Shown here one piece after another: positions 1-64,000 of a stretch of 64,000 nucleotides of DNA (position 1 is its first letter; every line of letters starts with the position of its first letter). The notes under the pieces are model-generated. The model was not told the DNA's origin. It did not search any database and saw only the letters and a list, made by a program, of their open reading frames with translations. The position numbers were made by a program, and so were the translations under genes. This DNA comes from Candidatus Saccharimonadota bacterium. GTDB lineage: Bacteria > Patescibacteriota > Saccharimonadia > Saccharimonadales > Saccharimonadaceae. The stretch spans positions 388,113 to 452,112 of the forward strand of contig CP066696.1 in assembly GCA_016432585.1 (NCBI GenBank), written 5' to 3'.

Positions 1-1942
1 TCCGAAAGATCTTATTACGCAAGGTGGCGCTATTTCTATGGTGGGTGCCGTGCTTCTTATTGTGGCGGCACTTTTCTACTTTAAACGTTGGACATGGCTA
101 TGGAAAGAATGGTTAACGACGCTCGACGCTAAAAAAATCGGGATTATGTACGCGATTGTAGCGATTATTATGTTGCTTCGTGGTCTTGCCGACGCCGCGA
201 TGATGCGTGCTCAGCAGGCGCTTGCCAGCGGTGATGCGAATGGAATAATTGATTCCGACACGTTTCAGCAGGTATTTTCAGCACACGGCACAATAATGAT
301 TTTCTTTGTGGCGATGGGGCTGATGTTTGGGCTTATTAACCTTGTGCTACCTCTTATGTTGGGCGCTCGCGACGTTGCGTTTCCGTTTCTTAACTCGGTA
401 AGTTTTTGGCTGTTCGCCGCAGGAATGATTCTTGTTAATATGTCGCTTATTGTCGGTGGTTTTTCGGGTGGCGGATGGCTAGGATATCCTCCACTTACCG
501 AGCTGGCATATAGTCCAGGGGTAGGTGTCGATTATTGGATTTGGGCACTTCAGATTGCTGGAGTGGGAAGCCTGCTTTCAGGAATTAACTTTCTTGTGAC
601 AATTCTTAAAAAGCGTGCACCTGGCATGACACTTATGAAAATGCCGATTTTTGCGTGGAGCGTTTTGGTAACGACGGTCCTTATTATATTCGCGTTTCCT
701 ATTCTTACTGCAACGCTTGGCATGTTGTCGCTAGACAGGCTTATGGGAATGCACTTCTTTACCTCCGACTTTGGTGGCAACCCAATGATGTATATTAACC
801 TGATATGGGCATGGGGTCACCCAGAAGTCTATATTTTGGTGCTACCAGCTTTTGGTATCTTTTCGGAGATCGTGGCGACATTTTCACAAAAGAAATTGTT
901 TGGCTATAAAACTATGGTTGGTGCGCTATTTGCGATTATGTTCCTGTCGTTTATTGTGTGGCTTCACCACTTCTTTACCATGGGGGCGGGTGCCAATGTT
1001 AACGCGTTCTTTGGCATAATGACAATGGTGATCGCCATTCCTACTGGCGTGAAAGTATTTAACTGGCTGTTTACAATGTATGGTGGACGTATTCGGTTTA
1101 AGACGCCGATGCTGTGGTTCTTGGGCTTTGTTATTACCTTTACGCTGGGTGGAGTAAGTGGTGTACTTATGGCTGTGCCCGCGATTGATTTTCAGGTTCA
1201 CAACAGTTTATTCTTGGTTGCGCATTTTCATAATGTGATTATTGGCGGAGTGGTTTTCGGATTCTTTGCCGGGCTGACGTACTGGTTCCCGAAGATATTT
1301 GGGTTTACGCTAAACGAACGGCTAGGAAAATATGCGGTATACTGCTGGATCGTTGGCTTTATGGTGGCGTTTTTGCCGCTATATGTGCTTGGTCTTATGG
1401 GGGCAACCAGGCGCCTCGATCATTACGACAATGGTGGCTGGCAGATTCTGTTTATTGTTGCGGGCCTTGGCGTTATGATTATTGCGCTTGGTGTCGCACT
1501 GCAACTGCTGCAATTAGTAGTAAGTATTTGGCAGCGTAAAAAGAATCGTATCGGAAACGACCCATGGAACGGGCGCACTCTTGAGTGGTCGGTGCCATCG
1601 CCAGCGCCATTTTACAACTATGCTATAACTCCGCAAGTGCACGATAGGGATCAGTTTTGGGAGTCAAAGCGCGCCTTAGCTGAAGGTAAAAAACCCGAAA
1701 AGAGGCGATACGAAGATATAACGCTTCCTAAAAATAGTGGGCTTGGGTTTATTATTGGCATGCTGGCATTTATCTTTGGCTTTGGAATCGTGTGGCATAT
1801 ATGGTGGTTGGCGATTGTAGGGATTGTCGGTGTTATTATCTGTGTTATCGCTCGCTCGTCTGATGACGAGGTGGACTACATTTTATCTGCTTCCGAACTA
1901 AAAAGGCTGGATACGATGAACCAGCGAGAGGCGGTGGTATGA
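1..1942 (+). CDS. cyoB: cytochrome bo3-type ubiquinol oxidase subunit I (heme-copper oxidase); 5' end runs off the window
   Basis: ORF 38..1942, but the frame stays open back to nt 2. The N-terminal stretch [19 protein letters not shown] is typical of CyoB. Polytopic membrane protein with His-ligand contexts [15 protein letters not shown] and [13 protein letters not shown]. Confidence 0.9.
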
Positions 1943-2541
1943 GTAAAAACATGAAGATATCTGAGGCGGTAGCAGAATCCCAAGCTCAGCAAGAAATTAA
2001 GTCGTTAGGTTTTTGGATATACCTAATGACGGACTGCATTTTATTCGCAAGTTTGTTCGCGACATATATTGTTTTGCAGCGTGGCACATTTGGCGGGCCA
2101 GGTAGTCACGAACTATTCGATTTACAGTTTGTGCTGGTTGAAACTTTGTTGTTACTGACGAGTAGCTTTGTGTGCGGATTGACAATGCTTGCCGTTCGAG
2201 TAGGAAGAAAGAGTCATGTTATCGGTGGCTTGATAGCGACATTTCTTTTAGGTGCTGCATTCCTCGGCATGGAGCTTAGCGAGTTCGCGACTTTGGCGGC
2301 CGAAGGTCATGGATGGTGGTCGAGTGCGTTCTTGTCTGCATTCTTTACGCTAGTGGGAACGCACGGACTTCATATTGCTATTGGCTTGCTTTGGATCGGT
2401 GTGTTGGTATGGCAAATAAAGCGCAGAGGCTTAACCGATGGCGTTGTGCGGCGACTGGGTCTCTTCGGTCTGTTCTGGCACTTCCTTGATGTTATTTGGA
2501 TATTTATCTTCACGATTGTCTATCTGATGGGGGTACTATAA
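1939..2541 (+). CDS. cyoC: cytochrome bo3 ubiquinol oxidase subunit III
   Basis: 200 aa, about 5 TM helices. 4-nt overlap with the cyoB stop. C-terminal [13 protein letters not shown] motif of oxidase subunit III. Confidence 0.85.
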
Positions 2542-2915
2542 TGAAACAGCCTATGCAAAAAACAGAGTTTCACTCGGCGACAGTTATGCCGTATGTTATC
2601 GGATTTTTATCCGCTATTACCTTGACACTACTGGCCTATTTTATTGTCACCATGGAGCTTCTTTCGGGAAATATGGCAGCGTGGGTGATTATGGGGCTCG
2701 CCGCGGTGCAGCTGATGGTGCAGTTAGTGTTCTTTTTGCACCTCGGGCGTGATAAGAAATCGCGATGGAACGTTGCATCGTTCTACTTTATGTTGATCGT
2801 TCTTCTTATCATCGTTATTGGCTCGTTGTGGATTATGGAAAACCTCAACTACAACATGATGACGCCCGACCAGATGAACGAACATATGCTCAAAGAAAGT
2901 AGTAAAGGATTTTAG
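2541..2915 (+). CDS. cyoD: cytochrome bo3 ubiquinol oxidase subunit IV
   Basis: TAATG stop/start overlap with cyoC at 2539-2543. 124 aa with 3 TM helices; size and position match CyoD. Confidence 0.75.
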   Translation: MKQPMQKTEFHSATVMPYVIGFLSAITLTLLAYFIVTMELLSGNMAAWVIMGLAAVQLMVQLVFFLHLGRDKKSRWNVASFYFMLIVLLIIVIGSLWIMENLNYNMMTPDQMNEHMLKESSKGF

Positions 2916-2917
2916 CA

Positions 2918-3781
2918 ATGTCTACCATAAAAACGTATTATTCACTTACGAAGCCAGGAGTTTTATATGGTAATGCCATAACAGCGGCCGCAGGATACTT
3001 GCTTGCCAGTCGAGGGGTGATAGAGTGGTGGCTTTTCTTGGCGCTTTGTGTTGGGTCAACATTGGTCATTGCCTCGGCGTGTGTGCTCAATAACTACCTC
3101 GATCAGGATATCGATAAAGTTATGGCACGGACAAAAAAGCGCGCGATTGTTAGTGGGGAAGTCTCGGGCCGCAATGCGGTTATTTTTTCAATCGTACTTG
3201 GCATACTTGGGCTTGCGATTTTAATTGCCTATACGAATCCGCTTGTAGTAGCAATTGGGGTAATTGGGTTTGTTGATTATGTGGTGCTGTACGGCATGCT
3301 TTCGAAGCGACTTTCTGTTCACGGTACGCTAGTGGGTAGTATATCGGGTGCGATGCCTATTTTAGCGGGATATTGTGCTGCAACTGGCGCGATCGATGTC
3401 GGTGCGTTTATTGTTTTTGCAATTTTGTTTTTGTGGCAAATGCCCGAATTTTATTCGATTGCGATTTATCGACGAAAGGAATACCAAAAAGCTGGCGTTC
3501 CTGTGATATCTGTTATGAATGGTGTTGAGAGTACGAAGCATCAAATCATTGCGTACACTGTTATGTTTGTTGTTGCAAGTTTGCTACTGGCTATTCTTGG
3601 TTATGCTGGTTCGACGTATCTTATCGTTATGGCGGCGCTAGGTGGGTATTGGATTGGCCTTGCGTTTCAGGGCCTTAAGGCAAAACATGCCGACGAGTGG
3701 GCCAGGAGAATGTTCCATTTCTCGCTAGTGATCTTATTGGTATTTTGCGGGTTAATCTCTGTGGACGCCTGGTTGCCATAA
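2918..3781 (+). CDS. cyoE: protoheme IX farnesyltransferase (heme O synthase)
   Basis: 287 aa UbiA-type polytopic prenyltransferase. Asp-rich motif NNYLDQDIDKVMARTKKR. Last gene of the cyo operon. Confidence 0.9.
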   Translation: MSTIKTYYSLTKPGVLYGNAITAAAGYLLASRGVIEWWLFLALCVGSTLVIASACVLNNYLDQDIDKVMARTKKRAIVSGEVSGRNAVIFSIVLGILGLAILIAYTNPLVVAIGVIGFVDYVVLYGMLSKRLSVHGTLVGSISGAMPILAGYCAATGAIDVGAFIVFAILFLWQMPEFYSIAIYRRKEYQKAGVPVISVMNGVESTKHQIIAYTVMFVVASLLLAILGYAGSTYLIVMAALGGYWIGLAFQGLKAKHADEWARRMFHFSLVILLVFCGLISVDAWLP

Positions 3782-3798
3782 GTGGTATACTTTCAATT

Positions 3799-4068
3799 AT
3801 GATACTTATAACACATATCGTTATAGCTCTCGCGAGCATCGGCCTTGCGACATTTGCTTTTATTTCACCTTCTGTGCGAAGTCTTAGGGGTGCGTACATT
3901 TCGGCCGCACTAACACTTACGAGCGGCATATATCTTGTTGTATCTGCACCTGCGCATATGGTTCAGGCATGTATTTCAGGCGTGATTTATTTGAGCATAG
4001 TGACAGTTGCAATTATGGCGGCTCGCAGTAAATTGGCTGCGCGCGCGTCGAGCAGTCACTATAGCTAA
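3799..4068 (+). CDS. small integral membrane protein (3 TM), function unknown
   Basis: TGGTATACT (3783-3791), then 7 nt, then ATG 3799, i.e. a leaderless-type start. 89 aa, hydrophobic. The longer ORF-track start at 3697 overlaps cyoE. Confidence 0.5.
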   Translation: MILITHIVIALASIGLATFAFISPSVRSLRGAYISAALTLTSGIYLVVSAPAHMVQACISGVIYLSIVTVAIMAARSKLAARASSSHYS

Positions 4069-4092
4069 TGTCAGAATAAGGAGCCATACCAC

Positions 4093-5292
4093 ATGAATAT
4101 TACAATTGTTGGCGGTGGGTTTGGCGGCGTTAAGGCGGCTTTAGAGTTGTCGAAAAATCGCAAAAACACAATAACGCTCATAACAGATAAACCGGATTTT
4201 CAGTATTATCCCGCGCTGTATAGCGCAGCAACAGGCTATAGCCATCTTGAATCGTGGGTGCCGCTAGGCGAGATTTTTGCTGGCAAAATGAATATTCACG
4301 TTCATATTGATACGGTCGTGGCGATCGACCCAGCTAAGAAAAATGTCACTGGCAAGTCGGGGCAAATATACGATTACGATAAATGTATTATGGCGCTGGG
4401 TGTTGTAACGACGTACTTTGGCATAAAAGGGCTCGACACGTATTCGTATGGAATAAAATCAGCAGATGAAATTAAGCGCCTAAAACACCGTATCTATACT
4501 GATATTGCCGAACATCATACGCTCGATAAGCATTATGTTGTTATTGGGGCCGGTCCTACGGGTGTTGAGCTTGCTGGAGCGCTGGGCACTTATTTGAAGC
4601 AACTTTGTCATAGATATGGCGTAAAAGACAGAGCTATGCGCGTGACGTTGATTGAAGCGGCGCCTAGGGTGCTGCCGCGCATGTCCGAGAGGACGAGCCA
4701 AAAAGTTACTGAGCGCCTAAAGAGGCTCGGGGTGAACGTGCTTGTGGGAACGACCGTTAAGGCCGAAGACGACGACGAGATTTTTATTGGCAATAAATCG
4801 ATAAAAAGTCATACGGTAATATGGACATCGGGTGTTATGAACCACCCATTCTACAAGGAAAATAGTGACCATTTTAAGCTTGCGCCCAATGGCCGCGTAG
4901 AAGTAAACCAGCACATGCTTGCTGCTAAAGATGTTTACGTGATTGGTGATAACGCGGCAACACCGTACACGGGACTGGCGCAAACTGCCCTGCATGATGC
5001 GATTTTTGTTGCACGAAATATCTTGCGCCAACAAAAGAAACGCAAGCCAAAAGAATATCACGCAGTAAAACCTCCTGTTGTTGTGCCCGTTGGTGAGGGC
5101 TGGGCGGCGTTTGAGTGGAAGTTTATATTTTTGTATGGACGTTTGGGGTCGCTACTACGTCGTGCGGCAGATTTTGTTGGCTATTCGGATATCTTGCCAA
5201 TTGGCCAGGCGCTTGGCGTGTGGCATGCCACGACAATCAAGGAAGATGATTATTTTACACCATCTAGCCCCGACAGTTCAGCCTCGAAATAG
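4093..5292 (+). CDS. ndh: type II NADH dehydrogenase (NDH-2) / FAD-dependent pyridine nucleotide-disulfide oxidoreductase
   Basis: Two dinucleotide-binding motifs: IVGGGFGGVKAA and VIGAGPTGVELAGA. YYPALY matches NDH-2 QPLLY-type strings. AAGGAG SD 9 nt upstream. Confidence 0.8.
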   Translation: MNITIVGGGFGGVKAALELSKNRKNTITLITDKPDFQYYPALYSAATGYSHLESWVPLGEIFAGKMNIHVHIDTVVAIDPAKKNVTGKSGQIYDYDKCIMALGVVTTYFGIKGLDTYSYGIKSADEIKRLKHRIYTDIAEHHTLDKHYVVIGAGPTGVELAGALGTYLKQLCHRYGVKDRAMRVTLIEAAPRVLPRMSERTSQKVTERLKRLGVNVLVGTTVKAEDDDEIFIGNKSIKSHTVIWTSGVMNHPFYKENSDHFKLAPNGRVEVNQHMLAAKDVYVIGDNAATPYTGLAQTALHDAIFVARNILRQQKKRKPKEYHAVKPPVVVPVGEGWAAFEWKFIFLYGRLGSLLRRAADFVGYSDILPIGQALGVWHATTIKEDDYFTPSSPDSSASK

Positions 5293-5345
5293 ATGTGACG
5301 ATTTGATATACTATAACAAGTAAATAGTGAGGGAAAGAAAAACTT

Positions 5346-5936
5346 ATGGCCACACCGAAAAGTCAGCGTATCGGTATTTGGATTATTGCTATCGTGATGA
5401 TGATTGGAACGCTCGGATCGTTTGCTGTTATGGTATTGCAGTCTAAGAACGCGCAAACCGACCAAGCAGCGCAAAACAAGCTTTACGAAGAATACCAAAA
5501 ACAAATGGAAGCCGAAGAAAAGCGTACGAAGGAACTTTCCGACAAATATTACGCTACATTTAAGGCATACAAAAACTCACCAGCAGTATTCGACAAAGAA
5601 TCTGTTGGCGATAATGTTATTACCAAAGACCTGAAAAAGGGTACGGGAGCGGTAATTACTAAGGATACAAAATACGAAGCCTACTATATTGGGTGGAATC
5701 CTCGTGGTAAGTCGTTTGACAGTTCGTTTGAAGGCGAGTCGCTTAAGGCGCCATTTGACACCAGTGTCCTTAGTCCTATCAAGGGGTGGACCGACGGAGT
5801 TATTGGTATGAAAGTCGGCGGCGTGCGTCAGCTTACGATTCCATCGGATCTTGCATACGGCGAAACAGGAAGCGGCGATGATATCCCGCCAAACACGCCA
5901 ATCAAGTTTATTGTTATGATTGTTAACACAAAGTAA
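5346..5936 (+). CDS. membrane-anchored FKBP-type peptidyl-prolyl cis-trans isomerase
   Basis: N-terminal TM (IGIWIIAIVMMIGTLGSFAVMVL). C-terminal FKBP domain (YEAYYIGWNPRGKSFDSS...GMKVGGVRQLTIPSDLAYG). Confidence 0.85.
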   Translation: MATPKSQRIGIWIIAIVMMIGTLGSFAVMVLQSKNAQTDQAAQNKLYEEYQKQMEAEEKRTKELSDKYYATFKAYKNSPAVFDKESVGDNVITKDLKKGTGAVITKDTKYEAYYIGWNPRGKSFDSSFEGESLKAPFDTSVLSPIKGWTDGVIGMKVGGVRQLTIPSDLAYGETGSGDDIPPNTPIKFIVMIVNTK

Positions 5937-5949
5937 AAAGAAGGATACT

Positions 5950-6891
5950 ATGAGCGGAAAAATACGAGACGTTGTTATGATCGGGGCTGGCCCAAGTGCG
6001 CTTGCTGCCGCTGTTTATACGACGCGAGAGGATATCGACACGGTACTGTATGAAAAAGGCGTTATTGGCGGCCTAGCGGCAATAACCGATCAAGTCGATA
6101 ACTACCCTGGTTTTCCAGATGGCGTTCCTGGCCTTGAGTTGGCAGATCGCCTGCAAAAGCAAGCCGAGCGTTTTGGCGCCGAAATTGAATTCGGTGAGGT
6201 ATCTTCGATCCGCGATAATGGCGCTACTAAAATTGTCGTTGTTGACGGTGAAGAGGTAGAGGCAAAGACAGTGCTTATTGCAACCGGAAGCGACTACAGT
6301 AAGATTGGCGTTCCTGGCGAGCAGGAGTATTATGGCCGCGGCGTTCACTACTGTGCAACATGCGACGGAGCCTTCTACCGTGACAAACGACTTGTTGTTG
6401 TAGGCGGGGGCAACTCTGGATTTCAAGAGGCGATCTTCCTTACTCGCTTTGCGTCGCATATTGATTTGCTCGTACGCAGCACGGTAAAAGCAAGCGAAAT
6501 TCTGCAGCATGACATGCAGAAATACGTCGATGAAGGCAAGGTGACAATTCACTTGCAGACGGAAACGAAAGAGATCGTTGCAACGGACAATAAAATTACC
6601 GAAGTAAAAGCTGTCAAAAATGGCGAGCCAATCTCGTTTGCAACCGACGGTGTGTTTGTCTTTGTCGGTTTAAAGCCAAATACGCAGTTTCTTGAGGGGA
6701 GCGGTATCGAGTGTGACGAGCAGGGGCTTATTAAAACCGACAGCCACTTATCGACGAATATACCCGGTATTTATGCCAGTGGTGATGTTCGAAGTGGGGC
6801 AACAATGCAGGTTGCCAGCGCTGTTGGCGAGGGCGCGACAGCCGCGCTTTCGATACGCGAATACCTAGATGAACAAAAACGCGCCGCTTAG
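5950..6891 (+). CDS. trxB: thioredoxin-disulfide reductase
   Basis: GAGPSALAAA FAD motif, redox-active CATCDG, GGGNSGFQEA NADPH motif. GAAGGA SD before ATG 5950. Confidence 0.9.
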   Translation: MSGKIRDVVMIGAGPSALAAAVYTTREDIDTVLYEKGVIGGLAAITDQVDNYPGFPDGVPGLELADRLQKQAERFGAEIEFGEVSSIRDNGATKIVVVDGEEVEAKTVLIATGSDYSKIGVPGEQEYYGRGVHYCATCDGAFYRDKRLVVVGGGNSGFQEAIFLTRFASHIDLLVRSTVKASEILQHDMQKYVDEGKVTIHLQTETKEIVATDNKITEVKAVKNGEPISFATDGVFVFVGLKPNTQFLEGSGIECDEQGLIKTDSHLSTNIPGIYASGDVRSGATMQVASAVGEGATAALSIREYLDEQKRAA

Positions 6892-6907
6892 TCGGCGTGT
6901 TTTTTTA
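6875..6907. terminator. bidirectional terminator embedded in the converging trxB and phosphodiesterase gene ends
   Basis: AAAAACGCGCCG-CTTAGT-CGGCGTGTTTTTTT. Confidence 0.6.
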
Positions 6908-7586
6908 CTTCGCTTAAAATACGATCAGGGCGATCAGTAACAATACCGTCGATACCTTGCTGCGTTAAAAGCAATGCAGTATGTGGTCGGTTGATGGTAT
7001 AGGCGTAAGTAAACAGGCGAGCGCGTTTTGCGATTTCAACGGCAAGACGGTTGATATACAGACGGTGGAACCCTACTGCCGAAAGCCGTAATTTGCGGTG
7101 ATACGCAATAAAAATAAATGGGTTTTCGCTATGAAGCAGGCTAAGGTTAGCGTGGGTGCTTACCTCGCGGATGGTGCTGAGTTCGCTACCGCGAAACGAC
7201 GAGAAGAGAATATTATTCCAGTCTGAGGCGCGCTTTGCGTAGTTGGCTTTAATTAGCTCGGCAACAACCTTGCCCGTACCGCGGCCCTTAACTTCGATAT
7301 TTAAAAGAATCTTGCCGAAAAACTCATTTAAGACGTCGGCAAGTGGAACGATCGGCTGCTTTTGTGTGCGCTCTAAAAGCTCACTTAGTGTATGGCGAGA
7401 AATGATTGAGGTGTCGTGATGGGTTCGAAGAGTGTGAAAGTCATGTACTAATACCGGGATTTTATCCTTGGTGAGGCGAACATCAAACTCTAAAATATCA
7501 GCATCGGCCTCTACGCCAGCCCGAAGCGCTTCGAGGCTGTTTTCTGGGGCCAAGCCGCCCGCACCACGGTGTCCAATGATTAACAT
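6888..7586 (-). CDS. glycerophosphodiester phosphodiesterase family protein
   Basis: GDPD signature IIGHRGAGGLAPENSLEA and EFDVRLTKDKIPVLVHD. Start placed at 7586 because the -10 box TATAAT (7597-7602, minus strand) overlaps the alternative ATG at 7598. Confidence 0.75.
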   Translation of the reverse strand: MLIIGHRGAGGLAPENSLEALRAGVEADADILEFDVRLTKDKIPVLVHDFHTLRTHHDTSIISRHTLSELLERTQKQPIVPLADVLNEFFGKILLNIEVKGRGTGKVVAELIKANYAKRASDWNNILFSSFRGSELSTIREVSTHANLSLLHSENPFIFIAYHRKLRLSAVGFHRLYINRLAVEIAKRARLFTYAYTINRPHTALLLTQQGIDGIVTDRPDRILSEVKKHAD

Positions 7587-7645
7587 AATTGCTCTCATTA
7601 TACCAAATTTGCTACAATAGAAGTAGTTAAATAACGGAGGCATAT

Positions 7646-8176
7646 ATGGCTGATTTTAATAAAATTCTAACTCCTGGCGATGTTGATGGCGGCGTTATCA
7701 ACGTTGTTGTTGAAATTCCGACCGGCAGCTCTCATAAAATTGAATGGAACCGCGAGCTTGCTGTGATGCAGCTTGACCGCGTAGAGCCTGCGATTTTTGC
7801 AAAGCCAACCAACTACGGCTTTATTCCACAAACGCTCGACGAAGATGGCGACGAGCTAGACGTTCTGCTTATTACGAACGAGCCGCTGCCAACGGGCATC
7901 TTTTTGGAAGCGAAAGTTATCGGTGTTATGAAGTTTTCTGATGATGGCGAAGTAGACGACAAGATTGTAGCGGTACCTGCAGATGACCGTAATACTGGCA
8001 ACGCGATTAACTCGCTGAGCGACTTGCCTGCGCAGCTTATCAAGCAGATCGAATTTCACTTTAATCACTACAAAGACCTTAAAAAACCAGGGACAACAAC
8101 TGTTCAAAGCTGGGGTGACGTAGAAGAAGCAAAGAGCGTTATTCACGAATCTATCGAACGCTGGAACAACCAGTAG
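7646..8176 (+). CDS. ppa: inorganic pyrophosphatase (family I)
   Basis: 176 aa. NVVVEIPTGSSHKIEW, DGDELDVLL and DDKIVAV are typical family I PPase strings. GGAGG SD. Confidence 0.9.
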   Translation: MADFNKILTPGDVDGGVINVVVEIPTGSSHKIEWNRELAVMQLDRVEPAIFAKPTNYGFIPQTLDEDGDELDVLLITNEPLPTGIFLEAKVIGVMKFSDDGEVDDKIVAVPADDRNTGNAINSLSDLPAQLIKQIEFHFNHYKDLKKPGTTTVQSWGDVEEAKSVIHESIERWNNQ

Positions 8177-8190
8177 AAGCCGATTGAAGC

Positions 8191-8224
8191 AAAAATAACC
8201 CGCATAGTAGCGGGTTATTTTTTT
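8191..8224. terminator. bidirectional terminator between ppa and rel
   Basis: AAAAATAACCCGC-ATAGTA-GCGGGTTATTTTTTT. Confidence 0.75.
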
Positions 8225-9753
8225 CGACGCTGGGCTTTTTGACGAATAATGTTGGCAGCGCCTGTGAGTGTTTCTATGACGTCACGTTTTTTAAGTTGTG
8301 AGCGTAGCTTTTCGCGAGCGTGCCCTGTCTTTACGAGATCGAGCCACGCCTGTTTTGGTGATGAAAGTTTGCGGGTGACAACTTCGACCACGTCGCCGTT
8401 TTGCAGCGGTTTATCGAAAGGATGGATATTGCCGTTAACACGGAAGCTGTAGGCGTGGGTACCAATGTCGCTGTGCACGAGAAATGCAAAATCGAGAGGC
8501 AATGCGCCTTCGGGAAGGTTGTAGATGTCGCCCTTCGGTGAGTAAACGAAAATGCGGTTGCCGAATAGGTCAATATTTAGCTGATCGCGCGAAATCTCGG
8601 CGCCAGAACGCAGGCGAGCAGAGATTTCTTGTAGCTGCGTAATCCATTGAAGATGCGCCGGTAGATTCGAGGAAGTTTCTCGTTTTTTAACATAATCTTT
8701 TGATGATTTTTGTTCATGATAATGAAAACTTGCCGCAAGACCCCGCTCGGCATAGTCGTGCATTGCAATGGTGCGAATTTGAAACTCTACGATCTGCTTG
8801 CTTGGGGTAATAACTGTAGTATGGAGGCTTTGATAGCCGTTGGGTTTAGGAACGGCAATGTAATCCTTGATTCGCGCAATCATAGGCTGGTAAAGCGCGT
8901 GAAGAATGCCAAGCACTTTGTAGCAATCGTCTTTATTGTCAACGATAACCCGAAGCGCCATTAGATCGTAGATATCATCGATATTGCCATCGACTTTGGC
9001 GAGCTTTTTGTGGAGACTGTAGATACTTTTAACCCGCCCGTTAACTTCGCCTTGAATTTTTTGCTTTTTCAGCTCGGCCTCTACTTCGGAGCGAACGGCC
9101 CCGAGTTTTCGCGTGCTTTTGCCAAGACGCTTGCGCATGATATTTTGCAAGCGTCGGTACTCTGCAGGATCGAGGTAGCTATAGGCAAGCTCCTCGATTT
9201 GCATGCGCACACGTCCCATTCCCAAGCGGTCGGCCATTGGCGCGAATACATCGAGGCTTTCGCGTGCTATTTTGGTTTGCTTTTCGGACGGCATGTATTG
9301 AAGTGTCGAAAGATTATGAAGACGGTCTGCTAGTTTAATAATGATAACGCGCACGTCCTGCCCAACGGCAATCAGAAGCTTTGACAGGTTGTCTTTTGTC
9401 TGCGGAAGATAATTATCGAGATTGCGCATTCCAGCCCGGGCCTGCGAGACCTTTGTGACACCATCGACCAAAAATGCGACGTCACGACCAAATAGATTCT
9501 CGATTGTTTCTAGCGTGGCGTCGGTGTCTTCGACGGTATCGTGAAGTACGCCGGCAAGCACGGTATCAATATCCATACCCCAATCAACCAGCGTATCCGC
9601 AACAGAAAGAGGGTGAATAATATACGGTTCGCCACTTTTACGCTTTTGCCCTGCATGTGCTTTAGTTGCAAAGTCGATAGCATGATCGAGCTCGAGAAGA
9701 TCGTTCTCGTCGTAGTGTGGAGTGGCGTGGGCTAGTAGGTCGCGCTTTTTCAT
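8215..9753 (-). CDS. rel: bifunctional (p)ppGpp synthetase/hydrolase (RelA/SpoT homolog), short form ending after the TGS domain
   Basis: HD hydrolase motif (HPLSVA...LHDTVEDT), synthetase motif (YQSLHTTV) and a TGS domain (IFVYSPKGDIYNLPEGALPLDFAF). Only 512 aa, so no C-terminal ACT/RRM region. Confidence 0.85.
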   Translation of the reverse strand: MKKRDLLAHATPHYDENDLLELDHAIDFATKAHAGQKRKSGEPYIIHPLSVADTLVDWGMDIDTVLAGVLHDTVEDTDATLETIENLFGRDVAFLVDGVTKVSQARAGMRNLDNYLPQTKDNLSKLLIAVGQDVRVIIIKLADRLHNLSTLQYMPSEKQTKIARESLDVFAPMADRLGMGRVRMQIEELAYSYLDPAEYRRLQNIMRKRLGKSTRKLGAVRSEVEAELKKQKIQGEVNGRVKSIYSLHKKLAKVDGNIDDIYDLMALRVIVDNKDDCYKVLGILHALYQPMIARIKDYIAVPKPNGYQSLHTTVITPSKQIVEFQIRTIAMHDYAERGLAASFHYHEQKSSKDYVKKRETSSNLPAHLQWITQLQEISARLRSGAEISRDQLNIDLFGNRIFVYSPKGDIYNLPEGALPLDFAFLVHSDIGTHAYSFRVNGNIHPFDKPLQNGDVVEVVTRKLSSPKQAWLDLVKTGHAREKLRSQLKKRDVIETLTGAANIIRQKAQRRKK

Positions 9754-9903
9754 GTAGTACTAGTATAATCTACTCTTGTAAAATAAAGAACAACCCTTGT
9801 AGGCGACCACTTTACAAAGGAATATGTTTTACAACTGATTACAAACCGGTATATAATACAATCAAAGTGCTTAAGCTATTTATTTTTAAGGAGTGGGGTT
9901 TTC

Positions 9904-10929
9904 ATGAGTCAGGTTACTATCGCGATTAACGGGTTCGGCCGTATTGGGCGCAACGCCTTTAAAATTGCCTATGAACGAAGCGACGTCAAGATTGTCGCAA
10001 TAAACGATCTTACCGACACGAAAACGTTGGCGCATCTTTTAAAGCACGACTCGTCGTATGGAACATACCAGCATGATGTTGGCTACGATGACACAGGGAT
10101 TACCGTTAATGGCGAGCATATTGCGGTATTAGCCGAAAAAGATCCAGCAAAACTGCCGTGGGCAAGTATGGCAGTAGATGTTGTTATAGAGAGTACCGGT
10201 AGATTTACCGAACCGGCACAGGCGCGCATGCATATTGACCAAGCGGGCGCGAAACGTGTCGTTATTAGCGCCCCTGCAAAGGGTGAAGGATCGGATGCTA
10301 TTGTACTTGGTGTTAACGAGGATGCGATTGGTCAAGAAGGCGCAAGCGATGTTATTAGCAATGCAAGCTGTACGACCAACTGTATTGCGCCAGTAATGGC
10401 AGTGCTTGAAAGCCATTTTGGTATCGAAAAAGCCATGATGACGACGGTGCATAGCTACACGGCCGACCAGCAGCTGCAAGACGCGCCACATAAAGACCTC
10501 CGCCGAGCGCGTGCTGCTGCCGAAAATATTGTACCAACAAGTACGGGTGCCAGTGCCGCAGCTGGGTTGGTTTTGCCAGCAGTTGCAGGAATATTTGGGG
10601 GGCTTAGTCTTCGTGTTCCGACGCCTGTCGTAAGTCTTAGTGATTTTGTCGTTGTGACAAAACGTGATGTTACGGTAGAAGAAGTAAACGCGGCGTTTAA
10701 AAAAGCAGCCGACCAGCCATTTTATCAGGGTATTCTTGAGGTCACCGAAGAAGAGCTGGTAAGTAGCGACTTTAAGGGCAATAGCCATAGTGCAATCGTT
10801 GACCTTCCGCTTACGAACGTTGTTGGTGGAAACCTTGTTAAGGTAGTGGCTTGGTACGACAACGAGTGGGGTTATAGCAACCGTCTGGTTGAGCTTGTTG
10901 CCGACGCTGGTCGCGCAATTCATAAATAA
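9904..10929 (+). CDS. gap: glyceraldehyde-3-phosphate dehydrogenase (type I)
   Basis: NGFGRIGR NAD motif, catalytic SCTTNC, WYDNEWGYS near the C-terminus. Confidence 0.95.
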   Translation: MSQVTIAINGFGRIGRNAFKIAYERSDVKIVAINDLTDTKTLAHLLKHDSSYGTYQHDVGYDDTGITVNGEHIAVLAEKDPAKLPWASMAVDVVIESTGRFTEPAQARMHIDQAGAKRVVISAPAKGEGSDAIVLGVNEDAIGQEGASDVISNASCTTNCIAPVMAVLESHFGIEKAMMTTVHSYTADQQLQDAPHKDLRRARAAAENIVPTSTGASAAAGLVLPAVAGIFGGLSLRVPTPVVSLSDFVVVTKRDVTVEEVNAAFKKAADQPFYQGILEVTEEELVSSDFKGNSHSAIVDLPLTNVVGGNLVKVVAWYDNEWGYSNRLVELVADAGRAIHK

Positions 10930-10939
10930 GCAGTGCAAG

Positions 10940-10974
10940 GCGCCCTGGCGAAATGGCCGGGGTGCTTTTGTTTT
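10940..10974 (+). terminator. gap terminator
   Basis: 10-bp stem GCGCCCUGGC/GCCGGGGUGC (two G.U pairs) followed by TTTTGTTTT. Confidence 0.7.
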
Positions 10975-11000
10975 AGGGCAAAAGTGCTTATACTTGTAGT

Positions 11001-11450
11001 ATGAAGATATACTTGGGTGCGGATCATCAGGGTTTTGCCATGAAAGAGCAGGTGTTTGCCTACTTGGCAAAGCGCGGCCACGACGTTGAAGATGTTGGGG
11101 ATAGGGAATTTAAGCCAGACGATGACTTTCCAGAGTTTGCGCAAATGGCGGCATTGAAAGTGCTTGGCGATGAAGACAAAGATCCACGGGCGATTCTTAT
11201 TTGTGGTGGCGGTCAAGGCATGTGTATGGCAGCCAACCGTTTTCGCGGTATCCGCGCAAGCGTGATTTGGGATGCCTACGAAGCTAAAATGACGCGTAAC
11301 GACAATGACAGCAATGTTCTCTGTTTGCCAGCACGTATTCTTGAAAAAGACGAACAAGAGTGGCAGGACATTATTGATACATGGCTAACAACGCCTTTCG
11401 CCTCGGCGCCCCGATACAAACGACGTAATATGCAAATTGACGAGCTGTAA
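11001..11450 (+). CDS. rpiB: ribose-5-phosphate isomerase B
   Basis: 149 aa LacA/RpiB family, with GADHQGF and CGGGQGMCMAANR. Leaderless-type start (TATACT, then 6 nt, then ATG). Confidence 0.9.
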   Translation: MKIYLGADHQGFAMKEQVFAYLAKRGHDVEDVGDREFKPDDDFPEFAQMAALKVLGDEDKDPRAILICGGGQGMCMAANRFRGIRASVIWDAYEAKMTRNDNDSNVLCLPARILEKDEQEWQDIIDTWLTTPFASAPRYKRRNMQIDEL

Positions 11451-11452
11451 TT

Positions 11453-12097
11453 ATGAGTGTTATTTCTCCTGCTATCTTGGCTGAATCTGCCGATAACTAT
11501 AAAGAACAAGTAGAGCATGTTCATGGCTTTGCCGAGCGTGTTCATATCGATATTAGCGATGGTGAATTTGCCCCTACATTTACAATTGGTGCCGCCCAGG
11601 TGTGGTGGCCACAAGAGTGGACGGTAGATATTCATGCTATGGTGGCGCGCCCAAGCGAGCACCTAGAAACGCTTATCAGCCTTAAGCCGCACATGATTAT
11701 CTTTCATGCCGAGGTTGAAGAAAATATTATTCCAGTTTTGCAGCATGTAAAGAAATTCGGTATAAAAGCAGGGCTTGCGCTTCTTCGTTCAACCGTTCCC
11801 GCAACGGTGGCCGACGCAATAAAAGAAGCCGACCATATTATGATCTTTAGCGGCGAGCTGGGAAAATACGGCGGCACGGCGAGCCTTATGCAACTAGAGA
11901 AGGTGCGCCTTATAAAAGGCATTAACCCGTCGGCGGAAATTGGCTGGGACGGTGGAGTGAATGTTGAGAATGTTTACAGTTTGTCGCAAGGCGGAATTGA
12001 CGTATTAAATGTTGGCGGAGTGTTAGCTCACGCACAGAATCCGCAAGATGTTTATGCTACACTGGTCAACGAAATTAATAAACATGGGGTGATTTAG
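11453..12097 (+). CDS. rpe: ribulose-phosphate 3-epimerase-like TIM-barrel protein
   Basis: 214 aa. ISPAILA...HIDISDGEFAP resembles the Rpe S(I/L)L(S/A)AD...H(V/I)D(V/I)MDG(H/R)FVP motif. Sits between rpiB and transketolase. Confidence 0.6.
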   Translation: MSVISPAILAESADNYKEQVEHVHGFAERVHIDISDGEFAPTFTIGAAQVWWPQEWTVDIHAMVARPSEHLETLISLKPHMIIFHAEVEENIIPVLQHVKKFGIKAGLALLRSTVPATVADAIKEADHIMIFSGELGKYGGTASLMQLEKVRLIKGINPSAEIGWDGGVNVENVYSLSQGGIDVLNVGGVLAHAQNPQDVYATLVNEINKHGVI

Positions 12098-12098
12098 G

Positions 12099-12962
12099 GT
12101 GGTAGAACAGTTATCAATGAAACAACTAGAGCATAAGGCGATGATCGTTCGTGAAAACATCGTGCAAATGCTCGAGGCGGCGGGTAGTGGACACAGTGCG
12201 GGGCCACTTGATCTTGCGGATCTCGTAACGGCACTTTACTTCAATATTATGAATATCGACCCCGAAAAGCCCGAGTGGTCCGAGCGCGATGTGTTCTTTT
12301 TGAGTAACGGCCACACTGTTCCAGTGCAGTATGCTGTTATGGCTGAGCGTGGATACTTTCCGGTTAAGGAGCTAAAGACGCTACGTAAACTTGGGAGCCG
12401 TCTTCAGGGGCATCCGGAGCGAACAAAGCTACCTGGTCTCGAAAACACCAGCGGTCCTTTAGGGAGCGGCTTATCGCAAGCGGCAGGGTACGCGTATAGT
12501 TTGCAGTATCTCGATAACGCGAAACACCGATGGGTGTATGTTGTTACTGGCGATGGCGAGCTCGATGAAGGCAATATATGGGAAGCGGCTATGTTCGCCG
12601 GCAAGTACAAATTGTCTCAGTTGATTGTATTCGTTGACCGCAATAATATCCAGATTGATGGTCCGACCGATGAAATCATGCCACTCGAAGATCTTCGTGG
12701 GAAGTGGGAGAGTTTTGGCTGGCACGTTCAAGAAATCAACGGCCACAATATGGAAAGTATCATAGATGCAGCGGGGATGGCGCGTGCTATTACGAACCGA
12801 CCAAGCGTTATTATTACACACACGATTCCAGGAAAAGGTGTTGATTTTATGGAGTACGACTATAAATGGCATGGCGTGCCGCCTAACCACGAGCAGGCAA
12901 AAGAGGCGATGAAAAAACTCCGAACGCTTGACGGAAAAATTACCTCGGGAGATATAGAATAA
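12099..12962 (+). CDS. transketolase, N-terminal (TPP-binding) subunit of a split enzyme
   Basis: 287 aa. SGHSAGPL, GDGELDEGNIWEA (TPP/Mg site) and an NNIQIDG motif. GTG start abuts the rpe stop. Confidence 0.85.
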   Translation: MVEQLSMKQLEHKAMIVRENIVQMLEAAGSGHSAGPLDLADLVTALYFNIMNIDPEKPEWSERDVFFLSNGHTVPVQYAVMAERGYFPVKELKTLRKLGSRLQGHPERTKLPGLENTSGPLGSGLSQAAGYAYSLQYLDNAKHRWVYVVTGDGELDEGNIWEAAMFAGKYKLSQLIVFVDRNNIQIDGPTDEIMPLEDLRGKWESFGWHVQEINGHNMESIIDAAGMARAITNRPSVIITHTIPGKGVDFMEYDYKWHGVPPNHEQAKEAMKKLRTLDGKITSGDIE

Positions 12963-13957
12963 TGAACTATCCTTTGCGTCCGAATATATTCGATGAAGAT
13001 GTTGAAAAAGAGCCGATTCGCGTTGGTTTTGGCCGTGGCCTCAAGGTTGCTGGCGAAAAAAATCCACTCATTGTGGCGCTTTGCGCCGACCTTACCGATA
13101 GCACTAAAATGTCAACATTTGTTGAGGCTTTTCCTGAAAGATTTATTCAGGTTGGTATTGCCGAACAAAACCTCGTAACGGTTGCCAGCGGTCTTGCACG
13201 AGCAGGCAAAGTACCGTTTACAAGCAGCTATGCTGCATTTAGTCCTGGTCGTAACTGGGAGCAAATCCGCACGACTATTGCACTTAACGATCAGCCCGTA
13301 AAGATTATTGGCTCGCATGCCGGTATTAGCGTTGGTCCAGATGGTGCCACGCACCAAATGCTCGAGGATATCGCTTTGATGCGTGTGCTGCCTAATATGG
13401 TCGTTATAGCCCCGGGCGACAGTGTAGAGGCCGAAAAAGCAACGATTGCTTTAGCAGAAAACGGTAAGCCAACGTATCTACGTTTGGCCCGTGAGAAAAC
13501 GCCGATATTCAGCACAGACGAGTCACCTTTTGAGATTGGTAAGGCTTACGTGCTACGCGAGGGGAACGACATTAGTCTTTTGGGAACTGGTGCAATGACC
13601 TATGAACTTTTGGTAGCCGCTAAAATGCTGGAAGCCGAAGGCATTAGTGCCGAGGTGGTGCATGTTCCAACGATTAAACCACTCGATGACGAAACGATAC
13701 TTAAGAGTGTGCGAAAAACAGGTCGCGTGCTGACGGCAGAGGAAGCGCAGCGCAAGGGCGGCTTTGGTGGTGCGGTGGCAGAATTACTGAGCGAAGAGCT
13801 TCCAACCCCGTTGTACCGCGTTGGCATGAAAGATAGATTTGGCGAGAGTGGCGAACCGCAGCAATTAATGGAGCATTTCGGTCTGGATCACGCAACTATT
13901 GCAAAAGAAGTAAAAGAGTTCGTTGGCCATACGCCAAAATACCACCAAGGTTTCTAA
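12962..13957 (+). CDS. transketolase, C-terminal (pyrimidine-binding) subunit
   Basis: 331 aa. FIQVGIAEQNLV and GPDGATHQMLEDIA motifs. TAATG overlap with the N-terminal subunit. Confidence 0.85.
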   Translation: MNYPLRPNIFDEDVEKEPIRVGFGRGLKVAGEKNPLIVALCADLTDSTKMSTFVEAFPERFIQVGIAEQNLVTVASGLARAGKVPFTSSYAAFSPGRNWEQIRTTIALNDQPVKIIGSHAGISVGPDGATHQMLEDIALMRVLPNMVVIAPGDSVEAEKATIALAENGKPTYLRLAREKTPIFSTDESPFEIGKAYVLREGNDISLLGTGAMTYELLVAAKMLEAEGISAEVVHVPTIKPLDDETILKSVRKTGRVLTAEEAQRKGGFGGAVAELLSEELPTPLYRVGMKDRFGESGEPQQLMEHFGLDHATIAKEVKEFVGHTPKYHQGF

Positions 13958-13964
13958 AGGAGGA

Positions 13965-14879
13965 ATGATGGGCTTAACTATTAAAGAAATCAGAGAACGG
14001 ACGGTGCGAGCGCGACATTTAATGCAGCGTAGCCGCAGCCAAGGGTTTGCGGTCGGCGCCTTTAATATCGACAACCAAGAAACGCTTATTGCCGTATGTA
14101 AGGCTGCGCAAAAGTTGCAGTCGCCAGTACTCGTAGAGGTAAGCCAAGGCGAAGTAGATGCAATCGGCCTCGATAATATTCGTGATCTTGTTGACAATTA
14201 CCGCGACGAATACGGAATCGAGATGTATATCAACCTCGATCATAGCCCTAGTGTCGAAAGCTGCAAACGCGCAATCGACGCAGGTTTCGAGTTTATCCAT
14301 ATTGATATCTCGCAGGCGAATCACGACGCGCCGCTTGAAGAGATTATCGAAAAGACAAAGGAAGTCGTTGAGTACGCTAAATTCACGGGTGCGCTCGTAG
14401 AGGCAGAAGAGCGCTACTTCATGGGGTCATCGAATGTCCATAAAGAAACAATCGATTACGAAGAGGTAAAGAAGTACAATACGACTCCAGCTGAGGCAAA
14501 AGACTTTGTCGACAAAACAGGGATTGATACGATTGCTGTTCAAATCGGAAACCTCCACGGGCTATACCCTGTGCCGAAAAAGCTTGATCTTGAGCTTTTG
14601 CAAGAAATTCGAAATGAAATTACTTGCCAAATAAGCTTGCATGGTGGAAGCGGCACGCCCTTGAATTATTTTGAAGAGGCGGCAAAAATTGGTGTTAGTA
14701 AAATTAATATCAACAGCGATATGCGCTACACTTTCCGCAAAACACTCGAAAAAGTGCTAGCAGATAATCCAGATGAATATGCCGTAGTAAAGTTGATGCC
14801 CGAAGTATACGAAGCCGTTCAAAAAGTTGTAGAAGAAAAAATCAATGCTTTCGGAAGCGTCGGCAAAGCAATCCTATAG
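13965..14879 (+). CDS. fba: class II fructose-bisphosphate aldolase
   Basis: AAAGGAGGAATG SD/start at 13958-13967. GAFNIDNQE, NLDHS and SLHGGSG motifs. Confidence 0.85.
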   Translation: MMGLTIKEIRERTVRARHLMQRSRSQGFAVGAFNIDNQETLIAVCKAAQKLQSPVLVEVSQGEVDAIGLDNIRDLVDNYRDEYGIEMYINLDHSPSVESCKRAIDAGFEFIHIDISQANHDAPLEEIIEKTKEVVEYAKFTGALVEAEERYFMGSSNVHKETIDYEEVKKYNTTPAEAKDFVDKTGIDTIAVQIGNLHGLYPVPKKLDLELLQEIRNEITCQISLHGGSGTPLNYFEEAAKIGVSKININSDMRYTFRKTLEKVLADNPDEYAVVKLMPEVYEAVQKVVEEKINAFGSVGKAIL

Positions 14880-14925
14880 GCGGTGTTTTTAAAAGCATAA
14901 GCACAAGTGGTATACTGACAGATAT

Positions 14926-15894
14926 ATGAGCACAAAACCAACAATTCTCGCCATTGGTAAGGCGTCGCAAGACGTCTTTTTAACCAGTAGCAAAGATTTT
15001 CAACCCTACAAATACAAAGGCGTCGAGTACGAGCAACTTCCTTTGGGCAAAAAACTTCATGTCGATGACGTTTACTTTTCGTCGGGTGGGAATGCAACAA
15101 ATGCCGCGGCTACATTTGCCAGGCAAGGGCTTCACAGTAAGTATATGTGGGTGCTGGGTAACGACATTTCAAGCCAGGCAATTCTTGCGACACTCGACGA
15201 AGAGGATATTGATACTTCCTCGGTTGTTCAAGATGCACACTACAAGGCAAGCTATTCAACGATTCTTTTAGCGCCAACAGGCGAACGAACGGTACTTAAT
15301 TACATGGGTAGTTCTATCGAGAAGTTTAGGAATGCCTTCGACTTACAGGCAATCGATTCGGCTGACTGGCTCTATGTTTCGTCGGTTAATGACATGCATT
15401 TGATAGAAGAAATTGTGACGCGCGCCGAGAAAGCTGGCGTTAAGATTATGATGAACCCTTCGGGCAAAGAGCTCGAAGAGCCTCGCAAGCTAAAGCCGCT
15501 TCTTGAGGATATCGAAGTTATTTCATTAAACAAAGAAGAAGCTCAAGAGCTGGTGGCTGGCGAAACACTCGAAGAGCTAGCGAGGCATCTGACGCATTAT
15601 TGCCCTGTGGTTCTTGTTTCCGACGGTCCTAACGGTGTCGTTGCTACCGATTCAAAAACGATCATCCGCGCTGGTATGTACGAAGATGTAAAGGTTGTTG
15701 ACCGCCTTGGTGCGGGTGACGCATTTAGCTCGGGATTCCTTAGTCAGTGGTCTAGGGGTAAATCACTAAAAGAATCGATTATATTTGCAAGTGCCAACTC
15801 GACATCTGTCGTAACGAAAATTGGTGCAAAAACAGGTATTCTGCACCGTGGAGCAAAACTCCATGAAATGCCACTTCACGAAAAGCCGTTTTAG
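14926..15894 (+). CDS. PfkB-family carbohydrate/sugar-phosphate kinase
   Basis: GGNATNAA and DRLGAGDAF (PfkB signature 2). Last gene of the sugar-phosphate cluster. Confidence 0.8.
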   Translation: MSTKPTILAIGKASQDVFLTSSKDFQPYKYKGVEYEQLPLGKKLHVDDVYFSSGGNATNAAATFARQGLHSKYMWVLGNDISSQAILATLDEEDIDTSSVVQDAHYKASYSTILLAPTGERTVLNYMGSSIEKFRNAFDLQAIDSADWLYVSSVNDMHLIEEIVTRAEKAGVKIMMNPSGKELEEPRKLKPLLEDIEVISLNKEEAQELVAGETLEELARHLTHYCPVVLVSDGPNGVVATDSKTIIRAGMYEDVKVVDRLGAGDAFSSGFLSQWSRGKSLKESIIFASANSTSVVTKIGAKTGILHRGAKLHEMPLHEKPF

Positions 15895-15950
15895 TCCTTA
15901 GTCATAAGCGTGATATACTAGCTATCAGATAGAAGTAGGGGAAAACAGAT

Positions 15951-17204
15951 ATGGCGAAATTTCTACGAGACCTGTTAGATGCCGAGGAGCCGGTTTTTTC
16001 GGTTGCGATAAGACAGCTCGAACAGGCAAGCGGGCGATTAGGCGCGGACGCTCGTCTTATTGGTGAAATTACGCAAAAAACGCACAACGCCATGCGCCTT
16101 CTGAATTTAGACCCCGCAATTACTACAGGGCGCGAATTCTATCAGGCACTTCTGGCGCGAATCCACACGGACAACGAACGTCTTACGAAGCTGATTGGCG
16201 CCACCGACAGCAGCGATGTTGCGCAGCTTGTTCCCCTTATGATTGATGTTGCAGATAAAGTAGACTTCAACCGTAAGGTGTTTGTTGTTAAACATGACAA
16301 AGCAAAAGAACTTCTGCGCGCTCACCCGCCGGTTAAGCTAATGGAGCGACTCGGCTATCATTCGATCGATGACATGTTCGCGGGCGAGGATTTCGACGAG
16401 CTATATACTGCACTTCGTTTTTCGGAGGGTGCTGATTGGTTGAACGACTTTAACGAGCTGTTTAAGACAGTAACACCAGACGATTACGAGGAACGTAATA
16501 TTCGTATTTTGGCGATGGATCACGACAAATATGTTGATCTCGCCGAGCAATTCACGCAGAAGAAACTTCACAACGTTACTCACACGAAAGAGCTGGGAGT
16601 TATTGTGGTTGTGCCACTGCGCGAAACCCACTCAAAAGGTCTCATGCTCAAAACCCTGCCGCTTCTTCTTCACTATCTTAACGAGGTAAAATTGTACTCG
16701 ACGTTCTTTAAGCTTAAAGCGCAGCACCCTGGCTTTGGAGAGACGGTAGTTAATACACTTATTGCCGACCCAGGAACAGCCAGTCAGATGGCTGGTCGCT
16801 ACGTGCACTGGCGGGTTATTCAGCGTTACTATGGCAAGTTGAAAGACGAAGCGCACAAAGAAATGTTTGAGCCGCATGTTCACCCCGAGGATCTTCATTG
16901 GCGCCGTGCCGAAGAATTGCTTTACCAGATCGATCCTGAAATGAAGTTTTGGCAAGATAACGATTATGTTGGTTTGTTGTTCGACGACAAACCGGTTACA
17001 TTGAACTTTGTCGACATGGCGCTAAGTTATGCTAACGGATTATCTTACGAGGATCGATTGGTGTATCACTTCCGCGAAAGTCTATGGAACGAGATTTTTA
17101 TCTGCTACATGCGCTACCCAGTTCTTGAACAGCAGATATTACAAGAGCTCGACAATGACATGGTTGCGCCTGAATTACTGGAAGGAGATGGGAAAATTAT
17201 ATGA
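15951..17204 (+). CDS. hypothetical protein, 417 aa, no family recognised
   Basis: Clean long ORF with its own TGATATACT promoter (15911-15919). ATGA overlap with the downstream LOG-like gene. Confidence 0.6.
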   Translation: MAKFLRDLLDAEEPVFSVAIRQLEQASGRLGADARLIGEITQKTHNAMRLLNLDPAITTGREFYQALLARIHTDNERLTKLIGATDSSDVAQLVPLMIDVADKVDFNRKVFVVKHDKAKELLRAHPPVKLMERLGYHSIDDMFAGEDFDELYTALRFSEGADWLNDFNELFKTVTPDDYEERNIRILAMDHDKYVDLAEQFTQKKLHNVTHTKELGVIVVVPLRETHSKGLMLKTLPLLLHYLNEVKLYSTFFKLKAQHPGFGETVVNTLIADPGTASQMAGRYVHWRVIQRYYGKLKDEAHKEMFEPHVHPEDLHWRRAEELLYQIDPEMKFWQDNDYVGLLFDDKPVTLNFVDMALSYANGLSYEDRLVYHFRESLWNEIFICYMRYPVLEQQILQELDNDMVAPELLEGDGKII

Positions 17205-17809
17205 GATACCAAATTTGTGTTTCGGGGGCGGCAAGTGGTGACACTGTTCATACGTCGCATCAGCTAGCATACGAGCTAGGACGGGCAATCGCCGAGCAAG
17301 GAAAAACACTCCTCACTGGTGCAACGGTAGGGTTACCTCACTACGCGGCAATGGGCTTTATGAGTGTTCCTGATGCGAAGGGTGTTTCTGTGGGATTTTC
17401 ACCGGCGACATCGTTTCGCGAGCACGTCTCGACCTATCGTTTGCCAACCAAGGAGTTTGACTACATAAACTTTACGGGCATGGAATACGTAGGGCGTGAT
17501 GTTCACTTGGTTCGCAGTAGCGACGGCATTATTACGGTTGGCGGCCGCATGGGGAGCTTGCACGAGCTTTCAACCGCGCTAGAGAGCCGCAAGGTATGTG
17601 GCATCTTACTTGGTAGTGGCGGTCTTGCCGACTATACTAAAACGCTGCTACAACATATCGAAGCACCTGGCGCAAAGGAAGTCATTTTTGATACCGATCC
17701 TGATCGGCTAGTGAAAAAAGTGGTCGAAGCACTTGATAAGAAATATGCCGATTTTGTTCATGACGGCACCGACAGTCAGGTAACCGACAAAAGGGCGGGA
17801 AGAGGATAA
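17201..17809 (+). CDS. LOG/DprA-like Rossmann-fold nucleotide-binding protein (TIGR00725-like)
   Basis: ICVSGAASG...LLTGATVG...IITVGGRMGSLHE pattern of the SLOG/lysine-decarboxylase-like superfamily. Confidence 0.65.
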   Translation: MRYQICVSGAASGDTVHTSHQLAYELGRAIAEQGKTLLTGATVGLPHYAAMGFMSVPDAKGVSVGFSPATSFREHVSTYRLPTKEFDYINFTGMEYVGRDVHLVRSSDGIITVGGRMGSLHELSTALESRKVCGILLGSGGLADYTKTLLQHIEAPGAKEVIFDTDPDRLVKKVVEALDKKYADFVHDGTDSQVTDKRAGRG

Positions 17810-17810
17810 T

Positions 17811-18548
17811 ATGAAAAAGGAATCTCAAAAAGGAAGCGCACACGCAATTATTATTGCAGTATTGTTTGTTGCTCTTATGGCGACGCTTGGTGTCGTGTTC
17901 TATCAAAACTTTATCGCTAAAAAGGACACCGATACTAAACCACAGGACACATCTTCAAATACCGATGTGCTACAAACCGCCCAGGTGGCGTATGCAAGCA
18001 GTATTTACGAACTGGATCACCCGAATGAATGGACCGCAACTTCCGAAAAGGTAAAAAGCGGCTCACTCGATGGCAATAAGCTTGTCGTTGTAAATAAAGA
18101 CGGCACCGTTCGCGTTACGGTAGAGATCTCAAACCGCACAAGAACTGACGCCTGCAACACGGCAGATGAGCTGAAACTGAGCTACTACGACGTTCACGAA
18201 ACGGCGGTTAAAAACTTGGCTCCCTCGACGCTCTTCCTTGTCGAATCGATCTCTGATGCAACTGACGGTGGCTATACATACAAGATTGGCCTGACGCCAG
18301 ACGGTGGCGATACGCACACATCTATTGGAACATCTCACTGTACGGTGCAGCATGTCGGTGAAGTATCGAACGTTATCAAAAGCGGGGCAAAAATCACACA
18401 ACCGGCAATCACGGCGACGATCGACTTTCCCTTGCTACTTGCTGTAAACGAGACAAAAGTAAAGAGTATGCAGCCCGTAAAAGATCTTATCGCAACAGGC
18501 GATTACAAAGCTGCCGTGGCAATTATAGAGTCGGCTCGCAAGAAGTAG
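17811..18548 (+). CDS. membrane-anchored extracytoplasmic protein, function unknown
   Basis: N-terminal TM ([19 protein letters not shown]) followed by a Thr/Ser-rich soluble domain. Starts 1 nt after the upstream stop. Confidence 0.55.
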
Positions 18549-18561
18549 TATACTTGTAGGG

Positions 18562-20535
18562 ATGAATCAGCGTTTTCAGCTACAAACGAAATATCAGCCA
18601 ACGGGCGACCAGCCAACCGCAATCAAACAATTGATAGACGGGCTTAATGCTGGCGAGCGTGAGCAAACGCTTTTGGGCGTCACTGGGTCTGGTAAAACGT
18701 TCACCATGGCGAATATTATTCAGGATCGCCAAGTGCCAACGCTTGTGCTTGCGCATAACAAAACTTTGGCTGCGCAGCTATATAGCGAATTTAAATCATT
18801 CTTTCCAAATAACGAAGTCCACTACTTTGTAAGTTATTTCGATTACTACCAGCCAGAAGCGTACATAAGCAGTAGCGACACCTATATCGAAAAAGACAGT
18901 AAAATCAACGACGAGATTGACCGCTTGCGCCATGCAGCAACAACGGCATTAATTACGCGCCGCGATACGATTATTGTTGCCAGTGTCAGCTGTATTTACG
19001 GTATCGGTTCGCCAGACGATTACGCAGAAATGTCACTGACTATTACAAAAGGCGAGCGCCGACAGCAAGATAAGTTTGTGCGGCTTCTTACGGATATCCA
19101 GTACCAGCGCAATGATATAGATTTTCACCGTGGAACATTCCGTGTAAAGGGCGATGTTGTTGATGTTTTTCCTGCGGGTAGCGACCTTGCGTACCGTATT
19201 GAGTTTTTTGGCGATGAAGTTGATCGCATTACGCAAATCGATCCACTGACAGGTGAAATTCTTGCCGAGCCCGATAGCTGCAAGATTTTCCCGAGCAGTC
19301 ACTATGTAACGCCTAAGCAAAAGCTCGAGCATGCCATAGAGGGTATACGCAAAGAGTTCGAGGAACGCGTTGAGTGGTTTGAAAAGCACGACAAGCTACT
19401 AGAAGCGCAGCGCCTGACACAGCGCACAAAATACGATCTTGAGATGCTTGAAGAGACAGGTTTTGTAAAGGGAATCGAGAACTATTCGAGGTATCTTACT
19501 AACCGCGAGCCTGGGCAGCAGCCAGCAACGCTTCTCGACTATTTCCCAGATGATTTTTTGCTTCTTGTCGATGAAAGTCACCAAAGCTTGCCACAGGTTC
19601 GTGGTATGTACAACGGCGACCGTGCCCGCAAAGAAGTGCTGGTAGAGCATGGCTTTAGGCTGCCAAGCGCTATGGATAACCGACCGCTCAAGTTTGAGGA
19701 GTTCGACCAGCATATCAATCAAACGATTTACGTTTCAGCAACGCCAAGCGACTACGAACTGTCGCATACGCCGCCGCCAGCCCAGCAGATAATCCGCCCA
19801 ACAGGACTTCTTGATCCAGAAATTATTATTCGCCCAACCGAGGGCCAGATTGATGATTTGATTGCCGAGATTAACGATCGAATTAGCAAAGGCCAGCGAG
19901 TACTTGTCACAACGCTGACGAAGCGAATGGCCGAGGATCTATCAACGTACCTCCTAGAGATTGGCATAAAAACATCGTATATCCATAGCGATGTCGACAC
20001 GCTTGAACGCGGTGATATTTTGCGTGACCTGCGCATGGGTGTCTTTGATGTGCTGGTGGGTATCAACCTTCTTCGCGAGGGTTTGGATCTTCCCGAAGTA
20101 AGTCTTGTTGCAATTATGGACGCCGACAAAGAAGGATTTTTGCGTAGTGAAAGCGCACTTATGCAAACGATTGGACGTGCTGCACGCCACCAAGAAGGCA
20201 AGGTTCTTATGTATGCAGATAAGATTACGCGCTCTATGCAGGCGGCGATCGACGAAACGACGCGTCGTCGCAGTATTCAAGAGGCGTACAATGCCGAACA
20301 CGGTATTACGCCAACAAGCATTGCCAAAGAAATCGACGAAGGATTGCGCGCGCTTATTCCGGACAAAGATAAAGGTAAGGTTCCCAAACTTGACCTTAAA
20401 AAGATTCCAAAAGACGAATACAAGTCGCTTATTAAAGAACTATCCGGCCAAATGGAGCTTGCGAGCGCTAACCTAGAGTTCGAAAAAGCAGCCGAACTTC
20501 GTGATCTTATTGTTAGTATAAAAGAGAAGATGTAG
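18562..20535 (+). CDS. uvrB: excinuclease ABC subunit B
   Basis: GVTGSGKT Walker A, VDESH box, beta-hairpin region YYQPEAY, C-terminal UVR motif [11 protein letters not shown]. Confidence 0.95.
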
Positions 20536-21377
20536 TGTCGCTGAAGATTGCGTCGTGGAACGTTGAAAGCAGATTGCGCGGCTACGTTAAGGCGGGTCGT
20601 GGATCAGCGGCTGGAATTGTTGCATCGATCGCAAAACTCGACGCAGATATCATTGTTCTTCCCGAGGCATATCTTACAACTACCGCCGACACTGTTGACT
20701 CGCAGTTACGAGCTATGGGGTACGAGATGCACGATATCGCCTATGGAAGTGACGATCGTGATTGGTCGCAGGAATACATGGGCGAGATGCCGTATTTACG
20801 CGTTCTTAGCCGCGTTCCTATTTCAAATGTTCAAAAAAGCACATGGGCGAACGCGCGTAATCTTTTAACATTTACCGCTAAAGACCCAGCTACAAATAAA
20901 ACAGCTTTATTTTTGGCAACTCATCTCGATGATCGCAGCGAAGCCCTTCGCAACCAACAGATTGATGACATAGTGCCGTATATTAAAAAAGCAAAGCTGC
21001 CGACAGTAATGTTGGGCGATTTTAACGCGATGTGGGCGACGCCTCGCGCCAAAGTGCTGGGGTCGCGGGCTGTGCGATTTATCGCTCGTAGTGTGCCTCA
21101 TGCGCGAATTCGGGACATAGCAACGCGGCTTACGGATATGGCCACTGGAAGTATCTTGAAACGCCTAGAGACAGAGGTGGGGCTACGAGATGTCGATAGT
21201 AAAAAGCGGCCTACAACAACGCCAAAAATGCGCGAAATACCTTTTATGCCAAGTATTCGGTTGGTGCAAATTGACCATATCCTTGTTTCGCCAACGATCG
21301 AAGTTAAAGATCACACGATTTATCCCGATGGAGGCTCTGATCATAGAGCCATATCAGCTGAAATAACGATAAAATAG
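20535..21377 (+). CDS. endonuclease/exonuclease/phosphatase (EEP) family protein
   Basis: GTG overlaps the uvrB stop (ATGTAGTG). IASWNV N-terminal motif, LGDFNA, and C-terminal SDHRAI catalytic His. Confidence 0.75.
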   Translation: MSLKIASWNVESRLRGYVKAGRGSAAGIVASIAKLDADIIVLPEAYLTTTADTVDSQLRAMGYEMHDIAYGSDDRDWSQEYMGEMPYLRVLSRVPISNVQKSTWANARNLLTFTAKDPATNKTALFLATHLDDRSEALRNQQIDDIVPYIKKAKLPTVMLGDFNAMWATPRAKVLGSRAVRFIARSVPHARIRDIATRLTDMATGSILKRLETEVGLRDVDSKKRPTTTPKMREIPFMPSIRLVQIDHILVSPTIEVKDHTIYPDGGSDHRAISAEITIK

Positions 21378-21431
21378 TACGATATAACAGGGGTAATGCA
21401 TGATCGAACGCTTGCATTTTTATCCCTCTTG

Positions 21432-21440
21432 TGCTACAGT
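21432..21440 (+). promoter_or_regulatory. extended -10 promoter TGCTACAGT giving a ~135-nt 5' UTR for the DEAD-box helicase
   Basis: Matches the recurrent TGYTAYAMT motif seen at other gene starts in this window. Confidence 0.45.
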
Positions 21441-21575
21441 AGATAACATTGCATTCGATGAATGTCGAGCCTCTTTCAAAGATGAGCGCCCTACGAAACT
21501 AGCGCCACCACCGAAATATCCTCTCGCTGTTCTCTAGCAACTGCTACTAACAATATAACGAAAGGGTTATTCTTT

Positions 21576-22814
21576 ATGGCATTTCAACAACGACGCACAG
21601 GGCGTCCTAATAGTTCAGGTCCCCGAGGCGGAAGCTTTGGCGGCGGTAATCGAAGCGGTGGCGGTGGCCGACGCGGCGGTGGTAACCGTGGTCCTTCTAA
21701 AAAGTACATCCACCCATCAAAATTTATTAACAAAGCTGTCGCAAAGGCAGACGAAGTTATTTACGAATCGAAGCACAAGTTTGCTGATTTTCCGTTTGGC
21801 GCTCAGCTGCACCACAACATTTCAAGCAAGGGTTATGTAACGCCTAGCGCTATCCAGGACCAAGCGATTCCTTCTATTATCGAAGGCCGCGACGTTATTG
21901 GGCTTGCAAACACTGGTACGGGTAAAACTGCCGCGTTCTTGCTGCCAATTATCGAACGCCAAAGTGGCATTACACTTCGCCCAAGCGTTCTTATTGTTGC
22001 GCCAACTCGCGAGCTTGCTCAGCAGATTGACGAGCAGTTCCGTGAATTTAGCAAAGGTCTTAACCTCTACTCAACACTTATCGTTGGTGGTGTTAATATC
22101 GAGCGCCAAATCCGTGATATTAAGCGCCGTCCGCACTTTATTATTGGTACGCCGGGTCGTCTAAAAGACCTTATGCAGCGCCGTGTGCTTAACCTAAGCA
22201 ACATGACAACGCTTGTTCTTGACGAAGCCGACCGTATGCTCGACATGGGCTTTTTGCCGGACATTCGTCAAATCGTGAACGAAATGCCAAAAGAGCGCCA
22301 AACGCTGTTCTTTAGCGCAACGATCACGCCAGAGATTTCTGCGCTTGTTAATACATTCCTTACCGATCCTGTGACTGTATCTGTTCGTACATCTGAAACG
22401 GCCGAACACGTTGAGCAGGATGTTATTGAAGCAAACGACAAAATGCACAAACTCGAAATTCTTACCGACATGCTAAAGAACAAAGAATACGAAAAAGTTC
22501 TTGTGTTTGGTGAGACAAAGTTTGGTGTTCAGCGCCTTAGCGACCACCTGGATAACAGTGGCATTCCATCTGCTGCGATTCATGGTAACAAAAACCAGTC
22601 GCAGCGTCAGCGCGCACTAAAGCAATTTAAAGACGAGCGCGTTCGCGTGCTTGTTGCAACCGACGTTGCAGCTCGTGGTCTTGATATTCCAAATGTGACA
22701 CATGTTATTAACTTCGATACGCCGCAAACGTACGAAGACTACATCCACCGTATCGGCCGTACTGGTCGTGGTGGGGCATCTGGCCGTGCACACACATTCA
22801 TCGACCGTCGCTAA
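21576..22814 (+). CDS. DEAD-box ATP-dependent RNA helicase with an N-terminal Arg/Gly-rich region
   Basis: Q-motif region, ANTGTGKTA, LDEADRML, SAT and HRIGRTGRGG. The first ~40 aa are RGG-rich. Confidence 0.9.
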   Translation: MAFQQRRTGRPNSSGPRGGSFGGGNRSGGGGRRGGGNRGPSKKYIHPSKFINKAVAKADEVIYESKHKFADFPFGAQLHHNISSKGYVTPSAIQDQAIPSIIEGRDVIGLANTGTGKTAAFLLPIIERQSGITLRPSVLIVAPTRELAQQIDEQFREFSKGLNLYSTLIVGGVNIERQIRDIKRRPHFIIGTPGRLKDLMQRRVLNLSNMTTLVLDEADRMLDMGFLPDIRQIVNEMPKERQTLFFSATITPEISALVNTFLTDPVTVSVRTSETAEHVEQDVIEANDKMHKLEILTDMLKNKEYEKVLVFGETKFGVQRLSDHLDNSGIPSAAIHGNKNQSQRQRALKQFKDERVRVLVATDVAARGLDIPNVTHVINFDTPQTYEDYIHRIGRTGRGGASGRAHTFIDRR

Positions 22815-22822
22815 TACGACGT

Positions 22823-22864
22823 AAAATAAAATAGCACCGGTTTACGCCGGTGTTATTTTATTTT
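22823..22864. terminator. bidirectional terminator between the DEAD-box helicase and NUDIX genes
   Basis: AAAATAAAATAGCACCGG-TTTACG-CCGGTGTTATTTTATTTT, about 18 bp. Confidence 0.75.
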
Positions 22865-23246
22865 CGATAAGTTCTTTTATGTACGGATCGAGATTCAGTT
22901 GCATGGCGTCTTCGAGCGATAGCCACTTGGCGTCTGTGTGTTCGTCGCTAAGTATTGCTTCGCCGTCGCCGTCGACTAGGTACGTAAGCCGCACGACGTG
23001 TAGTTTGGTGCCGGCAAAAATGTCCTGTGCGGCAATAAGTGTGGGTGCGGCAGTGAGAACAATGCCTGTTTCCTCAAGGATTTCGCGCGTCAGTGCGCTC
23101 ATAAGATCCTCTTCTGGCTCTATTCGGCCGCCAGGAATATCCCAAATAGAGGTTTCGTGGCCATCGATAACTTTTGATCGATGAAGGAATAGATAGTTAT
23201 TCTGACTATTTTCGATAAGCGCTTTAACGCCGACTTGTAAGTTCAT
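22842..23246 (-). CDS. NUDIX hydrolase
   Basis: Nudix box GGRIEPEEDLMSALTREILEETG. Confidence 0.85.
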   Translation of the reverse strand: MNLQVGVKALIENSQNNYLFLHRSKVIDGHETSIWDIPGGRIEPEEDLMSALTREILEETGIVLTAAPTLIAAQDIFAGTKLHVVRLTYLVDGDGEAILSDEHTDAKWLSLEDAMQLNLDPYIKELIENKITPA

Positions 23247-23303
23247 AATTCTAGCGTATCATACATGTCGCTTCGGCGCATTTTTAGTGTAAAATAGGAG
23301 CAT

Positions 23304-24062
23304 ATGAAAGCAATGGTAGTAGTAGAAAATCTGAAAAAGCGCTACGGCGACAAGCAGGCGGTAAACGGTGTTAGTTTTGAAGTTAAAAAAGGCGAGATAT
23401 TCGGCATTTTAGGTCCGAACGGCGCCGGTAAAACGACCACACTCGAGATGATGGAGACGCTTCGTCCTATCGATGATGGCCGTGTCATAATCGATGGTAT
23501 TGATGTTACCCAAAACCCAGATAAGGTAAAGCGCCTTATTGGCGTGCAGCCACAATCGCCAGCATTCCAAGATAAAACTAAATTGGTAGAAGTTGTAGAA
23601 ATGTTTGCCGCGGCATACGGCGAGCGTGTTGACCCTATGGAATTTTTGCGCGATGTTGATTTGGTTGAAAAGGCGAATAACTATGTTGAGGATCTTTCAG
23701 GTGGACAAAAGCAGCGCCTCAGTATTACGACGGCGCTTGTGCACGGTCCGAAAGTATTCTTTTTAGACGAGCCAACAACGGGGCTTGATCCGCAAGCTAG
23801 GCGTCACTTGTGGGACTTGATTAAACAGGTCCGTGACAAAGGTATTAGCGTGATTATGACCACGCACTACATGGACGAGGCAGAGATTCTATGTGACCGG
23901 ATCGCTGTTATGGACAACGGCGAAATCGTGGCGATTGATACACCAAAGAATCTTATTAAACAATTGCTCGACCGTGGATTTAAGAAAAAACAGTTCGTCG
24001 AACAAGCGAACTTAGAGGATGTATTTATCGATTTGACCGGAAAAGGGCTGAGGGAGGCGTAA
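23304..24062 (+). CDS. ABC transporter ATP-binding protein (ABC-2/drug-exporter type)
   Basis: Walker A GPNGAGKTT, signature LSGGQKQR, Walker B FFLDEPTTGLD. Confidence 0.9.
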   Translation: MKAMVVVENLKKRYGDKQAVNGVSFEVKKGEIFGILGPNGAGKTTTLEMMETLRPIDDGRVIIDGIDVTQNPDKVKRLIGVQPQSPAFQDKTKLVEVVEMFAAAYGERVDPMEFLRDVDLVEKANNYVEDLSGGQKQRLSITTALVHGPKVFFLDEPTTGLDPQARRHLWDLIKQVRDKGISVIMTTHYMDEAEILCDRIAVMDNGEIVAIDTPKNLIKQLLDRGFKKKQFVEQANLEDVFIDLTGKGLREA

Positions 24063-24063
24063 C

Positions 24064-25173
24064 ATGAACAAATCACTATATACTGTTGCGATATTCGTAA
24101 AAATCAATACGAAGCGATTTTTCCGCGATAAATTGGCGCTGTTCTTTACTGTTGGATTTCCGTTGATCTTTCTTTTTGTGTTCGGCAGCCTAAATAGCGG
24201 CAGCGGGGATATGTCGTTTAACGTTGCGCTTATCAACGAATCGAATAGTACGTTTGCCACAAACTTCGTAAAGCAAGCCGAGGAAAGCAAGGTTCTTAAA
24301 ATCGATAAAGATGTCACCAGCCTAGAGGGTGCACGCGAAAAAATGAGCCGTTCTGAACTAGATGCGGCAATCGTACTGCCAAAGGACTTCGGTGCGATAA
24401 AAGATGGCGCCCAAACTCCTGCGGGCCAGGCAAAGGTTGTGTATACGCAGAACAATGAGCAATCTGGACAAGCGCTCGGGAGTATTCTTGACGCACAGTT
24501 CAAGGCGATCAACTCATCGCTGATTAAAACAGAAACGCCATTTAGCGTAACAACCGAACAGCTAAACGAGCGAAGTCTTTCGGCATTTGATTATACATTT
24601 GCCGGCCTCTTGGGTTTTGCGATTATCGGTATGGGAATTTTTGGGCCAGTAAACGTATTTCCTGAACTAAAGAAAATGGGAATTTTGCGTCGTCTTAGTA
24701 CAACGCCTCTTAAAGTGTGGCAATATTTCTTAGCGACAATGATCGGTCAGGCGGCGATTGGGTTGATTTCGCTGGCTGTTATGTTTGCAGTGGCAATCGG
24801 CGTATTCAAGTTGCAGGTTGTCGGTAATTACTTTGAGCTTGCTATATTCTTGGTGCTTGGTATTACGACAATCCTGGGTATTGGATTGGCACTTGGCGGT
24901 TGGGCACGCAATGAACGCCAGGCGGCGCCGCTCTCTAACATCATAGTGTTTCCTATGATGTTCCTTTCCGGGACGTTCTTCCCTCGGTTCCTTATGCCAG
25001 ATTGGCTACAGAATATTTCGGCATTTTTGCCGCTGACTCCGATTATCGACGGAATCCGTCTTATTGCGACAGAAGGTAAGCATTTTATCGATATTCTACC
25101 GCAGCTTGGCATGGTTGGCGCGTGGATGATTATCATTTACTTTATCGCCTTTAGGGTATTCCGCTGGGAATAA
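24064..25173 (+). CDS. ABC-2 type transporter permease
   Basis: 369 aa. N-terminal TM, large extracytoplasmic loop, five C-terminal TM helices. Starts 1 nt after the ATPase gene. Confidence 0.8.
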   Translation: MNKSLYTVAIFVKINTKRFFRDKLALFFTVGFPLIFLFVFGSLNSGSGDMSFNVALINESNSTFATNFVKQAEESKVLKIDKDVTSLEGAREKMSRSELDAAIVLPKDFGAIKDGAQTPAGQAKVVYTQNNEQSGQALGSILDAQFKAINSSLIKTETPFSVTTEQLNERSLSAFDYTFAGLLGFAIIGMGIFGPVNVFPELKKMGILRRLSTTPLKVWQYFLATMIGQAAIGLISLAVMFAVAIGVFKLQVVGNYFELAIFLVLGITTILGIGLALGGWARNERQAAPLSNIIVFPMMFLSGTFFPRFLMPDWLQNISAFLPLTPIIDGIRLIATEGKHFIDILPQLGMVGAWMIIIYFIAFRVFRWE

Positions 25174-25182
25174 TCGCTTAAT

Positions 25183-25212
25183 ACAAACACCCGCAGCAAT
25201 GGGGGTGTTTGT
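25183..25212 (+). terminator. terminator after the ABC-2 permease
   Basis: ACAAACACCC-(10 nt)-GGGTGTTTGT. Confidence 0.6.
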
Positions 25213-25265
25213 ATATTATGCGTAAGAACGGTGTAATTTATGTTTTCATCGGTTATAATAGACAT

Positions 25266-25556
25266 ATGACGCAAATTTCTCGTGACGATGTGCAGCATCT
25301 TGCACAGCTAAGTAGTTTGCAGCTCGGCGATGATCAGATCGACGGCCTGCAAAAAGATATAGATGCTATTTTAGGCTATATTGAGCAGCTTGGTGAGCTG
25401 GATACTGCTGGTATCGAGCCGACATACCAGGTAACAGCACTTGAAAACGTATGGCGAGACGATGTCGTGATCGACGATCAAGTAAATCGCGAGCAATTGC
25501 TTGATTTATCAACCGAGTCGACAAATCACCAAGTTAAAGTGCCGAAAGTGCTATAA
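25266..25556 (+). CDS. gatC: Asp/Glu-tRNA(Asn/Gln) amidotransferase subunit C
   Basis: 96 aa. ISRDDVQHLAQLSSLQL...IEPTYQV is typical GatC. TATAAT, then 6 nt, then ATG. Confidence 0.85.
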   Translation: MTQISRDDVQHLAQLSSLQLGDDQIDGLQKDIDAILGYIEQLGELDTAGIEPTYQVTALENVWRDDVVIDDQVNREQLLDLSTESTNHQVKVPKVL

Positions 25557-25557
25557 A

Positions 25558-26961
25558 ATGAGCCATATTCAGACAATTACAACTCAGATAAAAAACAAAG
25601 AAACGACAGCGCGCCGCCAGGTTGAGGCTGCACTTGAACGAGCTAGTGCCGCCGAGGAATATCACGCGCTTTTGAGTCTTACGGCAGAGCGTGCATTGCA
25701 GCGTGCCGACGACATAGATGCGCGCGTTGCTGCGGGCGACGACGTTGGCGTTCTTGCTGGCGTGCCATTTGTCGTAAAAGACAACTTTTTAGCGTTTGGT
25801 GCGCCGACTACAGCAGCGAGTAAAATGCTCGAATCGTTCGACGCACCCTTGCAGGCAACGGCTGTCGAAAAATTAGAGGAAGCCGGTGCAATTTGTATCG
25901 GTAAGTCTAACCTTGATGCGTTTGCTCACGGCGGTAGTACTGAGAACTCGGCTTTTGGCGTTACTAAAAACGCAATTGATACGACCAAGGTTGCAGGTGG
26001 AAGCAGCGGCGGATCTGCTGTTGTAACGGCGCTTGATGTCGTTCCTTTTGCCTTGGGTTCGGACACGGGTGGATCTATCCGTCAGCCGGCTAGCTTTAAC
26101 GGTGTCGTGGGTGTAAAGCCTACCTACGGTACGGTGAGCCGTTACGGGGTTGTGGCTATGGCGAGCAGCACCGATACGATCGGCTGTTTTGCGCGTGATA
26201 TTAGCGACGCAGAACTGGTAATGCAGGTTATGAGCGGACGCGATGTGCGTGATATGACAACGCTTCCTGACTTTTTTCAGCCGATGGAAGATGCGAAGCC
26301 CGCCCAGAAGATCGGTCTTATCCAGGAATCTATGAGCGATGATGTTGACCCAGAGGTTCGTGCTCGCGTAAACGACTACGTTGAAAAACTTCGTGGTGCG
26401 GGCCATGTTGTCGAAGAGGTGTCTATGCCTGTTACTAAGTATGCTTTGGCAATGTACTATATTATTGTTCCCGCAGAGGTTAGCAGTAACCTTGCGCGAT
26501 ACGATGGCATCCGTTATGGCCATAGGGCCGCTGGAGTGAAGACTCTTGCTGAGCTATATGGTAAAACGCGCGATGAAGGGTTTATGACCGAAAACAAGCG
26601 TCGTATTATGATTGGAAGCTATGTGCTTTCAAGCGGATTTTTTGACGCGTACTATCTGCAGGCGCAAAAAGCTCGCACGATTCTGATTAATGAATATAAT
26701 AAGCTGTTCGAAACCTACGATGCGCTTATTTGCCCCGTAACTCCTACACCTGCCTTTGGTATTGGCGAAAACGCGGACGATCCTGTGCAGATGTATCTTG
26801 CTGATATCATGACCGTGCCAGCTAGTCTTGCGGGATTGCCAGCAATGAGTGTTCCTGCGGGCACTACCGAGGCGGGGCTTCCGGTTGGCGTGCAGTTAAT
26901 TGGCAACCACCGTAGCGATGCGGCGCTATTTGCGCTTGCGCGTTCGCTGGAGGGTAAATAG
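25558..26961 (+). CDS. gatA: Asp/Glu-tRNA(Asn/Gln) amidotransferase subunit A
   Basis: Amidase signature GGSSGGSAVVTA and DTGGSIRQPA. ATG 1 nt after the gatC stop. Confidence 0.9.
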   Translation: MSHIQTITTQIKNKETTARRQVEAALERASAAEEYHALLSLTAERALQRADDIDARVAAGDDVGVLAGVPFVVKDNFLAFGAPTTAASKMLESFDAPLQATAVEKLEEAGAICIGKSNLDAFAHGGSTENSAFGVTKNAIDTTKVAGGSSGGSAVVTALDVVPFALGSDTGGSIRQPASFNGVVGVKPTYGTVSRYGVVAMASSTDTIGCFARDISDAELVMQVMSGRDVRDMTTLPDFFQPMEDAKPAQKIGLIQESMSDDVDPEVRARVNDYVEKLRGAGHVVEEVSMPVTKYALAMYYIIVPAEVSSNLARYDGIRYGHRAAGVKTLAELYGKTRDEGFMTENKRRIMIGSYVLSSGFFDAYYLQAQKARTILINEYNKLFETYDALICPVTPTPAFGIGENADDPVQMYLADIMTVPASLAGLPAMSVPAGTTEAGLPVGVQLIGNHRSDAALFALARSLEGK

Positions 26962-26962
26962 T

Positions 26963-27385
26963 ATGGATAGTACTGCGCTTTTTGCATTTATGGTAGGCGT
27001 GTTGGTGGTGGGTGTTATGCTTGCGGCTGTTATTATGTTTACGAAAAAAGGCCCGGGACCGCTCGATGTTGATAAGTACCGTTCGCGTTGGTTGGCGATC
27101 GAAACTCAATTAAAGCGCGACGAAGTCTCATCGTATCACTTGTGCGTTATGAATGCCGACAAGTTGCTCGACCAAGCACTTCGTGACCGCGCCATAAAAG
27201 GCGACACCATGGGTGCGCGTATGAAAACCGCAAAAGATACCTGGAGCAATGCCAATGCAGTCTGGACAGCGCACAAGCTACGCAATCAAATTGCACACGA
27301 GTCGGATGTTCGCGTTGACTACGACGAAGCGCGCCGTGCACTTTCTGCGTTCAAACAGGCTTTGAAAGATATAGGAGCAATCTAA
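26963..27385 (+). CDS. membrane-anchored DUF4145/HEPN-like domain protein
   Basis: N-terminal TM (LFAFMVGVLVVGVMLAAVIMF). C-terminal helical domain with GDTMGARMK...HKLRNQIAHE (R-x4-H). Starts 1 nt after gatA; its stop overlaps the gatB ATG (TAATG). Confidence 0.6.
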   Translation: MDSTALFAFMVGVLVVGVMLAAVIMFTKKGPGPLDVDKYRSRWLAIETQLKRDEVSSYHLCVMNADKLLDQALRDRAIKGDTMGARMKTAKDTWSNANAVWTAHKLRNQIAHESDVRVDYDEARRALSAFKQALKDIGAI

Positions 27386-28842
27386 TGGCTACTGAAGAAA
27401 TGCTAAAAAAATACGATATGACAATCGGTATAGAATGTCATGTACAGCTTGCAACCGACACGAAACTATTTAGCGGTGCCGATAACGACGCCCGCGACAA
27501 ATCGCCAAACAGTGTCGTGAGCCCGATTGACTATGGCTTGCCTGGCATGCTGCCGGTTCTTAACCGCAAGGCGGTTGATTTGGCTATTAAAGCCGGTAAA
27601 GCGTTGAATGCCAAGATTGCCAATGTTAGCCGTTTTGACCGCAAGCACTATTTTTATCCTGATCTTCCAAAGGGATACCAGACAACACAGATGTATCACC
27701 CGATTATCCTTGCCGGGTTTATCGATGCGCCACTAGAAGATGGTAGTACGACGCGTGTTCGTATTCACCATGCGCACATGGAAGAAGATGCAGGAAAGCT
27801 GACACACTATGGCGACTACAGTTTAGTCGACCTTAACCGAGCCGGAACGCCGCTTATCGAGATCGTGTCTGAGCCCGATATTCACTCGCCACAAGAGGCA
27901 AAGGCCTACGCAGCTGAGCTTCATCGATTGATGACGTATGCTGGTGTAACACGTGGTGATTTATACCATGGAAACATGCGTTTTGACGTTAACATTTCTA
28001 TTGCGCCAAAAGGTGCCTCCGAGCTTGGCAAACGGGCCGAGGTAAAAAACCTCAACTCGTTTAGGAGTGTCGAGAAAGCAGCCGAGTACGAATTTCATCG
28101 TCAGGTTGAGTTGGTTGAAAAGGGCGAGCGTGTTGTTCAGGAGACTCGTGGATGGGATGATGCAAAGCAGACGACAAGCAGCCAGCGCTCAAAAGAGGAC
28201 GCTCAGGATTACCGTTATATGCCAGACGCCGATATTCCACCAATTGTTCTAAGTAACGAAGAAATTGCCGAAATTCAGGCAACCGTTCCAATGCTTCCGC
28301 CGGAATACCGCGATAAATGGTCAACGCTTGAATTAGACCGCTCTGTTGTTGATTCACTGCTTTCGACCCGCGAATACGCCAGTGTTGTTACGTACATTCA
28401 AGAAAAATCTGGCAATAGCGTAGCGAAGCGTGTTGCGCACTGGTTTGCAAGCGCTCTTGGCGGTCGCAGCGATGAAGAAACGGGCATTGGTGAAGTTGTT
28501 GGCGACATTTCGCCCGAGGGCTTTATTGAACTTGCAAAAATGGTAGAAGCCAATGAGCTCAGCAGCACAGCCGCTAAAGAGATATTTATCGAACTGCTTG
28601 CAAGCGACAAATCACCTCGCGAAATTGCCGAGGCGAAGAACCTACTGCAGGTAAGTGACGAGTCTGCAATTGCAGCGATTGTCGACGAAGTGCTGGCCGA
28701 TCCAGCAAGCGCGCAGTCTATTGCGGATATCCGCGAAGGAAAAGACAAGGCGATCGGCTACCTTGTTGGTCAAATTATGAAAAAATCCCAGGGCAAGGCA
28801 AACCCTGCTCTGGCGCAAAAACTAATACGCGAGCGGCTATAG
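27385..28842 (+). CDS. gatB: Asp/Glu-tRNA(Asn/Gln) amidotransferase subunit B
   Basis: 485 aa. IGIECHVQL, YFYPDLPKGYQ(T/I)(T/S)Q and a C-terminal YqeY-like domain. Confidence 0.9.
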   Translation: MATEEMLKKYDMTIGIECHVQLATDTKLFSGADNDARDKSPNSVVSPIDYGLPGMLPVLNRKAVDLAIKAGKALNAKIANVSRFDRKHYFYPDLPKGYQTTQMYHPIILAGFIDAPLEDGSTTRVRIHHAHMEEDAGKLTHYGDYSLVDLNRAGTPLIEIVSEPDIHSPQEAKAYAAELHRLMTYAGVTRGDLYHGNMRFDVNISIAPKGASELGKRAEVKNLNSFRSVEKAAEYEFHRQVELVEKGERVVQETRGWDDAKQTTSSQRSKEDAQDYRYMPDADIPPIVLSNEEIAEIQATVPMLPPEYRDKWSTLELDRSVVDSLLSTREYASVVTYIQEKSGNSVAKRVAHWFASALGGRSDEETGIGEVVGDISPEGFIELAKMVEANELSSTAAKEIFIELLASDKSPREIAEAKNLLQVSDESAIAAIVDEVLADPASAQSIADIREGKDKAIGYLVGQIMKKSQGKANPALAQKLIRERL

Positions 28843-28904
28843 CTGCCCGCGTATTAGTTTCGATGATGCCGTACATTCTTAATATTGCATAAAGGAGGAA
28901 TAAG

Positions 28905-29801
28905 ATGAAACAACCAACAAAAGCGATTATTGCAGCAGCGGGCTTTGGCACGCGTTTTTTGCCACAAACAAAGGCAATGCCAAAAGAAATGATACCGCTT
29001 ATCGACAAGCCGATTATTCAGTATGTTGTTGAGGAGCTGGTTGAGGCTGGAATTAAGGATATTATTATCGTTGGAAGCAGCAACAAACGTGCGATTGAAG
29101 ATCACTTTGATGTTCCAAACCAGGATCTTTTAGCGAACTTGCGCGCGGGTGGTCCTAAAAAACAGCACTATATCGATGAGCTTGAGCGCCTATCGAACCT
29201 CGCGAACTTTATTTACGTACGTCAAAAAGGTCCATACGGCAATGCGACGCCGCTTATGAGCGCAGCACACCTTATTGGCAAAGACGAATCGTTTATTTAT
29301 ACATGGGCAGATGATTTTATCGTTGCGTCTCCAAGTCGCTTTCAGCAGATGATAAATGTCCATACGCAAAACAACGGCGGAGCTGTTCTGTCGTGTAAAA
29401 AGGTGGTTGTAGACAGTGAATACGACCGTTATGGAATCGCCGCGGGCGAAACCGTAGAAGATGGTCTTATTAAGATATCGAGTATCGTTGAGAAGCCTGG
29501 CAAAGAGAACGCGCCTTCGGATCTTGCGTCGGTCAGTAGTTATCTTTTGAATGGACAGTTCTTCGACTACTTGGAGCCAGCGTTTCAGGAATTTGATGGT
29601 ACTGGTGAATTTACATTCCAGCCAATTATGCAAAAAATGATTAACGAAGGTCATGAATATTTTGCGTACGAAGTACAAAATGGAAGTTATTACGACACTG
29701 GCGACAAGCTTGAATACCTAAAGACTGTGATTGATTTTGGGCTTGCGCACGAAGAGCTGGGCGCTGATCTTTTGGCTCATATTAAAACAAAGCTCAAATA
29801 A
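28905..29801 (+). CDS. galU: UTP--glucose-1-phosphate uridylyltransferase
   Basis: AAGFGTRFLPQTKAMPKEM and VEELVEAGI motifs. Confidence 0.9.
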   Translation: MKQPTKAIIAAAGFGTRFLPQTKAMPKEMIPLIDKPIIQYVVEELVEAGIKDIIIVGSSNKRAIEDHFDVPNQDLLANLRAGGPKKQHYIDELERLSNLANFIYVRQKGPYGNATPLMSAAHLIGKDESFIYTWADDFIVASPSRFQQMINVHTQNNGGAVLSCKKVVVDSEYDRYGIAAGETVEDGLIKISSIVEKPGKENAPSDLASVSSYLLNGQFFDYLEPAFQEFDGTGEFTFQPIMQKMINEGHEYFAYEVQNGSYYDTGDKLEYLKTVIDFGLAHEELGADLLAHIKTKLK

Positions 29802-29880
29802 TTTTATAAGTGTGATTTTGCGCAATAGCACCAAGATCGGTACAATAGAAAGTACTAACATTCTAAATAGGAGGTAGTAT

Positions 29881-30123
29881 ATGGGTTGGATTGGATGGAT
29901 TATATTGGGTGGACTTGCGGGGCTTGTCGCTAATATGATCATGAAAGAAGAGGGTGGTCTATTTAAGAACATTATTCTTGGTGTTGTCGGTGGGCTTGTT
30001 GGTGGTGGAATTGTCGACATGCTCGGTGGAACCGGCGTCAATGGGTTCAATATTTACAGCTTTATCGTTGCAGTATTCGGCGCGATGTTGTTGATCTACC
30101 TTGGCCGACTTATTAAAAAATAG
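29881..30123 (+). CDS. GlsB/YeaQ/YmgE family (transglycosylase-associated) stress membrane protein
   Basis: 80 aa, Gly-rich TM helices (GWIILGGLAGLVA...GVVGGLVGG). Confidence 0.8.
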   Translation: MGWIGWIILGGLAGLVANMIMKEEGGLFKNIILGVVGGLVGGGIVDMLGGTGVNGFNIYSFIVAVFGAMLLIYLGRLIKK

Positions 30124-30153
30124 TCAGATTTTTCTGGCGGATAGGAGAACGAA

Positions 30154-30393
30154 GTGGACTGGGCACAAATTCTTGTTATATTACTGTCGATCTTTTTAGC
30201 AATCTTCCTTTTGCTTGCGATTGTGCTCACAGCGCTACTTATTAAAGTAACGCGGCAAATTAAATCCGTCACTAACTCGGCGCAGCGTACAGCGGAGCAT
30301 ATGGAATCGGCCGTTGCAGGACTTGGTAAAACGATTTCGCCGATGTTTGTTATGGGGATTATTAAAAAGTTTATGAAAAAAGATAAGAAATAG
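30154..30393 (+). CDS. small membrane protein (possibly DUF948/YtxG-like)
   Basis: GTG start with AGGAG SD. 79 aa, one N-terminal TM then an amphipathic helix. Sits directly upstream of a YtxH-like gene. Confidence 0.5.
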   Translation: MDWAQILVILLSIFLAIFLLLAIVLTALLIKVTRQIKSVTNSAQRTAEHMESAVAGLGKTISPMFVMGIIKKFMKKDKK

Positions 30394-30402
30394 GAGAACC
30401 GT

Positions 30403-30648
30403 ATGTCTAAAGGTAAATTTGCACTCGGAGCAGTTATCGGAGCAGTGGCAGGAATTGTTGCGGGAGTACTCTCTGCTCCAAAGAGCGGTAAAGAAACTCG
30501 TGCAGATATCAAAGACCGCGCGGCGGAATTAAAGGAGCAAGCGGCTGCAAAGGCGGAAAAGGCTAAAGCTCGCGGCGAATCTGTCGTTGAGGAAGTTAAA
30601 GAAAAGGTAGAGCACTACAAAGAGCGCTCCGGCCTAGAAAAGAAGTAA
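30403..30648 (+). CDS. YtxH domain-containing protein
   Basis: 81 aa. GAVIGAVAGIVAGVLSAPKSGKETR is the classical YtxH N-terminal string, followed by a Lys/Glu/Ala-rich helix. Confidence 0.7.
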   Translation: MSKGKFALGAVIGAVAGIVAGVLSAPKSGKETRADIKDRAAELKEQAAAKAEKAKARGESVVEEVKEKVEHYKERSGLEKK

Positions 30649-30651
30649 CCT

Positions 30652-30942
30652 ATGGCAAAAAAGAGTATCGCTAAAAAAGCAGCCGATCAGTTTAAGACAG
30701 ATAATGAACGAGGCTCTCGGCTTGCGCTTATCGAAGATCTCTTCTATGACTTTAATCGTAACCGTGTCGAAGTTTACAAGATGAACTTTATACGGGGAAT
30801 TTTCTTTGGTCTAGGTAGTATCCTGGGTGGCACGGTGGTGATTGCACTGCTTGCATGGATCCTTAGCTTCTTTGTTGAGATTCCAGGAATAGGCGATTCT
30901 ATTCAGCAGGTTCAAGATTCGATTCAAAGCGATAAAAAATAA
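30652..30942 (+). CDS. small membrane protein (DUF5665-like)
   Basis: 96 aa. FIRGIFFGLGSILGGTVVIALLAWIL hydrophobic core. Starts 3 nt after ytxH. Confidence 0.5.
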   Translation: MAKKSIAKKAADQFKTDNERGSRLALIEDLFYDFNRNRVEVYKMNFIRGIFFGLGSILGGTVVIALLAWILSFFVEIPGIGDSIQQVQDSIQSDKK

Positions 30943-31002
30943 TCTCTCGTTGTAAACAAAACGCCCCCTAGACATTAAAATCTTGCTATACTAGATATAA
31001 CT

Positions 31003-34000
31003 ATGGGGGTAGAAACGAAAGAAAAGCTGGCAACAGGGTTGCAGCTTAAATCATCTGATTATGTTCATTTGCATAATCATACGCATCACAGTCTTTTAGA
31101 CGGGTTAAGTAAAATACCCGATCTTGTAGCACGCGTAAAAGAGCTTGGTATGGAGGCCGTGGCTATTACCGACCACGGCACTATGTCCGGGGTGGTAGAT
31201 TTTTATAAGTCTGCTACTGCGGCTGAAATCAAACCTATTCTTGGTATGGAAACATACGTCGCCGCTCGCACACGCCACGATCGCGATCCGCAAAAAGACA
31301 AGGCTCGTTACCACCTAACATTGCTTGCCATGAATGATATCGGGTATAAAAACCTGATGATGCTTTCTACCAAGGCAAACCTTGAGGGTATTTACTACAA
31401 ACCGCGTATCGATCACGAACTTATCGAACAGTACAACGAAGGTATTATTATGCTTTCGGGGTGTGCTGGTGGCGAAATCGGTGAAAAGCTGCGTAACGAC
31501 GATTATGAGGGCGCAAAAGAAGTCGCTATCTGGTATAAATCTATCCTCGGCGACCGCTATTACCTGGAGTTGCAAGATCACGGACATCCAGACGCGCCAG
31601 CGCAGTGGGACGTGCAGGTTAAAATCAACGATTATATCGAAAAACTTTCTGAGGAGCTGGAAATCCCTTGTGTTGTAACGAGCGATGGTCACTATCTATC
31701 ACATGAAGATCAAGATGCACACGAAATATTGCTGTGCGTGGGGACAGGTGCCTTTCTTTCCGACGAAAAGCGAATGAGCCTGAAAGATTTCGAGCTTCAC
31801 CTTACGGAGCCCGAAGAGATTATTAAGCGTTGGGGCAAGACAAACCCCGAAGCGGTTTTAAATACAAAAAGAATTGCCGATAGGTGTAGTGTGACATTGG
31901 AGCTTGGTGGGATTCTTATTCCAAAGTTCCCGGTGCCAGAAGGCGAGACCGAGAAAACATTTCTCGATAAGCTTGTGTATCGTGGTGTGGCAGCACGCTA
32001 CACCGGCAAAACGCCTGCCGAGGCCAATGAACTGTCGGTAGAGGATATTAAACCCCTTCTGACACCCGAGGTGAGTGAACGTCTTGAGATGGAGCTTGGT
32101 GTCTTGGATAACATGGGGTACAACGGGTATTTCCTTATCGTGCAGGACTTTATTAACTGGGGCAAAAACCAAGGAATTATTTTTGGTCCTGGTCGTGGTT
32201 CGGCGGCAGGGTCTATTATTGCGTATGCACTAAATATTACCGATCTTGACCCTTTAAAATATGGCCTGCTGTTTGAGCGATTTTTGAACCCGGATCGAAT
32301 CAGTATGCCGGATATCGATGTAGACATTCAAGATACTCGGCGCGATGAGGTGATTCAGTACTGCTCCGATAAGTATGGCGCTGATCACGTATCAAATATC
32401 GTAACATTCGGTAAGATGGCGGCGCGTGCTGCTGTGCGCGACGTAGCACGTGTTTTGCAGGTGCCGTATGCCGAAGCTGACCGCCTCAGTAAGATGATTC
32501 CTCCGCCAGCCCAGGGGCGCCATATTCCATTGAAGGTAAGTATCAAAGAAGACGTCGATCTTAAAAAGGAATACGAGACCAACCCAACGGCTAAGCAAGT
32601 GTTTGATTATGCCGTTCGTCTAGAGGGAACAATTCGCTCGCATGGCGTGCATGCCTGTGGCGTGGTGATTGCACCCGATGATCTTGTAAAGTACCTACCG
32701 CTTGAAATGGCGCAAAAGGGTGTTGTCTCGACGCAGTTTCCTATGGGCGAAGTAGAGGAGCTTGGCCTTCTAAAAATGGACTTTTTGGGCCTTTCTAACC
32801 TTACGATCATCAATAATGCGCTCCGAATTATTAAAAAGGTGTATAAAGACGAGATTAACCTTTCTAAGATTCCGCTCGACGATACCCTAACATACGAGTT
32901 ATTTCAGCGCGGCGATACAACGGGCGTGTTCCAGCTAGAATCTGCCGGTATGAAGCGCTATTTGCGTGATTTGAAGCCAACTGTTTTTGAAGATATCATT
33001 GCCATGGTTGCCTTGTACCGCCCAGGTCCTATGCAGTTTATCGATAGTTTCATTAAGCGAAAGCACGGCCAGGAAGAAATTAGTTATCTTCACTCTGGAA
33101 TGGAAAATTCACTAAAAAGCACCTACGGAATTTTGGTGTACCAAGAACAGTTCATGCAGATTTCGAAAGAATGGTGCGGATTTACCGGTGGTCAGGCCGA
33201 CACGCTTCGTAAGGCCGTTGGTAAAAAGAAAATCGACCTGATGCGCAAAGTTAAGGTAGATTTCGTTGAAGGTGCGATAACGCATGGTGGCGCCAAAAAA
33301 GAGGTTGCTGAAAAGTTTTGGGATCAGCTAGAGGAGTTCGCCAACTACTGTTTTAACAAGTCTCACGCCGCGTGCTACGGGCTTATATCGTACTGGACAG
33401 CATATCTAAAGGCGCACTACCCAGATGCATTTATGGCAGCTCTGATGACAAGTGACCAAGATGATATCGACCGCCTTGCGATTGAAATTTCAGAGTGTAA
33501 GCATATGGGAATCAAAGTGCTTTCGCCAGATGTCAACGAATCTTTTGTGGAGTTTGCTATTGTGCCAGGCGAAAACGAAATTCGCTTCGGCATGGCCGCA
33601 ATTAAAGGTGTTGGTGTGGGTGCCGTAGAGGAAGTTCTGCGTGCGCGTAAAGATGGAAAATTTGCAAGCATTGAAGATTTTGCAAAACGAGTCAGCACGA
33701 GCAAGTTCAATAAAAAGGCTTGGGATTCGCTTATTAAATCGGGTGGATTCGATGCATTTGGCGACCGCTCTGATTTGCTGTTCAACCTAGAAACAATTCA
33801 GGCCTTTGCCAGCAAGGTGCAAAAAGAAGCGCTGAGTGGGCAGACCGACCTGTTTGGTGGCATGAGTACCAATACGGACATTCAGCCAACAGTGACGCTG
33901 CAAACCGCACCAACGAAATTTACCGAAAAAGAGCAGCTTATGTGGGAGCGTGAACTTCTGGGGCTGTATATTAGTGCGCACCCGCTCGATAAGTACGGAT

Positions 34001-34734
34001 CGTATTTTGAAGAGCAAACGATTCCTCTTATGCGCATGACGCCGGATGTTGATGGTAAAAAGGCAACGATTGGCGGGTTAGTAAGCACTGTTCGTTCTAT
34101 TGTGACGAAATCTGGTACAAAAATGGCATTTGTAGGGTTGGAGGATAAAACTGGCGAAGGTGAGGTGATTGTATTTCCTAATCTCTACGAGCAAGTTGGG
34201 GCGAAGCTTATTCAAGATGCCGTAGTACGTGTGACAGGCAAGATAAGTGCAAGAGATCGCGATGGCAATTTGGGCGACGACGCGAAAATGATTGCTGATG
34301 AAATTGTAGAGGTGACAGACCAAGAGCTGAGGGATTACGAATCGACAGGCCGCAAGATGCAAGCGCCAAAAATGAGCTCTAAGGTAAAAGCGATGCGCGT
34401 TGCGGAATTTAAAGCAAAGAAAACTGGTGGCGAGGTAAGCGCGCCAGCAAGCACTATGCCAAAAGATCCGGCTCCTATTGAAAAACCACGGCCGATCGTT
34501 GACATGCCACCTGTAAAAAAGCTGTTTGTTCATATCAAAAACCCAGATGATCACGACGCGCTTTTGCAACTGAAACGCACCTGTAGCGAATTTGTTGGGA
34601 ATATCGATATTATTCTTGTGCTAGGGGCAGATAAGAAGTCGGCAATTAAGCTGCCATTTAAAATCGATGGTAGTGACACGCTAATTGGTGAGTTGGTTAA
34701 GTCGCTTGGCGAAGACTGTGTCGTACTAAAATAA
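31003..34734 (+). CDS. dnaE: DNA polymerase III alpha subunit
   Basis: 1243 aa. PHP domain HLHNHTHHSLLDG, polymerase core (GPGRGSAAGS, PDIDVD), FNKSHAACY, OB-fold C-terminus. Confidence 0.95.
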   Translation: MGVETKEKLATGLQLKSSDYVHLHNHTHHSLLDGLSKIPDLVARVKELGMEAVAITDHGTMSGVVDFYKSATAAEIKPILGMETYVAARTRHDRDPQKDKARYHLTLLAMNDIGYKNLMMLSTKANLEGIYYKPRIDHELIEQYNEGIIMLSGCAGGEIGEKLRNDDYEGAKEVAIWYKSILGDRYYLELQDHGHPDAPAQWDVQVKINDYIEKLSEELEIPCVVTSDGHYLSHEDQDAHEILLCVGTGAFLSDEKRMSLKDFELHLTEPEEIIKRWGKTNPEAVLNTKRIADRCSVTLELGGILIPKFPVPEGETEKTFLDKLVYRGVAARYTGKTPAEANELSVEDIKPLLTPEVSERLEMELGVLDNMGYNGYFLIVQDFINWGKNQGIIFGPGRGSAAGSIIAYALNITDLDPLKYGLLFERFLNPDRISMPDIDVDIQDTRRDEVIQYCSDKYGADHVSNIVTFGKMAARAAVRDVARVLQVPYAEADRLSKMIPPPAQGRHIPLKVSIKEDVDLKKEYETNPTAKQVFDYAVRLEGTIRSHGVHACGVVIAPDDLVKYLPLEMAQKGVVSTQFPMGEVEELGLLKMDFLGLSNLTIINNALRIIKKVYKDEINLSKIPLDDTLTYELFQRGDTTGVFQLESAGMKRYLRDLKPTVFEDIIAMVALYRPGPMQFIDSFIKRKHGQEEISYLHSGMENSLKSTYGILVYQEQFMQISKEWCGFTGGQADTLRKAVGKKKIDLMRKVKVDFVEGAITHGGAKKEVAEKFWDQLEEFANYCFNKSHAACYGLISYWTAYLKAHYPDAFMAALMTSDQDDIDRLAIEISECKHMGIKVLSPDVNESFVEFAIVPGENEIRFGMAAIKGVGVGAVEEVLRARKDGKFASIEDFAKRVSTSKFNKKAWDSLIKSGGFDAFGDRSDLLFNLETIQAFASKVQKEALSGQTDLFGGMSTNTDIQPTVTLQTAPTKFTEKEQLMWERELLGLYISAHPLDKYGSYFEEQTIPLMRMTPDVDGKKATIGGLVSTVRSIVTKSGTKMAFVGLEDKTGEGEVIVFPNLYEQVGAKLIQDAVVRVTGKISARDRDGNLGDDAKMIADEIVEVTDQELRDYESTGRKMQAPKMSSKVKAMRVAEFKAKKTGGEVSAPASTMPKDPAPIEKPRPIVDMPPVKKLFVHIKNPDDHDALLQLKRTCSEFVGNIDIILVLGADKKSAIKLPFKIDGSDTLIGELVKSLGEDCVVLK

Positions 34735-34760
34735 ACAACGCCTAAAGGGTGACTCGTTGC

Positions 34761-35987
34761 ATGCGATTCACGCTTATGCTAGCGTTAAATACAGTGACTA
34801 TTAAAACTGTATTACAAACGCGCCCGCAAATATCCAAAATACTACTTGGAGTTTGTGCTGCTGTTGTTGCGATTGCCGCGCCTCTTCAAATAACTAATTC
34901 TGCGGTGTATGCCGATCAGTATGATGATCAGATTCAGGCAATTCAGAATCAGGTTGATCAATACCAGCAGAGTGCAAACGCCTTGCAAAAACAGGCGAAT
35001 ACATTGCAAAAAATGATTGGCGTTCTCAATGCCGAAAAAAAGTCGATTCAAGCGCAGCTAGAGCTTTCTCAGACAAAATTGAATAAGTTAACGGCAGATA
35101 TTGCCGCGAATGAAATAAAGCTTGCAAACAATAAAGATGCGCTTGGTAAGATTGTTGCAGATTTGTATATCGACGACGGTATTTCGCCACTTGAAATGCT
35201 GGCGAGCAGCAAAAACGTCGGTGAATATATGGATAAAAGCGAGTATCGCTCGGCGGTAAGTGAGCGTCTTGCAGAGACAATTGATGCAATTAAGACTCTT
35301 AAAGACCAGTTAGAAAAAGATCAGCAAGCGGTTAAAAAGGTTGTTGCGCAGCAAAAAGCGCAGCGAGCATCACTTATTGCCAAAGAAGCCGAAAAGCAGA
35401 AATTATTAAAAGAAACGAAGGGCAAAGAAGCTGCTTATCAAAAGCAAATCGCCAATAGTAAGGCGAAAATGTCTGCTATAGCCGCCGAGCAGCAAGCGGC
35501 GCTTGCCCGACTAACAAATGGCGGTGCGTACAACTCGGGCTCGGTTGGTTCATTCCAGTTCCGTAACTTTAGTGGCAATATGCCATGTGGTGGCGGCGGG
35601 TACACGCTATGTGGCGCCCAGGATAGCTATGCGGACCAATGGGGCTTGTATAACCGCGAATGTGTTAGCTATACCGCATGGGCTGCATACAATCGCTTCG
35701 GCAAATACGTTACAAACTTTTCGGGCCGCGGCAATGCTCAGGATTGGCCATACAGCGCACCAGATCTTATGGGCGCAAGTGTTAGCCGGTCGCCATCTGT
35801 TGGCGCTGTAGCGATCTTGCCTGCAACTCCTGGATTTGCGCCAATTGGACACGCCATGTTGGTAGAGGCAGTACTGGGCGGCGGCTGGGTGCGCGTGAGT
35901 CAATATAACTTTGGTGGCACAGGTGAATACAGTACGATGGATATCAAATCATCGGGCGTTGTGTTTGTTCACTTTGATAATCGCTAG
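34761..35987 (+). CDS. secreted coiled-coil + CHAP-domain peptidoglycan hydrolase (PcsB-like architecture); start uncertain (34749/34761/34776)
   Basis: Signal-like ILLGVCAAVVAIAAPLQITNSAVYA|DQ. About 200 aa Gln/Lys/Ala coiled coil. C-terminal CHAP domain (NRECVSYTAWAA...GHAMLVEAV). Confidence 0.75.
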   Translation: MRFTLMLALNTVTIKTVLQTRPQISKILLGVCAAVVAIAAPLQITNSAVYADQYDDQIQAIQNQVDQYQQSANALQKQANTLQKMIGVLNAEKKSIQAQLELSQTKLNKLTADIAANEIKLANNKDALGKIVADLYIDDGISPLEMLASSKNVGEYMDKSEYRSAVSERLAETIDAIKTLKDQLEKDQQAVKKVVAQQKAQRASLIAKEAEKQKLLKETKGKEAAYQKQIANSKAKMSAIAAEQQAALARLTNGGAYNSGSVGSFQFRNFSGNMPCGGGGYTLCGAQDSYADQWGLYNRECVSYTAWAAYNRFGKYVTNFSGRGNAQDWPYSAPDLMGASVSRSPSVGAVAILPATPGFAPIGHAMLVEAVLGGGWVRVSQYNFGGTGEYSTMDIKSSGVVFVHFDNR

Positions 35988-36475
35988 TTCTTAACAGAGA
36001 GTGCGTACAGGGCAATACCCGCAGCCACGCTAACATTGAAAGATTCTTTTTCACCGCGCATGGGTATTTCTACGAGGTCATCGCAAGTGGCGCGAAGCTC
36101 TGGCGTGATTCCCTCTACCTCTTCCCCAAGAAGAAGTACGATCTTACTCGGCGGTGTATAGTTTTGAATAAGGGTCGCCCGGTCATCTTGTTCGAGGCCG
36201 ACAACCGTGTATCCCTGGTTTTTTAGTGAAATAATATCCGGCTCTTCTTGATATTCGAATGGAACAAGGGTCTCGGCGTCTAGCGCTGTTTTATGAATCT
36301 GAAGTGTCAGTTTATCGGCAATATGAGGTAATCGCGCGTCGTTATTTTGACGTGGATAGGGCGTGTAGCCGCTTAGAATTATCTTTTTTACGCCAAAACC
36401 TTCGCTTGTGCGAAAAATTGCGCCAACGTTGTGGGTGGACCTTATATTGTGAGCGATAACGATAATTTCTGGCAT
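35984..36475 (-). CDS. SpoU/TrmH-family RNA 2'-O-methyltransferase
   Basis: 163 aa. NVGAIFRTSEGFG, LLLGEEVEGI and IPMRGEKESFNVSVAAGIALY motifs. Confidence 0.8.
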   Translation of the reverse strand: MPEIIVIAHNIRSTHNVGAIFRTSEGFGVKKIILSGYTPYPRQNNDARLPHIADKLTLQIHKTALDAETLVPFEYQEEPDIISLKNQGYTVVGLEQDDRATLIQNYTPPSKIVLLLGEEVEGITPELRATCDDLVEIPMRGEKESFNVSVAAGIALYALSVKN

Positions 36476-36530
36476 GATTACCTGATTATACCACTATAAA
36501 ATGCTAGTGTTTTCTGCTACTATAGCAACA

Positions 36531-38153
36531 ATGGACGAAGATAGGGTACAAGAAAAACGTCGTGAACAAGATGAAAAAGCAACGCAGCAGCGTGCTGCTA
36601 TTTTGGGGTTGCAGTATCTCGACACGCGCGATGTCGAAGCAAGTCTTCCGCTTGTTACGGATATACTTAAGAACGACGAAATGTACAAAGGCTATGTTGT
36701 TCCGCTGACAAAAGGCGGAGGAACTGAGCCGTTTCGTTTTGGCGTTACTAGCCAAACGCCACAATCCCTTATTCGCAAAATGGAAGCCGATTTCAATTCG
36801 CGCGGTGAAAACACGCAGTTCCTACTAATAAGTAACAGCGGATTCCGTGCGTTTATGGCTCGGTTTGATCCGCCGAAAAAAACGATTTATCAAGATATCG
36901 AGATTGCTAAAGAAGGCGACAGTGACACGATTGCAGGAGTCAGTAAAACCCTTAACTCTGTTAGTAGTGACCAGGTTTTCGATTATCTTATTACACAGGC
37001 CGACAAGCTGAACGCGAGCGATATCCATATCGAAAACGAACGTACGTATATTCGTATCCGTATGCGTGTCGATGGTGCGCTTCACCCGGTAGCCGATCTC
37101 GATAAAGATCGTTACCGCGTTATAATGGGCGAGCTTGCGTCGCGTGCGAACGTATCTACCGCTGCTGTCGAGCCGCAATCTGGTCACATTCAAAAAGAGA
37201 TTACCCGTGACGGCGCAACCCATTTATTGAACATTCGTGTCGAAACGGTGCCAACAATGTATGGCCAAGACGCGGTGCTTCGTTTGTTTAACTTCGATGA
37301 AAGCTTGTTGAATCTTGATCTTTTGGGTATTCCCGACAAGCAGCGCGAAGAAATTAATAATATTATCAGTCACCCGCGCGGAATGGTGCTGATGGTTGGT
37401 CCAACTGGTTCTGGTAAGTCGACGACCCTCTACAGTATCCTAAACGCGCTTAATACGCCGGATCGTAAACTTATCACCCTTGAAGATCCTATCGAGTACG
37501 GACTAAGCGGCATCTCGCAAATTCCAATTAACACAACAGGCGGTCAAAGCTTTGCCGATGGCCTGCGTAGCGTACTACGTCTCGACCCAGATGTTGTGAT
37601 GATCGGTGAGATCCGTGACCAAGATACTGCTAGAACGGCAATTCAGGCCTCTATTACGGGCCACCTGGTGCTATCAAGCTTCCATGCTAACTCCACTAGT
37701 GCCGCATTTAGCCGTATGATCGATCTCATCGGGGTTAATCCAATCTTTAGTTCGGCTATCCGGTTGCTTATCGCGCAGCGTCTGGTGCGCCGCCTCCACG
37801 ACGAAACAAAAGAAGAATACGAGCCCGACGAATCAACCCGCAAGTATGTGCGCGATGTTTTAAAAGGCTTGCCAGACGATATCGAAAAGCCAGATCTCGA
37901 CACCTTTAAGTTATGGCGGCCAGTGCCTACCGATGACGTACCGTTTGGCTATAAAGGTCGTGTCGTTATTATGGAGCAAATGGTCGTTACTGAGGATATT
38001 CAAAAATTCCTTCGTGGTGATGTTGCCGATATTCACACCGAAGCTATCGAAGAGGCCGCAACGCGCGGTGGAATGGTAACGCTGCTTCAGGCGGGCGTTC
38101 TCGCGGCGCTTCGTGGCGAAACCACCCTCGAGGAAGTTAACCGAGTAATTTAG
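36531..38153 (+). CDS. pilB: GspE/PilB-family type II/IV secretion (type IV pilus assembly) ATPase
   Basis: Walker A GPTGSGKSTT, Asp box ITLEDPIEY, Walker B VVMIGEIRD, His box. TGCTACTAT, then 7 nt, then ATG 36531. Confidence 0.85.
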   Translation: MDEDRVQEKRREQDEKATQQRAAILGLQYLDTRDVEASLPLVTDILKNDEMYKGYVVPLTKGGGTEPFRFGVTSQTPQSLIRKMEADFNSRGENTQFLLISNSGFRAFMARFDPPKKTIYQDIEIAKEGDSDTIAGVSKTLNSVSSDQVFDYLITQADKLNASDIHIENERTYIRIRMRVDGALHPVADLDKDRYRVIMGELASRANVSTAAVEPQSGHIQKEITRDGATHLLNIRVETVPTMYGQDAVLRLFNFDESLLNLDLLGIPDKQREEINNIISHPRGMVLMVGPTGSGKSTTLYSILNALNTPDRKLITLEDPIEYGLSGISQIPINTTGGQSFADGLRSVLRLDPDVVMIGEIRDQDTARTAIQASITGHLVLSSFHANSTSAAFSRMIDLIGVNPIFSSAIRLLIAQRLVRRLHDETKEEYEPDESTRKYVRDVLKGLPDDIEKPDLDTFKLWRPVPTDDVPFGYKGRVVIMEQMVVTEDIQKFLRGDVADIHTEAIEEAATRGGMVTLLQAGVLAALRGETTLEEVNRVI

Positions 38154-38173
38154 GCATCTGCTATACTTGCCCT

Positions 38174-38818
38174 ATGGAGAAGATTCTCTATATCGGCGGT
38201 ATCGGTAGTAGTTCACATTCAGTTGAGACGGTGGCTGCCGCGCTTTCGGCACAGTTTAAGTTAAATGTTATCGCGATGTCTTTTAGTATGGCATGCTCGC
38301 AGCGCGCCAGAGTTGCCCAGCTTGCGCGTGAAAGTTTGGTCATTACGCATTCCGAGGGTATTTTGGCGCTTAAAGATACGGCACCGATGGAACTGGTTGC
38401 TGTTGCACCTCCTATGCCTTCACATCCTCTTCTTTTGATAGGCCGTGCGTTTCCGAAAACTTTTGCATTATTACTAAGTGGCCGCGAATCTTACGAACGA
38501 CCACGAAAACTCATCGATTACCATGCGCGACTACTTTTAGAGCACGGCTTGCATCCACGCTACAATAGCATGATGATACGGGAGGTCGCTTCGTTCGATG
38601 TTGCGCGGTTTGCGGTAGAAGTAACAATGACGGGCGGCAAGGTCACACTAGGCTTTATGGAACACGACCTGTTGTTTCCCGGCGCGCATCTTCATCCGCA
38701 TATAGAGGTGGCTAAAGAGCGTGGAGTTAAAGTGTTCGAGAATATTATCGGACAGCACGATGAATTTGCGCTGTATCCAGTAGATGTCATGGCACAAATG
38801 CAGCGATTAGTAAAATAA
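38174..38818 (+). CDS. hypothetical protein, possible alpha/beta-hydrolase fold
   Basis: 214 aa. Nucleophile-elbow-like ITHSEG and late GQHDEF. Leaderless-type start. No family recognised with confidence. Confidence 0.45.
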   Translation: MEKILYIGGIGSSSHSVETVAAALSAQFKLNVIAMSFSMACSQRARVAQLARESLVITHSEGILALKDTAPMELVAVAPPMPSHPLLLIGRAFPKTFALLLSGRESYERPRKLIDYHARLLLEHGLHPRYNSMMIREVASFDVARFAVEVTMTGGKVTLGFMEHDLLFPGAHLHPHIEVAKERGVKVFENIIGQHDEFALYPVDVMAQMQRLVK

Positions 38819-39955
38819 TTAAACAATAACTTTAGCGATTGCAGGTACAAGACGGTCGTCGAAAACCGATGGAATAATACATTCTGAATCTGGTGCTTCA
38901 ACAAGGCCTGCGATAACCTCGGCGGCAGCAATCTTGTGTTGATCGGTAATTTTTGTAACGCCGTTATCAAGCGCACCACGGAATATACCCGGAAAGGCGA
39001 TCGCATTGTTTACCTGGTTTGGAAAGTCACTTCGGCCTGTGGCGATGATAGCAACGCCTGCCACCTTGGCCTCGTCTGGCATGATTTCGGGCGTAGGGTT
39101 GGCCATGGCAAAAACAATAGGGTCTTTATCCATCGACTTCACCATTTCGGTTGTCAGAAGCCCGGGCTTTGATACGCCAATAAAGACATCTGCCCCTTGA
39201 ATAATGTCCTCAAGAGACCCATCGATACTAGAAAGGTTCGTAAACTCAAGCAAAGCTTTCTTCTCGTCGTTAAGATCGGTTCGGTTTTTACTAATAACGC
39301 CCTTGCTATCTACAGCGAATATTCGCGGGCTTGCATATAGGTGAAGGAGCTTCATAATTGCCGTGCCAGCCGCCCCGGCTCCTACGACAACAATTTTAGC
39401 GTCTTTAAGTTCTCGGCCGGTAACTTTCATGGCGTTTATAAGCCCCGCAAGCGTTACGATGGCAGTGCCGTGCTGGTCATCGTGAAATACGGGGATATCA
39501 AGCTCGGCTTTTAAGCGCTCCTCGATCTCAAAGCACTGCGGTGCAGCAATGTCCTCTAGGTTAATAGCGCCAAAGCTGCTCGAGATTGCCTTAACGGTGG
39601 CAACGATTTCGTCGGGTGTGTGGACATCGAGGGTGATAGGAACACTATCGATACCGGCAAAGTGTTTGAAAAGGAGTGCCTTTCCCTCCATGACCGGCAT
39701 CGAACCTTTAGGGCCAATATTACCTAGGCCAAGCACGGCCGAGCCATCCGAAATAACGGCAACCAAGTTGTTCGTCCACGTATAAACGGGTAGTTGTGAT
39801 GGATCGTCGGCAATGGCGCGACTTACGGCGGCGACACCCGGCGTATAATACGCGCTTAGCTTTTCTTTTGTTAAGTCTTCGGTATCTCGCAAAGTGGTGG
39901 TAATTTTGCCTTTGTGGGATTTATGCAGGGTAAGGGCGAGTTCATCATAGTTCAT
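38819..39955 (-). CDS. NAD(P)-dependent malic enzyme (short form)
   Basis: 378 aa. YTPGVA, VAVISDGSAVLGLGNIG, FHDDQHGTA and VVVGAGAAG motifs. Confidence 0.9.
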   Translation of the reverse strand: MNYDELALTLHKSHKGKITTTLRDTEDLTKEKLSAYYTPGVAAVSRAIADDPSQLPVYTWTNNLVAVISDGSAVLGLGNIGPKGSMPVMEGKALLFKHFAGIDSVPITLDVHTPDEIVATVKAISSSFGAINLEDIAAPQCFEIEERLKAELDIPVFHDDQHGTAIVTLAGLINAMKVTGRELKDAKIVVVGAGAAGTAIMKLLHLYASPRIFAVDSKGVISKNRTDLNDEKKALLEFTNLSSIDGSLEDIIQGADVFIGVSKPGLLTTEMVKSMDKDPIVFAMANPTPEIMPDEAKVAGVAIIATGRSDFPNQVNNAIAFPGIFRGALDNGVTKITDQHKIAAAEVIAGLVEAPDSECIIPSVFDDRLVPAIAKVIV

Positions 39956-40077
39956 ATGCTTAGTATAGCAAGTGCTGATAAGTTAGTGCAAAATACGCTA
40001 AAACCCTTTAAAAAGACGGACATCTATGCTATAGTAAACAACTGATTGTATCTATAAAATAGTAAAGCGAGAGAATA

Positions 40078-40497
40078 ATGAGTTTTGAACTTATCAAAAA
40101 AGTTAACGACGAGCAGAAAAAAGCTGGTGTTGTTGACGTTCGTAGCGGTGACACCGTTCGTGTTCACCAAAAAATTAAAGAAGGCACCAAAGAGCGTATT
40201 CAGATCTTTGAAGGTGTTGTTATCCGTACCGACAACAAGCAGTCACACACGTCACGTATTACCGTACGTAAAATTGCAAGCGGTGTTGGTGTAGAGAAAA
40301 GCTTCTTGCTTCACAGCCCACTTGTTGAGAAAATCGAAGTTACTCGCCGATCGAAAGTTCGCCGTAATTTCCTTTCATTCCTTCGTAACCGTAGTGGCAA
40401 GAGCGCACGCTTGACCGCTAAAAACTTCGACCGCGAAGGCATCAACAAAGTTGCCGAAGCTCCAGCAAAAGCTGAAGTTGCCGACGAAGCAAAATAG
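40078..40497 (+). CDS. rplS: 50S ribosomal protein L19, with a short Ala/Glu/Lys C-terminal tail
   Basis: VRSGDTVRVHQKIKEGTKERIQIFEGVVI and HSPLVEKIEV are typical bL19 strings. Confidence 0.95.
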   Translation: MSFELIKKVNDEQKKAGVVDVRSGDTVRVHQKIKEGTKERIQIFEGVVIRTDNKQSHTSRITVRKIASGVGVEKSFLLHSPLVEKIEVTRRSKVRRNFLSFLRNRSGKSARLTAKNFDREGINKVAEAPAKAEVADEAK

Positions 40498-40515
40498 TAA
40501 TTCTCGCTATCTTTA

Positions 40516-40545
40516 AAAACACCCGCTTTTAGTGGGTGTTTTTTG
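40516..40545 (+). terminator. rplS terminator
   Basis: ACACCCGC-TTTTA-GTGGGTGT followed by TTTTT. Confidence 0.75.
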
Positions 40546-40563
40546 TGTCGTCATATGGTGAAA

Positions 40564-40621
40564 CCCCGCTCCTATGAGCGAGATCTCACCATAAATGAGG
40601 TTCTCGCTGACTGTAGCGGGG
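40564..40621 (-). terminator. long composite hairpin (7+7+4 bp) 10 nt downstream of the 99-aa island gene
   Basis: CCCCGCT/AGCGGGG, AGCGAGA/TCTCGCT and CTCA/TGAG nested stems. Only a short U-run follows on the minus strand. Confidence 0.4.
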
Positions 40622-40631
40622 TAGGGGCTGG

Positions 40632-40931
40632 TCAGATACGGCCGAGGCGGTCGGCAATCTCCAGCTTGGCGTGGCTCCGAGCATCCTCTCCGTCGAACAT
40701 GGCGTCGGTGAAGTTGTCGGTCATGGTGAAGAGTAGGCGCTTCATCGCGTCGGGCGTATCCAGCTCGCTGATCTTGCGGACCAGCATGTCGGCGAATTCC
40801 TCGACGGTCATCGTCTTGCCAGCCTCCTCGAGGAGAAGGCCGGGGAGTTCTCGTGGGGTTTTGTCGAAGCCCACGATCCCTCTCAGTCGACGCTCCATGA
40901 GTCGAGTGTCGACCAGTCTAACATTTGACAT
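40632..40931 (-). CDS. hypothetical protein (99 aa) in a GC-rich insertion
   Basis: GGAGG SD 7 nt before ATG 40931. Own TTGACA-17-TATTGT promoter. About 59% GC by hand count. No family recognised. Confidence 0.6.
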   Translation of the reverse strand: MSNVRLVDTRLMERRLRGIVGFDKTPRELPGLLLEEAGKTMTVEEFADMLVRKISELDTPDAMKRLLFTMTDNFTDAMFDGEDARSHAKLEIADRLGRI

Positions 40932-40936
40932 GTCAA
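40925..40936. repeat. perfect 12-bp palindrome TTGACATGTCAA centred on the start codon of the 99-aa island gene
   Basis: Read directly. A related half-site, TGTCAA, recurs at that gene's -35 (40993-40998). Confidence 0.6.
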
Positions 40937-40969
40937 AGCCTCCAAGCAGAAAGGTAACTAACCGAATGA

Positions 40970-40998
40970 ACAATAAATGATTTATGTGCATGTGTCAA
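40970..40998 (-). promoter_or_regulatory. promoter TTGACA-17-TATTGT for the 99-aa island gene
   Basis: Minus-strand TTGACA at 40993-40998 and TATTGT at 40970-40975. Confidence 0.55.
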
Positions 40999-41017
40999 TG
41001 GTAAGAGATAAGATGAT

Positions 41018-41039
41018 AGTGCCCGCCGGGCCGGACACT
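41018..41039 (-). terminator. terminator hairpin of the 105-aa island gene
   Basis: On the minus strand: AGUGUCCG-GCCCGG-CGGGCACU (8 bp including one G.U that is a C/A mismatch on the + strand), followed by AUCAUCUUAUCUCUU. Confidence 0.5.
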
Positions 41040-41074
41040 ATCGCCGTAATCGACAGTGTGCGCAGATCAGCGGG

Positions 41075-41392
41075 CTACGCCTTAGTATCTACCTGCGCGA
41101 ATATTCGTAACGCCTCGCTCTGCACTCGTTGGTCGCGCACCAGTGCCTTGATATAGCCCGGCACGAGCATCGTCAGTGTTACGGCCATCGCCCCGCTTTG
41201 GAATCTCGTGCAGTATGCTTCGATTTCAGAGGTGAGCATGGTGACGACGCCCTCGGCGGTAAGGTCCGTCGATGAATAGTTGGCAACTTGGGAATGGAGA
41301 TACTGGGCGTGATGTTGACTGGGGCTGACTGTAGCCAGGCGCTGCAATACCTCGCGGCGCGCTGGCATCGTGAACGTTCGTCTACTCGACAT
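41075..41392 (-). CDS. hypothetical protein (105 aa) in a GC-rich insertion
   Basis: GGGGGAG SD before ATG 41392. Own TTGACT-17-TATTGT promoter and own terminator hairpin (41018-41039). No family recognised. Confidence 0.6.
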   Translation of the reverse strand: MSSRRTFTMPARREVLQRLATVSPSQHHAQYLHSQVANYSSTDLTAEGVVTMLTSEIEAYCTRFQSGAMAVTLTMLVPGYIKALVRDQRVQSEALRIFAQVDTKA

Positions 41393-41458
41393 GACTCCCC
41401 CTGTATTCGCAGGTTGTTAAGGTTAATTAAACAATACCACTGTACATATGGGGAGTCA
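41392..41458. repeat. 9-bp inverted repeat TGACTCCCC (41392-41400) / GGGGAGTCA (41450-41458) bracketing the promoter of the 105-aa island gene
   Basis: One arm overlaps the SD/start codon and the other overlaps the -35. Confidence 0.55.
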
Positions 41459-41459
41459 A
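41431..41459 (-). promoter_or_regulatory. promoter TTGACT-17-TATTGT (TGG-extended) for the 105-aa island gene
   Basis: Minus-strand TTGACT at 41454-41459 and TATTGT at 41431-41436. Confidence 0.55.
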
Positions 41460-41478
41460 TTTGTGCTACGATACATGT

Positions 41479-42405
41479 ATGATTGTGGGGATAGACGAGG
41501 TTGGCCGAGGGGCCTGGGCTGGGCCTATGGCCGTGGGTGCGGTACTTTTGGGCGGCGCCTCTATTGAAGGCCTTACAGACAGTAAAAAGCTAACGAAAAA
41601 ACAGCGCGAGCGCCTTGATATCGAAATACGACAGAAAGCGCTTGCTATTGGAATTGGCTGGGTGAGTGCGCGGACTATCGACGAGATAGGACTTAGCGCG
41701 GCGCTAAAATTAGCAGCAATGCGAGCCTTGGCGCATATACGCGGCGACTACAAAGAGATTATTATCGACGGCACGATCCGGCTTGTTGATGATCCGCGGG
41801 TAACGCTTATGGCCAAGGCGGATTTACTGGTGCCGAGCGTATCGGCTGCTTCTATTGTCGCTAAAGTGGCGCGGGATAATTACATGAAACATATTGATAA
41901 GGTGTTTCCAGGATACAAGTTTGGCAGTCATGTAGGATATGGCACGGCTAGCCACCGCGCTGCAATACAAGAAAAAGGCGTTTCGCCGATTCACCGTCTT
42001 TCGTACGCACCGCTTAAACAATATCAAGCTACTCCACGGATTGCTCCTGCGCCCAGTGTTCGCACGACAAAGCAAATAGGCGATACTGCTGAAAAAGTCG
42101 TTGAAGCACATCTTGCAAGTGTAGGCCATGTGATATTGGCGCGTAATTGGCGAACCAAGTACTGTGAAATCGATATTGTCTCGCGACTTGGTGATACGGT
42201 GTACTTTACAGAGGTAAAGTATCGAAAAACCGACAATCAGGGTGGAGGGCTTGCCGCAATTACAGCTAAAAAGCAGCGACAAATGGCATTTGCTGCCGAG
42301 TTTTATGCAACGAAAAACAACATGAGTGCGACAGACATGCGACTGGCTGCGGCCGACGTTGCCGGCCGCGTTCCGACGCTAAAGACTTTTCTAGAGCTTG
42401 GCTAG
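41479..42405 (+). CDS. rnhB: ribonuclease HII fused to a YraN (UPF0102) endonuclease-like domain
   Basis: The N-terminal ~190 aa are RNase HII (GIDEVGRGAWAGPM, DSKKLT, SAASIVAKV). The C-terminal ~100 aa are UPF0102/YraN (GDTAEKVVEAHL...ILARNWRTKYCEIDIV...VYFTEVKYR). Single uninterrupted frame. Confidence 0.85.
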   Translation: MIVGIDEVGRGAWAGPMAVGAVLLGGASIEGLTDSKKLTKKQRERLDIEIRQKALAIGIGWVSARTIDEIGLSAALKLAAMRALAHIRGDYKEIIIDGTIRLVDDPRVTLMAKADLLVPSVSAASIVAKVARDNYMKHIDKVFPGYKFGSHVGYGTASHRAAIQEKGVSPIHRLSYAPLKQYQATPRIAPAPSVRTTKQIGDTAEKVVEAHLASVGHVILARNWRTKYCEIDIVSRLGDTVYFTEVKYRKTDNQGGGLAAITAKKQRQMAFAAEFYATKNNMSATDMRLAAADVAGRVPTLKTFLELG

Positions 42406-44916
42406 GGCTTCTCGAACCTCGGGGCCATCGCGCTCGATAAGCTGTACTCGGCCTTCAATCTCGCCTATGCCGATTGTTATGACACGGGTAAGAGCAGGAA
42501 CATCAATCATGGGGCTAAAGAACGCCTTGTATTCTTCTAGCTGGTTTCGCGTCATTAACGACCCAGCTGCGTAACGAGGAAAATCGTCGTAGCTCTTATC
42601 GCCACTAAATGTTTGTTCAATCCATTTCCAGTTATCCTGAAGCCACTGCCATGCAATTGCGCGTCCACTGCGGTTTCGCATAAGCCACACCAGCCAATGC
42701 GTGGCGTCTTGGCTGCGTACGATCGTCCCTTGTTTTATAAGATCAAGCAGTTTGCTGATCGTGACCTCATTTTTAGTTGAGGTAAGTCCGCTTGCAATAT
42801 CTTGTTGAAGATCGGGTGATGGAGTCTTGCCGTACTTCTCGATCAGCGTGTCGACTAGCTCGCTTGTTTCGCCGTGGCGAACGGCTGTACCAACAATAAG
42901 TGCGCGCAGTTCGGCGTCGAGCTCTTCGAGGCTCTTCGAGGCATACAGCTCTTTTGCGGTGGCAAGCACATCGGCATCTTCGCTGTAGATCATCATACCA
43001 ATAATTGTCGCACGCATTTTTGTGTCGGTCTCTGACTCGTTTTCTTTAGCATCCCAGCCTAGGCGATTGTATTGTTTTCGTGCTATGGTTCCTGACAAAC
43101 TGCGAAGCTTGCGCTCTGCGTCTTTGTCGGTTTCAACGAATTTCTTTAGTTCGTTGATTGCAAGCGAGATAATATCCCACACCGCCTCGGCCGTTTCGTT
43201 TTTGTAAGCGTCTAGCAAGGGAATAAGCGACGCGGTAGAAACAAGGCCGCCCCGTGCAAGGAGCGTTTGTTCGTGAAGAAGCTGAAGCCGATCAACGACA
43301 TCGAGCTCTCCGTTTTCAACCTGCTGAATGAGCTGCGAAAGTAGATCGCCGTCGTACTGGGTAATAAAATGCGCGGTACTGCCAACGTTAAGACGCAGGG
43401 GTTCGCTCGATGTATGTTTAACAGTGATCTCTTTAGTAGTGAGCATCTGAGGGACATCGGTCGATGACGCTTTGAGCGGAATCGGCCACAGCTTGCTTGA
43501 GGGTTCGTGAGGTCCCACAAAGAACTGTTGCTGAGAGAGTGTTAGCATGTCGCCGTTTTGTGAAACCGTGACGACAGGATATCCCGATTGCGATATCCAG
43601 GTATTCATGAAATCTCCGATATTTTCGCCACTGGCGTCGCTTAATTCGTTCCATAGGTCATCGCCAGTGGTATTGCCGTATTTGTACTTTGCAAAGTACG
43701 ACGCAAGGCCCTTTTGGAAGGCTTCATCGCCAATATATTGCTGAAGCATGCGCATAAGACGGCCACCCTTGGCGTACACGATTGCACCGTCGAACAGCGT
43801 GCTGATTTCATCTGGGTGATTAACCTCTGTTTGAACGGGTTGAACGCCCTCAAGGCTATCGCGGCGAAGCGCATAAATAGATTCGGTTGTAACAAAATCG
43901 AGCCATACGCTCCAATCTGGATGGAGAGCGTCGGGCGCAAGGTGCTCCATAAGGTTAGCGAAGCTTTCGTTAAGCCACAAATTATTCCACCATTTCATTG
44001 TGACGAGATTGCCAAACCACTGGTGACTCAGCTCGTGTGCAACAACACCCGCAACGTAGTGCTTGCTGCTAACGCTCGTAGTCTCGGGGTCGACCAAAAG
44101 GGCAACCTCGCGGTAGGTGATAAGTCCCCAGTTTTCCATGGCTCCCGAGCTGAAATCTGGAAGCGCGACATGGTCAGACTTTGGCAATGGGTAAGGTGTG
44201 CCAAAATATTCGTTAAAGAAATCGATAGTTTCCACGGCGCTGTCGAGTGCAAAATCAAGGCTGCTAGCAGGCTGTGCTGGCGTGGCCCATACGTTCACCT
44301 CAACACCTTGCTTTGTAACGGCGGTTTTTTTGTGGAGTTCGCCCGCTACCCACGCCAAAAGATACACGCTCATGCGTGGTGTTGTATCAAAATGCGTGAC
44401 AAGTTTGTCGTTCTCGATTTGCTGTTGCTTGATAGGCATATTTCCAAGTACAACAATATCTTGCTCTGTCGTAAGCGCTACGTCGAACGTTGCCTTTGCT
44501 TCAGGCTCATCGATACATGGAAAAACCTCGCGCGCATGGTGGCTTTCAAATTGCGTCGCCAAAAGCTCCTTTTTTACACCGTCGTGTTCATAGTAGCAAG
44601 GGTAAAGACCATGCATACCATCAGTTATAGTGCCACTAAAGCCAATGGCGACAATATGGCGGCCTGCGTGAATATCCGGGTGAATGATACTTATTTCATC
44701 GTTCTCGCCCTGGTTAAAATCAGCCTCCTTGCCATCGACCGTTACGGATTCAATTGTCAGATCTTTTGCGTGAACTTTAATCTCGCCAGTAGAATCGGGC
44801 GAAGATCCGTTAATAGAAACCGTGCCGCTAAAAGTACGGCCTATGCGGTCGTGGTTTAGCGAGAGTTGGTAATGTTCGGGGACGAATTGGGTAATAAGGC
44901 GAGAAACAGTTTGCAT
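42391..44916 (-). CDS. pepN: aminopeptidase N (M1 family)
   Basis: 841 aa. GAMENWG exopeptidase motif and the HELSHQWFGN...WLNESFA zinc site. Confidence 0.9.
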   Translation of the reverse strand: MQTVSRLITQFVPEHYQLSLNHDRIGRTFSGTVSINGSSPDSTGEIKVHAKDLTIESVTVDGKEADFNQGENDEISIIHPDIHAGRHIVAIGFSGTITDGMHGLYPCYYEHDGVKKELLATQFESHHAREVFPCIDEPEAKATFDVALTTEQDIVVLGNMPIKQQQIENDKLVTHFDTTPRMSVYLLAWVAGELHKKTAVTKQGVEVNVWATPAQPASSLDFALDSAVETIDFFNEYFGTPYPLPKSDHVALPDFSSGAMENWGLITYREVALLVDPETTSVSSKHYVAGVVAHELSHQWFGNLVTMKWWNNLWLNESFANLMEHLAPDALHPDWSVWLDFVTTESIYALRRDSLEGVQPVQTEVNHPDEISTLFDGAIVYAKGGRLMRMLQQYIGDEAFQKGLASYFAKYKYGNTTGDDLWNELSDASGENIGDFMNTWISQSGYPVVTVSQNGDMLTLSQQQFFVGPHEPSSKLWPIPLKASSTDVPQMLTTKEITVKHTSSEPLRLNVGSTAHFITQYDGDLLSQLIQQVENGELDVVDRLQLLHEQTLLARGGLVSTASLIPLLDAYKNETAEAVWDIISLAINELKKFVETDKDAERKLRSLSGTIARKQYNRLGWDAKENESETDTKMRATIIGMMIYSEDADVLATAKELYASKSLEELDAELRALIVGTAVRHGETSELVDTLIEKYGKTPSPDLQQDIASGLTSTKNEVTISKLLDLIKQGTIVRSQDATHWLVWLMRNRSGRAIAWQWLQDNWKWIEQTFSGDKSYDDFPRYAAGSLMTRNQLEEYKAFFSPMIDVPALTRVITIGIGEIEGRVQLIERDGPEVREALAKL

Positions 44917-44948
44917 GTAATCTATTGTAACAAAGGTATACTAGTATT

Positions 44949-45638
44949 ATGAAACGCACCTACCGTATCCGACGCTTTGTTGCGGTGATTGTAGCGACGA
45001 TTGGACTCGGCGCTATTATTTTTACGCACCCCGATTTGCAACAGCCCATGGCGCCGCAGGCAACCGAAAATCAGGCAGCTAGCGAAGCGCAAACGGCACT
45101 AGATACACTAGAGGTAAAGGGGAGAGCGCCAAAAACCGGCTACGAACGCTCGCAGTTTGGTGATGGCTGGGCAAGCAGCGGCGGATGCGACACGCGAAAC
45201 AGTATCTTGCGCCGAGATTTGAGTAATGTGGCGATGAATGAAAAATGCCAAGTTGTCAGTGGTACACTAAACGACCCATATACTGGCAAGGTAATTATGT
45301 TCACACGTGGCGAAACATCTAGCCAATCGGTGCAGATCGATCATGTGGTGGCACTTAGCGACGCGTGGCAGAAAGGTGCGCAGCAATTGTCGTACGAGCG
45401 TCGTAAAGAGCTGGCAAACGACCCGTTGGAACTTTTGGCGGTAGAGGGCGCGGCGAATATGCAAAAATCAGATGGCGACGCGGCGACGTGGCTTCCACCA
45501 AATAAACCGTTTCGTTGTCAGTACGTGGCTCGGCAAATCGCCGTAAAAAAGAAATACAGCCTGTGGGTGACGGCTGCAGAAAAAGATGCAATGGTTCGTG
45601 TATTGGTGGCATGTCCTGCGCAAGGCTTGCCAAAGTAA
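44949..45638 (+). CDS. secreted/membrane-anchored HNH-type nuclease family protein (DUF1524-like)
   Basis: N-terminal TM/signal. GCDTRN, VQIDHVVALSDAW and NMQKSDGDAATWLP are typical of DUF1524 (GmrSD C-terminal-like) nucleases. Confidence 0.7.
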   Translation: MKRTYRIRRFVAVIVATIGLGAIIFTHPDLQQPMAPQATENQAASEAQTALDTLEVKGRAPKTGYERSQFGDGWASSGGCDTRNSILRRDLSNVAMNEKCQVVSGTLNDPYTGKVIMFTRGETSSQSVQIDHVVALSDAWQKGAQQLSYERRKELANDPLELLAVEGAANMQKSDGDAATWLPPNKPFRCQYVARQIAVKKKYSLWVTAAEKDAMVRVLVACPAQGLPK

Positions 45639-45651
45639 CTTTGAGGTGCTG

Positions 45652-45674
45652 GTCCCCGCCGTAACGGCGGGGAC
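45652..45674. terminator. 9-bp GC hairpin between the converging DUF1524 nuclease and GtrA-like genes (no U-tract)
   Basis: GTCCCCGCC-GTAAC-GGCGGGGAC. Confidence 0.5.
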
Positions 45675-45699
45675 GGCGAGTAGGACTCCTCGTTGGCAT

Positions 45700-46125
45700 T
45701 TACGCCGATTTTGGCTTGGGCCGACTCCTGAACACGTACCGGAACGTGCCGGTCATATTCAAGAAGCCGATCGTAATGCAGCAGATCAGATACGCCCACA
45801 TGTATGGGACGCTCAACGCTGCCACCAGCACCCAGAACAGGCATTGGCTGGCGATCATGGTGCCTGCCTTGAGGACGTGGTGGCGGCGCCACTGCGGCCA
45901 GAATGGCAGCTTGCGCTGTGCGGGATCGATACACCACCGGTTGAGGCAGAACTGTATCTGGTTCGATACGATTGTTCGTGCCCAGTTGGCGGTCACGGGA
46001 GCAACTCCCATGACGCTGACGAATAGTGCAAGGATGAGAGCGTTGCCGCCCGTCATGCCTGCGCCGATCAGCATGTACCTATACCGCTCGGGCGTTATGC
46101 CGATCTTACGTAGCAATCGGGTCAT
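45700..46125 (-). CDS. GtrA-like membrane protein in a GC-rich segment
   Basis: 141 aa, 4 TM. YRYMLIGAGMTGGNALI...NQIQFCLNRW resembles the GtrA pattern. AGGAG SD before ATG 46125. About 63% GC by hand count. Confidence 0.55.
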   Translation of the reverse strand: MTRLLRKIGITPERYRYMLIGAGMTGGNALILALFVSVMGVAPVTANWARTIVSNQIQFCLNRWCIDPAQRKLPFWPQWRRHHVLKAGTMIASQCLFWVLVAALSVPYMWAYLICCITIGFLNMTGTFRYVFRSRPKPKSA

Positions 46126-46159
46126 TTCGCTCCTAGTTCGAGGTCCAATCTCATATAAC

Positions 46160-46187
46160 ATATTAAAACATATCTACTAAAAGTCAA
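46160..46187 (-). promoter_or_regulatory. promoter TTGACT-16-TAATAT for the GtrA-like gene
   Basis: Minus-strand TTGACT at 46182-46187 and TAATAT at 46160-46165. Confidence 0.45.
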
Positions 46188-46225
46188 GGCGAGTCCGAAC
46201 AGCTGATTGCGATACAATAGAAGAT

Positions 46226-48550
46226 ATGAACGCCACTGAACTTGGTTTTGCAGCCGACCTGCCCATTTTTGATTATCACGAGGCGATTACGTCGGCAGTG
46301 GATGCAAATCAGGTTACTATAATTACAGCTGAAACCGGTGCGGGTAAAAGCACGCAGGTTCCGCAGTATTTGGCCGAGCACGGTTATAGTAAAGTGATTG
46401 TGACGCAGCCGCGTATTCTTGCGGCACGCAACCTGTCGCGGCGCGTCCGCGAAGAGCGTGCTATGCGTACAGGTGTGGATTCGGACGAACTAATTGGCTA
46501 CCGAACGGCGCATGAACGCGATGATGGGCCTGATACTCAGATTTTATACTGTACCGACGGTCTTCAGCTTGTGCGCGAGATTACTGGCAGTGGCACGAGT
46601 GAAAAGCAGGTACTTGTCCTGGACGAAATCCATGAATGGAACGAAAACATGGAGGTGTTGGTGGCATGGGCGAAAAAGCGTTGTCAGGAAGAGCCACGTT
46701 TTAAAGTGGTAATAATGAGTGCCACGATAGAGTCCGAAAACTTGGGTGCGTACTTTGGCACGACGTCTATCATTGCGGTGCCTGGTCGCAGCTACGAGGT
46801 AGTAAAACGTCGCGGAAAAGATCTGATAGCTGAGATTATGCAGCTTCTTGACACAAAAACGAGCAATATGTTGGTATTTTTGCCAGGTAAGGCCGAGATA
46901 GAGAATGTAGGCGAGGCGATTAAAAAGAAGGCACTTGCCAAGGGTGTCCCCGTTATTCCTTTGCATAGCCAGCTAGAGGCGTCTGCTCAGCAGCAGGCGT
47001 TTGCCTCGTATCCTAAGGGTAAAGTGATCCTCTCGACAAATATTGCACAGACCAGCGTTACGATAGATGATATCGACGTGGTAATAGATTCGGGTCTGGA
47101 GCGTCGCAGCGAGGTGCAAAACGGCGTCGAAGGGCTATTTATTGCCCAGATATCGCAGGCTGATAGTTTGCAGCGCGCTGGTCGTGCTGGTCGAACTAAA
47201 AACGGTGAGTATATTTTAGCGCCGTACGATACGATGCCATGTCTTGCTTTTGAAGATAGGCCGCCGTATGGCACGCCCGAAATCCTGCGCAAGCATATCG
47301 ATCGGCTGACGCTTCGGCTTGCAAATGTTGGGATTGATATCGAGCTTCTTGACTTTTATCATGCTCCGAGCCACCGCGCGCTTAAAAATGCCAAGCGTAC
47401 GCTTGTAGCGCTTGGCGCTCTTACGCAATCGGGTGAAGTAACGGCAACAGGCCGGCGCATGGAGCGGTTTCCGGTGGAATCTGCCTTTGCGCGCATGCTT
47501 GTAGAGGCCGAGATGTATTCGCAGGAAGTCCAGGCAAAACTTGCTGCAATTATCAGCATCCAAGAGGTGGGTGGAATCGTAAAAAGCAGCACCCGCTACA
47601 CTGCTTGGCGTTCGTTCACTCGCCAAACGAAGTCTGATCTTTTGGCACAGTACGATGTTTATTTGGCGATTCCGACTATAGACCCAGAGCAGTTTGAAGA
47701 CATGGGGATTATTGGCAAAAATGTCATTAAGGCCCAAGAAACGATGGAACGGCTCGATAGGGATTTGGGCTTTGATCCCAGTAAATTAACACCTATCGAA
47801 AGTCACGAGGTCGAGCCGCTGCTTAAGTGTATTGTCGCCGGGCAAATCGACCAGCTATGGACGGTCGAGCCCGACGGCACGGTGATTCATCTTTCGAACA
47901 ATCAAAAACGCGAGCTTTCAAGTGGTACTGTGGTAGCGCACCCGAAGTTGATTGCGGGCACGCCGTTTGATTTGCAGATCCCGACACCTAAGGGCGACCT
48001 TGAGACACTTCATTTAGTGCAGGGGGTTACTGCGGTCAATCCAGCATGGCTAGAAGGTCTTGTTCCACATTTATTTACGTCAAAGCCAGGCAAAATATAC
48101 TACGATAACGACCAGGGTGCATTGGTGATGCGTCAAGTCGTAAAGTTTAATGGGCGAACTGTTGAGGGTGCTGGTGTGCCGATCACCGATTCAAATCCGC
48201 GAACGCGGCGTATGTTTGCCGATCTTTACGGCGCATGGCTATACGAAAGGTTAGAGCGCGAAAGACGCAATCTTCGCAAGAGTCACAACCGGCGAATACC
48301 AGCAGTATTACTTAGGCAGTTGCAAAAGCAAGTCCGAACTATTACCGGTGGCGCAATATCCCTGGGCGAGCTTAGTCGTCAGCAGCGGGCCGAACTGGAA
48401 TCGCTCGGTAAAATGCAAACACATCTGGGCGATGCATTCATGGCGAAATTAGGAACATCACGAAAAGGTGGCGACCGCTCGGGACAGCAAAGACGAGGCT
48501 GGGAGCCTCGTCATAAACGCAAGTACGATCGTCGAAACGACTATCGTTAA
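46226..48550 (+). CDS. DEAH-box ATP-dependent helicase (HrpA/HrpB-like) with a basic C-terminal tail
   Basis: AETGAGKSTQVPQ, LDEIHEW, SAT, TNIAQTSVTIDDI and QRAGRAGR. The last ~60 aa are Arg/Lys-rich. Confidence 0.85.
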   Translation: MNATELGFAADLPIFDYHEAITSAVDANQVTIITAETGAGKSTQVPQYLAEHGYSKVIVTQPRILAARNLSRRVREERAMRTGVDSDELIGYRTAHERDDGPDTQILYCTDGLQLVREITGSGTSEKQVLVLDEIHEWNENMEVLVAWAKKRCQEEPRFKVVIMSATIESENLGAYFGTTSIIAVPGRSYEVVKRRGKDLIAEIMQLLDTKTSNMLVFLPGKAEIENVGEAIKKKALAKGVPVIPLHSQLEASAQQQAFASYPKGKVILSTNIAQTSVTIDDIDVVIDSGLERRSEVQNGVEGLFIAQISQADSLQRAGRAGRTKNGEYILAPYDTMPCLAFEDRPPYGTPEILRKHIDRLTLRLANVGIDIELLDFYHAPSHRALKNAKRTLVALGALTQSGEVTATGRRMERFPVESAFARMLVEAEMYSQEVQAKLAAIISIQEVGGIVKSSTRYTAWRSFTRQTKSDLLAQYDVYLAIPTIDPEQFEDMGIIGKNVIKAQETMERLDRDLGFDPSKLTPIESHEVEPLLKCIVAGQIDQLWTVEPDGTVIHLSNNQKRELSSGTVVAHPKLIAGTPFDLQIPTPKGDLETLHLVQGVTAVNPAWLEGLVPHLFTSKPGKIYYDNDQGALVMRQVVKFNGRTVEGAGVPITDSNPRTRRMFADLYGAWLYERLERERRNLRKSHNRRIPAVLLRQLQKQVRTITGGAISLGELSRQQRAELESLGKMQTHLGDAFMAKLGTSRKGGDRSGQQRRGWEPRHKRKYDRRNDYR

Positions 48551-48768
48551 CGCTTTTTAATGATTATTTCGAGATTAGAAATATACTGCGCCGGGTTAAC
48601 ATGCTTGTTTTTTCGAAGATAAGCCAGGTGAATCTCGACAAAAGGTAGTTGGCCATCGGGGTATTCCGTTGCGCTCGGGCTGTACATACTTTTGGTCGTC
48701 ATAGAAGGATCGTCCTGAAGCTCCCGTAGCTTTTCGGTGATTTCATCGATAGTCATAAATGGCTGCAT
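48547..48768 (-). CDS. hypothetical protein, 73 aa
   Basis: Clean ORF, convergent with the helicase and overlapping its stop by 4 nt. CATACT, then 6 nt, then ATG. Confidence 0.45.
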   Translation of the reverse strand: MQPFMTIDEITEKLRELQDDPSMTTKSMYSPSATEYPDGQLPFVEIHLAYLRKNKHVNPAQYISNLEIIIKKR

Positions 48769-48800
48769 GGTATCAGTATGCGCCTATTTGTCACTAAAAC

Positions 48801-48830
48801 CTAATCGAGAGGGGTTAGCCTCTCGATTAG
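48801..48830 (-). terminator. hsp20 terminator
   Basis: 12-bp perfect stem CTAATCGAGAGG/CCTCTCGATTAG, followed on the minus strand by GUUUUAG. Confidence 0.7.
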
Positions 48831-48839
48831 ATTGTATGT

Positions 48840-49271
48840 TTACTTCTTTTTGCTCTCAATGGCAATCTTCTTTGGCTTTGGAAGTGGCGTTAAGGGGATG
48901 GTTACCTTAAGGACGCCGTCATTTAGGTGCGCTGCAATTTCATCGACATTCGCGCGCTCGGGGAGCTGTATGCGCCTGTAAAAGCTACTGCTGGTTTCGC
49001 GCACGACATATTTCTTTTTCTTGTCTTCCTCTTTTTCGTGCTTTTCCGCCTGAATAACAAGCGTGCCGTGATCTACTTCTATATTCACGTCGTCTTGTAC
49101 GAAGTGAGGTAGGTGCGCCTCGACAACCAGCTCGTTGTCATCGTTCGTATAGACATCCGTCGTTGGAATATTCACGCCCTTTAATGGTGTCATCCAATCG
49201 TCGCCAAAAACTTGCTTTTGCAACGCGCTCAGCTCGGCAAATGGATCAAACTTTACAAGATTACTCATCAT
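48840..49271 (-). CDS. Hsp20/alpha-crystallin family small heat-shock protein
   Basis: 143 aa alpha-crystallin domain (ELVVEAHLP...GTLVIQAEK...F.R...LP...V....I.A...DGVL.V..P). Confidence 0.9.
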   Translation of the reverse strand: MMSNLVKFDPFAELSALQKQVFGDDWMTPLKGVNIPTTDVYTNDDNELVVEAHLPHFVQDDVNIEVDHGTLVIQAEKHEKEEDKKKKYVVRETSSSFYRRIQLPERANVDEIAAHLNDGVLKVTIPLTPLPKPKKIAIESKKK

Positions 49272-49331
49272 TAACTCCTTTCGTAGTAATTACTTAATAC
49301 TTTAGGAGAAGCATAATGCTTCTGTACTTTT
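49272..49331 (-). promoter_or_regulatory. hsp20 5' UTR with an anti-SD (CUCCU) / SD (AGGAG) pairing option; candidate RNA thermometer
   Basis: On the mRNA: hairpin AGAAGC-AUUAU-GCUUCU (49307-49323), CUCCU (49304-49308), palindrome AGUAAUUACU (49285-49294), SD AGGAG (49275-49279). Confidence 0.3.
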
Positions 49332-49361
49332 ATGATATAAAAAGATGTTTTTTGTTGTCAA
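49332..49361 (-). promoter_or_regulatory. hsp20 promoter (TTGACA with TATCAT/TATATC)
   Basis: Minus-strand TTGACA at 49356-49361. -10 candidates at 49332-49339. Confidence 0.5.
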
Positions 49362-49559
49362 TGATCTGAATCACGATCGTTGTAAGTATCACAGTTTGTA
49401 AAATCACGAACAGTAACCGATGTGAACAAGGCATTTTATCATAAGCGTCAAATACGATACTATTTTTATTGTACGAGCGTGATTGTGTGCGGTAGCTTGG
49501 TATAATTATATATGTGGGCGCGCCACAAAAGTAGACAGTAAACTAAGAAGGAGAAACTA

Positions 49560-49634
49560 ATGACACAACTTGGATTAGGTCTTACAGTAGCGGTAGCAGT
49601 AACACTCGGCGTAGGCGTTGGCTTAGGTCTGTAA
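49560..49634 (+). CDS. candidate 24-aa hydrophobic Gly/Leu/Val micro-protein (MTQLGLGLTVAVAVTLGVGVGLGL)
   Basis: TGGTATAAT promoter (49498-49506), GGAG SD 7 nt before the ATG, and a strong terminator at 49652-49680. Below the ORF-track length cutoff. Confidence 0.35.
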   Translation: MTQLGLGLTVAVAVTLGVGVGLGL

Positions 49635-49651
49635 ACAAAATCGAACACTAT

Positions 49652-49680
49652 GGCGGCTCCTACCCGGGCCGCCTTTTTTG
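49652..49680 (+). terminator. terminator of the micro-ORF transcription unit
   Basis: GGCGGCTC-CTACCC-GGGCCGCC followed by TTTTTTGTTGTTT. Confidence 0.7.
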
Positions 49681-49726
49681 TTGTTTAAAGGTATAATAAA
49701 AGGAGATAAAGAATAGGCGGACATAC

Positions 49727-50998
49727 ATGAATACGATTACCTGCACGAAATGTGGCGAAACGATTGAAATAGATAAAGCCCTAGAAGGCCAGATAGAAGC
49801 ACGGGTGCTAGCGGCCGAACGCCACAAGCACGACGAAGAGGTAGCGAAAATGCGTGCCGAGCAAGAGGCGACAATTGCCAAAGAGCGTGCCGCGGCTAGC
49901 GAACTGGCAAACAAGCAACTGGCGGGTGAAAAGGAACTACTTCGCAAACAGGCCGAAGCCGATCTAGAGCTAGAAAAGAAAAAGATTATTCAGGATGCCG
50001 AAAACCAGCAGCGCCGTGCCTCGCAGGAACAAGAGGCGTTGATAAAGCGCCTGCAAGACGACGCCGATAGCGCCAAAGAAGATAACAAAAAACTTCGCGA
50101 AGACCTGAGTAAGCTGATGGATGAGCTGCGGGCAAGCCAAAAAGCCCGCGACAACGCCGAACTAGAGGCAAAAAAGAAAATGGCCGAAGAAGAGGCAAAA
50201 ATTCGCGACGAAGTGCAAAAAACAGCTGACGAAAAGCAGCGCCTTAACTTGGCGGCGAAAGAAAAGACTATTACCGATCTTCAAAAAGCACTCGACGATG
50301 CTCAGCGTAAGGCCGCCCAAGGTAGTCAGCAGCTTCAGGGTGAGATATTGGAGCTTGATTTAGAGGAAGCACTGGCGCAGAACTTCCGCGACGACGAAAT
50401 CTCGCCGATAGCTAAAGGCGTCAATGGCGCCGATATCAGCCACACGGTAAAAAGCCAAAGTGGCATAGAATGTGGCGTGATTTTGTGGGAAATAAAGCGC
50501 ACGAAAAACTGGACAGACAGCTGGATTCCTAAATTAAAGGGCGATCTGCGTAGTGCAAAAGCAAATATTCCTGTAATTATTAGCGAGGTGTTGCCTAAGC
50601 AGCTAGAGAGCGACATGGGCTATGTTGACGGCGTGTGGGTAGTAAAGCCAAAGCTGGCTATAATTCTTGCCACGCTGCTTCGTAAGAACCTGCTCGACAT
50701 AAAACGCCAAGAGGTTCGTGCGGCCAACCAAGACGAAAACGCCGCGGCTTTGTATACGTTTGTCACGAGCCACGAGTTTAGCCAGCAGATCGAAAGTATG
50801 GTAGAAACCTACCAAGAGATGACTGCGCAGGTAACGAAAGAGCGTGTCGCGTACGAAAAGCTGTGGGCGCAGCGTGACAAACAGGCACAAAAACTACTAC
50901 TAAGTACTGCAAATATTGTTGGCAGTATGCAGGGTCATATTGGCGCCTCAAGTATGCCAAAAATCAAAGGGCTCGAGCTTGGCGAGGGCGAGCTTTAG
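49727..50998 (+). CDS. DUF2130-like protein: N-terminal CxxC, long coiled coil, C-terminal restriction-endonuclease-like domain
   Basis: ITCTKCGETIEI, then ~190 aa Glu/Lys/Ala coiled coil, then GEILELDLEE...KGVNGADISH...ILWEIKRTKNW. Confidence 0.7.
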   Translation: MNTITCTKCGETIEIDKALEGQIEARVLAAERHKHDEEVAKMRAEQEATIAKERAAASELANKQLAGEKELLRKQAEADLELEKKKIIQDAENQQRRASQEQEALIKRLQDDADSAKEDNKKLREDLSKLMDELRASQKARDNAELEAKKKMAEEEAKIRDEVQKTADEKQRLNLAAKEKTITDLQKALDDAQRKAAQGSQQLQGEILELDLEEALAQNFRDDEISPIAKGVNGADISHTVKSQSGIECGVILWEIKRTKNWTDSWIPKLKGDLRSAKANIPVIISEVLPKQLESDMGYVDGVWVVKPKLAIILATLLRKNLLDIKRQEVRAANQDENAAALYTFVTSHEFSQQIESMVETYQEMTAQVTKERVAYEKLWAQRDKQAQKLLLSTANIVGSMQGHIGASSMPKIKGLELGEGEL

Positions 50999-51103
50999 TA
51001 AAATGTAACATCAGTTCACCTCTGGGCGGCGTAGGTATAGCGTATATTGCATGCGCTTAAAAATCAGCCTATACTAAAACTACAAATTAAGGAGGACAGG
51101 GAC

Positions 51104-51316
51104 GTGAAAGCAATCCATGTAACAGCTCTAGCACTAGTAGTAATTGGGGCGTTAAACTGGGGACTAGTTGGCTTCTTCGACTACAACTTGGTTGATGCGC
51201 TCTTTGGCGAAGGATCGACCCTATCGCGTGTGGTATATGCACTTGTGGGGCTTGCGGCACTCGTTGTTGTAGGCATGAAATTCATGCACTCCAAAGACGA
51301 ACACGCAGCAATGTAG
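51104..51316 (+). CDS. DUF378 (YuzA-like) small membrane protein
   Basis: GTG start 8 nt after GGAGG. LVVIGALNWGLVGFFDYNLV is the DUF378 hallmark. Confidence 0.75.
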   Translation: MKAIHVTALALVVIGALNWGLVGFFDYNLVDALFGEGSTLSRVVYALVGLAALVVVGMKFMHSKDEHAAM

Positions 51317-51326
51317 TATGTTGCGG

Positions 51327-51355
51327 AAAAAGCCGGCATTACAGCCGGCTTTTTT
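51327..51355 (+). terminator. terminator after the DUF378 gene
   Basis: AAAAAGCCGGC-ATTACA-GCCGGCTTTTTT. Confidence 0.75.
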
Positions 51356-51392
51356 GTTATAAAATAAACTGCGTAACAAAGGAGTGTCTGGC

Positions 51393-52055
51393 ATGAAAAA
51401 TTCTCTCAGAAATAATGGCCTTGCGACCGCGATGTTTGCTATTTTTGCCGTATCTATTGTTGGCATGAGTCTGGCGGGATGGAGCTCGGAAAACGAAGAT
51501 CGCGCGGAACATGGCCGAACGTCCCAAGGCTATGTCGAATATATTACCAGTGGCTCGTACATTGAGGCCGTATTTGAAAACTGGGAGAGCGAGTTTTTGC
51601 AAATGTGGGCGCTTGTGATCCTTACGGTCTTCTTATATCAGAAAGGCTCAACCGACTCCAAGCCGCTTCGTGGCAAAGCGTCGCAAGACACGTCATCGCG
51701 GTACTCAATCATTGAGGCAGACTCGTGGCATAAACGCGGAAAAGCTATCGTGCATGGCTTATACGCACATTCGCTGGGAATCGCTCTGTTTGGTATTTTT
51801 ATTGCGTCGTTTGCGCTTCATGCCGTAGGCGGTGCGCAGGCATACAACGAGCTAGCGGTGCTTCATGGAGGTGAAGCAATGAGCGTGTTTGGCTATTTGG
51901 GTACGTCACAGTTTTGGTTTGAGTCGCTTCAAAACTGGCAGAGTGAATTTTTGGCGGTGGGAGCGCTGCTTGTTCTTTCGATTTACCTTCGGGAGCGCGG
52001 CTCGCAGCAATCCAAGCCAGTGGGCCGGCGCTACGATCACAAAACAGGCGAATAA
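51393..52055 (+). CDS. membrane protein with an internal duplication (DUF6766-like)
   Basis: Two repeats of TM-x-ENW(E/Q)SEFL-TM-Y(L)xxxGSxxSKP: FENWESEFLQMWALVILTVFLYQKGSTDSKP and LQNWQSEFLAVGALLVLSIYLRERGSQQSKP. AAAGGAG SD before ATG 51393. Confidence 0.6.
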   Translation: MKNSLRNNGLATAMFAIFAVSIVGMSLAGWSSENEDRAEHGRTSQGYVEYITSGSYIEAVFENWESEFLQMWALVILTVFLYQKGSTDSKPLRGKASQDTSSRYSIIEADSWHKRGKAIVHGLYAHSLGIALFGIFIASFALHAVGGAQAYNELAVLHGGEAMSVFGYLGTSQFWFESLQNWQSEFLAVGALLVLSIYLRERGSQQSKPVGRRYDHKTGE

Positions 52056-52057
52056 AA

Positions 52058-52080
52058 ATACCCCGCTCTACGCGGGGTAT
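52058..52080. terminator. hairpin after the DUF6766-like gene
   Basis: ATACCCCGC-TCTAC-GCGGGGTAT. Confidence 0.55.
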
Positions 52081-52337
52081 TCGGTATGTTAGACGGTCGC
52101 TTTGGTGTCTTTCTTTTTCTTTTTTACTTCTCTGCGTTTGTCTTGGGTTTTGGCCATGGTGTATCCTTTTCGATTTAGATTTACGGTTATTTTTTGAAAA
52201 AGATTCTTACCTTTTCATGTCGGTAATAGCTCCATTACTGTGTACTGTATAGTATAGCAAATCTACCGCAACTTTGCGTGGCCTAAACCATAAGTATTAT
52301 AATAAGTAAGAGGTAAAAGCCTAAATGGAGATATGCA

Positions 52338-53237
52338 ATGAATGATACTGATCAATACAAGATGCAAGACCCCGTAAAGCAATACCCCGTGTTGGATATT
52401 CCCGAGCAGTCGCAGCCCGAGCCGGGGCTCGATGCAAAACTTATTCCGCTCGCCGACCACGGAGTTATGACCTATAGAGGGTCTGACCGGCTAAAAGGTC
52501 GTAGGGCGCTTATAACCGGCGCAGATTCCGGCATAGGCCGAGCTGTGGCAATAGCGTACGCGCGCGAAGGAGCCGATGTTATGCTTAATTACCTTCCGGT
52601 TGAGGAGCAAGATGCGCAGGAGACGGCGCGCTACTGCGAAGAGGCGGGCGTGAAAGTAGCGACCTGCGAAGGCGACATTAGCTCGGAAGAGTTTTGCGAT
52701 ACGCTCATTAAGGCGACGGTAGATGAGCTGGGCGGAATCGATATACTCGTTAACAACGCGGGCAAGCAGGTGTATGTCGAGGACATTGCCGACCTCAGCA
52801 CCGAGCAGCTTCGCAAGACGTTTGAGGTGAATATATTTGCAATGTTTTGGCTAAGTAAGCGCGCGCTACAGCATATGCCAAAGGGTAGCACGATTATAAA
52901 TACGACGTCTATTCAGGCGTATCAGCCGTCGCCAGGACTTTTAGATTACGCCTCTACCAAGGCGGCGATCGTTGCCTTTACGCACGGCCTCGCAAAGCAG
53001 GTGGCGCCAAAAGGTATCCGCGTTAATGCAGTTGCGCCTGGTCCAATATGGACGCCGCTTCAGCCAAGCTACGGCCAGCCGCAAGAAAAACTCACAAAGT
53101 TTGGCCAAAACGTACCGCTAGGGCGACCAGGTCAGCCTGCCGAAGTAGCGCCCGCATTTGTGTTTCTTGCTTCGCAGGAATCAAGCTACACAACGGGCGA
53201 GGTTATCGGTGTGACCGGCGGCAATCACTTGCCATAG
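52338..53237 (+). CDS. SDR-family oxidoreductase (YhdF/YghA general-stress type)
   Basis: [10 protein letters not shown] cofactor motif, NNAG, and catalytic S...YxxxK (YASTKAA). Confidence 0.9.
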
Positions 53238-53242
53238 TTACA

Positions 53243-53274
53243 AAAACACCCCGCCGTAAAAGCGGGGTGTTTTA
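53243..53274. terminator. bidirectional terminator between the SDR and FKBP genes
   Basis: AAAAACACCCCGC-CGTAAAA-GCGGGGTGTTTT. Confidence 0.75.
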
Positions 53275-53286
53275 GCTATCTTAAAG

Positions 53287-53679
53287 TTATCCAACAATCT
53301 TAACAAGTTCGATATCGAATACGAGATCGGAATTTGGCGGAATGTTTGCTGCCGCACGAACTGATCCGTAGGCTTTAGCGGCCGGGATAACAAGCCTGCG
53401 AATGCCGCCAACTTTCATACCGGGAACGCCTTCGCCCCAGCCGGCGATAACTTGGTCAAGTCCAAAAGTGATTGAATCGCCGAAATCGTGCGAGCTTTGA
53501 AAAATCGTTCCATCTTTGCAAAGTGCGCCGGTGTAATGCGCGTTTATTGTGGCGTGTGGCTGTACTTCGTCGCCGTCGCCCTGTTTGATGTCAATGATCT
53601 GCAATTCCGGTACCGACGCAACTGGCGTAAAATCAGCTAGCTTAGTTCCTTCGAGTTTTGATGGGGTGTCGTTGTTCAT
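53287..53679 (-). CDS. FKBP-type peptidyl-prolyl cis-trans isomerase (cytoplasmic)
   Basis: 130 aa. VQPHATINAHYTGAL.DGT.F.SS and GMKVGGIRRLVIPAAKAYG. Confidence 0.9.
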   Translation of the reverse strand: MNNDTPSKLEGTKLADFTPVASVPELQIIDIKQGDGDEVQPHATINAHYTGALCKDGTIFQSSHDFGDSITFGLDQVIAGWGEGVPGMKVGGIRRLVIPAAKAYGSVRAAANIPPNSDLVFDIELVKIVG

Positions 53680-53756
53680 CTTTCTATAGTAACAAACAAC
53701 AGGGCGGTTTTGCGATGATGAAGAGACACGAGTAAAATAGTAATAGGGAGGTATTT

Positions 53757-54101
53757 ATGAATGTAAACGACACAAGAAAAGAAGTGCAACGTCTGCAGAT
53801 TAATGCCGACGATAAGCGCAAACAGGCACAAAAATTGACAGAGAATCTTGCTAGACCCGATGTTCTAAGCGACCTAGATAAGGCCGGGGCTGTTCGCTCC
53901 GAGGCGGATAAGCTGATCGATGAGGCTGAGCGCCTTGCGCGAGATGCGGCAGAGAAGGATCGGCAGGCATTAGAGCTTGAGCGTCGCGCTCAAGACATAG
54001 AGCGGCAGCAGGCCGAGCTCGACAAGCAGCATAAAAGCGAGATGGATAAGCTGGAGCGTGAGAAAAACGCGCTGCGAGGAACGATTGGATCAATCTTTTA
54101 A
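53757..54101 (+). CDS. coiled-coil hypothetical protein (114 aa)
   Basis: GGGAGG SD. Highly charged Glu/Arg/Lys/Ala heptad-like sequence throughout. Confidence 0.5.
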   Translation: MNVNDTRKEVQRLQINADDKRKQAQKLTENLARPDVLSDLDKAGAVRSEADKLIDEAERLARDAAEKDRQALELERRAQDIERQQAELDKQHKSEMDKLEREKNALRGTIGSIF

Positions 54102-54116
54102 ATGTAGGAGGGATAT

Positions 54117-54344
54117 ATGCCATACAAATCTAAAAGCGAGCTGCCCGAAAGCGTGCGAAACGTTTTACCCGACCACGCGCAGGGAATTTACAAAGAGGCA
54201 TTTAACAGTGCCTACGATGAATACGACAAGCCCGAAGAGCGCAGAGGTGATGCTGATCGCGAAGAGGTAGCGCATAAAGTAGCCTGGGCTGCTGTAAAAA
54301 AGAAGTACGAAAAAGGTGCCGACGATAAGTGGCATGAAAAGTAG
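54117..54344 (+). CDS. chaB: ChaB family protein
   Basis: MPYKSKSELPESVRNVLPDHAQGIYKEAFNSAY matches the ChaB N-terminal signature. Confidence 0.8.
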   Translation: MPYKSKSELPESVRNVLPDHAQGIYKEAFNSAYDEYDKPEERRGDADREEVAHKVAWAAVKKKYEKGADDKWHEK

Positions 54345-54933
54345 CCAAGACCCGTTCGCGATACTTAATGATTCGGTAGATGTTGTAGCCCAGCGACTGC
54401 TTGGCTGCGAGCTTGTCCGCGAAATAGACGGCCAGACAGTGCGCGTAAGAATCGTTGAAACCGAAGCGTACGATCAGACCGATGCGGCAAGCCACAGTTA
54501 CAAAGGTAAGACGCCGCGCACCGAGATAATGTTTGGTCCCAGCGGGCATTTGTATGTGTATTTTACCTATGGCATGCACTATTGCTGCAATGTAGTGGTG
54601 GGCGAGGTGGGCTACGGCGCAGCGGTGCTTATTCGGGCGGTAGAGCCAATCGAAGGTGAGGACGCTATGGCGGCGCAGAGACCCTATAAAAATGGCATTG
54701 AGTTAACGAACGGTCCATCGAAATTGTGTCAGGCCCTTGGTATCGACCGTAAAATGAACGGCCATGATCTTCATGAACCTCCGTTTCGGCTTGTTATACA
54801 ACCAAAGCGTCCGCAAGCAGAGATTGTGACGACAAAGCGCGTAGGGATCAGTCAGGCAAAAGAGACGCTATGGCGGTACTATCTACAGGGTAATCCGTAT
54901 GTGTCGGGTAAGCACAGGCACATTGACAAATAA
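54334..54933 (+). CDS. mpg: DNA-3-methyladenine glycosylase (MPG/AAG family)
   Basis: VAQRLLGCELV, IVETEAY, DAASHSYKGKT.R...MFGP.GHLYVY..YGMH.C.NVV. Confidence 0.85.
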   Translation: MKSSQDPFAILNDSVDVVAQRLLGCELVREIDGQTVRVRIVETEAYDQTDAASHSYKGKTPRTEIMFGPSGHLYVYFTYGMHYCCNVVVGEVGYGAAVLIRAVEPIEGEDAMAAQRPYKNGIELTNGPSKLCQALGIDRKMNGHDLHEPPFRLVIQPKRPQAEIVTTKRVGISQAKETLWRYYLQGNPYVSGKHRHIDK

Positions 54934-54950
54934 TAAATAAGGAGTATAAT
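54923..54950 (+). promoter_or_regulatory. perfect sigma70 consensus promoter TTGACA-16 nt-TATAAT
   Basis: TTGACA at 54923-54928 (inside the last codons of mpg) and TATAAT at 54945-54950. 12/12 consensus positions. Confidence 0.7.
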
Positions 54951-54956
54951 AAACAA

Positions 54957-55256
54957 AGGAAGTCCATCCGACTGTCGCCATAACTGGCGCTCTCTAGAGA
55001 TTGAGGTTGAGTAGCTGTGCTGCAGACATTGCTTGCGCTCTACTATCAGCTCACGGGGCAACGTGGGCGCACGCCCGAAGAACCCGAGGTCCCCATGCGG
55101 ATCATCGAAGTTCCTTCGCCGTTCTACCGCCACCCGCCGTCTCTCCAGCTCGTTCCCGACACACGCCCCCAGGGGTAAGTGTCGCGGTGAGCGACGAATG
55201 GGCAACTTGCCGTCACCTGCGCGAATTTGCGTGGGTGACGGCATATTTGCTATTGC
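54957..55256 (+). ncRNA. candidate structured non-coding RNA or nusA leader/attenuator, class not recognised
   Basis: Begins about 7 nt after the consensus -10. 61% GC (147/240 counted). Several local hairpins. Ends in a 14-bp hairpin plus a U-rich tract. No convincing ORF. Confidence 0.35.
55209..55256 (+). terminator. intrinsic terminator-like 14-bp hairpin (GCCGUCACCUGCGC/GCGUGGGUGACGGC, loop GAAUUU) followed by AUAUUUGCUAUU
   Basis: Base pairs checked individually. Two G.U pairs exist only on the + strand transcript. Confidence 0.6.
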
Positions 55257-55340
55257 ATGCCTGCTACGTTGGCTGTATACTATGGACAGTACATTCCGGC
55301 CGGCAGGTCGGATTTTTTCATAGAAGAAAGGAATTCACTT

Positions 55341-56468
55341 ATGGAAGATATCAACGTTAAACAACTTACTCTCGCTGTCCGTACGATTGCCGAGGAAAAA
55401 AACCTCCCCGAAGAAACGGTCATGGCGGTTATTGAACAGGCTATTGCAGCTGCATGGCGCCGCGACAACGGTGAGCGCGACCAAGAAGTTCGTGCCGAGC
55501 TAAACACAGTAGACGGTACGGCGAACGTATTCGTATCACGCGAAGTAGTAGAAGAAGTCGGTAGCGAATCTGTCGAGATTAGTCTTGAAGATGCCCGCAA
55601 AGTAAAAGCAGACGCCGAAATCGGTGATTCAATCGAGGAAAAGCACGAAGTTGTATCATTTGGTCGCGTTGCTGCGCAAACAGCAAAGCAGGTCGTGTTG
55701 CAGCGTCTTCGCGAAGCAGAGCGTGAAGTCGTTCTTGAAGAATACGAAGACAAGATCGGCACAATCGTAACCGGTACTGTTCAGCGTGTTGAGCCACGTG
55801 TTATTCGTGTTGAGCTTGGCAAAGCAACCGGTATTATTCCGCAGAGCGAACAGATTCAGGGCGAGTTTTACAGTATTGGTTCACGTATCAAGGTGTTTAT
55901 TAAAGATATCGAGCGCGATAACCGCGGCCCTCAGCTTATCCTTTCTCGCGGCAACGAAGCATTTGTCGAGCACCTATTCCGCCAAGAAGTTCCCGAAATG
56001 GAAACTGGCGCAGTAGAAATCAAAGCAATTGCCCGCGAAGCTGGTCGCCGCACGAAGCTTGCTGTTCGCAGCAACGTACCTGGCGTTGACCCTGTTGGCA
56101 CGTTTGTTGGTGGACACGGAACTCGTGTTCAGGCGGTTATGAACGAAATTGGCGATCAAGAAAAGATCGACATCATTACGTTCGACGAAGGGTCAGAGCA
56201 GTTTATCCGTAACGCACTAAGCCCAGCCGAAGTCTCAAGCGTTGTTATCGACGAAGCCGCAAAGCGCGCAAAGGTGTTTGTTGCTGAAGACCAGCAGTCT
56301 ATCGCTATTGGTCGTGGTGGCCAAAACGTTCGCCTTGCAAGCCGTCTTACTGGCTACGAACTTGATATTGAAACGGCCGTTCCTGCTGAAAAACCAGCAG
56401 AAGCAAAGCCTCGCAAGAATATTGAAGACAGCCTAATGAGCGCTGTTGAAGAGTCGACCGAAGACTAG
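55341..56468 (+). CDS. nusA: transcription termination/antitermination factor NusA (short form)
   Basis: N-terminal domain (VIEQAIAAAWRR), S1 domain (GTIVTGTVQRVE), two KH domains (IGRGGQNVRLASRLTG). AAAGGAA SD before ATG 55341. Confidence 0.95.
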   Translation: MEDINVKQLTLAVRTIAEEKNLPEETVMAVIEQAIAAAWRRDNGERDQEVRAELNTVDGTANVFVSREVVEEVGSESVEISLEDARKVKADAEIGDSIEEKHEVVSFGRVAAQTAKQVVLQRLREAEREVVLEEYEDKIGTIVTGTVQRVEPRVIRVELGKATGIIPQSEQIQGEFYSIGSRIKVFIKDIERDNRGPQLILSRGNEAFVEHLFRQEVPEMETGAVEIKAIAREAGRRTKLAVRSNVPGVDPVGTFVGGHGTRVQAVMNEIGDQEKIDIITFDEGSEQFIRNALSPAEVSSVVIDEAAKRAKVFVAEDQQSIAIGRGGQNVRLASRLTGYELDIETAVPAEKPAEAKPRKNIEDSLMSAVEESTED

Positions 56469-56490
56469 TTTTAGGCCGCTCAAAAAAAGA

Positions 56491-56517
56491 TTAGCACTCG
56501 CTTGACGTGAGTGCTAA
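56491..56517. promoter_or_regulatory. CIRCE element (HrcA operator), perfect TTAGCACTC-N9-GAGTGCTAA
   Basis: Exact 9+9 inverted repeat with a 9-nt spacer, flanked by an A-run and a T-run, so it may also terminate nusA. Overlaps the putative clpC promoter. Confidence 0.85.
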
Positions 56518-56531
56518 TTTTTATATATACT
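56502..56531 (+). promoter_or_regulatory. putative clpC operon promoter (TTGACG ... TATACT) overlapped by CIRCE
   Basis: TTGACG at 56502-56507 lies inside the CIRCE spacer. TATATA/TATACT at 56524-56531 gives a spacer of 16-18 nt. Confidence 0.5.
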
Positions 56532-56600
56532 AAGTATAGTGAAAGCGTAAAGTAATTAAAAACGCTTGCGCAAGGTTTAGGGAGGACTGATAATAAAACT

Positions 56601-59081
56601 ATGGCCGATGAATTCGCCGAATTTGTATCACATTTGACCGAAAACGCGCGTATCAGTTTGCAACACGCGGATGCTATTGCGCGTGGCTACGGCAGCGCTT
56701 ATATCGGCACCGAACACCTCCTTTTGGGCGTTTTGGCGCAGGGTTCATCTGTGGGCGCTAAGGTTCTTGCCGATGCCGGCGTGACGCTCGATAGGGCTGA
56801 ACTTGCGCTTAATCTTACGCCGCGCACGCTTATTGTTAGCACCGGCGCCAAAGGTCTTTCGGAAACCGCCAAGCTTACCCTCAAAATGAGCTGGGAAATC
56901 GCTCAGGAGTTTCATCAGGATAGCCTTGGCACCGAGCATATTTTGTATAGTATTCTTACGCAAAAAAACGCTCGTGCTACGGTACTTTTGCGCGACATGA
57001 ATGTTGATGTTAGTGAGCTTATCAGTGATCTGGAAGACTTTTTCGGCAGGCAGAACAACGACGCCTATATGTCGGAAGACGCCCAGTCAACTCAAACGAA
57101 AAAGCAAAAAACAAAGGGCGGAGCGCTAGAGACCTTTGGAACTGATTTAACTGCGCGCGCAAAAGCGGGTAACCTCGACCCTGTTATTGGGCGTGATAGC
57201 GAAGAAGAGCGTATGGTGACGATTCTTAGTCGTCGCACCAAGAATAACCCTGTGCTTATTGGCGAGCCGGGTGTTGGCAAGACCGCAATTGTTGAAGGCC
57301 TGGCGCAGCGTATTGCGCGCGAGGACGTACCTGATCATCTGCTAGATAAGCGCGTAATTCAGCTTGATCTTGCCGCTATGATTGCCGGCACAAAGTACCG
57401 CGGTGAGTTTGAGGAGCGTCTTAAGAAGGTGGTTGATGAGCTGCGCCAGCAAAAGAACGTTATTATATTTATCGACGAGCTTCATTTGCTTGTGGGCGCG
57501 GGTGCTGCCGAGGGTGCGTTAGATGCCGCAAATATGTTAAAGCCTGCGCTGGCTCGTGGTGAGTTGCACATGATTGGCGCGACGACATTCGACGAATACC
57601 GCAAGCATATCGAAAAAGACGCGGCGCTCGACCGCAGGTTTCAGTCAATTATCGTGGGCGAGCCAAACCTTAAGGATACGATTGCTATTCTAAAAGGCCT
57701 CCGTTCGTACTACGAAAAACACCACGGCGTATCCATGAGCGACGAAATACTCGAAGATGCCGTATATATGGCCGACCGCTACGTGAGTGAGCGGTTTATG
57801 CCCGACAAAGCGATCGATGTTATAGACGAAGCGGCCGCTTTGGTGCGCGTGAAGGCTGGGCATAAGCCAAGTCGTGTTCGTGATTTTACAAAACAGTTGA
57901 AAAACCTGAATGAAAAAATGGAAGATGCCGTTGCAAGTGAAGATTACGAACGAGCGGCGCTTTACAAGACCCGTATCAGCCAAATCACCAAACAGCTCGA
58001 TGAGGCAAAGATAGATCTGGAAAAAAAGACGCCTATCACATTAAAAGACGACGATATCGCGCATGCTATTTCGACCATGACAGGTATTCCGGTAAAGCGC
58101 GTTCAAAAGTCTGAAGCCAAGTTGCTTCGCTCGCTCGAAAAACACCTTGGTCGCTATATTATTGGGCAAAAAGAGGCTGTCGAAAAGGTTGCGCGTGCTA
58201 TTAGGCGCAGCCGAAGTGGCGTTGCTAGCAATAAGCGCCCAATTGGTTCATTCGTATTTATGGGCCCGACTGGTGTCGGTAAGACTGAGCTTGCCAAGGT
58301 AGTGGCGCGCGAAGTGTTCGGTAGTGATGACGCACTTATCAAGATCGACATGAGCGAGTTTGGTGAACGACACAACACGAGCCGCCTATTGGGTGCGCCG
58401 GCCGGTTATATAGGCTACGAAGACGGTGGCCAGTTGACTGATAAAATTCGCCGTCAACCATACAGTGTTGTGCTGTTCGATGAGATCGAAAAGGCTCACC
58501 CAGAGGTATTCCAGTTGCTACTTCAGTTACTCGAAGAAGGAAAACTGACCGACGCAAAGGGGCGAAGCGTCGACTTTACGAACGCGATCATTATCCTTAC
58601 GAGCAACCTCGGCGCCGATCGCATGATGAAAGAGTCGAGCCTTGGCTTTCATGCAGCGGGTAAGTCGGACGAGAAGAAACTCGACGAAGCGCACGAAGAA
58701 AACGCGGCTGCCGCAAAGGATGCACTATCGAAGATGATGCGCCCTGAGCTGATTAACCGATTCGATAGTATTGTGACTTTCCGTGCGCTAACACGAAAAG
58801 AAGTCAGCAAGATTTTCGATAATCTCATTGAAGAGCTACAAGATAGGCTTATTCATAAAGGTATTCATCTTGTCGTAAAACCTGCTGCGAAAAAGTTCTT
58901 GATTGCAAAAGGCTACGACGAAAAATTCGGCGCACGGCCTCTTAGGCGCGCTATTCAAGATGAACTTGAGCATGTTATTGCCGACGGCATTCTTTCGGGA
59001 GCGTACGAAAAAGGCAGTGTTCTTGAAGCAACGGCACAAAAAGGCGCTATAATAGTAACTGTTAAGCATGAAGCAGCATAA
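56601..59081 (+). CDS. clpC: ATP-dependent Clp protease ATP-binding subunit ClpC
   Basis: Clp_N repeats. Two AAA+ modules ([18 protein letters not shown]). UVR-like linker [13 protein letters not shown]. Confidence 0.95.
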
Positions 59082-60063
59082 AACAGAACGAGGGTTCATT
59101 GTTGGGCTAAGCGCGGCCATTCTTAGTGTTGTTGTTGCGATTGTTCTTCTTGTTAATAGGCAGTATTTTGTCGATCAAATGACAGTTTGGCAATATACTC
59201 CCTCGCCTGAAATTGCATCTTTTGCCGAGCGAACGAGCATGAATGATACGGGAAAGTTCTACTTTTATGCAAGTCAGCCATCACTAGAAGCGGCAGCGAG
59301 CTTTAATGAAAAGTGCGACCGTAAAGAGGAAAGCACGGCAATTCTTGGCTGCTACAATGGCCAGTATATCTACATTTACGACGTAGATGACGCCACGCTC
59401 GATGGCATTCGCGAGGTGACGGCAGCGCACGAGATGTTACACGCTGCTTATGTGCGCATGAACGACAAAGATAAAAGCCGGGTAAACGCGCTTATCGAAG
59501 AAGAGTATGCAAAACTTAAAGCGAACGCTGATTTTTCGGAAAGAATGGATTTTTACGCACGAACCGAACCTGGTGAGCGTGATAACGAACTCCACTCGAT
59601 AATTGCTACCGAGGTTGCGGATATCAGTCCGGCGCTTGAACAGCACTACAAAACGTACTTCACTGATCGTTCTAAAGTTGTAGCGCTCCACACAAGGTAC
59701 GCGAAAATATTTAGCGAATTGCAAACAAAAGCAACCAAGTTATCTTCGGAACTTACCGAGCTAGGTGATAAAATTGAGGCTGCGTCGTTTACATACAACA
59801 AAGACATCGCCGCATTTAACCAGGACGTTGATGAATTTAAGCAAAAAATCGATAATGGCGAGTTTACAACACAAGCGCAAGTAAACGCGGCTCGAAATTC
59901 TCTTCTGGCAAGAGCTGATGACCTCGATGCTCGTCGCACGGCGATTAACAAAGATGTTGCGCTATATAATACGCGTCGGGCGGAGCTAGCGAAGATCGCT
60001 GCACAGTCCGAGGCTTTAAATCGCAGTATCGACAGTAGCCTGTCGCCCTCGCCTAGTCTATAA
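59068..60063 (+). CDS. membrane-anchored protein with an HExxH motif and a C-terminal coiled coil, function unknown
   Basis: 14-nt overlap with clpC. N-terminal TM (GLSAAILSVVVAIVLLV). TAAHEMLHAAY. The C-terminal ~120 aa are coiled coil. Confidence 0.6.
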   Translation: MKQHKTERGFIVGLSAAILSVVVAIVLLVNRQYFVDQMTVWQYTPSPEIASFAERTSMNDTGKFYFYASQPSLEAAASFNEKCDRKEESTAILGCYNGQYIYIYDVDDATLDGIREVTAAHEMLHAAYVRMNDKDKSRVNALIEEEYAKLKANADFSERMDFYARTEPGERDNELHSIIATEVADISPALEQHYKTYFTDRSKVVALHTRYAKIFSELQTKATKLSSELTELGDKIEAASFTYNKDIAAFNQDVDEFKQKIDNGEFTTQAQVNAARNSLLARADDLDARRTAINKDVALYNTRRAELAKIAAQSEALNRSIDSSLSPSPSL

Positions 60064-60071
60064 TAGGTGTA

Positions 60072-61421
60072 ATGGCTAAATCAAAATCTCTCTTTACCTG
60101 TCAAAACTGTGGTGCGAACTATCCAAAATGGACGGGTAAATGCGAAAACTGTGGCGAGTGGAACTCGCTTGTTGAACAAGTAGTGTCAGGCGGCAAATCT
60201 GTGGTGGCAAAAAGTGCGAGTAGCGGTCGCGTATTGTCGCCACAAACGATGCAATCTATTTCTACGGAAGAATCGGTAAAGCGCATGACGACAGGGTATG
60301 AAGATCTTGATATCGTTCTTGGCGGTGGAATCTTGCCGGGCGGCGTGCTGCTTATGGCCGGACAACCGGGAATCGGTAAAAGTACCTTGCTGCTGCAGGT
60401 AGCGGGCGAAGTAGGGAAAGCCCAACCGGTGTTGTATGCAAGCGGTGAGGAATCTGCGAGCCAGGTAAAGCTGCGGGCCGAGCGTCTAGGTGCTAACAAG
60501 CGCGAACAGCTCCATTTTGTGGCGAGCACCAGCGCCGACGATATTGCGGCGACGATTCGCTCGGGTGCGTACAAACTGGTCATTATCGACTCTATCCAAA
60601 CACTCACGCTTGAAGAAATTACGTCGGCGCCTGGTACGGTGAGTCAAATCACAAACAGCAGCAACGTGATTATTCGTGCGGCTAAAGAAGCTGGGGCGGC
60701 TGTGGTATTGGTGGGGCATGTGACAAAAGAGGGCAGTATTGCTGGGCCAAAAGTGCTTGAGCACCTTGTTGACGTTGTGTTGCAGTTCGAGGGCGATCGT
60801 TACGGTGGATTCAAGGTAGTGCGGGCGGTAAAAAACCGTTACGGCTCTACTAATGAAGCGGCAATTTTTGAAATGTACGAACAAGGGCTTCGTGTCGTTG
60901 AAAACCCTTCGGCGGCACTACTAGCAGAGCGCCAAAACGCCGATGGCTCGGTGGTTATGGCAACACTAGAGGGCACGCGCCCACTGCTAGTAGAGATACA
61001 GGCACTTGTAAATCCTACCAGTTTCGGGTATCCTAAACGTACAGCCTCGGGGTTCGACCTCAACCGACTCAACCTTTTGATCGCCGTTCTAGAGCGACGC
61101 ACGAAACTGAATTTATCGGATAAAGATATCTATATCAATGTTGTTGGTGGGCTGAAACTCAACGATCCTGCGGCGGATCTTGCTATTTGTATGGCAATTG
61201 CGAGTGCAGCTGCCGGCAAGCGCCTAGGCGATGAGTTGGTGGTATTTGGTGAGGTTGGGCTTGGTGGCGAAATCCGCAGTGTCCATAGTGGTGATCGGCG
61301 CGTTGCCGAGGCAAAAAAGCTTGGATTTACTCAGGCAATAGCGCCAAAATCAGCGCAAAAGAATTCATTTATAAAGGGTGTCGGCGATTTGCGCCAGGCG
61401 CTCATAGACTACTTACAGTAA
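60072..61421 (+). CDS. radA: DNA repair protein RadA
   Basis: Zinc finger CQNCGANYPKWTGKCENCGEW, Walker A GQPGIGKST, RadA motif KNRYG, Lon-protease-like C-terminal domain. Confidence 0.95.
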   Translation: MAKSKSLFTCQNCGANYPKWTGKCENCGEWNSLVEQVVSGGKSVVAKSASSGRVLSPQTMQSISTEESVKRMTTGYEDLDIVLGGGILPGGVLLMAGQPGIGKSTLLLQVAGEVGKAQPVLYASGEESASQVKLRAERLGANKREQLHFVASTSADDIAATIRSGAYKLVIIDSIQTLTLEEITSAPGTVSQITNSSNVIIRAAKEAGAAVVLVGHVTKEGSIAGPKVLEHLVDVVLQFEGDRYGGFKVVRAVKNRYGSTNEAAIFEMYEQGLRVVENPSAALLAERQNADGSVVMATLEGTRPLLVEIQALVNPTSFGYPKRTASGFDLNRLNLLIAVLERRTKLNLSDKDIYINVVGGLKLNDPAADLAICMAIASAAAGKRLGDELVVFGEVGLGGEIRSVHSGDRRVAEAKKLGFTQAIAPKSAQKNSFIKGVGDLRQALIDYLQ

Positions 61422-61441
61422 TGTAAGAGAAAGAATAAAAC

Positions 61442-62506
61442 ATGGAAACAACAATTCAATTATTTATCGTTATCGCAGTGTTGGCGCTGTTGGCGGAAGT
61501 AACCTACTTGGTGGTAAAACTGCCAAGACAAAATCTTATTAAAAAACAGACTCGCCCTATTCTGGTAGACACTTCGGTACTTATCGACGGTCGTATCATT
61601 TCGGTGGCGAAATCAGGCTTTATAGGTGACACGCTTGTTATTCCGCGAAGCGTTATTGGGGAGCTACAGTTTCTTGCTGATAACGCCGACCACGACAAGC
61701 GCGCTCGTGCTCGCTACGGCCTCGATGTTGTAACGGAGCTTCAAAACATGCCGCATATGGACGTAGAGATCCTTCAAGACGGCAGTAAAGCCGCTGAAGG
61801 TGTCGATGAGCGCCTACTGACACTTGCTAAGAAGCATGGCGCTGCAGTGTGTACGATCGATTACAACCTTAATAAGGTGGCCGTCGTCGAAGGCATTACT
61901 GTGTTAAACGTGAACGAGCTTGCGCAAAGTTTACGAATGGCGTATTTGCCAGGTGAACGAATGTTACTAGAGCTTGTTCAAAAAGGTCAGGACTCACACC
62001 AGGGCGTCGGATACCTTACCGACGGCACGATGGTTGTCGTAGAAAACGCCTCAAAGAATATTGGTCAAACGATTGAGATTGAATTTATCCGTAGCCTACA
62101 AACGGCCGCGGGCAAGATGATGTTTGCGCGTCCAGTAGAGCGCAAGCAAGATCAGCAAAAGCAAGCCGTAAAGCCACAAGGTAAAAAGCCTGTTCAGCCA
62201 CAGCGTCAAAAGCAAGACAAGCGTCAGGATCGTGGAGAGCAAAAGCCAGTAGCTAAGCCGGTGTTCGTAGAGGAGCCTACTCAAGCACCTGCGACTGCTC
62301 CGGTTGTGTTTCATAGCGACACGAACGATCATCGCCTTGTAGCGTCGAAAAGGCAGCAGAAGCCTCGCCGCGAGCAATCACAGCAGCAGCGCCAGCCGTC
62401 TCAACCTCAAACGTCGGCACGAGGCAACGGCAATGGTGGCCGCGCAAAGCAGCGAACATCAGCAGACCGCGAGGCCTCGCTGCTTGATCTCGTTAATAAG
62501 CAGTAA
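61442..62506 (+). CDS. PIN/TRAM domain protein (YacL-like) with a ~110-aa Gln/Lys/Pro-rich C-terminal extension
   Basis: N-terminal TM, PIN domain (ILVDTSVLIDGRI), TRAM-like region (GQTIEIEFIRSLQTAAGKMMFA), low-complexity tail. Confidence 0.8.
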   Translation: METTIQLFIVIAVLALLAEVTYLVVKLPRQNLIKKQTRPILVDTSVLIDGRIISVAKSGFIGDTLVIPRSVIGELQFLADNADHDKRARARYGLDVVTELQNMPHMDVEILQDGSKAAEGVDERLLTLAKKHGAAVCTIDYNLNKVAVVEGITVLNVNELAQSLRMAYLPGERMLLELVQKGQDSHQGVGYLTDGTMVVVENASKNIGQTIEIEFIRSLQTAAGKMMFARPVERKQDQQKQAVKPQGKKPVQPQRQKQDKRQDRGEQKPVAKPVFVEEPTQAPATAPVVFHSDTNDHRLVASKRQQKPRREQSQQQRQPSQPQTSARGNGNGGRAKQRTSADREASLLDLVNKQ

Positions 62507-62530
62507 CTCTATATCTTTTAACTATAAAAA

Positions 62531-62556
62531 TACCCTCGGAAGTGAGGGTATTTTTT
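62531..62556. terminator. bidirectional terminator between the PIN/TRAM gene and the PBP gene
   Basis: AAAAATACCCTC-GGAAGT-GAGGGTATTTTTT. Confidence 0.75.
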
Positions 62557-62574
62557 ATGTGCGTTAGTTGGTTG

Positions 62575-64000
62575 CTATCGCCACCATCGACGAGCGTTGT
62601 TCCAGCTAACTGCATTCGAGTTATTGCTTGGTGTCGAGCTAACAGTTTCATCGTGAGTGATTGAGTTGTTGGCTGTGTAATACGCGATATCTGTGACTGT
62701 TGCGCTAACGGTCGAAGAGCCGTCTTTAAACTCGTACGTTGTTGAGTATGTTCCGCTCGATGAAGCCGGCAATGTCGCAACAATAGTGCTGCCAACCTTT
62801 ACCTCGACTTGTTTAAGCTTGAAGGTACCCTTTACGACACTAACGTCGATCTTGTTACCCGTGACGGTTATTGTACCCACGCTTGGCTGTACATCGTCAC
62901 ACTTATGCTTGTCGTCGCTCTTGTTTGCATCGTAACCATCTGGCGAGATGTAGATATCTTTCTTTGTAACAGGGTCTTTAAACTTAACGACATCAACTTC
63001 GATCTTTGCGGCATCTGGTGTACACTTTGTCGCTTTCTTTCTAGAGACCTTGTCAAACGTTAGCTTGGCGTTTGTTTTCCCTTGGTTTTTGTTATACCAA
63101 GAAGGGTAAAGCTCACCACCGATTTTTTGGATTCCAGTCGGCATTGTGTACCATGAACCGCCGTTTGCTGAGTCCCATTTCTTTTCTTTTGCATAGACTT
63201 CTTTGTGTGCATACTCCATAACTTCACCAACAATCTTTGCAGGAAGCGATGAGTTACCGTTTGTAAGAACGCGAGTATCTGGGTTACCAAGCCATACGCC
63301 CATGGTAAGTGCCGGGCTGTAGCTCATTGTCCAGATATCTTTTGGCTGGCCGCCTTTGTCGGAGGTACCGGTCTTCGTTGCTGTTTTAACGCCTGGAATA
63401 TACAATCCGTAGAAGTGAGGGCCATAAAGTCCGGCACGGGCGTTGTCGTCGCTAAGGATATCGCTGAGGATATAGGCAACCTGTGGGTCAACGACTTGCT
63501 TGCTCTCGTCTTTGTATTTTTTAATTACTTCGCCTTGGCTGTTCTTAACTTCTAAAACAGTACTGACGGGCTTGTAAACTCCCATGCGACCAAGAGATGC
63601 AAATGCGTTAACGTGGTCAACCTGGCGCGTTCCACAACCACCGATGGCCGATGAAAGACCAGCTTGGGCGTCGGCACCTTGTGTACAGTAGTTGGTATCG
63701 CCAAGCTCTCGAATAGTGTTCAGCGTTGGATCGACACCAGAGATATACATGGCCTTAACGGCTGGAACGTTTCGTGACAGTGCAAGTGATTTACGCAGGT
63801 TGATATTACCGCGGTAGCCACCATCTGCATTACGAAGTGGTGCGCCGTAAATACTACTCATAGAGTTATCGTCGGCAAGAATCGAACCACTACCGTAGTT
63901 GGCTTTACCTTGGCCTTGGTTAGAGAACAACTGGGCGTAAACTAACGGCTTAATGGTTGAACCTGGCTGAATATAGGCAGTCGCGGCGTTGTCTTGCCCG
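62575..64000 (-). CDS. penicillin-binding protein, transpeptidase part plus C-terminal beta-rich extension; N-terminus runs off the window
   Basis: The frame stays open to nt 64000 and encodes PGSTIKPLVYA (SxxK). KTGTS (KTG box) lies downstream. The last ~170 aa are a Thr/Ser/Val/Lys-rich domain. Confidence 0.85.
   Translation of the reverse strand, partial: GQDNAATAYIQPGSTIKPLVYAQLFSNQGQGKANYGSGSILADDNSMSSIYGAPLRNADGGYRGNINLRKSLALSRNVPAVKAMYISGVDPTLNTIRELGDTNYCTQGADAQAGLSSAIGGCGTRQVDHVNAFASLGRMGVYKPVSTVLEVKNSQGEVIKKYKDESKQVVDPQVAYILSDILSDDNARAGLYGPHFYGLYIPGVKTATKTGTSDKGGQPKDIWTMSYSPALTMGVWLGNPDTRVLTNGNSSLPAKIVGEVMEYAHKEVYAKEKKWDSANGGSWYTMPTGIQKIGGELYPSWYNKNQGKTNAKLTFDKVSRKKATKCTPDAAKIEVDVVKFKDPVTKKDIYISPDGYDANKSDDKHKCDDVQPSVGTITVTGNKIDVSVVKGTFKLKQVEVKVGSTIVATLPASSSGTYSTTYEFKDGSSTVSATVTDIAYYTANNSITHDETVSSTPSNNSNAVSWNNARRWWR

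Follow-up and report, generated by a model that had tools for sequence, protein, structure and literature searches.

A phage moron is a unit of promoter, gene, and terminator inserted between conserved genes, a concept that comes from lambdoid phage genomics. The locus that we discuss here has a good deal of that architecture. In the window, by which we mean the whole 64,000-nt stretch of a Candidatus Saccharimonadota genome that was analyzed, a two-gene cassette is placed between two conserved genes, it has a composition unlike that of its surroundings, it is patchy among relatives, and its genes each have a sigma-70-type promoter, a Shine-Dalgarno sequence, and a hairpin. On the other hand, and unlike a moron, the cassette sits in a cellular chromosome between rplS and rnhB, outside a prophage, without any phage homologues found, and within a clade it appears to have been passed on by vertical descent, with duplication on the spot.

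The orphan immunity arrays of polymorphic toxins offer another comparison. As in those arrays, the proteins of the family are small, by prediction cytoplasmic, and mostly acidic; there are tandem divergent paralogues, and the copy number varies among close relatives; and the cassette proteins evolve faster than the flanks, with signs of allele exchange. Unlike in immunity arrays, there is no toxin gene or toxin-domain cassette near, there is no toxin-like Pfam family among the syntenic neighbors, and the cassette copies each have their own promoter, outside any operon. And since the searches match no Pfam family whatever, they match no known immunity family. Type II toxin-antitoxin systems share with the cassette the adjacent genes for proteins of about 100 amino acids, one acidic and one basic, and the palindromes near the promoters; the cassette is unlike them in that its genes are apparent paralogues, separately transcribed, with an optional pairing, unconserved palindromes, and no family match. 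Finally, as at core-gene hotspots of integration or recombination, the rplS|rnhB junction holds differing accessory genes across Saccharibacteria, the history of the cassette is unlike that of its flanks, and its GC3 is elevated. Unlike at integration hotspots, no tRNA or att site is involved at the cassette, and the islet is just 0.9 kb.

The explanation that we favor, and that as a whole we consider moderately probable, is a small accessory islet with two diverged gene copies, each transcribed on its own, from a single undescribed family of proteins about 100 residues long.

A cassette inserted between rplS and rnhB

The left flank is rplS (ribosomal protein L19; 40078-40497, plus strand), whose protein is 96-97% identical to those of L001 and L004 (such labels stand for related loci, and WIN for the window), and 76-92% identical across 80 Saccharibacteria species representatives. 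Its leader is apparently about 40 nt. The right flank is rnhB with a fused YraN/UPF0102 domain (41479-42405, plus strand), and its N-terminus MIVGIDEVGRG agrees with that of relatives. Pfam identifies Ribosomal_L19 on the gene syntenic to rplS, and RNase_HII and UPF0102 on the gene syntenic to rnhB. The other syntenic neighbors in relatives carry malic enzyme, M1 peptidase, GmrSD_C, and DEAD helicase families; all are cellular, and there is no integrase among these Pfam families.

A bidirectional intrinsic terminator (AAAAACACCCGCT-loop-AGTGGGTGTTTTT; 40515-40543) would be common to the convergent rplS and orfA. It is an inverted repeat (I4) with 13-nt arms that are 92% complementary and A/T runs on either side, and it is kept in L001, L004, L090, L094, and L014. 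At the other end, rnhB is leaderless, as the sequence-only reading says of most neighboring genes, with a TACGAT -10 box followed by seven nucleotides and then the ATG at 41479. In the cassette-free L009, L041, L013, L046, and L006, the rplS terminator abuts a -10 box that precedes the ATG of rnhB by 6-9 nt, and the arrangement of the rnhB promoter in the window is the same as in these cassette-free genomes. The sequence-only reading, made from the letters of this DNA, had placed the cassette exactly between the rplS terminator and the rnhB promoter, and the comparison with the junctions of cassette-free relatives shows the same. An inserted accessory cassette of atypical composition in a Saccharibacteria genome is supported.

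Of the 80 GTDB Saccharibacteria species representatives, 79 do not have the cassette here. Carriers are the genomes with an M1 peptidase 66-90% identical to that of the window; L028, where it is 64% identical, is without the cassette. The number of copies at the junction is one in L090 and L094-97, two in the window, L001-4, and L014 (where both are of the orfB type, with no orfA type), and at least four in L086, while L085 has a truncated copy of 76 aa. The junction itself is intact in 71 species representatives, with a gap of at most 229 nt in 27 of them and of 332-1864 nt in the other 44. These longer gaps hold unrelated genes, for a serine hydrolase, an APH-type phosphotransferase, NUDIX, and a Cas2/PaaX-like protein. 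The rplS|rnhB junction is a gene-insertion hotspot in Saccharibacteria.

Two genes and their signals

The gene orfB (41075-41392, minus strand) encodes a basic protein of 105 aa (pI 9.4) that is typical of the undescribed family. The other gene, orfA (40632-40931, minus strand), encodes an acidic protein of 99 aa (pI 5.2), probably a divergent member of the same family. These are the two minus-strand open reading frames listed by the sequence-only reading, and they are real genes under purifying selection: dN/dS is 0.20-0.25 for orfA and 0.08-0.13 for orfB, and the substitutions in both are mainly at third codon positions of the minus-strand frames. An open reading frame of 145 aa on the plus strand (40543-40980) was rejected as an antisense shadow of the GC3-rich orfA, since the substitutions follow the minus-strand frame; the family HMM matches the minus-strand frame only.

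A promoter scan proposes TTGACA-17-TATTGT for orfA (40970-40998, minus strand; 10 of 12 consensus matches), and TTGACT-17-TATTGT with an extended TG for orfB (41431-41459, minus strand), the latter divergent from the rnhB promoter. The scan reports 6 promoter-like sites in 1.8 kb versus 1.5 expected. The -35 and -10 hexamers of both genes are kept in L001 and L004, with spacers that vary, and the TTGAC and -10 box of orfB are kept in L001, L004, L094, L090, L085, and L014. The Shine-Dalgarno sites, as read from the sequence, are GGAGG for orfA (40939-40943, minus strand), kept in L004 and L001, and GGGGGAG for orfB (41395-41401, minus strand), of which GGAG is kept in all relatives. Directly 3′ of the orfA stop there is a long imperfect hairpin (40563-40622, minus strand; inverted repeat I1, with 21-nt arms that are 81% complementary) without a proper T-run, and 3′ of orfB the terminator scan finds a hairpin with an 11-bp stem and a weak T-run (41015-41042, minus strand), kept in L001 and L004. 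Both genes do have their own sigma-70-like promoter, Shine-Dalgarno site, and hairpin, with a T-run that is weak for orfB and not a proper one for orfA. The spacer between the genes is 143 nt and includes a hairpin and another promoter, both of them conserved, and we read orfA and orfB as separate transcription units, divided by the 41015-41042 hairpin.

The alignment of upstream sequences shows one more element, AACCTTAACAA (41414-41424, minus strand), with the core ACCTTRA. The core is found 6-8 nt past the -10 box, and it does not vary among the upstream regions of family genes at seven loci or copies; TTGAC, the -10 box, and ACCTTRA are conserved upstream of every copy. We considered ACCTTRA as a genome-wide motif and dropped it, because AACCTTAACAA has a single exact copy in the whole window, and near-copies of it (at most 2 mismatches) show no significant enrichment there. 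RNA structure in the conserved 5′ UTR was dropped too, as RNAalifold gives no base pairs.

Two symmetric elements had been singled out as possible operators. The palindrome TTGACATGTCAA on the orfA start is present (40925-40936), but it is not conserved, being TTGACGTGTCAA in L004 and missing in L001. The 9-bp inverted repeat around the orfB promoter is also present (41392-41400 and 41450-41458), but it is missing in both L001 and L004. Its arms coincide with the -35 box, and with the Shine-Dalgarno site plus the start codon. Both elements are apparently due to chance.

Base composition

The G+C content of 40546-41460 is 55.0%, where the window mean is 48.0% with a standard deviation of 2.4% for 915-nt windows, and 0.5% of such windows are as GC-rich. 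Of the 59% G+C first attributed to the cassette, what stands is that it is GC-rich with respect to the window (top 0.5%), but the figure itself applies only to the coding sequence of orfA. A second GC-rich islet near 45100-46100 equals the G+C of the cassette region. GC3 shows the compositional anomaly more clearly than total G+C does: it is 0.76 for orfA and 0.67 for orfB, versus 0.49 +/- 0.06 over 63 ORFs. Outlier checks had been proposed for tetranucleotides and codon usage, and the cassette deviates in them, with z = 3.2 for the tetranucleotide distance, and codon-usage z of -2.6 for orfA and -1.65 for orfB.

The same excess accompanies the family elsewhere. In Saccharibacteria the family genes have a GC3 of 0.61-0.82 versus about 0.5, in CPR2 of 0.56 versus about 0.35, and in a 29%-GC organism of 0.32 versus about 0.15. 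Recombining genes in particular reportedly have a higher GC3. The excess is seen in every clade member, and in each of the chromosomal host lineages that were measured, with host GC of 29-53%. It stays with the family in all of these chromosomal hosts, and so it is not an unameliorated relic of a high-GC donor. GC-biased gene conversion has been proposed to act on the GC content of bacteria (Lassalle et al. 2015, PMC4450053). As for whether the cassette is conserved lineage-wide with typical codon usage, which would have spoken against its reading as imported DNA, it is conserved in a sub-lineage, but its codon usage there is atypical.

An undescribed family of small proteins

A profile search finds 246 homologous clusters (at 50% identity) with E <= 1e-3, nearly all of about 100 aa and matched full-length. 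The family consensus is LP..E(M/L)..RL..V...H....LYP.I...G(I/V)V.ML..AI.DY...P.YI.ALVDD..V...AL, and most of the members are acidic (median pI 5.3). P0103 and P0145 are fused members with two domains. The sequence-only reading recognized no similarity for either protein, and neither do the databases: searches with orfA and orfB in Pfam, PHROGs, NCBIfam, and PADLOC return sub-threshold noise only, as do searches with 48 family members in Pfam, PHROGs, and NCBIfam, and with the fusion proteins in Pfam and PADLOC. The family profile has no match among PDB sequences. A metagenome scan with orfB gives one 27-residue match, at chance level. From its sequences, we describe the family as previously unannotated, of about 100 residues, and presumably cytoplasmic.

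AlphaFold2 produces confident models, with a pLDDT of 91.5 for orfA, and of 90.7 (pTM 0.84) for orfB. A fold search with AlphaFold2 and Foldseek had been suggested as a way to identify the proteins, and it does not deliver an identity: no match at E <= 0.001 is found in the PDB for either model, nor in BFVD for orfB. The best match is an unnamed 340-aa BFVD entry, with TM 0.57 and E 0.32. Both models have the same order of secondary structure, beta-alpha-alpha-beta-alpha-alpha-alpha-alpha, and in both the N-terminal strand pairs with the second strand of the same chain. An hhalign comparison of orfA and orfB is colinear and full-length, but weak (E = 0.011, probability 3.9%). An HMM built from 48 orfB-type members, with no orfA included, finds orfA at E = 2e-6, and the orfA of L001 at about 2e-5. 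Because orfA is detected by a family HMM built without it, the two genes are probably paralogues, as the weak sequence scores together with the predicted order of secondary structure suggest. Divergence within the family is large: copies in lineages with M1 peptidases that are 66-72% identical share only 24-42% identity.

The family members that can be placed, which are few, belong to Saccharibacteria and to candidate division CPR2, both of them CPR lineages, and the rest come from metagenome contigs that are unplaced and have a GC of 29-53%. Among the members with a source name, none is actinobacterial. Close homologues are a handful, and each one with a contig examined is at the same Saccharibacteria junction. 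Taxonomy is known for a minority of the 246 clusters, and there may be a GC-rich source pool.

History of the cassette

Proteins evolve faster in the cassette than in the flanking genes, and the two regions also group the genomes differently. For WIN, L001, and L004, the cassette has 154 sites that group WIN with L004, 83 that group L001 with L004, and 56 that group WIN with L001, and the corresponding numbers for the flanks are 525, 556, and 660 (chi-square p = 1e-14, three genomes). Synonymous divergence is raised on the L001 branch, and the mosaic signal in these three genomes could alternatively be a lineage-specific rate change in L001. Between the closest relatives, the flanks have a synonymous divergence of 1-2, that is, they are saturated.

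We propose the following history. In an ancestor common to a sub-clade of Saccharibacteria, one promoter-gene-terminator unit would have entered where the rplS terminator meets the leaderless rnhB promoter, and the entire unit would then have been duplicated in tandem, which would leave each copy with its own promoter. The copy number would have varied since then (1, 2, at least 4), with occasional decay, and alleles may be swapped by homologous recombination via the conserved flanks. Because L028, a fairly close relative, is without the cassette, there could be more to the origin than one gain. An imperfect 10-nt repeat at the cassette ends (CATATGGTGA and CATATGGGGA) was considered as a target-site duplication and rejected, as the rnhB-side counterpart is absent in L004. 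It is 1 of 14 comparable short repeats in 1.2 kb, and beyond this single imperfect match there is no flanking direct repeat.

Alternative explanations

The sequence-only reading took the cassette for a horizontal import from a high-GC donor, such as an actinobacterial host, in which case the acquisition would be recent and the GC excess would be donor composition not yet ameliorated. The GC3 of 0.67-0.76 versus 0.49 +/- 0.06 and the outlier scores in codon usage and tetranucleotides fit with that, and so do the absence of the cassette from 79 of 80 Saccharibacteria species representatives and its location, flanked by two conserved genes where many relatives have an empty junction. But the cassette is at the same site where the M1 peptidase is only 66-72% identical, and its GC3 there is still 0.61-0.75, when with a flank synonymous divergence of 1-2 a neutral relic should already have decayed. 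A like relative excess is found in CPR2 (0.56 vs. 0.35) and in the 29%-GC organism (0.32 vs. 0.15), and there is no named actinobacterial homologue, the placeable members being Saccharibacteria or CPR2. With placeable members that are all CPR, and a GC3 excess in every clade member, we do not retain the import from Actinobacteria, and we regard a recent high-GC donor as unlikely. A phage remnant had also been suggested, either a phage moron or a degraded prophage, that would have brought a promoter-gene-terminator unit from a phage of CPR bacteria. Each gene is indeed such a self-contained unit of atypical composition; one family member (L093) is on a contig that carries Ku, topoisomerase IB, and many small ORFs on the same strand, and another (L099) is near conjugation-type genes, beside a TrwB/DUF87-type ATPase and a SocA_Panacea gene. 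What makes us consider this origin improbable is that the phage resources are silent: PHROGs has no match for orfA, orfB, or 48 family members, tblastn of P0036 in 50,697 INPHARED phage genomes finds none, IMG/VR has no relatives of P0022, of the orfB alignment A3, or of the orfA alignment A2, and BFVD has no significant fold match. Moreover, no att-like repeat flanks the cassette other than the imperfect 10-mer, without an rnhB-side counterpart in L004; the islet is just 0.9 kb, stably inherited, and under purifying selection; and the syntenic neighbors in relatives have cellular Pfam families only.

The pair could also be seen as a self-regulated type II toxin-antitoxin or toxin-immunity system, controlled through the palindromes at the start codon and the promoter. 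We find this very unlikely. Two small adjacent genes on the same strand, for proteins of about 100 aa, one acidic and the other basic, with a palindrome and an inverted repeat both present, are what one would look for; but the two proteins are apparent paralogues with an equal predicted order of secondary structure, rather than two folds, and the 143-nt spacer with its conserved hairpin and separate promoter does not make a bicistronic operon. Pairing is not obligatory either, with relatives that have one copy, at least four copies, or two orfB-type copies; neither palindrome is kept in L001 or L004; and toxin, antitoxin, and defense models in Pfam, NCBIfam, and PADLOC give no match. A different role for the same signals is that of a small DNA-binding regulator, with a ribbon-helix-helix-like N-terminal beta-alpha-alpha, that autoregulates via the ACCTTRA downstream of its own -10 box. 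Both predicted models have an N-terminal strand-helix-helix, which together with the motif x-L-P-x3-E-(M/L)-x2-R-L we take to resemble ribbon-helix-helix proteins; seven copies have an unvarying ACCTTRA at a fixed upstream position; the window has a single exact AACCTTAACAA; and in L091 the family member comes after an ECF sigma factor gene. We give this role little credence, as even at E <= 10 Pfam lists no DNA-binding family, ribbon-helix-helix or other, for orfA, orfB, and 48 members, Foldseek has no match, the N-terminal strand pairs within the same chain in the model, and the family is mostly acidic (median pI 5.3). Finally, GC-rich DNA yields long chance ORFs, as exemplified by the 145-aa antisense frame that overlaps orfA (40543-40980, plus strand), and one could wonder whether orfA and orfB are spurious ORFs in a GC-rich spacer and not real genes. 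The selection and homology data refute that, and its probability is negligible: dN/dS is 0.08-0.25, the substitutions fall on third positions of the minus-strand frames, the promoters and Shine-Dalgarno sites are conserved, AF2 pLDDT is above 90 for both proteins, and there are 246 homologous clusters.

What the proteins may do

If the islet is two diverged copies of one family, as we favor, the question is what the proteins do. Conserved residues of a catalytic type are not evident, and the proteins therefore look non-enzymatic. They may well be dimers, although our confidence in that is low: homodimers where the gene is single, and in the window perhaps an acidic-basic heterodimer of orfA and orfB, which the fusions and the charges tentatively suggest. 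Some metagenomic relatives might have a covalent tandem in place of the dimer. Our guess, on the basis of fusions, charge, and context, which for the members in L093 and L099 is accessory or mobile, is a dimeric binding protein in an accessory role, that would bind and neutralize or modulate another macromolecule, in a conflict-type function that could be immunity or anti-defense-like. No toxin, defense, or secretion gene adjoins the cassette in the window.

A more ambitious version puts a new fold at a fast-turnover conflict locus, exchanged by recombination in CPR epibionts. Tandem paralogues would diversify there and swap between strains via the rplS and rnhB flanks, the GC3 excess, independent of the GC of the host, would be the footprint of GC-biased conversion or of mRNA selection, and the dimeric proteins would neutralize a host-, phage-, or competitor-derived factor. 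We hold that version to be rather doubtful.

Conclusions

The locus is a well-characterized islet of hypothetical proteins, and not a novel type of system. What it defines is a family of small proteins that had no annotation before, with 246 clusters and a confident predicted structure for which Foldseek has no PDB or BFVD match. The strong GC3 excess, as a lasting property of the family, is a caution for calls of horizontal gene transfer that are based on composition. The rplS|rnhB junction is a recurrent site of accessory-gene insertion, and it could guide the choice of neutral insertion sites in epibionts that are hard to engineer. And if it is true that these proteins mediate conflict between epibiont and host or phage, they would be new players in the biology of CPR bacteria.

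An insertion hotspot between rplS and rnhB

The cassette consists of two small minus-strand genes, orfA (40632-40931, 99 aa) and orfB (41075-41392, 105 aa), flanked on the left by rplS (40078-40497, plus strand) and on the right by rnhB (41479-42405, plus strand, ATG at 41479). An RplS scan using one genome per GTDB species produced 80 Saccharibacteria loci, most of which retain the order rplS-rnhB-M1 peptidase. Of the 71 loci with an intact junction, 27 have an rplS-rnhB gap of at most 229 nt. In these short-gap loci, a -10 box comes right after the rplS terminator and 6-9 nt ahead of the rnhB ATG, a spacing that implies a leaderless rnhB mRNA. The window has the identical arrangement (TACGAT-N7-ATG), and because it retains it, the cassette can be placed precisely between the rplS terminator and the rnhB promoter, just where the sequence-only reading had put it.

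The remaining 44 loci have gaps of 332-1864 nt filled by unrelated genes; accessory genes have thus entered this junction repeatedly. As examples, we find a serine hydrolase (L032), an APH-type phosphotransferase (L008), a NUDIX protein (L033), a Cas2/PaaX-like protein (L070), and several unannotated families, including a two- to three-gene block in L073-L084 (the junction is at about 6400-8200 in the coordinates of loci L005-L084). The rplS-rnhB junction acts as an insertion hotspot. The gene on its right side also varies: the window and its close relatives encode a fusion of RNase HII with a YraN/UPF0102 (endonuclease-like) domain (308-312 aa), and rnhB is unfused in the loci L085 (7281-7877) and L090 (3780-4337), with 185-198 aa.

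Transcription signals and palindromes

A promoter scan of 1.8 kb reports six promoter-like sites versus 1.5 expected. Among them, orfA has TTGACA-17-TATTGT (40998-40970, minus strand) and orfB has TTGACT-17-TATTGT with an extended TG (41459-41431, minus strand). Shine-Dalgarno sites precede both start codons (GGAGG for orfA, GGGGGAG for orfB). A hairpin with an 11-bp stem lies 3′ of orfB (41015-41042, minus strand), and a long imperfect inverted repeat forms a hairpin 3′ of orfA (40563-40622, minus strand). Beyond the latter is the rplS terminator (40515-40543), whose A/T runs on both sides can make it usable by both convergent genes, rplS and orfA. In relatives, both promoters keep their -35 and -10 hexamers and vary in the spacer; the Shine-Dalgarno sites and the orfB hairpin are retained as well.

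Another conserved signal is the element ACCTTRA, which follows the -10 box by 6-8 nt ahead of every family copy examined. It is invariant in seven copies, paralogues included (window 41414-41424, minus strand, and loci L001, L004, L014, L090 and L094), and orfA-type copies retain ACCTT. No RNA fold is predicted at this region. ACCTTRA may mark the start of transcription or serve as an operator.

The palindromes previously proposed as autoregulatory operators are present in the window, but they are poorly kept in the relatives L001 and L004, and their significance does not hold up. The start-codon palindrome of orfA is imperfect in L004, which has a GTG start, and missing from L001. The 9-bp inverted repeat at orfB is missing from both, and in the window it looks coincidental, since its arms are the -35 box and the Shine-Dalgarno site plus start codon.

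Two annotation issues concern orfA. A 145-aa plus-strand ORF (40543-40980) runs antisense to it; this ORF is a by-product of the GC3-rich frame opposite (GC3 being the G+C at third codon positions), and a gene caller could mis-call it. The database entry P0001 places the orfA start at Met12.

Conservation and history of the cassette

The two ORFs are real genes, and the cassette is older than one genome. The same two genes occupy the same place on four metagenomic contigs (L001-L004), with cassette proteins 69-81% identical to those of the window. The flank proteins are 82-98% identical, except for the fast-evolving hyp214 (70-79%). Substitutions cluster at the third positions of the minus-strand frames, dN/dS is 0.08-0.13 for orfB and 0.20-0.25 for orfA, and the synonymous divergence of the cassette is of the same order as that of the flanks.

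The history of the cassette is not that of its flanks. Comparing three genomes, the window (WIN), L001 and L004, the sites in the cassette group WIN+L004 154 times, L001+L004 83 times and WIN+L001 56 times, versus 525, 556 and 660 times, respectively, in the flanks (chi-square p = 1e-14). The L001 branch also has raised synonymous divergence. This is consistent with alleles having been replaced by recombination through the flanking rplS and rnhB; alternatively, with three genomes compared, the pattern may reflect a lineage-specific rate change.

A family of probable paralogues

Word-based searches of 5.8 billion proteins found few close homologues, and each one with a contig examined lies at the same Saccharibacteria junction. 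Copy number varies. L014, the closest among the GTDB representatives, has a pair of orfB-like genes at the junction with 24% identity, L086 has at least four tandem copies adjoining rplS, L085 has one shortened copy (76 aa), and L090 and L094-97 have one copy each. Carriers have an M1 peptidase 66-90% identical to that of the window; the cassette is missing from L028 (M1 peptidase 64%) and from more distant genomes.

A full HMMER pass with an orfB profile over 1.84 billion cluster representatives identifies 246 clusters at E <= 1e-3, nearly all about 100 aa long and matching end to end. An HMM built from 48 family members, none of them orfA sequences, detects the window orfA with E = 2e-6 among about 12,000 ORFs. 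The hhalign comparison of two small orfA and orfB alignments is weak, colinear and full-length. AlphaFold2 models both proteins with high pLDDT (90.7 for orfB, 91.5 for orfA) and the same order of elements: strand, two helices, strand, four helices. Thus, the two genes probably belong to one undescribed family, as paralogues of each other. A tandem duplication of the whole promoter-gene-terminator unit would have produced the pair, and would account for the separate promoter of each copy and for the recurrence of ACCTTRA.

The conserved positions of orfB are P10, R18, L19, D87 and A94, plus hydrophobic core residues. The family is mostly acidic (median pI 5.3; orfA 5.2, orfB 9.4). Two metagenomic proteins (P0103, P0145) are covalent tandems of two family domains. 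Five members (P0058, P0070, P0075, P0079, P0142) carry a second C-terminal domain of about 130 residues, unrelated to the family domain, with the motif GGANP(Y/F)(Y/H)NQT..GL(F/Y)LE(F/M/Y)(Y/S)YG....(I/V/L)WTPWG.W.F...G(P)VYAI..(V/I)(D/E)G. This second domain has no match in Pfam or PADLOC, and may work together with the family domain.

The origin of the GC excess

The cassette had been described as about 59% G+C and read as horizontally acquired from a high-GC donor, Actinobacteria being an obvious source if the genome is that of a Saccharibacteria-type epibiont. The richness is indeed atypical, but the figure is too high: 40546-41460 has 55.0% G+C. The window averages 48.0% (sd 2.4% for stretches of cassette size), and 0.5% of such stretches reach the cassette value. 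The anomaly is sharper in GC3, with 0.76 for orfA and 0.67 for orfB versus 0.49 +/- 0.06 for 63 ORFs of the window. The tetranucleotide distance of the cassette has z = 3.2, and codon usage has z = -2.6 for orfA and -1.65 for orfB. The reading of an inserted, compositionally atypical accessory cassette in a Saccharibacteria genome is borne out.

The donor is another matter. Even in the closest relatives, the flank genes approach synonymous saturation (dS 1-2), and family paralogues have diverged to 24-42% identity. Any trace of a donor should by now have been lost to neutral amelioration, which makes a recent origin from Actinobacteria unlikely. We saw no named actinobacterial homologue, and the members that can be placed are from Saccharibacteria or CPR2. 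In all chromosomal contexts measured, GC3 is higher in the family gene than in the genes around it: 0.61-0.82 versus about 0.5 in Saccharibacteria carriers, 0.56 versus about 0.35 in a CPR2 genome (L087), 0.32 versus about 0.15 in a 29%-GC organism (L091), and 0.78 versus 0.57-0.75 in L098. On L093, a contig with Ku and topoisomerase IB, the family member (0.56) is close to its neighbours (0.50-0.60). The GC excess is a standing property of the family, independent of host GC, and not a donor relic.

One candidate force for upholding it is repeated exchange with GC-biased gene conversion, which has been proposed to act on bacterial GC content (Lassalle et al. 2015, PMC4450053). Another candidate is selection on mRNA or codon choice. 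Recombining genes are reportedly linked to higher GC3.

Other outliers exist in the window. The strongest in codon usage are two short candidate ORFs at 30096-30512 and 54879-55244, both on the minus strand (z = -3.9 and -3.1). A second GC-rich islet (45640-46225), whose G+C reaches 59% in 400-nt windows, separates a GmrSD_C-domain gene (44949-45638) from a DEAD-box helicase (46226-48550), and encodes a GtrA/DPMS-type membrane protein (45700-46161, minus strand, Pfam E = 3.7e-9). Since the corresponding spacer is almost absent from L001 and L004, the islet is another strain-variable insertion.

What the family may do

Known families offer no assignment. Neither orfA nor orfB has a match in Pfam, NCBIfam, PHROGs or PADLOC, nor do 48 relatives in Pfam, PHROGs or NCBIfam, nor the fusion proteins in Pfam or PADLOC. 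The family has no match among PDB sequences, and Foldseek finds nothing at E <= 0.001 in PDB or BFVD. The phage remnant once suggested is not supported: among 50,697 phage genomes and in IMG/VR, the queries tried found no relatives. We also reject an autoregulated toxin-antitoxin pair, most of whose defining features fail: the partners appear paralogous, are separately transcribed and are not always paired, and the putative operators are not kept.

The conserved positions of orfB suggest no catalytic site. Outside Saccharibacteria, the contexts are variable or mobile-looking. Besides the family member, L093 (1-12141) encodes Ku and a type IB topoisomerase alongside numerous small same-strand ORFs; in L099 (1-20753), the family member occurs with a TrwB/DUF87-type ATPase, a LysM protein and an HTH-SocA_Panacea gene. 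These contigs may be mobile elements of uncultivated bacteria. We propose, with low confidence, that the members are non-enzymatic binding proteins that act as dimers in some accessory, conflict-type role. They would form homodimers in single-copy genomes and an orfA-orfB heterodimer in the genome of the window. The main functional alternative is a small DNA-binding regulator acting on the ACCTTRA element found upstream of the family copies. One family member adjoins an ECF sigma factor.

The sequence-only description was mostly accurate, the G+C figure and the weight put on the palindromes excepted. The cassette is a new, well-delimited example of a familiar class, the small accessory islet at a core-gene junction, here of a family with no assigned function. 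Two traits make it mildly unusual: Foldseek finds no match in PDB or BFVD for a structure predicted with confidence, and the GC3 excess does not depend on host GC.
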